Source of the DNA: Candidatus Vampirococcus lugosii
GTDB taxonomy: Bacteria > Patescibacteriota > Gracilibacteria > Absconditabacterales > Absconditicoccaceae
NCBI RefSeq assembly: GCF_018420025.1
Contig: NZ_JAEDAM010000074.1
Span: 1-6,230 of the forward strand
Length of the DNA stretch: 6,230 nucleotides
Direction: 5' to 3'
In this document: piece by piece, positions 1-6,230 of the stretch
Position numbering within the stretch: position 1 is the first letter of the stretch
Layout: each line of letters starts with the position of its first letter
Notes under the pieces: generated by a model
What the model saw: the letters and a program-made list of their open reading frames with translations, nothing else
Database searches by the model: none
Told to the model about the DNA's origin: nothing
Position numbers and translations under genes: made by a program

Positions 1-1
1 T

Positions 2-430
2 AAAATACCAGTGATAGTAAAAGAAAATAATTGGGTTCCAGTTAATAATACAAATAGTGATTGATCTTCATTTATTGTATTATGAGATAATAGTGAGATT
101 GTAAAAAAACAAGATGGAACAATCTTATCAGGTGATAGTTTGGATGATGTATTTGTTGAAGTGAATGAATATAATATGGAACAAGGTATTAGTCGAAAGA
201 CTTCATGTGTAAAGCTAATATCAGAAGAAGTTTGTAAAAATTTGGACCCAGATAATAATACAGTACTATTATATGATGATAACTGGAATAAACAGGGTAC
301 TTTAGAAGACTGTTATGAAGACGAGTTTACTTATGTTTTTGACACTGCATCTTTTAGTTTTCCTATCGATGACGACGATCCTATTTATGGAGATTATACA
401 CAATGACGGTTGGCTTGTATACGAAAATAG
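2..430 (+). CDS. hypothetical protein, 5'-truncated at window edge (C-terminal 142 aa)
   Basis: Frame 2 is open from base 2 to TAG 428-430 once TGA at 62-64, 83-85 and 404-406 is read as Gly. Track ORF 140..406 is only an internal piece (TTG pseudo-start, TGA pseudo-stop). The translation ends ...DTASFSFPIDDDDPIYGDYTQGRLACIRK*. It is acidic, has several Cys, and contains no domain I recognise. There is no in-frame ATG near the 5' end, so it presumably continues upstream of the window. Confidence 0.7.
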
Positions 431-444
431 AAAAAGTTTCTATT
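426..444 (+). terminator. weak AT-only hairpin overlapping the stop codon; possible terminator
   Basis: aatagaaa (426-433) and tttctatt (437-444) form an 8-bp perfect inverted repeat with a 3-nt loop, followed by a T-rich stretch (gtgtttcttaaattttt). All pairs are A:T, so stability is low. Such hairpins arise easily by chance in this composition. Confidence 0.2.
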
Positions 445-478
445 GTGTTTCTTAAATTTTTGGGCGAGTAAAAAATAT

Positions 479-718
479 TTATTTTGTAGTAGTGAGTATT
501 ATTGTGTTTTCTTTTGAAATTATGATTTTATTTGTAAGTTTATATAATTTATCATACATATTTTCTACATAATTAAAAATTTCTTGTTCAAAATTTTTTA
601 AATTTAACAATTCTTTTATATAATTCATTTTATTATATTTTATTAATTTTAAACTATTTAAACTTAATTTTAATACCTCCTTTATACATGTTTTTTTATA
701 AATTTCCACTAATTCCAC
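479..718 (-). CDS. doubtful small hypothetical protein (79 aa, Lys/Asn/Ile/Leu-rich)
   Basis: This is a track ORF with a GTG start at 718-716 and a TAA stop at 481-479, with no in-frame TGA. An alternative GTG at 709-707 lies 5 nt after AGGTGG. About 80 stop-free codons is non-trivial in DNA this AT-rich, and the sense strand is A-rich like the other genes. Against it, the sequence is low-complexity, the start is non-ATG, and nothing is recognisable. Confidence 0.3.
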   Translation of the reverse strand: MELVEIYKKTCIKEVLKLSLNSLKLIKYNKMNYIKELLNLKNFEQEIFNYVENMYDKLYKLTNKIIISKENTIILTTTK

Positions 719-834
719 CTTTTTTATTTATTGTTTTTATTATTTCTTAATTAACTTTTCAAAGTTTTTTTATCTTTATTACTGCATAAGATTAGGTTTT
801 TAATGTTATTATTACATTTTATATATTATTACTA

Positions 835-862
835 TTGAAAAAAAAATAATTATTTTTATAAT
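835..862 (+). promoter_or_regulatory. sigma70-type promoter candidate for the pilin-like gene
   Basis: TTGAAA (835-840), a 16-nt spacer, then a perfect TATAAT (857-862), ending 33 nt before ATG 896. AT-rich DNA yields many -10-like hexamers, so this is suggestive only. Confidence 0.4.
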
Positions 863-895
863 ACATATTGTTTATTTTTTATATAAAAATATATA

Positions 896-1354
896 ATGAT
901 TAAATTTATATTCAAATTTATATTACTTATTCTCTTTCCTTTTTTTTCGTTTTTTTCATTTTCTTATGCTCAAGATGATTGATGATGAGATACATGATGA
1001 TGAGATACATGAGATTGATGATGATGAGATACATGAGATTGATGAGGATGAGAATGTGATTGAATTGAATTAAATACTAATGTACCTTTTATTCGTAAAT
1101 GTCTAGAAAAAGAAAATGCTGATACTGCTTTTCCTAAGCTTATGGGATGATTATCAAAAATTGTAATTACTTTTACATTAGTAATAGCTTTTTTGATGGT
1201 AGTAGCAGGTTGAGTTTTGATTACTATGAGTTGAGCAGATCAATCAAACTTTTCAAAATGAAAAGAATTAATAATTAAAGTTATAGTATGAATAGTACTT
1301 TTGGGATCTTCATGAGTTATATTATATATGATAAATCCAAATTTCTTTTCATAA
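896..1354 (+). CDS. secreted TrbC/VirB2-like pilin (CPR 'type IV secretion system pilin' type) with N-terminal Gly/Asp/Thr repeat
   Basis: ATG 896, TAA 1352-1354, 152 aa, 22 in-frame TGA codons. Translation (TGA=G): MIKFIFKFILLILFPFFSFFSFSYA|QDDGGGDTGGGDTGDGGGGDTGDGGGGECDGIELNTNVPFIRKCLEKENADTAFPKLMGGLSKIVITFTLVIAFLMVVAGGVLITMSGADQSNFSKGKELIIKVIVGIVLLGSSGVILYMINPNFFS. It has a hydrophobic signal peptide with an SYA|Q cleavage-type site and a Cys pair. Two hydrophobic helices follow, joined by a short polar loop (SGADQSNFSKGKE). This matches the architecture and the 'aGGvl..sG......K..i...ivGl' pattern I recall for TrbC/VirB2-type pilins common in CPR genomes. The family call rests on pattern recognition, not a search. 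Confidence 0.75.
980..1057 (+). repeat. in-frame tandem repeat, (TGA)n-rich, encoding GGGDT / GDGGGGDT units
   Basis: tgatgatgagataca occurs at 980-994 and again at 995-1009 (identical 15-mers, each GGGDT). Next comes tgagattgatgatgatgagataca at 1010-1033 (GDGGGGDT). A diverged copy, tgagattgatgaggatgagaatgt, lies at 1034-1057 (GDGGGGEC). All unit lengths are multiples of three. Confidence 0.9.
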
Positions 1355-1382
1355 AAAATTTATAATTTAATAAAAAATCTTA

Positions 1383-1778
1383 ATGGAAATTAAAAAAATA
1401 GAAAATTGATATATTTTGACAAACAATATTTTTTATTCACATAATGAATGATTAGATTGATATATTAACCTTTATCAAAATATTGCTGAAGATTTTGTTT
1501 ATGGTAAATCTGATATAGTTAAAATAAATTATCCTTGAGAATATGATATTTCTGATATATACATAAAATGTATACAATCAAATATAAAACTTAATTATTA
1601 TGTAAAAAATGATCAAAATTCTTTTTGTATAATTCAATCTGAATCCGTTTTGGATAAAGATGAATTTCAAATTGCAGACTATATTTTAATATCAAATGAA
1701 ATAGAATCTTCTATAAAATTAAAAATGGAAAAAAATGAAATAAAATCTAAACTAATATTATTGGAAAATATAGTTTAA
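1383..1778 (+). CDS. hypothetical protein (131 aa), probably co-transcribed with the pilin-like gene
   Basis: ATG 1383, TAA 1776-1778, 4 in-frame TGA codons (the first at 1407-1409). It starts 28 nt after the pilin stop with no hairpin in between. Translation: MEIKKIENGYILTNNIFYSHNEGLDGYINLYQNIAEDFVYGKSDIVKINYPGEYDISDIYIKCIQSNIKLNYYVKNDQNSFCIIQSESVLDKDEFQIADYILISNEIESSIKLKMEKNEIKSKLILLENIV. There is no signal peptide or TM segment. The stretch PGEYDI...NYYV...(L)DKDEF..ADYILIS is faintly reminiscent of the central part of small MBL-fold (Lactamase_B_2/UPF0173-like) proteins, but the metal-binding His residues are absent. I do not assign a function. Confidence 0.65.
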
Positions 1779-1795
1779 ATATAAATTATCATAAC

Positions 1796-2326
1796 TCAAT
1801 CATTTTTGTCTATTTGAAAAATCTTATAATTTAGTTGATTTTTTTTAATAAATTCATATAATGTAGTCATCTTATCATTAAATTTAATTACATCATCTAG
1901 TAAAATTATTGAATTTTTATTAACAATTTTTAATACTAATTTCAAATACTTGTAGTAATCTGCTTTTTTTGCATCTATAAATACAAAATCTATTTCTCTT
2001 ATAACTTTTTTAAATGGAAATTTTAAAAAATCAAAGTTATATAGAACAATATTTTTTAGTTTTGATTTGTTTATATTGTCCAATGTCTGTTTATATGTAT
2101 TTTTAGATATTTCAAATCAATATATATTTCAATTTCGATTTTGTATAATAGATGCTTGAAGTATGATACTATATCAAATTGATGTTCATATTTCCAAACA
2201 ATTTTTGGGTTTATATGTGTTTAATAAGTTTACTATAAATTTTTCAGTATTATTACTAATGATCGGTATATTAAGTTTATTTGATAGATGTTTAATATTA
2301 TTTAAACAAGTTTTTTGGTAATTCAT
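1796..2326 (-). CDS. class I SAM-dependent O-methyltransferase, family 3 (caffeoyl-CoA OMT / YrrM-like)
   Basis: ATG at 2326-2324 (complement), TAA at 1798-1796, 176 aa. Track ORF 1796..2083 is only the C-terminal part. Four in-frame TGA codons (complement of 2117-2119, 2129-2131, 2174-2176, 2186-2188) extend it. Translation: MNYQKTCLNNIKHLSNKLNIPIISNNTEKFIVNLLNTYKPKNCLEIGTSIGYSIILQASIIQNRNGNIYGFEISKNTYKQTLDNINKSKLKNIVLYNFDFLKFPFKKVIREIDFVFIDAKKADYYKYLKLVLKIVNKNSIILLDDVIKFNDKMTTLYEFIKKNQLNYKIFQIDKND. It carries the SAM-binding motif I, LEIGTSIGYS, in which both Gly residues are TGA. It also carries the family signature FDFVFIDAdK..Y..Y......L...gii..DdV. Confidence 0.8.
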
Positions 2327-2358
2327 AATTTTAAAATTTAATTAATAAAATAAATATA
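2327..2358. promoter_or_regulatory. 32-bp, 100% A+T divergent intergenic spacer between the O-methyltransferase and RNase J start codons
   Basis: The sequence is aattttaaaatttaattaataaaataaatata. It contains the perfect palindromes AATTTTAAAATT (2327-2338) and TTAATTAA (2338-2345). TAAAAT (2346-2351) ends 7 nt before ATG 2359. No Shine-Dalgarno-like purine run is present on either side. Confidence 0.4.
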
Positions 2359-4224
2359 ATGTGAGAAATTTCACCAAATAGTAATGTAAATATAAATTTG
2401 AAGAAAAATATAAATGTAGAAAAAAAGAATAATATAAAAGTATCTACAAAAGTCAAGAAAAAAGAGTTCCCAGTAAGAATTTGAAGTTTATTATGATTAG
2501 AACAAGTTGGTCAATGTATATTTATTGAGTATAAAGATGATATAATAATTGTAGATGCAGGTATGGAATTTGCAGCAGATGAAATTTTGTGAGCAGATTA
2601 TTTAATTCCCGATATTACTTATTTGAAAAAGAATAAAAATAAAATTAAATGAGTAGTATTAACTCATTGACATCTTGATCATATATGAGCTTTGAGACAT
2701 ATATTACCAGAATTGGATTATCCTACTGTTTATACTACTCCATTGACTTTAGGAATAGTTAAGAAAACATTTAATAATGCAAGTGATGCAAATAAAGTAA
2801 AAAGTAAAATAGTAAATCCAGATAGTGATATAATCAAACTTTGATGTTTTAGTATAGAATTTGTTCCTGTAAATCATAATATTCCAGAAACTTTGGCATT
2901 AGCAATTCATACTCCAAAAGGTTTAATATTTAATTCTGCTGATTTCAAAATAGATTATACTCCAGCTATAGATAAACCAGCTGATTTATGAAAAATAGCT
3001 AGAATATGATTAGAATGAGTAAGATTATATATATGAGATTCTTTATGATCTGAAAGAAAATGATGGGCTATATCTGAAAAAGTTATTTGAGAAAATTTGG
3101 AAAATATAATAAAAAATGCTAGATCTAGAATAATACTTGCTACTTTTGCTTCAAATATCGGTAGGATAATACAAATAATTCAAAATGCTATAAAATATGA
3201 TAAAGTTATTTTTCTAGAATGAAGATCTATGATAAATAATGTAGAAATTTGTCAAAAACTTTGATATCTTGATGTTCCGAGATGATGTATTCGTAAATTA
3301 AGTGCTGATGTTGATAATATGCCACCTGATAGGGTTGTTATTCTTTCTACTTGAGCACAATGAGAAGAATTTAGTGGTTTGGCTAGGATATCAAGATGAG
3401 ATCATACAAGTTTTAAATTAAGAAGAGATGATACTGTTCTTATGTCTGCATCTACTATTCCTGGTAATGAACAGAGTGTATGAAAAATGCTTAATCATTT
3501 GGTAGTACAAGATATTAATTTAATTACAAATTCTGAACTTGATATTCATGCTTCTTGACATGGTTATCAAGAAGATCATAAACTTATGTTGAACTTGATA
3601 AAACCTGATTATTTTATGCCTTTTTATACAGATGCAAGACTTAGATATAATCATAAAAAAATTGCATTAGATATGGGTATGCAAGAAAAAAATATTTTGA
3701 TGCCTGCATTAAACTGAAGTGTTATAGAAATGTATGATGATGAAATTCTTATTTCAAAAGAAAAAATAGAGCTTGATACTGTTATGGTTGATGGTAAAGG
3801 AATATGACATCTTTCTGGTGAATATGTTATGAAAGCAAGAAAAATTATGTCAGAAAATTGAATTTTTGCTTTAATATTCAAAATTGATTCTATCAATAAA
3901 GAATTAGTTGGGAATATTCAAATAGAATCTAGAGGATTTGTTTATTCTTCAGAAGTTAAAAAAATTCATACTAATGTAGTAGAATTCGCCAAAAAAAGAT
4001 ATTATGAACTTTTGAAAAGAAAAATGTCTACTAAAGAAATATTAAAAAGTATAAAAGATGATTTATGAACATATTTATTCAAAATATTGTGAAGAAGTCC
4101 TATGATTATGCCAATGTTTGTTTATATAAATAGAGATGTTTCTTGAAATTATGATGATGATATAGATGCAGAAGATTCTTTAGTATGAATGACTCTAGAA
4201 GAACAAGGTTGAGATTACAAATAA
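2359..4224 (+). CDS. rnj: ribonuclease J (metallo-beta-lactamase / beta-CASP RNase), 621 aa
   Basis: ATG 2359, preceded by in-frame stops at 2326 and 2332. TAA 4222-4224. The reading frame is continuous with about 31 in-frame TGA codons and no TAA/TAG. Diagnostic segments (TGA=G) are: VRIGSLLGLEQVGQCIFIEYKDDIIIVDAGMEF; KGVVLTHGHLDHIGALRH (HxHxDH, 2662-2688); FVPVNHNIPETLALAIHTPKG; NSADFKIDYTP; YIGDSLGSERKG; VILSTGAQGEEFSGLARIS; DIHASGHGYQEDHKLMLNLIKPDYFMP; VDGKGIGHLSGEYVMKARKIMSENGIF; and IQIESRGFVY plus a C-terminal domain. Domain order and motifs match RNase J. The track does not show this gene at all, because TGA interrupts it every ~20 codons. Confidence 0.93.
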
Positions 4225-4250
4225 TTAAATTTAAGTTTATTTAATAAATA

Positions 4251-4286
4251 AAAAATCTACTTCAAATAAATAAGTAGATTTTTTTT
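4251..4286 (+). terminator. Rho-independent terminator of the RNase J gene (possibly bidirectional)
   Basis: aaaaatctactt (4251-4262) pairs perfectly with aagtagattttt (4272-4283) around the 9-nt loop caaataaat. The core stem is atctactt/aagtagat, followed by a run of T ending at 4286. It begins 27 nt after the stop codon. An A-run upstream mirrors the T-run. Confidence 0.8.
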
Positions 4287-4324
4287 GTTATGTGTTAAAC
4301 TCATCTTTGTAGAACAAAATTTAT

Positions 4325-4349
4325 AAATCCTTGATTTAGACAAGGATTT
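4325..4349. repeat. 9-bp perfect hairpin/inverted repeat in the non-coding region
   Basis: aaatccttg (4325-4333), loop atttaga (4334-4340), caaggattt (4341-4349). No U-tract follows on the + strand. Function is unknown. Confidence 0.6.
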
Positions 4350-4367
4350 GCTAGAAAATAAAAATAG

Positions 4368-4386
4368 ATTTATGTACTACATAAAT
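4368..4386. repeat. 19-nt palindrome atttatgta-c-tacataaat
   Basis: This is a perfect 9+1+9 inverted repeat read directly from the sequence. It lies 19 nt after the 4325-4349 hairpin. It could be an operator-like site or a chance AT palindrome. Confidence 0.5.
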
Positions 4387-4573
4387 TTTGTAATTTTATT
4401 TTAAAATAATTTATTTTCTATTTCTTTTTGATTTTCTTCAAGATAATGAATATATTTATTTAAATAAATACATAAACAATAAAAAACTATAATTTCTATT
4501 TACTACTACAGAATAAAACATTTTTTATTTACAAAATATTTTAGATTGTCTAAGATTGTTTTATAAAAAATAG

Positions 4574-4602
4574 TTGAAAAAAATATAAGTTTATATATAA
4601 AT
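4574..4602 (+). promoter_or_regulatory. sigma70-type promoter candidate for the membrane transporter gene
   Basis: TTGAAA (4574-4579), a 16-17 nt spacer, then TATAAA/ATAAAT (4596-4602), about 40 nt before ATG 4643. It is preceded by the direct repeat AGATTGT at 4543-4549 and 4553-4559 (10-bp register). Specificity is low in this composition. Confidence 0.3.
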
Positions 4603-4642
4603 TTTTTAAATTTAATTTTTTAATATATAAAATATTCCAAAA

Positions 4643-5812
4643 ATGTTGAACAAATTTAAAACAGATTATTCTCCTTTATATTTTTTAGCTTCTTTATGAG
4701 CTTGAGGTTTATCAGTAAGTTTTTTTATGTATCTTATGTTTTTGACAAAACATGAAAATACTCCTATACCAACTTTTGATAGTATTATGAGTGTTTTGCA
4801 AAGTTCAAATTTATTTATGCTTTTAATGATTGTTTTAGTTTATTTATTAATAACTATATTTGCTATAATTCATATCAAACTTTTGATAACGAATATCAAG
4901 AATTATATTTATTTTAAACAAACTCAATCTTTTTCAAAATTAAAAAATTCAAATGATGAAGTTATACTTATGAGTATTCCTCTTACCTTGACTATGACTA
5001 TGAATGTTTTATTTGTTGTTTCTACATTATCTATTCCTAATTTATGGTCTTTTATAGAATATATATTTCCTTTTGCTATATTTTGATTCTTAATTATATG
5101 ATTCTATGCTTTAAAAATTTTTTGAGATTATTTTACAAGATTAATAGTAAATTGAGATTTTGATTTTACCAAAAATAATTCACTTTCTCAGATGATATCT
5201 ATATTTGCTTTTTCTATGATTTGAGTTTGATTAGCTTGACCAGCTGGTATGTCAAATAATTTATTTACATCTTGATTTGCTATGTTTTTTTCTATACTTT
5301 TTATAGTTATTTCTATGTTATTAACTATAGTAAAACTTACTATTTGAATAGAATCTATATTTAAAAAATGATTAAATATTCAAGCTTCGCCTTCTTTATG
5401 GATTATGATTCCTATTCTTACTCTTTGGTGAATAACTTTTATTAGACAAGAACATTGAATATCTACAAATTTTAATTTTCATACTCCAGAAGTTGTTTTA
5501 TTTTATATAAGTTCTGTAATTATATCATTACAAATTATATTTTGATTATTGTGATATAAAGTTATGAAAATTAATAAATATTTTAAAACATTTATTTCTT
5601 GATCTGAAAAATCTCCTGCTTCTTATGCACTTATATGTCCATGAGTTGCATTTGTTGTATTTGGTTTTTTCTTCTTACATAAAGGTTTAGTTTTGAATTG
5701 AATAATAGAGCAATTTAGTGTGATTTATTTTGTAATATTATTTTTATTGTTTATATTGCAAATTAAAACAATAATTGTTATGTTTAAATTAAATAAAAAA
5801 ATGATAGGTTAA
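4643..5812 (+). CDS. polytopic membrane protein, TehA/SLAC1-like (tellurite-resistance/dicarboxylate transporter, TDT family) candidate, 389 aa
   Basis: ATG 4643, with an in-frame TAA at 4628-4630 just upstream. TAA 5810-5812. There are 19 in-frame TGA codons, and track ORF 4727..5086 is an internal fragment. The protein starts MLNKFKTDYSPLYFLASLGAGGLSVSFFMYLMF and shows about ten hydrophobic segments. Segments resembling TehA-type landmarks from memory: N-terminal Y-F-x-x-x-(L/M)-G-x-G-G-L; ...DEVILMSIPLTLTMTMNV (cf. 'sp.rfsf.alip.ttm'); ...ASPSLWIMIPILTLWG; and SPASYALICPGVAFVV near the C-terminus (cf. 'lWaFsFPlga'). The membrane-protein call is solid. The family call is tentative. Confidence 0.85.
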
Positions 5813-5818
5813 ACCTTA

Positions 5819-5880
5819 AGTAGATTCTATATTATTTTTTTGATAAACTCCATTTATCGAAATCAAAAATATAATCTACT
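5819..5880. repeat. long imperfect AT-rich inverted repeat in the convergent intergenic spacer
   Basis: The outer arms agtagatt (5819-5826) and aatctact (5873-5880) pair perfectly. Further pairing is atatt (5829-5833) with aatat (5868-5872), and ttgat (5840-5844) with atcaa (5862-5866), with bulges, around a ~17-nt loop. It lies 7 nt after the transporter stop. No clean U-tract follows on either strand, so this is not a canonical terminator. Confidence 0.5.
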
Positions 5881-5969
5881 CATCAATCATTAAATTTTAT
5901 AAAATGATTTCAATCCATTTTTGAATAATTCTTTTTCTCACATATACAAATAATTTATCATTGATAATA

Positions 5970-6230
5970 TTAATGATTTCCCAAATCTTCTCAGATCATT
6001 TTTTTCCCGCCCGGGCGGGAAAAATCAACTACTCCTAATTTATATAAACTATTATTTGAAATAATAAATCTATTTTTCCAATTTATTTTATACAAAAAAA
6101 GATATTGTCTAATAATATCTCTAGTTTGGGATGACAAAGATTTCCAAGTAGTTTTATTTGAACTAATTCTATAATAATAATAAAATCAAAATTGTAATTT
6201 ACGAAGTTTTTTAATCTTTTTTTTCAAATT
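5970..6230 (-). CDS. hypothetical protein, 5'-truncated at window edge (C-terminal 86 aa)
   Basis: The minus-strand frame starting at 6230 is open for 86 codons (2 TGA as Gly) up to TAA at 5972-5970. That is unlikely by chance at this AT content. Translation: NLKKKIKKLRKLQFGFYYYYRISSNKTTWKSLSSQTRDIIRQYLFLYKINWKNRFIISNNSLYKLGVVDFSRPGGKKMIGEDLGNH*. I do not recognise the family. Confidence 0.6.
6001..6024. repeat. 24-nt perfect palindrome TTTTTCCCGCCCGGGCGGGAAAAA with a 14-nt all-G/C core
   Basis: The core cccgcccgggcggg (6006-6019) is its own reverse complement. It is flanked by a T-run (5999-6005) and an A-run (6020-6024). It lies inside the minus-strand CDS, encoding S-R-P-G-G with the codons tcc cgc ccg ggc ggg. 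Confidence 0.95.

What the first reader, a model, noticed from the sequence alone, without database searches (positions are those of the whole stretch)
1..6230. The whole window is recoded: UGA is read as glycine (translation table 25), so the supplied standard-code ORF track is fragmentary and misleading
Reading TGA as sense turns short scraps into long, motif-bearing proteins, and the TGA positions fall on residues that are invariant Gly in well-known families. In RNase J these are THGHLDHIGA (TGA at 2668-2670 and 2686-2688), HASGHG (3556-3558), STGAQGE (3352-3354 and 3361-3363) and VDGKGIGH. In the O-methyltransferase it is SAM motif I, LEIGTSIGYS (complement of 2186-2188 and 2174-2176). 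In the membrane protein it is SLGAGGLS (4697-4699 and 4703-4705). Trp is still written TGG (for example NNWVP, GWAIS, SLWIM). Every inferred CDS ends in TAA or TAG. By hand count there are roughly 85 in-frame TGA codons, which is about two thirds of the Gly codons in RNase J. UGA=Gly is the published code of Absconditabacteria (SR1) and Gracilibacteria. That places this fragment in those uncultivated, host-dependent CPR lineages. It also means any standard-code or code-4 annotation of this contig will be wrong.
Basis: partly seen in the sequence, partly recalled or inferred. Interest (0 to 1): 0.75.

Follow-up and report, generated by a model that had tools for sequence, protein, structure and literature searches.

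The report
Known UGA-to-glycine recoded Vampirococcus contig

Summary
Under the standard code the window has only five ORFs of 60 aa or more and is 22% coding. With TGA read as sense it holds seven genes and is 86% coding. There are 86 in-frame TGA codons, and every gene ends in TAA or TAG. TGA means Gly, not Trp. In RNase J, Gly is the commonest residue at 21 of 28 alignable TGA columns across 141 distant homologues, and in TsoY at 15 of 19 columns across 117 homologues. Trp is essentially absent at these columns. Scoring all 20 amino acids puts Gly first by 42–65 bits and Trp below neutral. In 19 relatives the same columns carry 227 TGA, 251 GGN and 0 TGG codons.

It is not new. All seven translations exactly match NCBI proteins of Ca. 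Vampirococcus lugosii (phylum Absconditibacteriota) on a 6230-bp contig. The 2021 genome paper states UGA=Gly and used table 25.

Table 25 is probably incomplete here. In this clade CGA/CGG exchange with TGG and not with AGA/Lys, as Shulgina and Eddy predicted in 2021. Four window codons are affected, and the deposited proteins show Arg there. The tRNA-Gly(UCA) and RF2 checks cannot be done on this contig.

The parts
2..430 (+). g1: 3' end of a gene cut by the contig edge (142 codons, stop TAG). It has 3 in-frame TGA and 3 of the window's 4 CGA/CGG codons.
   Evidence: The ORF appears only when TGA is sense. It matches NCBI 'hypothetical protein, partial [Ca. V. lugosii]' P0391, and the only differences are the three positions I masked as X. 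Its only homologues are V. lugosii paralogues.
896..1354 (+). g2: 152-aa secreted or membrane protein with a signal peptide, a Gly/Asp/Thr-rich linker and two hydrophobic helices. It has 22 TGA codons and a weak, sub-threshold similarity to T4SS pilin.
   Evidence: Exact match to MBS8122335.1. PF18895 gives 19.4 bits against a cutoff of 26.6, and only with TGA=Gly. The C-terminal 100 aa are conserved upstream of RNase J in 15 relatives, where the well-aligned TGA columns carry only TGA or GGN apart from a few Ala/Ser/Asn.
980..1060 (+). TGA-rich tandem repeat inside g2 (periods 15, 24 and 39) that encodes the Gly-rich linker. It holds 16 TGA in 28 codons.
1383..1778 (+). g3: 131-aa conserved hypothetical protein with 4 TGA codons.
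   Evidence: Exact match to MBS8122336.1. Orthologues sit between g2 and RNase J in 13 relatives. TGA columns aa 9 and aa 52 carry only TGA or GGN in relatives, with one exception.
1775..2326 (-). g4: 183-aa class I SAM-dependent O-methyltransferase. All 5 of its Gly codons are TGA and it has no GGN. It holds one CGA codon.
   Evidence: Methyltransf_3 scores 55.3 bits with Gly and 40.3 with Trp. Exact match to MBS8122338.1. In 16 relatives its TGA columns carry 29 TGA, 33 GGN and 0 TGG.
2135..2137 (-). CGA codon (g4 aa 64), probably read as Trp rather than Arg.
   Evidence: The aligned codons in 16 relatives are CGA 7, CGG 1, TGG 7 and TAT 1, with no AGA/AGG/CGY.
2359..4224 (+). g5: 621-aa ribonuclease J (metallo-beta-lactamase, beta-CASP and C-terminal domains) with 31 TGA and 15 GGN codons.
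   Evidence: The neutral translation aligns full-length to B. subtilis RNase J1 3zq4 at E 1.7e-105. TIGR00649 scores 462.9 with Gly, above the 400 cutoff, and 394.7 with Trp, below it. It is 100% identical to MBS8122337.1.
3064..3066 (+). The only TGG (Trp) codon in RNase J (aa 236). It gives the reciprocal evidence for CGA=Trp.
   Evidence: The aligned codons in the relatives are CGA 8 and TGG 6 (7 counting the window), plus CCA 3, CCT 1 and TTC 1. In 141 standard-code homologues the column is F 35, Y 32, H 24, R 10, W 9.
4643..5812 (+). g6: 389-aa polytopic membrane protein of the TsoY family (Cys form) with 19 TGA codons.
   Evidence: NF047644 matches over its full length (1-378 of 378) at 503.3 bits with Gly and 435.4 with Trp. 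Gly is the majority residue at 15 of 19 TGA columns in 117 homologues. Exact match to MBS8122339.1.
5636..5647 (+). TGT-CCA-TGA-GTT, encoding C-P-G-V. This is the site equivalent to the 'UxxV' selenocysteine motif of selenoprotein TsoY.
   Evidence: Cys is found in 117 of 117 homologues and the TGA column is Gly in 117 of 117. The motif comes from PMC13188914.
194..196 (+). CGA codon in g1 (aa 65). Meaning not resolved individually.
   Evidence: The paralogues show R in table-25 translations, and their codons are not visible to me.
407..409 (+). CGG codon in g1 (aa 136). Meaning not resolved individually.
422..424 (+). CGA codon in g1 (aa 141). Meaning not resolved individually.
5970..6230 (-). 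g7: 86-codon partial ORF that runs off the right end. It is annotated in the deposit, but its coding status is doubtful.
   Evidence: Exact match to MBS8122340.1 'hypothetical protein, partial'. It has no family hit, a low-complexity sequence, and contains the GC palindrome.

Best explanation
The window is the whole of a 6230-bp contig of the published Candidatus Vampirococcus lugosii genome. This organism belongs to the Absconditabacteria (SR1), is an epibiotic predator of Halochromatium, and has a genome of very low GC. In it UGA is a sense codon for glycine, and in this window UGA is the main glycine codon (86 of 120). Termination uses only UAA and UAG. Read this way, the contig holds seven genes: a paralogous surface-protein fragment, a pilin-like membrane protein, a conserved hypothetical, an O-methyltransferase, RNase J, a TsoY-family membrane protein, and a doubtful partial ORF. 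What is shown here is the meaning of UGA, the gene content, and the identity of the contig. The mechanism is inferred from the literature on this clade and was not tested here. In that account a tRNA-Gly with anticodon UCA decodes UGA and release factor 2 has been lost, after AT mutational pressure had made UGA rare. The same AT pressure would then favour UGA over the GC-richer GGN codons.
For: Coding density rises from 22% to 86% and the longest ORF from 119 to 621 aa when TGA is sense. Shuffles give at most 145 codons. In three solved standard-code RNase J sequences, 15-17 of the 27 aligned TGA positions are Gly and none is Trp. For B. subtilis the binomial p is 1e-11. In 141 distant RNase J representatives (32-45% identity, Trp-inflated sequences removed), Gly is the commonest residue at 21 of 28 TGA columns, against 28 of 538 other columns (Fisher p 4e-19). 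Pooled, Gly is 62% of residues at TGA columns against a 7.8% background, and Trp is 5 of 3913. Scoring all 20 amino acids against that profile gives Gly 681, Ala 616, neutral X 601 and Trp 584 bits. In TsoY, Gly leads at 15 of 19 TGA columns against 11 of 367 others (p 7e-17), and the scores are Gly 554, Ala 512 and Trp 483 bits. Curated models agree: RNase_J_b_CASP 138 (Gly), 112 (Trp), 119 (X); Methyltransf_3 55 against 40; TIGR00649 463 against 395; TsoY_fam 503 against 435. At DNA level, the window's RNase J TGA columns carry 227 TGA, 251 GGN and 0 TGG codons in 19 relatives, and TGA plus GGN stays near 45 per gene while the split runs from 40/7 to 0/49. The same holds in g2, g3 and g4 (66 TGA, 80 GGN, 0 TGG). 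With TGA=Trp the proteins would be 5.5% Trp and 2.0% Gly, and the methyltransferase would have no Gly at all. All seven translations exactly match NCBI V. lugosii proteins on a 6230-bp contig. The genome paper states UGA=Gly and used Prodigal table 25.
Against: No tRNA gene lies in the window and none of its seven genes matches a release-factor family, so the decoding machinery is not shown here. No tRNA(UCA) was found in about 300 kb of relatives' flanks, but only 12 tRNAs were present there. About a quarter of TGA columns are not Gly in outgroups: Ser, Asn, Ile or Ala in RNase J, and Ala or Met in TsoY. This fits lineage-specific substitutions, because the relatives keep TGA or GGN at most of those columns, but it means not every single TGA is individually proven. 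One Pfam model (Lactamase_B) scored 2 bits higher with Trp than with Gly. Ambiguous or context-dependent decoding cannot be excluded from sequence alone.
Confidence: 0.97

Rival explanations
1. UGA is read as tryptophan (translation table 4), as in Mycoplasmatales and several insect endosymbionts.
For: Table 4 gives the same ORF boundaries and coding density as table 25. Many public predictions of these genes were made this way. My first profile ranked Trp second, and the Lactamase_B model slightly preferred Trp.
Against: The Trp ranking was an artefact of two TGA=Trp mistranslated sequences in the profile. After removing them Trp scores below the neutral X, at 584 against 601 bits. Trp occupies 5 of 3913 residues at RNase J TGA columns and 2 of 2223 at TsoY TGA columns. 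Relatives never have TGG at these columns, in 0 of 696 non-gap codons. Under this reading Trp content would be 5.5%, and RNase J would fall below its curated family cutoff.
Confidence: 0.01
2. The code is standard, and the in-frame TGAs are pseudogene lesions, selenocysteine codons, programmed readthrough sites or assembly errors.
For: g6 belongs to a family that NCBI names '(seleno)protein'. The genome came from whole-genome amplification of a few cells.
Against: There are 86 in-frame TGAs in 1704 codons across seven genes, placed on invariant Gly columns. The same positions alternate between TGA and GGN in 19 independent assemblies. The Sec-equivalent position in TsoY is an ordinary TGT Cys, and the nearby TGA falls on a column that is Gly in 117 of 117 homologues. 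No in-frame TAA or TAG lesions accompany the TGAs.
Confidence: 0.005
3. Table 25 is right for UGA but does not describe the full code. CGA and CGG are also reassigned, from Arg to Trp, so four residues in this contig are mistranslated in the public record. This refines the main explanation and does not replace it.
For: Shulgina and Eddy predicted CGA/CGG to Trp for Absconditabacteria. The window's CGA in g4 aligns with CGA 7, CGG 1, TGG 7 and TAT 1 in relatives, and never with AGA, although AGA makes up 27 of the window's 38 Arg-box codons. The window's TGG in RNase J aligns with CGA in 8 relatives, in a column that is mostly aromatic in outgroups. Across 14 gene families, the aligned partners of CGA/CGG are TGG 32%, Phe/Tyr 13%, AGA/AGG 3.5% and Lys 2.6%. 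For AGA/AGG the partners are Lys 40% and TGG 0.5%. All four TGG/CGA combinations occur at the two columns, even among close relatives, so the switches are repeated events. One CGR aligns with the conserved Trp of M. jannaschii NMNAT and one with Tyr in Listeria MltG.
Against: Only one window codon (g4) is supported directly. The three in g1 have no informative homologues. The outgroup check is mixed: one CGR aligns with Arg in archaeal NMNAT and others fall in poorly aligned regions. No V. lugosii tRNA could be examined. The source paper itself says only experiment can establish this decoding.
Confidence: 0.7

Closest known systems
[quoted passage not shown] 2013, Rinke et al. 2013, Hanke et al. 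2014)
   Same: UGA is read as Gly, UGG stays Trp, and termination uses UAA/UAG only. The genome is low-GC and reduced, and the lineage is a host-dependent CPR group. The window's organism is a named member of this group, and its genome paper used this table.
   Different: Nothing differs for UGA. TGA use is at the high end for the clade: 72% of Gly codons in the window, against 0-85% in the relatives' RNase J genes, and the share falls as GC rises (Spearman rho -0.71).
Extended Absconditabacteria code predicted by Codetta (Shulgina and Eddy 2021, PMC8629427): UGA to Gly plus CGA/CGG to Trp
   Same: CGA/CGG are rare here (4 against 8 TGG in the window) and exchange with TGG across relatives.
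   Different: This code is not part of table 25 or of the deposited annotation, which shows Arg. For V. lugosii itself the support is one codon plus one reciprocal column. It is not confirmed by experiment in any member of the clade.
Translation table 4 (UGA=Trp; Mycoplasmatales, Hodgkinia, Zinderia, Nasuia and others)
   Same: The same codon is recoded and the same ORF structure results. These genomes are also low in GC. RF2 loss is reported for such lineages.
   Different: The amino acid differs. The column tests exclude Trp here.
Ribonuclease J (B. subtilis RNase J1, PDB 3zq4; TIGR00649)
   Same: The alignment is full-length across the metallo-beta-lactamase, beta-CASP and C-terminal domains, with the HxHxDH motif intact (THGHLDH).
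   Different: There is an N-terminal Lys/Asn-rich extension of about 40 aa and a C-terminal acidic tail of about 30 aa that the solved proteins lack. Two thirds of its Gly residues are written as TGA.
TsoY family (seleno)protein (NF047644; selenoprotein form NF047643, motif UxxV)
   Same: It matches the family model over its full length at 503 bits against a cutoff of 150, and the C/U-x-x-V site is conserved.
   Different: This is the Cys form. It scores 81.6 bits against the selenoprotein model, whose cutoff is 250. No other Tso-family gene was recognised among the window's genes. Its function is unknown.

Membership tests
UGA=Gly lineage (translation table 25; Absconditabacteria / BD1-5) | Conserved genes are interrupted by in-frame UGA and become full-length when UGA is sense | tested here: met
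   Density rises from 22% to 86%. RNase J (621 aa) and TsoY (389 aa) match their families over their full length.
UGA=Gly lineage (translation table 25; Absconditabacteria / BD1-5) | UGA positions align with Gly in homologues from standard-code organisms | tested here: met
   Gly is the commonest residue at 21 of 28 columns in RNase J and 15 of 19 in TsoY. Gly is the best of 20 amino acids by 65 and 42 bits.
UGA=Gly lineage (translation table 25; Absconditabacteria / BD1-5) | UGA is not used for termination | tested here: met
   All 7 CDSs end in TAA or TAG.
UGA=Gly lineage (translation table 25; Absconditabacteria / BD1-5) | tRNA with anticodon UCA and glycine identity elements | not testable with these tools
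   There is no tRNA in the window and none with UCA in the relatives' flanks. The rest of the V. lugosii assembly could not be reached. The literature reports this tRNA for the clade.
UGA=Gly lineage (translation table 25; Absconditabacteria / BD1-5) | Absence of release factor 2 (prfB) | not testable with these tools
   This needs the whole genome, and absence from a 6 kb contig says nothing. The supplements of the genome paper held no match.
UGA=Gly lineage (translation table 25; Absconditabacteria / BD1-5) | Phylogenetic affiliation with the recoded clade | tested here: met
   The proteins are identical to Ca. V. lugosii proteins, and its lineage is phylum Absconditibacteriota. The nearest RNase J homologues are named Absconditabacterales or SR1, and the g2-g3-g4-RNase J gene order is shared with the complete SR1 RAAC1 genome.
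UGA=Trp (translation table 4) | UGA positions align with Trp in homologues | tested here: not met
   Trp is 5 of 3913 and 2 of 2223 residues at TGA columns, and the Trp translation scores below neutral.
Extended Absconditabacteria code (CGA/CGG=Trp) | CGA/CGG exchange with TGG, not with other Arg codons or Lys, among clade members | tested here: met
   The aligned partners of CGA/CGG are TGG 32%, against AGA/AGG 3.5% and Lys 2.6%. The AGA/AGG controls have Lys 40% and TGG 0.5%. The two window-relevant columns show the same pattern.
Extended Absconditabacteria code (CGA/CGG=Trp) | CGA/CGG align with conserved Trp in standard-code homologues | tested here: inconclusive
   One CGR aligns with Trp (NMNAT), one with Tyr (MltG), one with Arg (a variable NMNAT site), and others are poorly aligned. 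The RNase J column is aromatic in outgroups.
Extended Absconditabacteria code (CGA/CGG=Trp) | tRNA(UCG) or tRNA(CCG) with Trp identity elements | not testable with these tools
   No such tRNA lies in the window or in the fetched flanks.
RNase J (TIGR00649) | Score above the curated cutoff, with the metallo-beta-lactamase, beta-CASP and C-terminal domains present | tested here: met
   462.9 bits against a cutoff of 400, and all three Pfam domains are found.
TsoY family (NF047644) | Full-length match above the curated cutoff | tested here: met
   503.3 bits against a cutoff of 150, covering profile positions 1-378 of 378.
Selenoprotein TsoY (NF047643) | Score above the equivalog cutoff and Sec at the UxxV motif | tested here: not met
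   81.6 bits against a cutoff of 250, and the site is Cys (TGT).

The most novel reading that the evidence does not exclude
Vampirococcus lugosii uses a code with three reassignments: UGA to Gly, plus CGA and CGG to Trp. If so, even the deposited table-25 annotation of this contig is wrong at four residues (for example g4 residue 64, Arg to Trp), and by extension at many sites genome-wide. Trp would then be written with three codons, two of them taken from arginine. This was predicted computationally for the clade in 2021, but it is absent from NCBI's tables and has not been tested by experiment.
Probability: 0.7. Interest if true: 0.4.

Novelty: already known. Interest (0 to 1): 0.18.

Why it matters
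For UGA=Gly itself there is nothing new. The organism, its code and this contig's annotation were published in 2021, and the code has been known since 2013. The practical point is real, though. Large public protein collections still hold table-4 (TGA=Trp) versions of these same genes. These can contaminate profiles and push true family members below curated thresholds. Here RNase J drops from 463 to 395 bits against a cutoff of 400. The CGA/CGG observation matters a little more. It gives independent codon-level support for a sense-codon reassignment that has been predicted but not experimentally confirmed, in a clade that current annotation pipelines treat as plain table 25.

Tried and rejected
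1. My first 'standard-code' RNase J profile ranked Trp second. The cause was two TGA=Trp mistranslated sequences among the representatives. I rejected that profile and rebuilt it.

2. The top 120 homologues could not be used for the column test. They all come from the recoded clade, and 73 are Trp-inflated.

3. An exact-protein lookup of the source contig found nothing, so the rest of the genome could not be reached.

4. Scanning 19 relatives' flanks for tRNA(UCA) found none, but only 12 tRNAs were present, so this is uninformative.

5. The primary paper by Campbell et al. 2013 is not in the held library. A search of the genome paper's supplements for tRNA or release-factor terms found nothing.

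6. g1's paralogues could not resolve its three CGA/CGG codons.

7. Rfam found nothing credible in the AT-rich intergenic regions. Promoter-like sites were no more frequent than in shuffles.

8. I considered a phage or contaminant origin and rejected it. The genes are cellular, their order is shared with a complete SR1 genome, and the proteins are identical to V. lugosii entries.

9. GTDB's class name 'JAEDAM01' may derive from this organism's assembly. I could not confirm that, so I do not claim it.

10. I prepared 20 full-length variants for a Pfam scan but did not submit them. Local scoring against a profile of distant homologues answered the same question.

Full report
WHAT THE WINDOW IS

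The window is 6230 bp at 21.8% GC. Translated with TGA as glycine, its largest ORF is 100% identical over 621 aa to the NCBI protein 'ribonuclease J [Candidatus Vampirococcus lugosii]', whose longest recorded contig is 6230 bp. The other six translations also match NCBI/RefSeq entries of the same organism on a 6230-bp contig. Five match exactly: MBS8122335.1, MBS8122336.1, MBS8122338.1, MBS8122339.1 and MBS8122340.1. The sixth, g1, matches P0391, and the only differences are the three positions I had masked. So the window is one entire deposited contig. NCBI places the organism in phylum Candidatus Absconditibacteriota.

CHECK OF THE OBSERVATION

Under table 11 there are only five ORFs of 60 aa or more. 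The longest is 119 aa and coding density is 22%. With TGA as sense, ORFs of 621, 389, 183, 152, 142 and 131 aa appear and density is 86%. Making TAG sense changes nothing, and making TAA sense gives only short scattered ORFs.

In 300 composition-preserving shuffles the longest TAA/TAG-bounded ORF averaged 79 codons, with a maximum of 145. The probability of 621 random codons free of TAA/TAG at this composition is about 4e-22.

The total is 86 in-frame TGA codons against 34 GGN. RNase J has 31 TGA and 15 GGN. All seven CDSs end in TAA or TAG.

WHICH AMINO ACID: TESTS THAT ARE NOT CIRCULAR

The closest database homologues come from the same recoded clade, so I built reference sets from outside it.

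(a) Solved structures. I aligned the neutral translation (TGA=X) to three solved, standard-code RNase J sequences. Of the 27 aligned TGA positions, 17, 16 and 15 are Gly and none is Trp. For B. subtilis J1, which is 9.4% Gly, the binomial p is 1e-11.

(b) Distant RNase J representatives. I used 141 representatives at 32-45% identity. Gly is the commonest residue at 21 of the 28 alignable TGA columns, against 28 of 538 other columns (Fisher p 4e-19). Trp is 5 of 3913 pooled residues.

(c) Scoring every possible meaning. Substituting each of the 20 amino acids at all TGAs and scoring against that profile gives Gly 681 bits, Ala 616, neutral X 601 and Trp 584.

(d) TsoY as an independent gene. 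The membrane protein g6 belongs to the TsoY family and has 52-56% identical homologues in Campylobacterota and Bacillaceae. Gly is the majority residue at 15 of 19 TGA columns, against 11 of 367 other columns (p 7e-17). Trp is 2 of 2223 residues. The scores are Gly 554, Ala 512 and Trp 483 bits. Two of the window's three TGG codons in g6 fall on columns that are Trp in 116-117 of 117 homologues.

(e) Curated models. These agree. RNase_J_b_CASP scores 138 (Gly), 112 (Trp) and 119 (X). Methyltransf_3 scores 55 against 40. TIGR00649 scores 463 against 395, with a cutoff of 400. TsoY_fam scores 503 against 435. One generic model, Lactamase_B, preferred Trp by 2 bits.

(f) Composition. With TGA=Trp the proteins would be 5.5% Trp and 2.0% Gly, and the methyltransferase would contain no glycine at all, not even in SAM motif I.

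DNA-LEVEL EVIDENCE FROM RELATIVES

A scan of one genome per species returned 19 loci from Absconditabacteria-type genomes, including the complete SR1 RAAC1 chromosome, and about 30 from standard-code bacteria. In the 19 relatives' RNase J genes, TGA plus GGN stays near 45 per gene while the split runs from 40/7 to 0/49. At the window's 31 TGA columns the relatives carry 227 TGA, 251 GGN, 0 TGG and 72 other codons. The 32 standard-code genes carry Gly at 65% of non-gap positions and never Trp.

The gene order g2-g3-g4-RNase J is conserved in the relatives. The TGA columns of g2, g3 and g4 show the same exchange: 66 TGA, 80 GGN and 0 TGG. The TGA share of Gly codons falls as GC rises (Spearman rho -0.71, p 5e-4, 20 genomes). 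This is what AT mutational pressure on synonymous codons would produce.

WHAT COULD NOT BE TESTED

The decoding machinery is not visible here. The contig has no tRNA gene, and none of its seven genes matches a release-factor family. No tRNA(UCA) lay in the relatives' flanks, where only 12 tRNAs were found. The rest of the assembly could not be reached. The mechanism therefore rests on the literature for the clade: a tRNA-Gly(UCA) with glycine identity elements, and loss of RF2.

A REFINEMENT: TABLE 25 IS PROBABLY INCOMPLETE HERE

Shulgina and Eddy (2021, PMC8629427) predicted that Absconditabacteria also read CGA and CGG as Trp. The window has four such codons: 194-196, 407-409 and 422-424 in g1, and the complement of 2135-2137 in g4. 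It has eight TGG codons.

At the g4 position, 16 relatives carry CGA (7), CGG (1), TGG (7) and TAT (1). None carries AGA, although AGA makes up 27 of the window's 38 Arg-box codons. In the reciprocal case, the only TGG in the window's RNase J (3064-3066) aligns with CGA in 8 relatives, in a column that is F/Y/H/W in most standard-code homologues.

Across 14 orthologous families from the window and the 19 loci, the aligned partners of CGA/CGG are TGG 32%, Phe/Tyr 13%, AGA/AGG 3.5% and Lys 2.6%. The AGA/AGG controls pair with Lys 40%, CGY 9% and TGG 0.5%. All four TGG/CGA combinations occur at the two columns, even among close relatives, so the switches happened repeatedly.

The outgroup checks are mixed. 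One CGR sits opposite the conserved Trp of archaeal NMNAT, one opposite Tyr in MltG, and one opposite Arg at a variable NMNAT site. g1's three codons could not be resolved.

I put the probability that CGA/CGG are Trp in this organism at about 0.7. The deposited proteins show Arg at these positions.

GENE CONTENT

- g1 is the 3' end of a V. lugosii-specific paralogous family. Other members carry a pilin-type N_methyl domain or a FISUMP domain.
- g2 is a signal-peptide protein with a TGA-rich repeat that encodes a Gly-rich linker. It has sub-threshold similarity to T4SS pilin.
- g3 is a conserved hypothetical protein.
- g4 is an O-methyltransferase.
- g5 is RNase J.
- g6 is the Cys form of TsoY. 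Its C-P-G-V site corresponds to the UxxV selenocysteine motif of the selenoprotein form. The Cys is TGT, and the Gly two codons later is a TGA.
- g7 is a doubtful partial ORF that contains a 14-nt all-GC palindrome.

VERDICT

The finding is already known, so interest is low. The residual value is twofold. Public databases hold TGA=Trp mistranslations of these exact genes. And there is independent support for the additional CGA/CGG reassignment, which has been predicted but not tested by experiment.

Noticed in passing
window 2359-4224 and 4643-5812 (proteins P0002, P0271): Logan-derived database entries for RNase J and TsoY differ from the NCBI table-25 proteins only by Gly to Trp at all 31 and all 19 TGA codons, so they are table-4 mistranslations of the same genes. 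Of the 120 closest RNase J homologues, 73 are similarly Trp-inflated. Two such sequences contaminated my first profile. With Trp, RNase J drops below the TIGR00649 cutoff.
   Followed up: yes
window 194-196, 407-409, 422-424 (+) and 2135-2137 (-): These are four CGA/CGG codons. In the clade these codons exchange with TGG, not with AGA or Lys, which fits the published prediction that they encode Trp. The deposited proteins show Arg at these positions.
   Followed up: yes
window 5636-5647: In TsoY the site equivalent to the selenocysteine motif UxxV reads Cys(TGT)-Pro-Gly(TGA)-Val. The family's Sec position is an ordinary Cys codon, and a Gly-coding TGA lies two codons downstream.
   Followed up: partly
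window 4643-5812: g6 is 52-56% identical to TsoY proteins of Campylobacterota and Bacillaceae, which is unusually close for a CPR gene. No orthologue was found in the 19 relatives' RNase J flanks, although Absconditabacterales and Gracilibacteria copies exist elsewhere. Horizontal transfer is possible, and the 19 TGA codons suggest long residence in this lineage.
   Followed up: no
window 980-1060: A TGA-rich tandem repeat (periods 15, 24 and 39) inside g2 encodes a (GGGDT)-like linker, with 16 TGA in 28 codons. The linker is not conserved in the relatives' orthologues.
   Followed up: partly
window 1775-2326: The methyltransferase gene has no GGN codon. All five of its glycines, including those of SAM motif I, are written TGA.
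   Followed up: yes
L002 10001-11911 (OZ246420.1, 38% GC): This relative's RNase J has 0 TGA and 49 GGN, yet its flanking genes still need TGA as sense. Across 20 genomes the TGA share of Gly codons falls as GC rises (rho -0.71).
   Followed up: partly
window 1-430: The left contig end lies inside a multi-copy, V. lugosii-specific gene family. Its members share an invariant 'GSSFxVLGDNSEIVKKQDGT' module with pilin-like and FISUMP-domain proteins. This is probably why the assembly broke here.
   Followed up: partly
window 5999-6024: A perfect 14-nt all-GC palindrome (CCCGCCCGGGCGGG, 6006-6019) is flanked by T7 and A5 in a 22% GC contig. It looks like a bidirectional terminator, yet it lies inside the annotated partial ORF g7, which adds to the doubt that g7 is coding.
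   Followed up: no
window 431-895 and 4225-4642: Two long intergenic regions at 14% GC have no Rfam match. The first holds an unannotated 79-codon ORF on the minus strand (479-718) with no TGA and no Gly codon. After RNase J there is an AT-rich hairpin followed by a T-run at about 4253-4286.
   Followed up: no

Follow-up and report, generated by a model that had tools for sequence, protein, structure and literature searches.

Directly downstream of a predicted signal peptide in Candidatus Vampirococcus lugosii, a predatory bacterium of the Absconditabacteria (SR1), lies a short stretch of codons in which TGA, read as glycine, occurs sixteen times. The locus raises the question of what kind of protein carries such a run, how the run arose, and whether its codon choice or its length serves any function. 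The tract was picked out in an earlier reading of the letters alone (hereafter the sequence-only reading), which took the gene to encode a TrbC/VirB2-type pilin, regarded the run as a stringent test of the recoding and an extreme demand on UGA decoding, and raised the idea of a surface-exposed tip that varies in length by slippage. Here we have analysed the whole 6,230-nucleotide stretch of contig NZ_JAEDAM010000074.1 in which it lies (the window), together with 81 related loci from which 97 family genes were re-translated with code 25. The organism, its code and the exact translation of the protein were all public beforehand.

Results

TGA is read as glycine throughout the window

The genetic code was fixed with the RNase J gene of the window (positions 2,359–4,224, forward strand; Pfam RNase_J_b_CASP, 1.8e-40), whose 31 TGA codons were translated as X before the product was aligned to solved RNase J structures. 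Of these TGA sites, 27 can be aligned to B. subtilis RNase J1 (3zq4), in which 17 correspond to Gly and none to Trp. The matches to Gly include the catalytic HGHxDHIG motif, where both TGA codons of THGHEDHIG fall on Gly. Since the RNase J TGA codons align with conserved Gly residues, it is clear that code 25 (TGA = Gly) applies to the window, as the sequence-only reading had maintained. The same assignment is stated in the species description of V. lugosii, for which Prodigal table 25 was used (PMC8080830).

TGA is present throughout every gene of the window, the G+C content of which is about 20%, and it accounts for 62 of the 88 Gly codons (about 70%) in the five ORFs other than the one studied here. 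The probability of finding at least 16 TGA codons among the 17 tract Gly codons is about 0.02 under assumed codon independence, which the tract Gly codons do not possess, because they are copies of one another. TGA is thus not rare in this genome and its excess in the tract is mild, so that an "extreme demand on UGA decoding" is an overstatement; nor can a run of the major Gly codon be called a stringent test of the recoding. ARAGORN detected no tRNA in the window. Set against code 25 as it operates in SR1/Absconditabacteria and Gracilibacteria, the tract is the same in kind and only its local TGA density is at the top. It illustrates the code clearly, and nothing new is learned from it about the code.

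A single reading frame runs from the signal peptide to the membrane hairpin

The whole gene (896–1,354, forward strand, stop codon TAA at 1,352–1,354) is a single code-25 ORF for a 152-residue pilin-like protein, and its translation is 100% identical to a V. lugosii "hypothetical protein" at NCBI (MBS8122335.1 / WP_213349777.1). One ORF thus joins the signal peptide, the tract, the Cys motif and two hydrophobic helices ending in INPNFFS, which agrees with the frame proposed earlier. The signal peptide MIKFIFKFILLILFPFFSFFSFSYA (896–970, forward strand) has a mean hydropathy of 1.7–2.25 over residues 1–25, falling to about −1 beyond, with the small residues S and A at the −3 and −1 positions. 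From this hydropathy and the −3/−1 rule, cleavage is predicted at SYA|QDD, and [YF][AG][QDE] is aligned at the cleavage position across the homologues.

The Cys-loop motif, C54-DGIELNTNVPFIRK-C69 (1,055–1,102, forward strand), is strongly conserved in 25 homologues, with C54, L59, N60, T61, V63 and P64 invariant and C69 at least 90% conserved. It is followed by the C-terminal membrane hairpin (1,127–1,351, forward strand), which consists of AFPKLM, a first transmembrane segment, the loop SGADQSNFSKGK, a second transmembrane segment and INPNFFS, with hydropathy maxima at residues 86–110 and 126–145. An AlphaFold2 (AF2) model run with the 25 homologues (mean pLDDT 67) contains helices at residues 2–22, 72–111 and 116–146 and short strands at 56–58 and 69–71. 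Residues 23–51 have pLDDT values below 50 and no secondary structure, and are predicted to be disordered. The structure modelling called for in the sequence-only reading therefore yields a disordered tract with two long helices after it, and the tract would be a floppy, strongly acidic N-terminal tail of the mature protein after Sec export. By the positive-inside rule, the K-rich inter-helix loop suggests a cytoplasmic location for itself, and the mature N terminus with the tract is therefore predicted to lie outside the cell. Topology and surface exposure are inferences here, as are the cleavage site, assembly into a pilus and whatever function the tail may have.

Anatomy of the tract

The tract (974–1,063, forward strand) comprises 30 codons, or 28 if counted from the first TGA at position 980, and encodes DDGGGDTGGGDTGDGGGGDTGDGGGGECDG in the code-25 reading. 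With 16 TGA codons and one GGA, it runs (GAT)2 (TGA)3 GAT ACA (TGA)3 GAT ACA TGA GAT (TGA)4 GAT ACA TGA GAT (TGA)2 GGA TGA GAA TGT GAT TGA. Tandem Repeats Finder reported a 15-nt unit in 2.2 copies (100% match, 980–1,012) and a 24-nt unit in 2.9 copies (93%, 985–1,053, score 117). In the register of the sequence-only reading, the tandem-repeat core (980–1,057, forward strand) consists of two identical copies of the 15-mer TGATGATGAGATACA at 980–994 and 995–1,009, followed by two 24-mers at 1,010–1,033 and 1,034–1,057, so that the tract is much as it had been described, the 24-mers being the same at 19 of 24 bases and not identical. The codon of the conserved Cys sits within the second 24-mer. 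All of these units (15 and 24 nt) are multiples of three.

TGA density was scanned across the window and the 81 related loci in ORFs of 120 codons or longer (about 400,000 ORF codons). The highest count per 28 codons was 16, in this tract, and 99.9% of the 28-codon windows hold six TGA codons or fewer.

An antisense ORF of 131 codons (964–1,359) with a His/Ser-rich tail at its end was taken as a by-product of the repeat. RTX and thrombospondin-type calcium-binding repeats were considered for the D/G-rich tract and rejected, since it lacks the hydrophobic position and has no Pfam match. Cation binding by the acidic tail in this hypersaline organism would be pure speculation.

The hairpin is a divergent relative of the VirB2-like pilin domain

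The protein has a pilin-type layout, with a signal peptide and then two hydrophobic helices separated by a short polar loop (hydropathy and AF2). Its direct match to the Pfam family T4SS_pilin (PF18895) reaches 19.4 bits for the full protein (E = 1.1e-3) and 21.1 bits for the core, below the gathering threshold (GA) of 26.6. Many database homologues have been mistranslated with code 4 and carry Trp in place of Gly. One public collection holds the V. lugosii gene itself in this form (DDWWWDTWWW, entry P0002), and most of its homologues in that collection are affected likewise. Such mistranslation weakens the detection of the family. The closest orthologue (L002), for example, had to be translated correctly before its score against PF18895 rose to 24.8 bits, and 10 of 27 corrected core domains match PF18895 at E ≤ 1e-3. 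The threshold itself is passed by proteins of two loci, L072 (32.9 bits) and L073 (31.0 and 30.0 bits for L073a and L073b), which are standard-code relatives that share the ILYxINPNFF end and group with Peregrinibacteria. An hhalign comparison of the SR1 core alignment with this group of Peregrinibacteria relatives gave 99.2% probability (E = 1.8e-19, 71 columns). By its homology to these threshold-passing members, the hairpin is therefore a divergent relative of the VirB2-like T4SS_pilin domain of CPR bacteria, at the level of remote sequence homology and below the curated threshold.

Other searches added less. Weak direct matches were also found to TrbC and to an NCBIfam family of pilin-like conjugal transfer proteins, the latter being marginal (NF045849, two of 25 members, E = 0.009). 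Foldseek searches of the AF2 model against the PDB gave no match at E ≤ 0.001 and returned generic helical hairpins only, the best pilus match being the non-significant 8dfu (E = 5). Two family alignments, A1 and A2 (the latter being the SR1 core alignment), were used as profiles against PDB sequences, and neither gave a match below E = 0.1.

The genomic setting differs from that of many CPR pilins. No type IV secretion system (T4SS) genes were found by Pfam in the window, nor within 10 kb of the gene in L002, L080 and L081. The gene lies in a conserved housekeeping neighbourhood, in contrast to CPR pilins that stand beside virB4: four further SR1 lineages share the order YqeY, pilin-like gene(s), an ORF of about 133 residues, O-methyltransferase (on the opposite strand), RNase J and YceG. 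The downstream partner ORF of the window (1,383–1,778, forward strand, 131 residues) has no Pfam match and shares 46%, 33% and 31% identity with its counterparts in L002, L080 and L081, respectively, each of which immediately follows the pilin-like gene(s). A preprint on Patescibacteria T4SS, in which a pilin gene was found near virB4 in 1,135 of 1,948 assemblies (10.1101/2025.01.22.634366), points out that many CPR pilin genes stand away from virB4; adjacency to it is therefore not strictly defining. The assignment to a TrbC/VirB2-type pilin is thus carried by the transitive homology to proteins that pass PF18895, whereas the protein's own score of 19.4–21.1 bits against 26.6 and the lack of nearby T4SS genes speak against it. 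In the window as a whole, no RNA family was found with Rfam, and a promoter scan gave 71 sites against 65 expected, which is uninformative in so AT-rich a window.

The N-terminal region of the family is hypervariable and repeatedly Gly-rich

A profile of the family collected 249 cluster representatives at E < 1e-30; at E ≤ 1e-3 the number rose to 2,690. The matches are 104–694 residues long, and the conserved domain is always C-terminal. In the 71 code-corrected genes whose N termini are complete, Met1 and the core Cys lie 24–587 residues apart (median 117); in V. lugosii the figure is 53, and only eight of the 71 genes are that short or shorter. Paralogue arrays are present in 10 loci. The view that a Cys motif placed close to the signal peptide is the usual layout, from which V. 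lugosii would depart, holds for its nearest relatives alone (5–15 residues between the two) and does not describe a family whose N terminus varies so widely.

The closest orthologue (L002/L003) was checked for the tract, as the sequence-only reading had advised, and has a short homologous linker in the same frame, A|DGGGESGGSD-CDGIELNTNVP, with the linker codons GGT TGA TGA GAA TCA GGG TGA TCA GAC. Since a small linker is already present there, the V. lugosii tract is best read as an expanded G3-[DE]-[ST] element.

Comparable repeats occur elsewhere in the family. Ranked by TGA density across all loci, the top five stretches lie without exception in the N-terminal region of this pilin-like family, the four after V. 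lugosii being those of L001 (a second V. lugosii assembly), L052, L022 and L027. In L022 the repeat is (TGA TGA ACG GAA GCA)n, or GGTEA, with 15 of 15 Gly encoded by TGA, which makes up only 39% of the Gly codons of that locus. In L027 it is (TGA TGA AAY AAY ACC)n, or GGNNT, with 10 of 10 against 60% in the locus. L057 carries 12 copies of GGA TGA GAA GAA ACC (GGEET), and L052 has GGGNGGGGGEA in its N-terminal region. With Gly-rich repeats in several lineages, the V. lugosii tract is therefore not a singular oddity and is one extreme instance of a recurring theme.

Repeat copy number changes between strains of a relative

In the second V. lugosii assembly (L001; Logan, SRR13241708, which we assume to stem from the same V. 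lugosii project), 99.89% identical over 3,498 nt, the tract has the same length as in the window and agrees with it at 87 of 90 bases. Three of the four differences between the assemblies cluster at 1,047–1,050 (forward strand), where GGA TGA GAA is replaced by GAA GAA GAA (GG to EE) at equal length, and they may represent polymorphism or amplification error. Three consortia supplied the V. lugosii genome, each as a pool of about 10 cells whose DNA was amplified by MDA (V7 and V8) or MALBAC (V12) (PMC8080830; PRJNA678638). No further Vampirococcus population came to light: metagenomes scanned with the V. lugosii protein yielded only distant relatives of the Peregrinibacteria type, and the protein clusters of P0001 and P0002 were singletons.

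A change in copy number was observed in another SR1 species. There the positional orthologue, which bears the GGNNT repeat, comes in forms of 411 and 406 residues within one 90% cluster, and each length is found on both SNP backgrounds. At the nucleotide level, exactly one 15-nt unit separates L027 from L085, L086 and L087, and it is the sole indel in 2.7–3.3 kb at 98.6–98.9% identity. Whole-unit copy-number change in the TGA-rich Gly repeats of this family is thus real, and the slippage proposed for V. lugosii is supported in principle by this one-unit change between strains of a relative, while in V. lugosii itself the tract is equally long in the two assemblies.

Discussion

The tract is, in our judgement probably, a lineage-specific in-frame repeat expansion of a pre-existing Gly-rich acidic linker in a pilin-like membrane protein, serving as a flexible spacer or tail. 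On one side of it is the putative signal-peptidase site, on the other the first of the conserved cysteines, in what would be a small secreted protein inserted into the membrane. The ancestral linker probably resembled that of the closest orthologue, DGGGESGGSD, and copying of 15-nt and 24-nt units, whether through replication slippage or through unequal recombination, would have brought it to 28 residues. That it is written in TGA follows from TGA being the majority Gly codon of a code-25 genome with about 20% GC, and also from the TGA/GAT microsatellite being A+T-rich and slippage-prone. Once the protein has been exported by Sec and cleaved at SYA|QDD, the tract would be its disordered, strongly acidic mature N-terminal tail, on the extracytoplasmic side according to the topology predicted from the K-rich loop, and most likely a flexible spacer with little sequence constraint. 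As a sequence, the tract is what a known code and a strong A+T bias would lead one to expect when a microsatellite expands in a hypervariable linker.

Repeat number and sequence might instead change rapidly within populations, as at contingency loci, with selection preserving this because an exposed tail contacts the prey or host. Several observations point in this direction: one 15-nt unit varies between strains that are 99% identical, with both lengths on both SNP backgrounds; three of the four differences between the V. lugosii assemblies over 3.5 kb fall inside the tract; Gly-rich repeats stand at the same position in several lineages; and variable tandem arrays of CPR VirB2-like pilins (10.1101/2025.01.22.634366) have their counterpart in the paralogue arrays of the 10 loci described above. 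However, the V. lugosii tract has one length in both existing assemblies, neutral slippage would equally yield one indel in one species, and the clustered substitutions could be MDA/MALBAC amplification errors. Filament formation and host contact by this protein would, moreover, be a supposition. On balance we regard such a hypervariable tip as unlikely. A broader conjecture along the same line, that TGA-rich five-codon Gly repeats (GG-x-x-T/A) form a recurrent, selected and fast-evolving exposed module of an Absconditabacteria-specific VirB2-like branch, their length and charge tuning prey contact, seems to us a doubtful one at present. Recurrence of the repeats in independent lineages could nevertheless mean that the tail is selected for a function and is not a neutral spacer.

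The dense run of UGA might itself be functional and slow or gate translation through the supply of the UGA-reading glycine tRNA, for instance as an aid to Sec targeting. No other stretch in the roughly 400,000 codons scanned is as dense in TGA as the tract, which lies directly downstream of the signal peptide, and all Gly codons of the L022 and L027 repeats are TGA, well above the share in their loci. Yet TGA is the commonest Gly codon here, so that it is unlikely to be slow, and copying accounts for uniform codon choice inside a repeat. In addition, the repeats of L022 and L057 are far from the signal peptide, GGA and TGA alternate in L057, and the orthologue L002 lacks the expansion; translational gating is thus very improbable. 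Equally to be weighed is whether the tract is an artefact of assembly or amplification, or goes untranslated in the Gly frame because another frame or a downstream start is the real one. The origin of the genome from amplified pools of about 10 cells and the disagreement of the assemblies at 1,047–1,050 would fit an artefact, and in code 25 the tract can be read through in each of the three forward frames, the other two reading MIDDEIHDDEIH... and MMRYMMMRY.... Nevertheless, two independent assemblies share the tract length and 87 of the 90 bases, and at 90 nt the tract is shorter than the 125-nt reads that were used. The DDEIH frame, named in the sequence-only reading as a possible refutation, ends at the TAA at 1,069–1,071 and cannot be connected to the flanks in the Gly frame except by two compensating frameshifts. 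A downstream start would lose the invariant C54...LNTNVPF...C69 motif, and the Gly frame of the orthologue encodes a short homologous linker. We give hardly any credence to these explanations.

The relationship to known systems can be described from two sides. With the CPR VirB2-like pilins (PF18895; PF04956, TrbC/VirB2), the V. lugosii protein has in common the signal peptide and the C-terminal two-helix hairpin, and its family likewise forms tandem arrays of paralogues of low identity; unlike the PF18895 pilins, it falls short of the gathering threshold. The SR1 branch further differs from the CPR pilins by a module of its own, C-x-G-I-x-LNTNVPF-x-G-x-C together with a fixed INPNFF C terminus, and by N-terminal ectodomains of up to about 590 residues, far larger than classical VirB2 or TraA. 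On the other side stand surface proteins with simple sequence repeats, such as those encoded by the contingency loci of Neisseria and Haemophilus and the repeat-length-variable surface lipoproteins of Mycoplasma. The present gene likewise has an in-frame repeat in its exported N-terminal part, and in the SR1 relative the copy number shifts between near-identical strains. In contrast to contingency loci, its units are whole codons (15 and 24 nt in the window, 15 nt in the relatives), so that a change in their number always leaves the reading frame intact and there is no on/off switching by frameshift.

VirB2-like pilins are widespread in Patescibacteria, often in variable tandem arrays, and this variability has been discussed as host adaptation (10.1101/2025.01.22.634366). 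A useful by-product of the present analysis is an SR1-specific VirB2-like branch with a fixed core (Cys loop and INPNFF), a hypervariable N-terminal ectodomain and conserved synteny, together with direct evidence for copy-number change of its Gly repeats between strains. If the protein belongs to the host apparatus of these epibionts, its variable region would be a sensible place for determinants of host range; and should the repeats prove to be a selected module, the V. lugosii tract would be the most extreme hypervariable tip for host interaction in a predatory CPR bacterium.

Repeat variation in the N-terminal ectodomain

The positional orthologue of the pilin-like gene in another SR1 species carries an (ACC TGA TGA AAY AAY) repeat (L027:4110-4184), and comparison of this repeat with its counterparts in L085, L086 and L087 showed a difference of exactly one 15-nt unit at a strain identity of 98.6-98.9%. 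Both the 411-aa and the 406-aa forms of the L027-type orthologue were found in each of the two SNP backgrounds.

Between the two V. lugosii assemblies, three of the four differences over 3.5 kb are grouped within 4 nt at the tract (window 1047-1050, L001 285-288), where they change GGA TGA of the window into GAA GAA of L001. These clustered differences could be a real polymorphism or an error of whole-genome amplification.

Low-complexity tandem repeats are also present in the N-terminal ectodomain of other members of the family, namely GGTEA (L022:5785-5889), GGEET in 12 copies (L057:4271-4456), GGGN... (L052:5839-5898), AGQGAAGAAST in three copies (L060:5887-5985) and TTPPSNTG in three copies (L006:5668-5829). 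These are independent low-complexity tandem repeats; several of them have a five-codon period, G-G-x-x-T/A, which may reflect shared ancestry or convergence.

Translation of the tract in databases and on the opposite strand

The V. lugosii gene itself (L001:134-592, equivalent to window 896-1354) is present in a public protein collection as P0002, translated with code 4, and its tract there reads DDWWWDTWWWDTWDWWWW. Most of the homologues retrieved (P0003-P0025) likewise have Trp at the TGA positions, which reduces their Pfam scores. On the minus strand, a 131-codon ORF (window 964-1359, code 25) covers the entire pilin-like gene and has a His/Ser-rich tail, HQSHVSHHHQSHVSHHHVSHHQSS, that is the repeat read in reverse; this antisense ORF is most likely spurious.

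Gene neighbourhood and tandem paralogues

Directly downstream on the plus strand lies a 131-aa ORF (window 1383-1778) that has no family assignment and is conserved at 46%, 33% and 31% identity. Since its counterpart in other SR1 genomes always stands immediately after the pilin-like gene or genes, it may be their functional partner. Other SR1 genomes (L002, L080, L081 and L085) share one gene order here: YqeY comes first, then the pilin-like gene(s) and the ~133-aa ORF, then a methyltransferase on the minus strand, RNase J and YceG. In V. lugosii the YqeY side (window 1-895) is replaced: positions 2-430 hold the end of an ORF rich in Cys and Asp, and a small ORF lies on the minus strand at 479-727.

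Elsewhere in the window, a polytopic membrane protein of 389 aa with 19 TGA codons (4644-5812, plus strand) gave no Pfam match at E<=0.1. A perfect 14-nt palindrome of G+C only, CCCGCCCGGGCGGG (6006-6019), stands between a T-run and an A-run, where the surrounding DNA has only ~20% GC, and looks like a bidirectional terminator hairpin; it was missed by the scan because no loop of at least 3 bases remains.

Divergent paralogues of the family occur in tandem, two or three per locus, in L015/L080, L012, L045 (three in each of these), L031, L011, L028, L037, L039 and L043, and a long form whose ectodomain terminates in CCEGILLNTNVPF is recurrent among them. Such tandem sets resemble the VirB2-like arrays, variable in make-up, that have been reported from other CPR bacteria.
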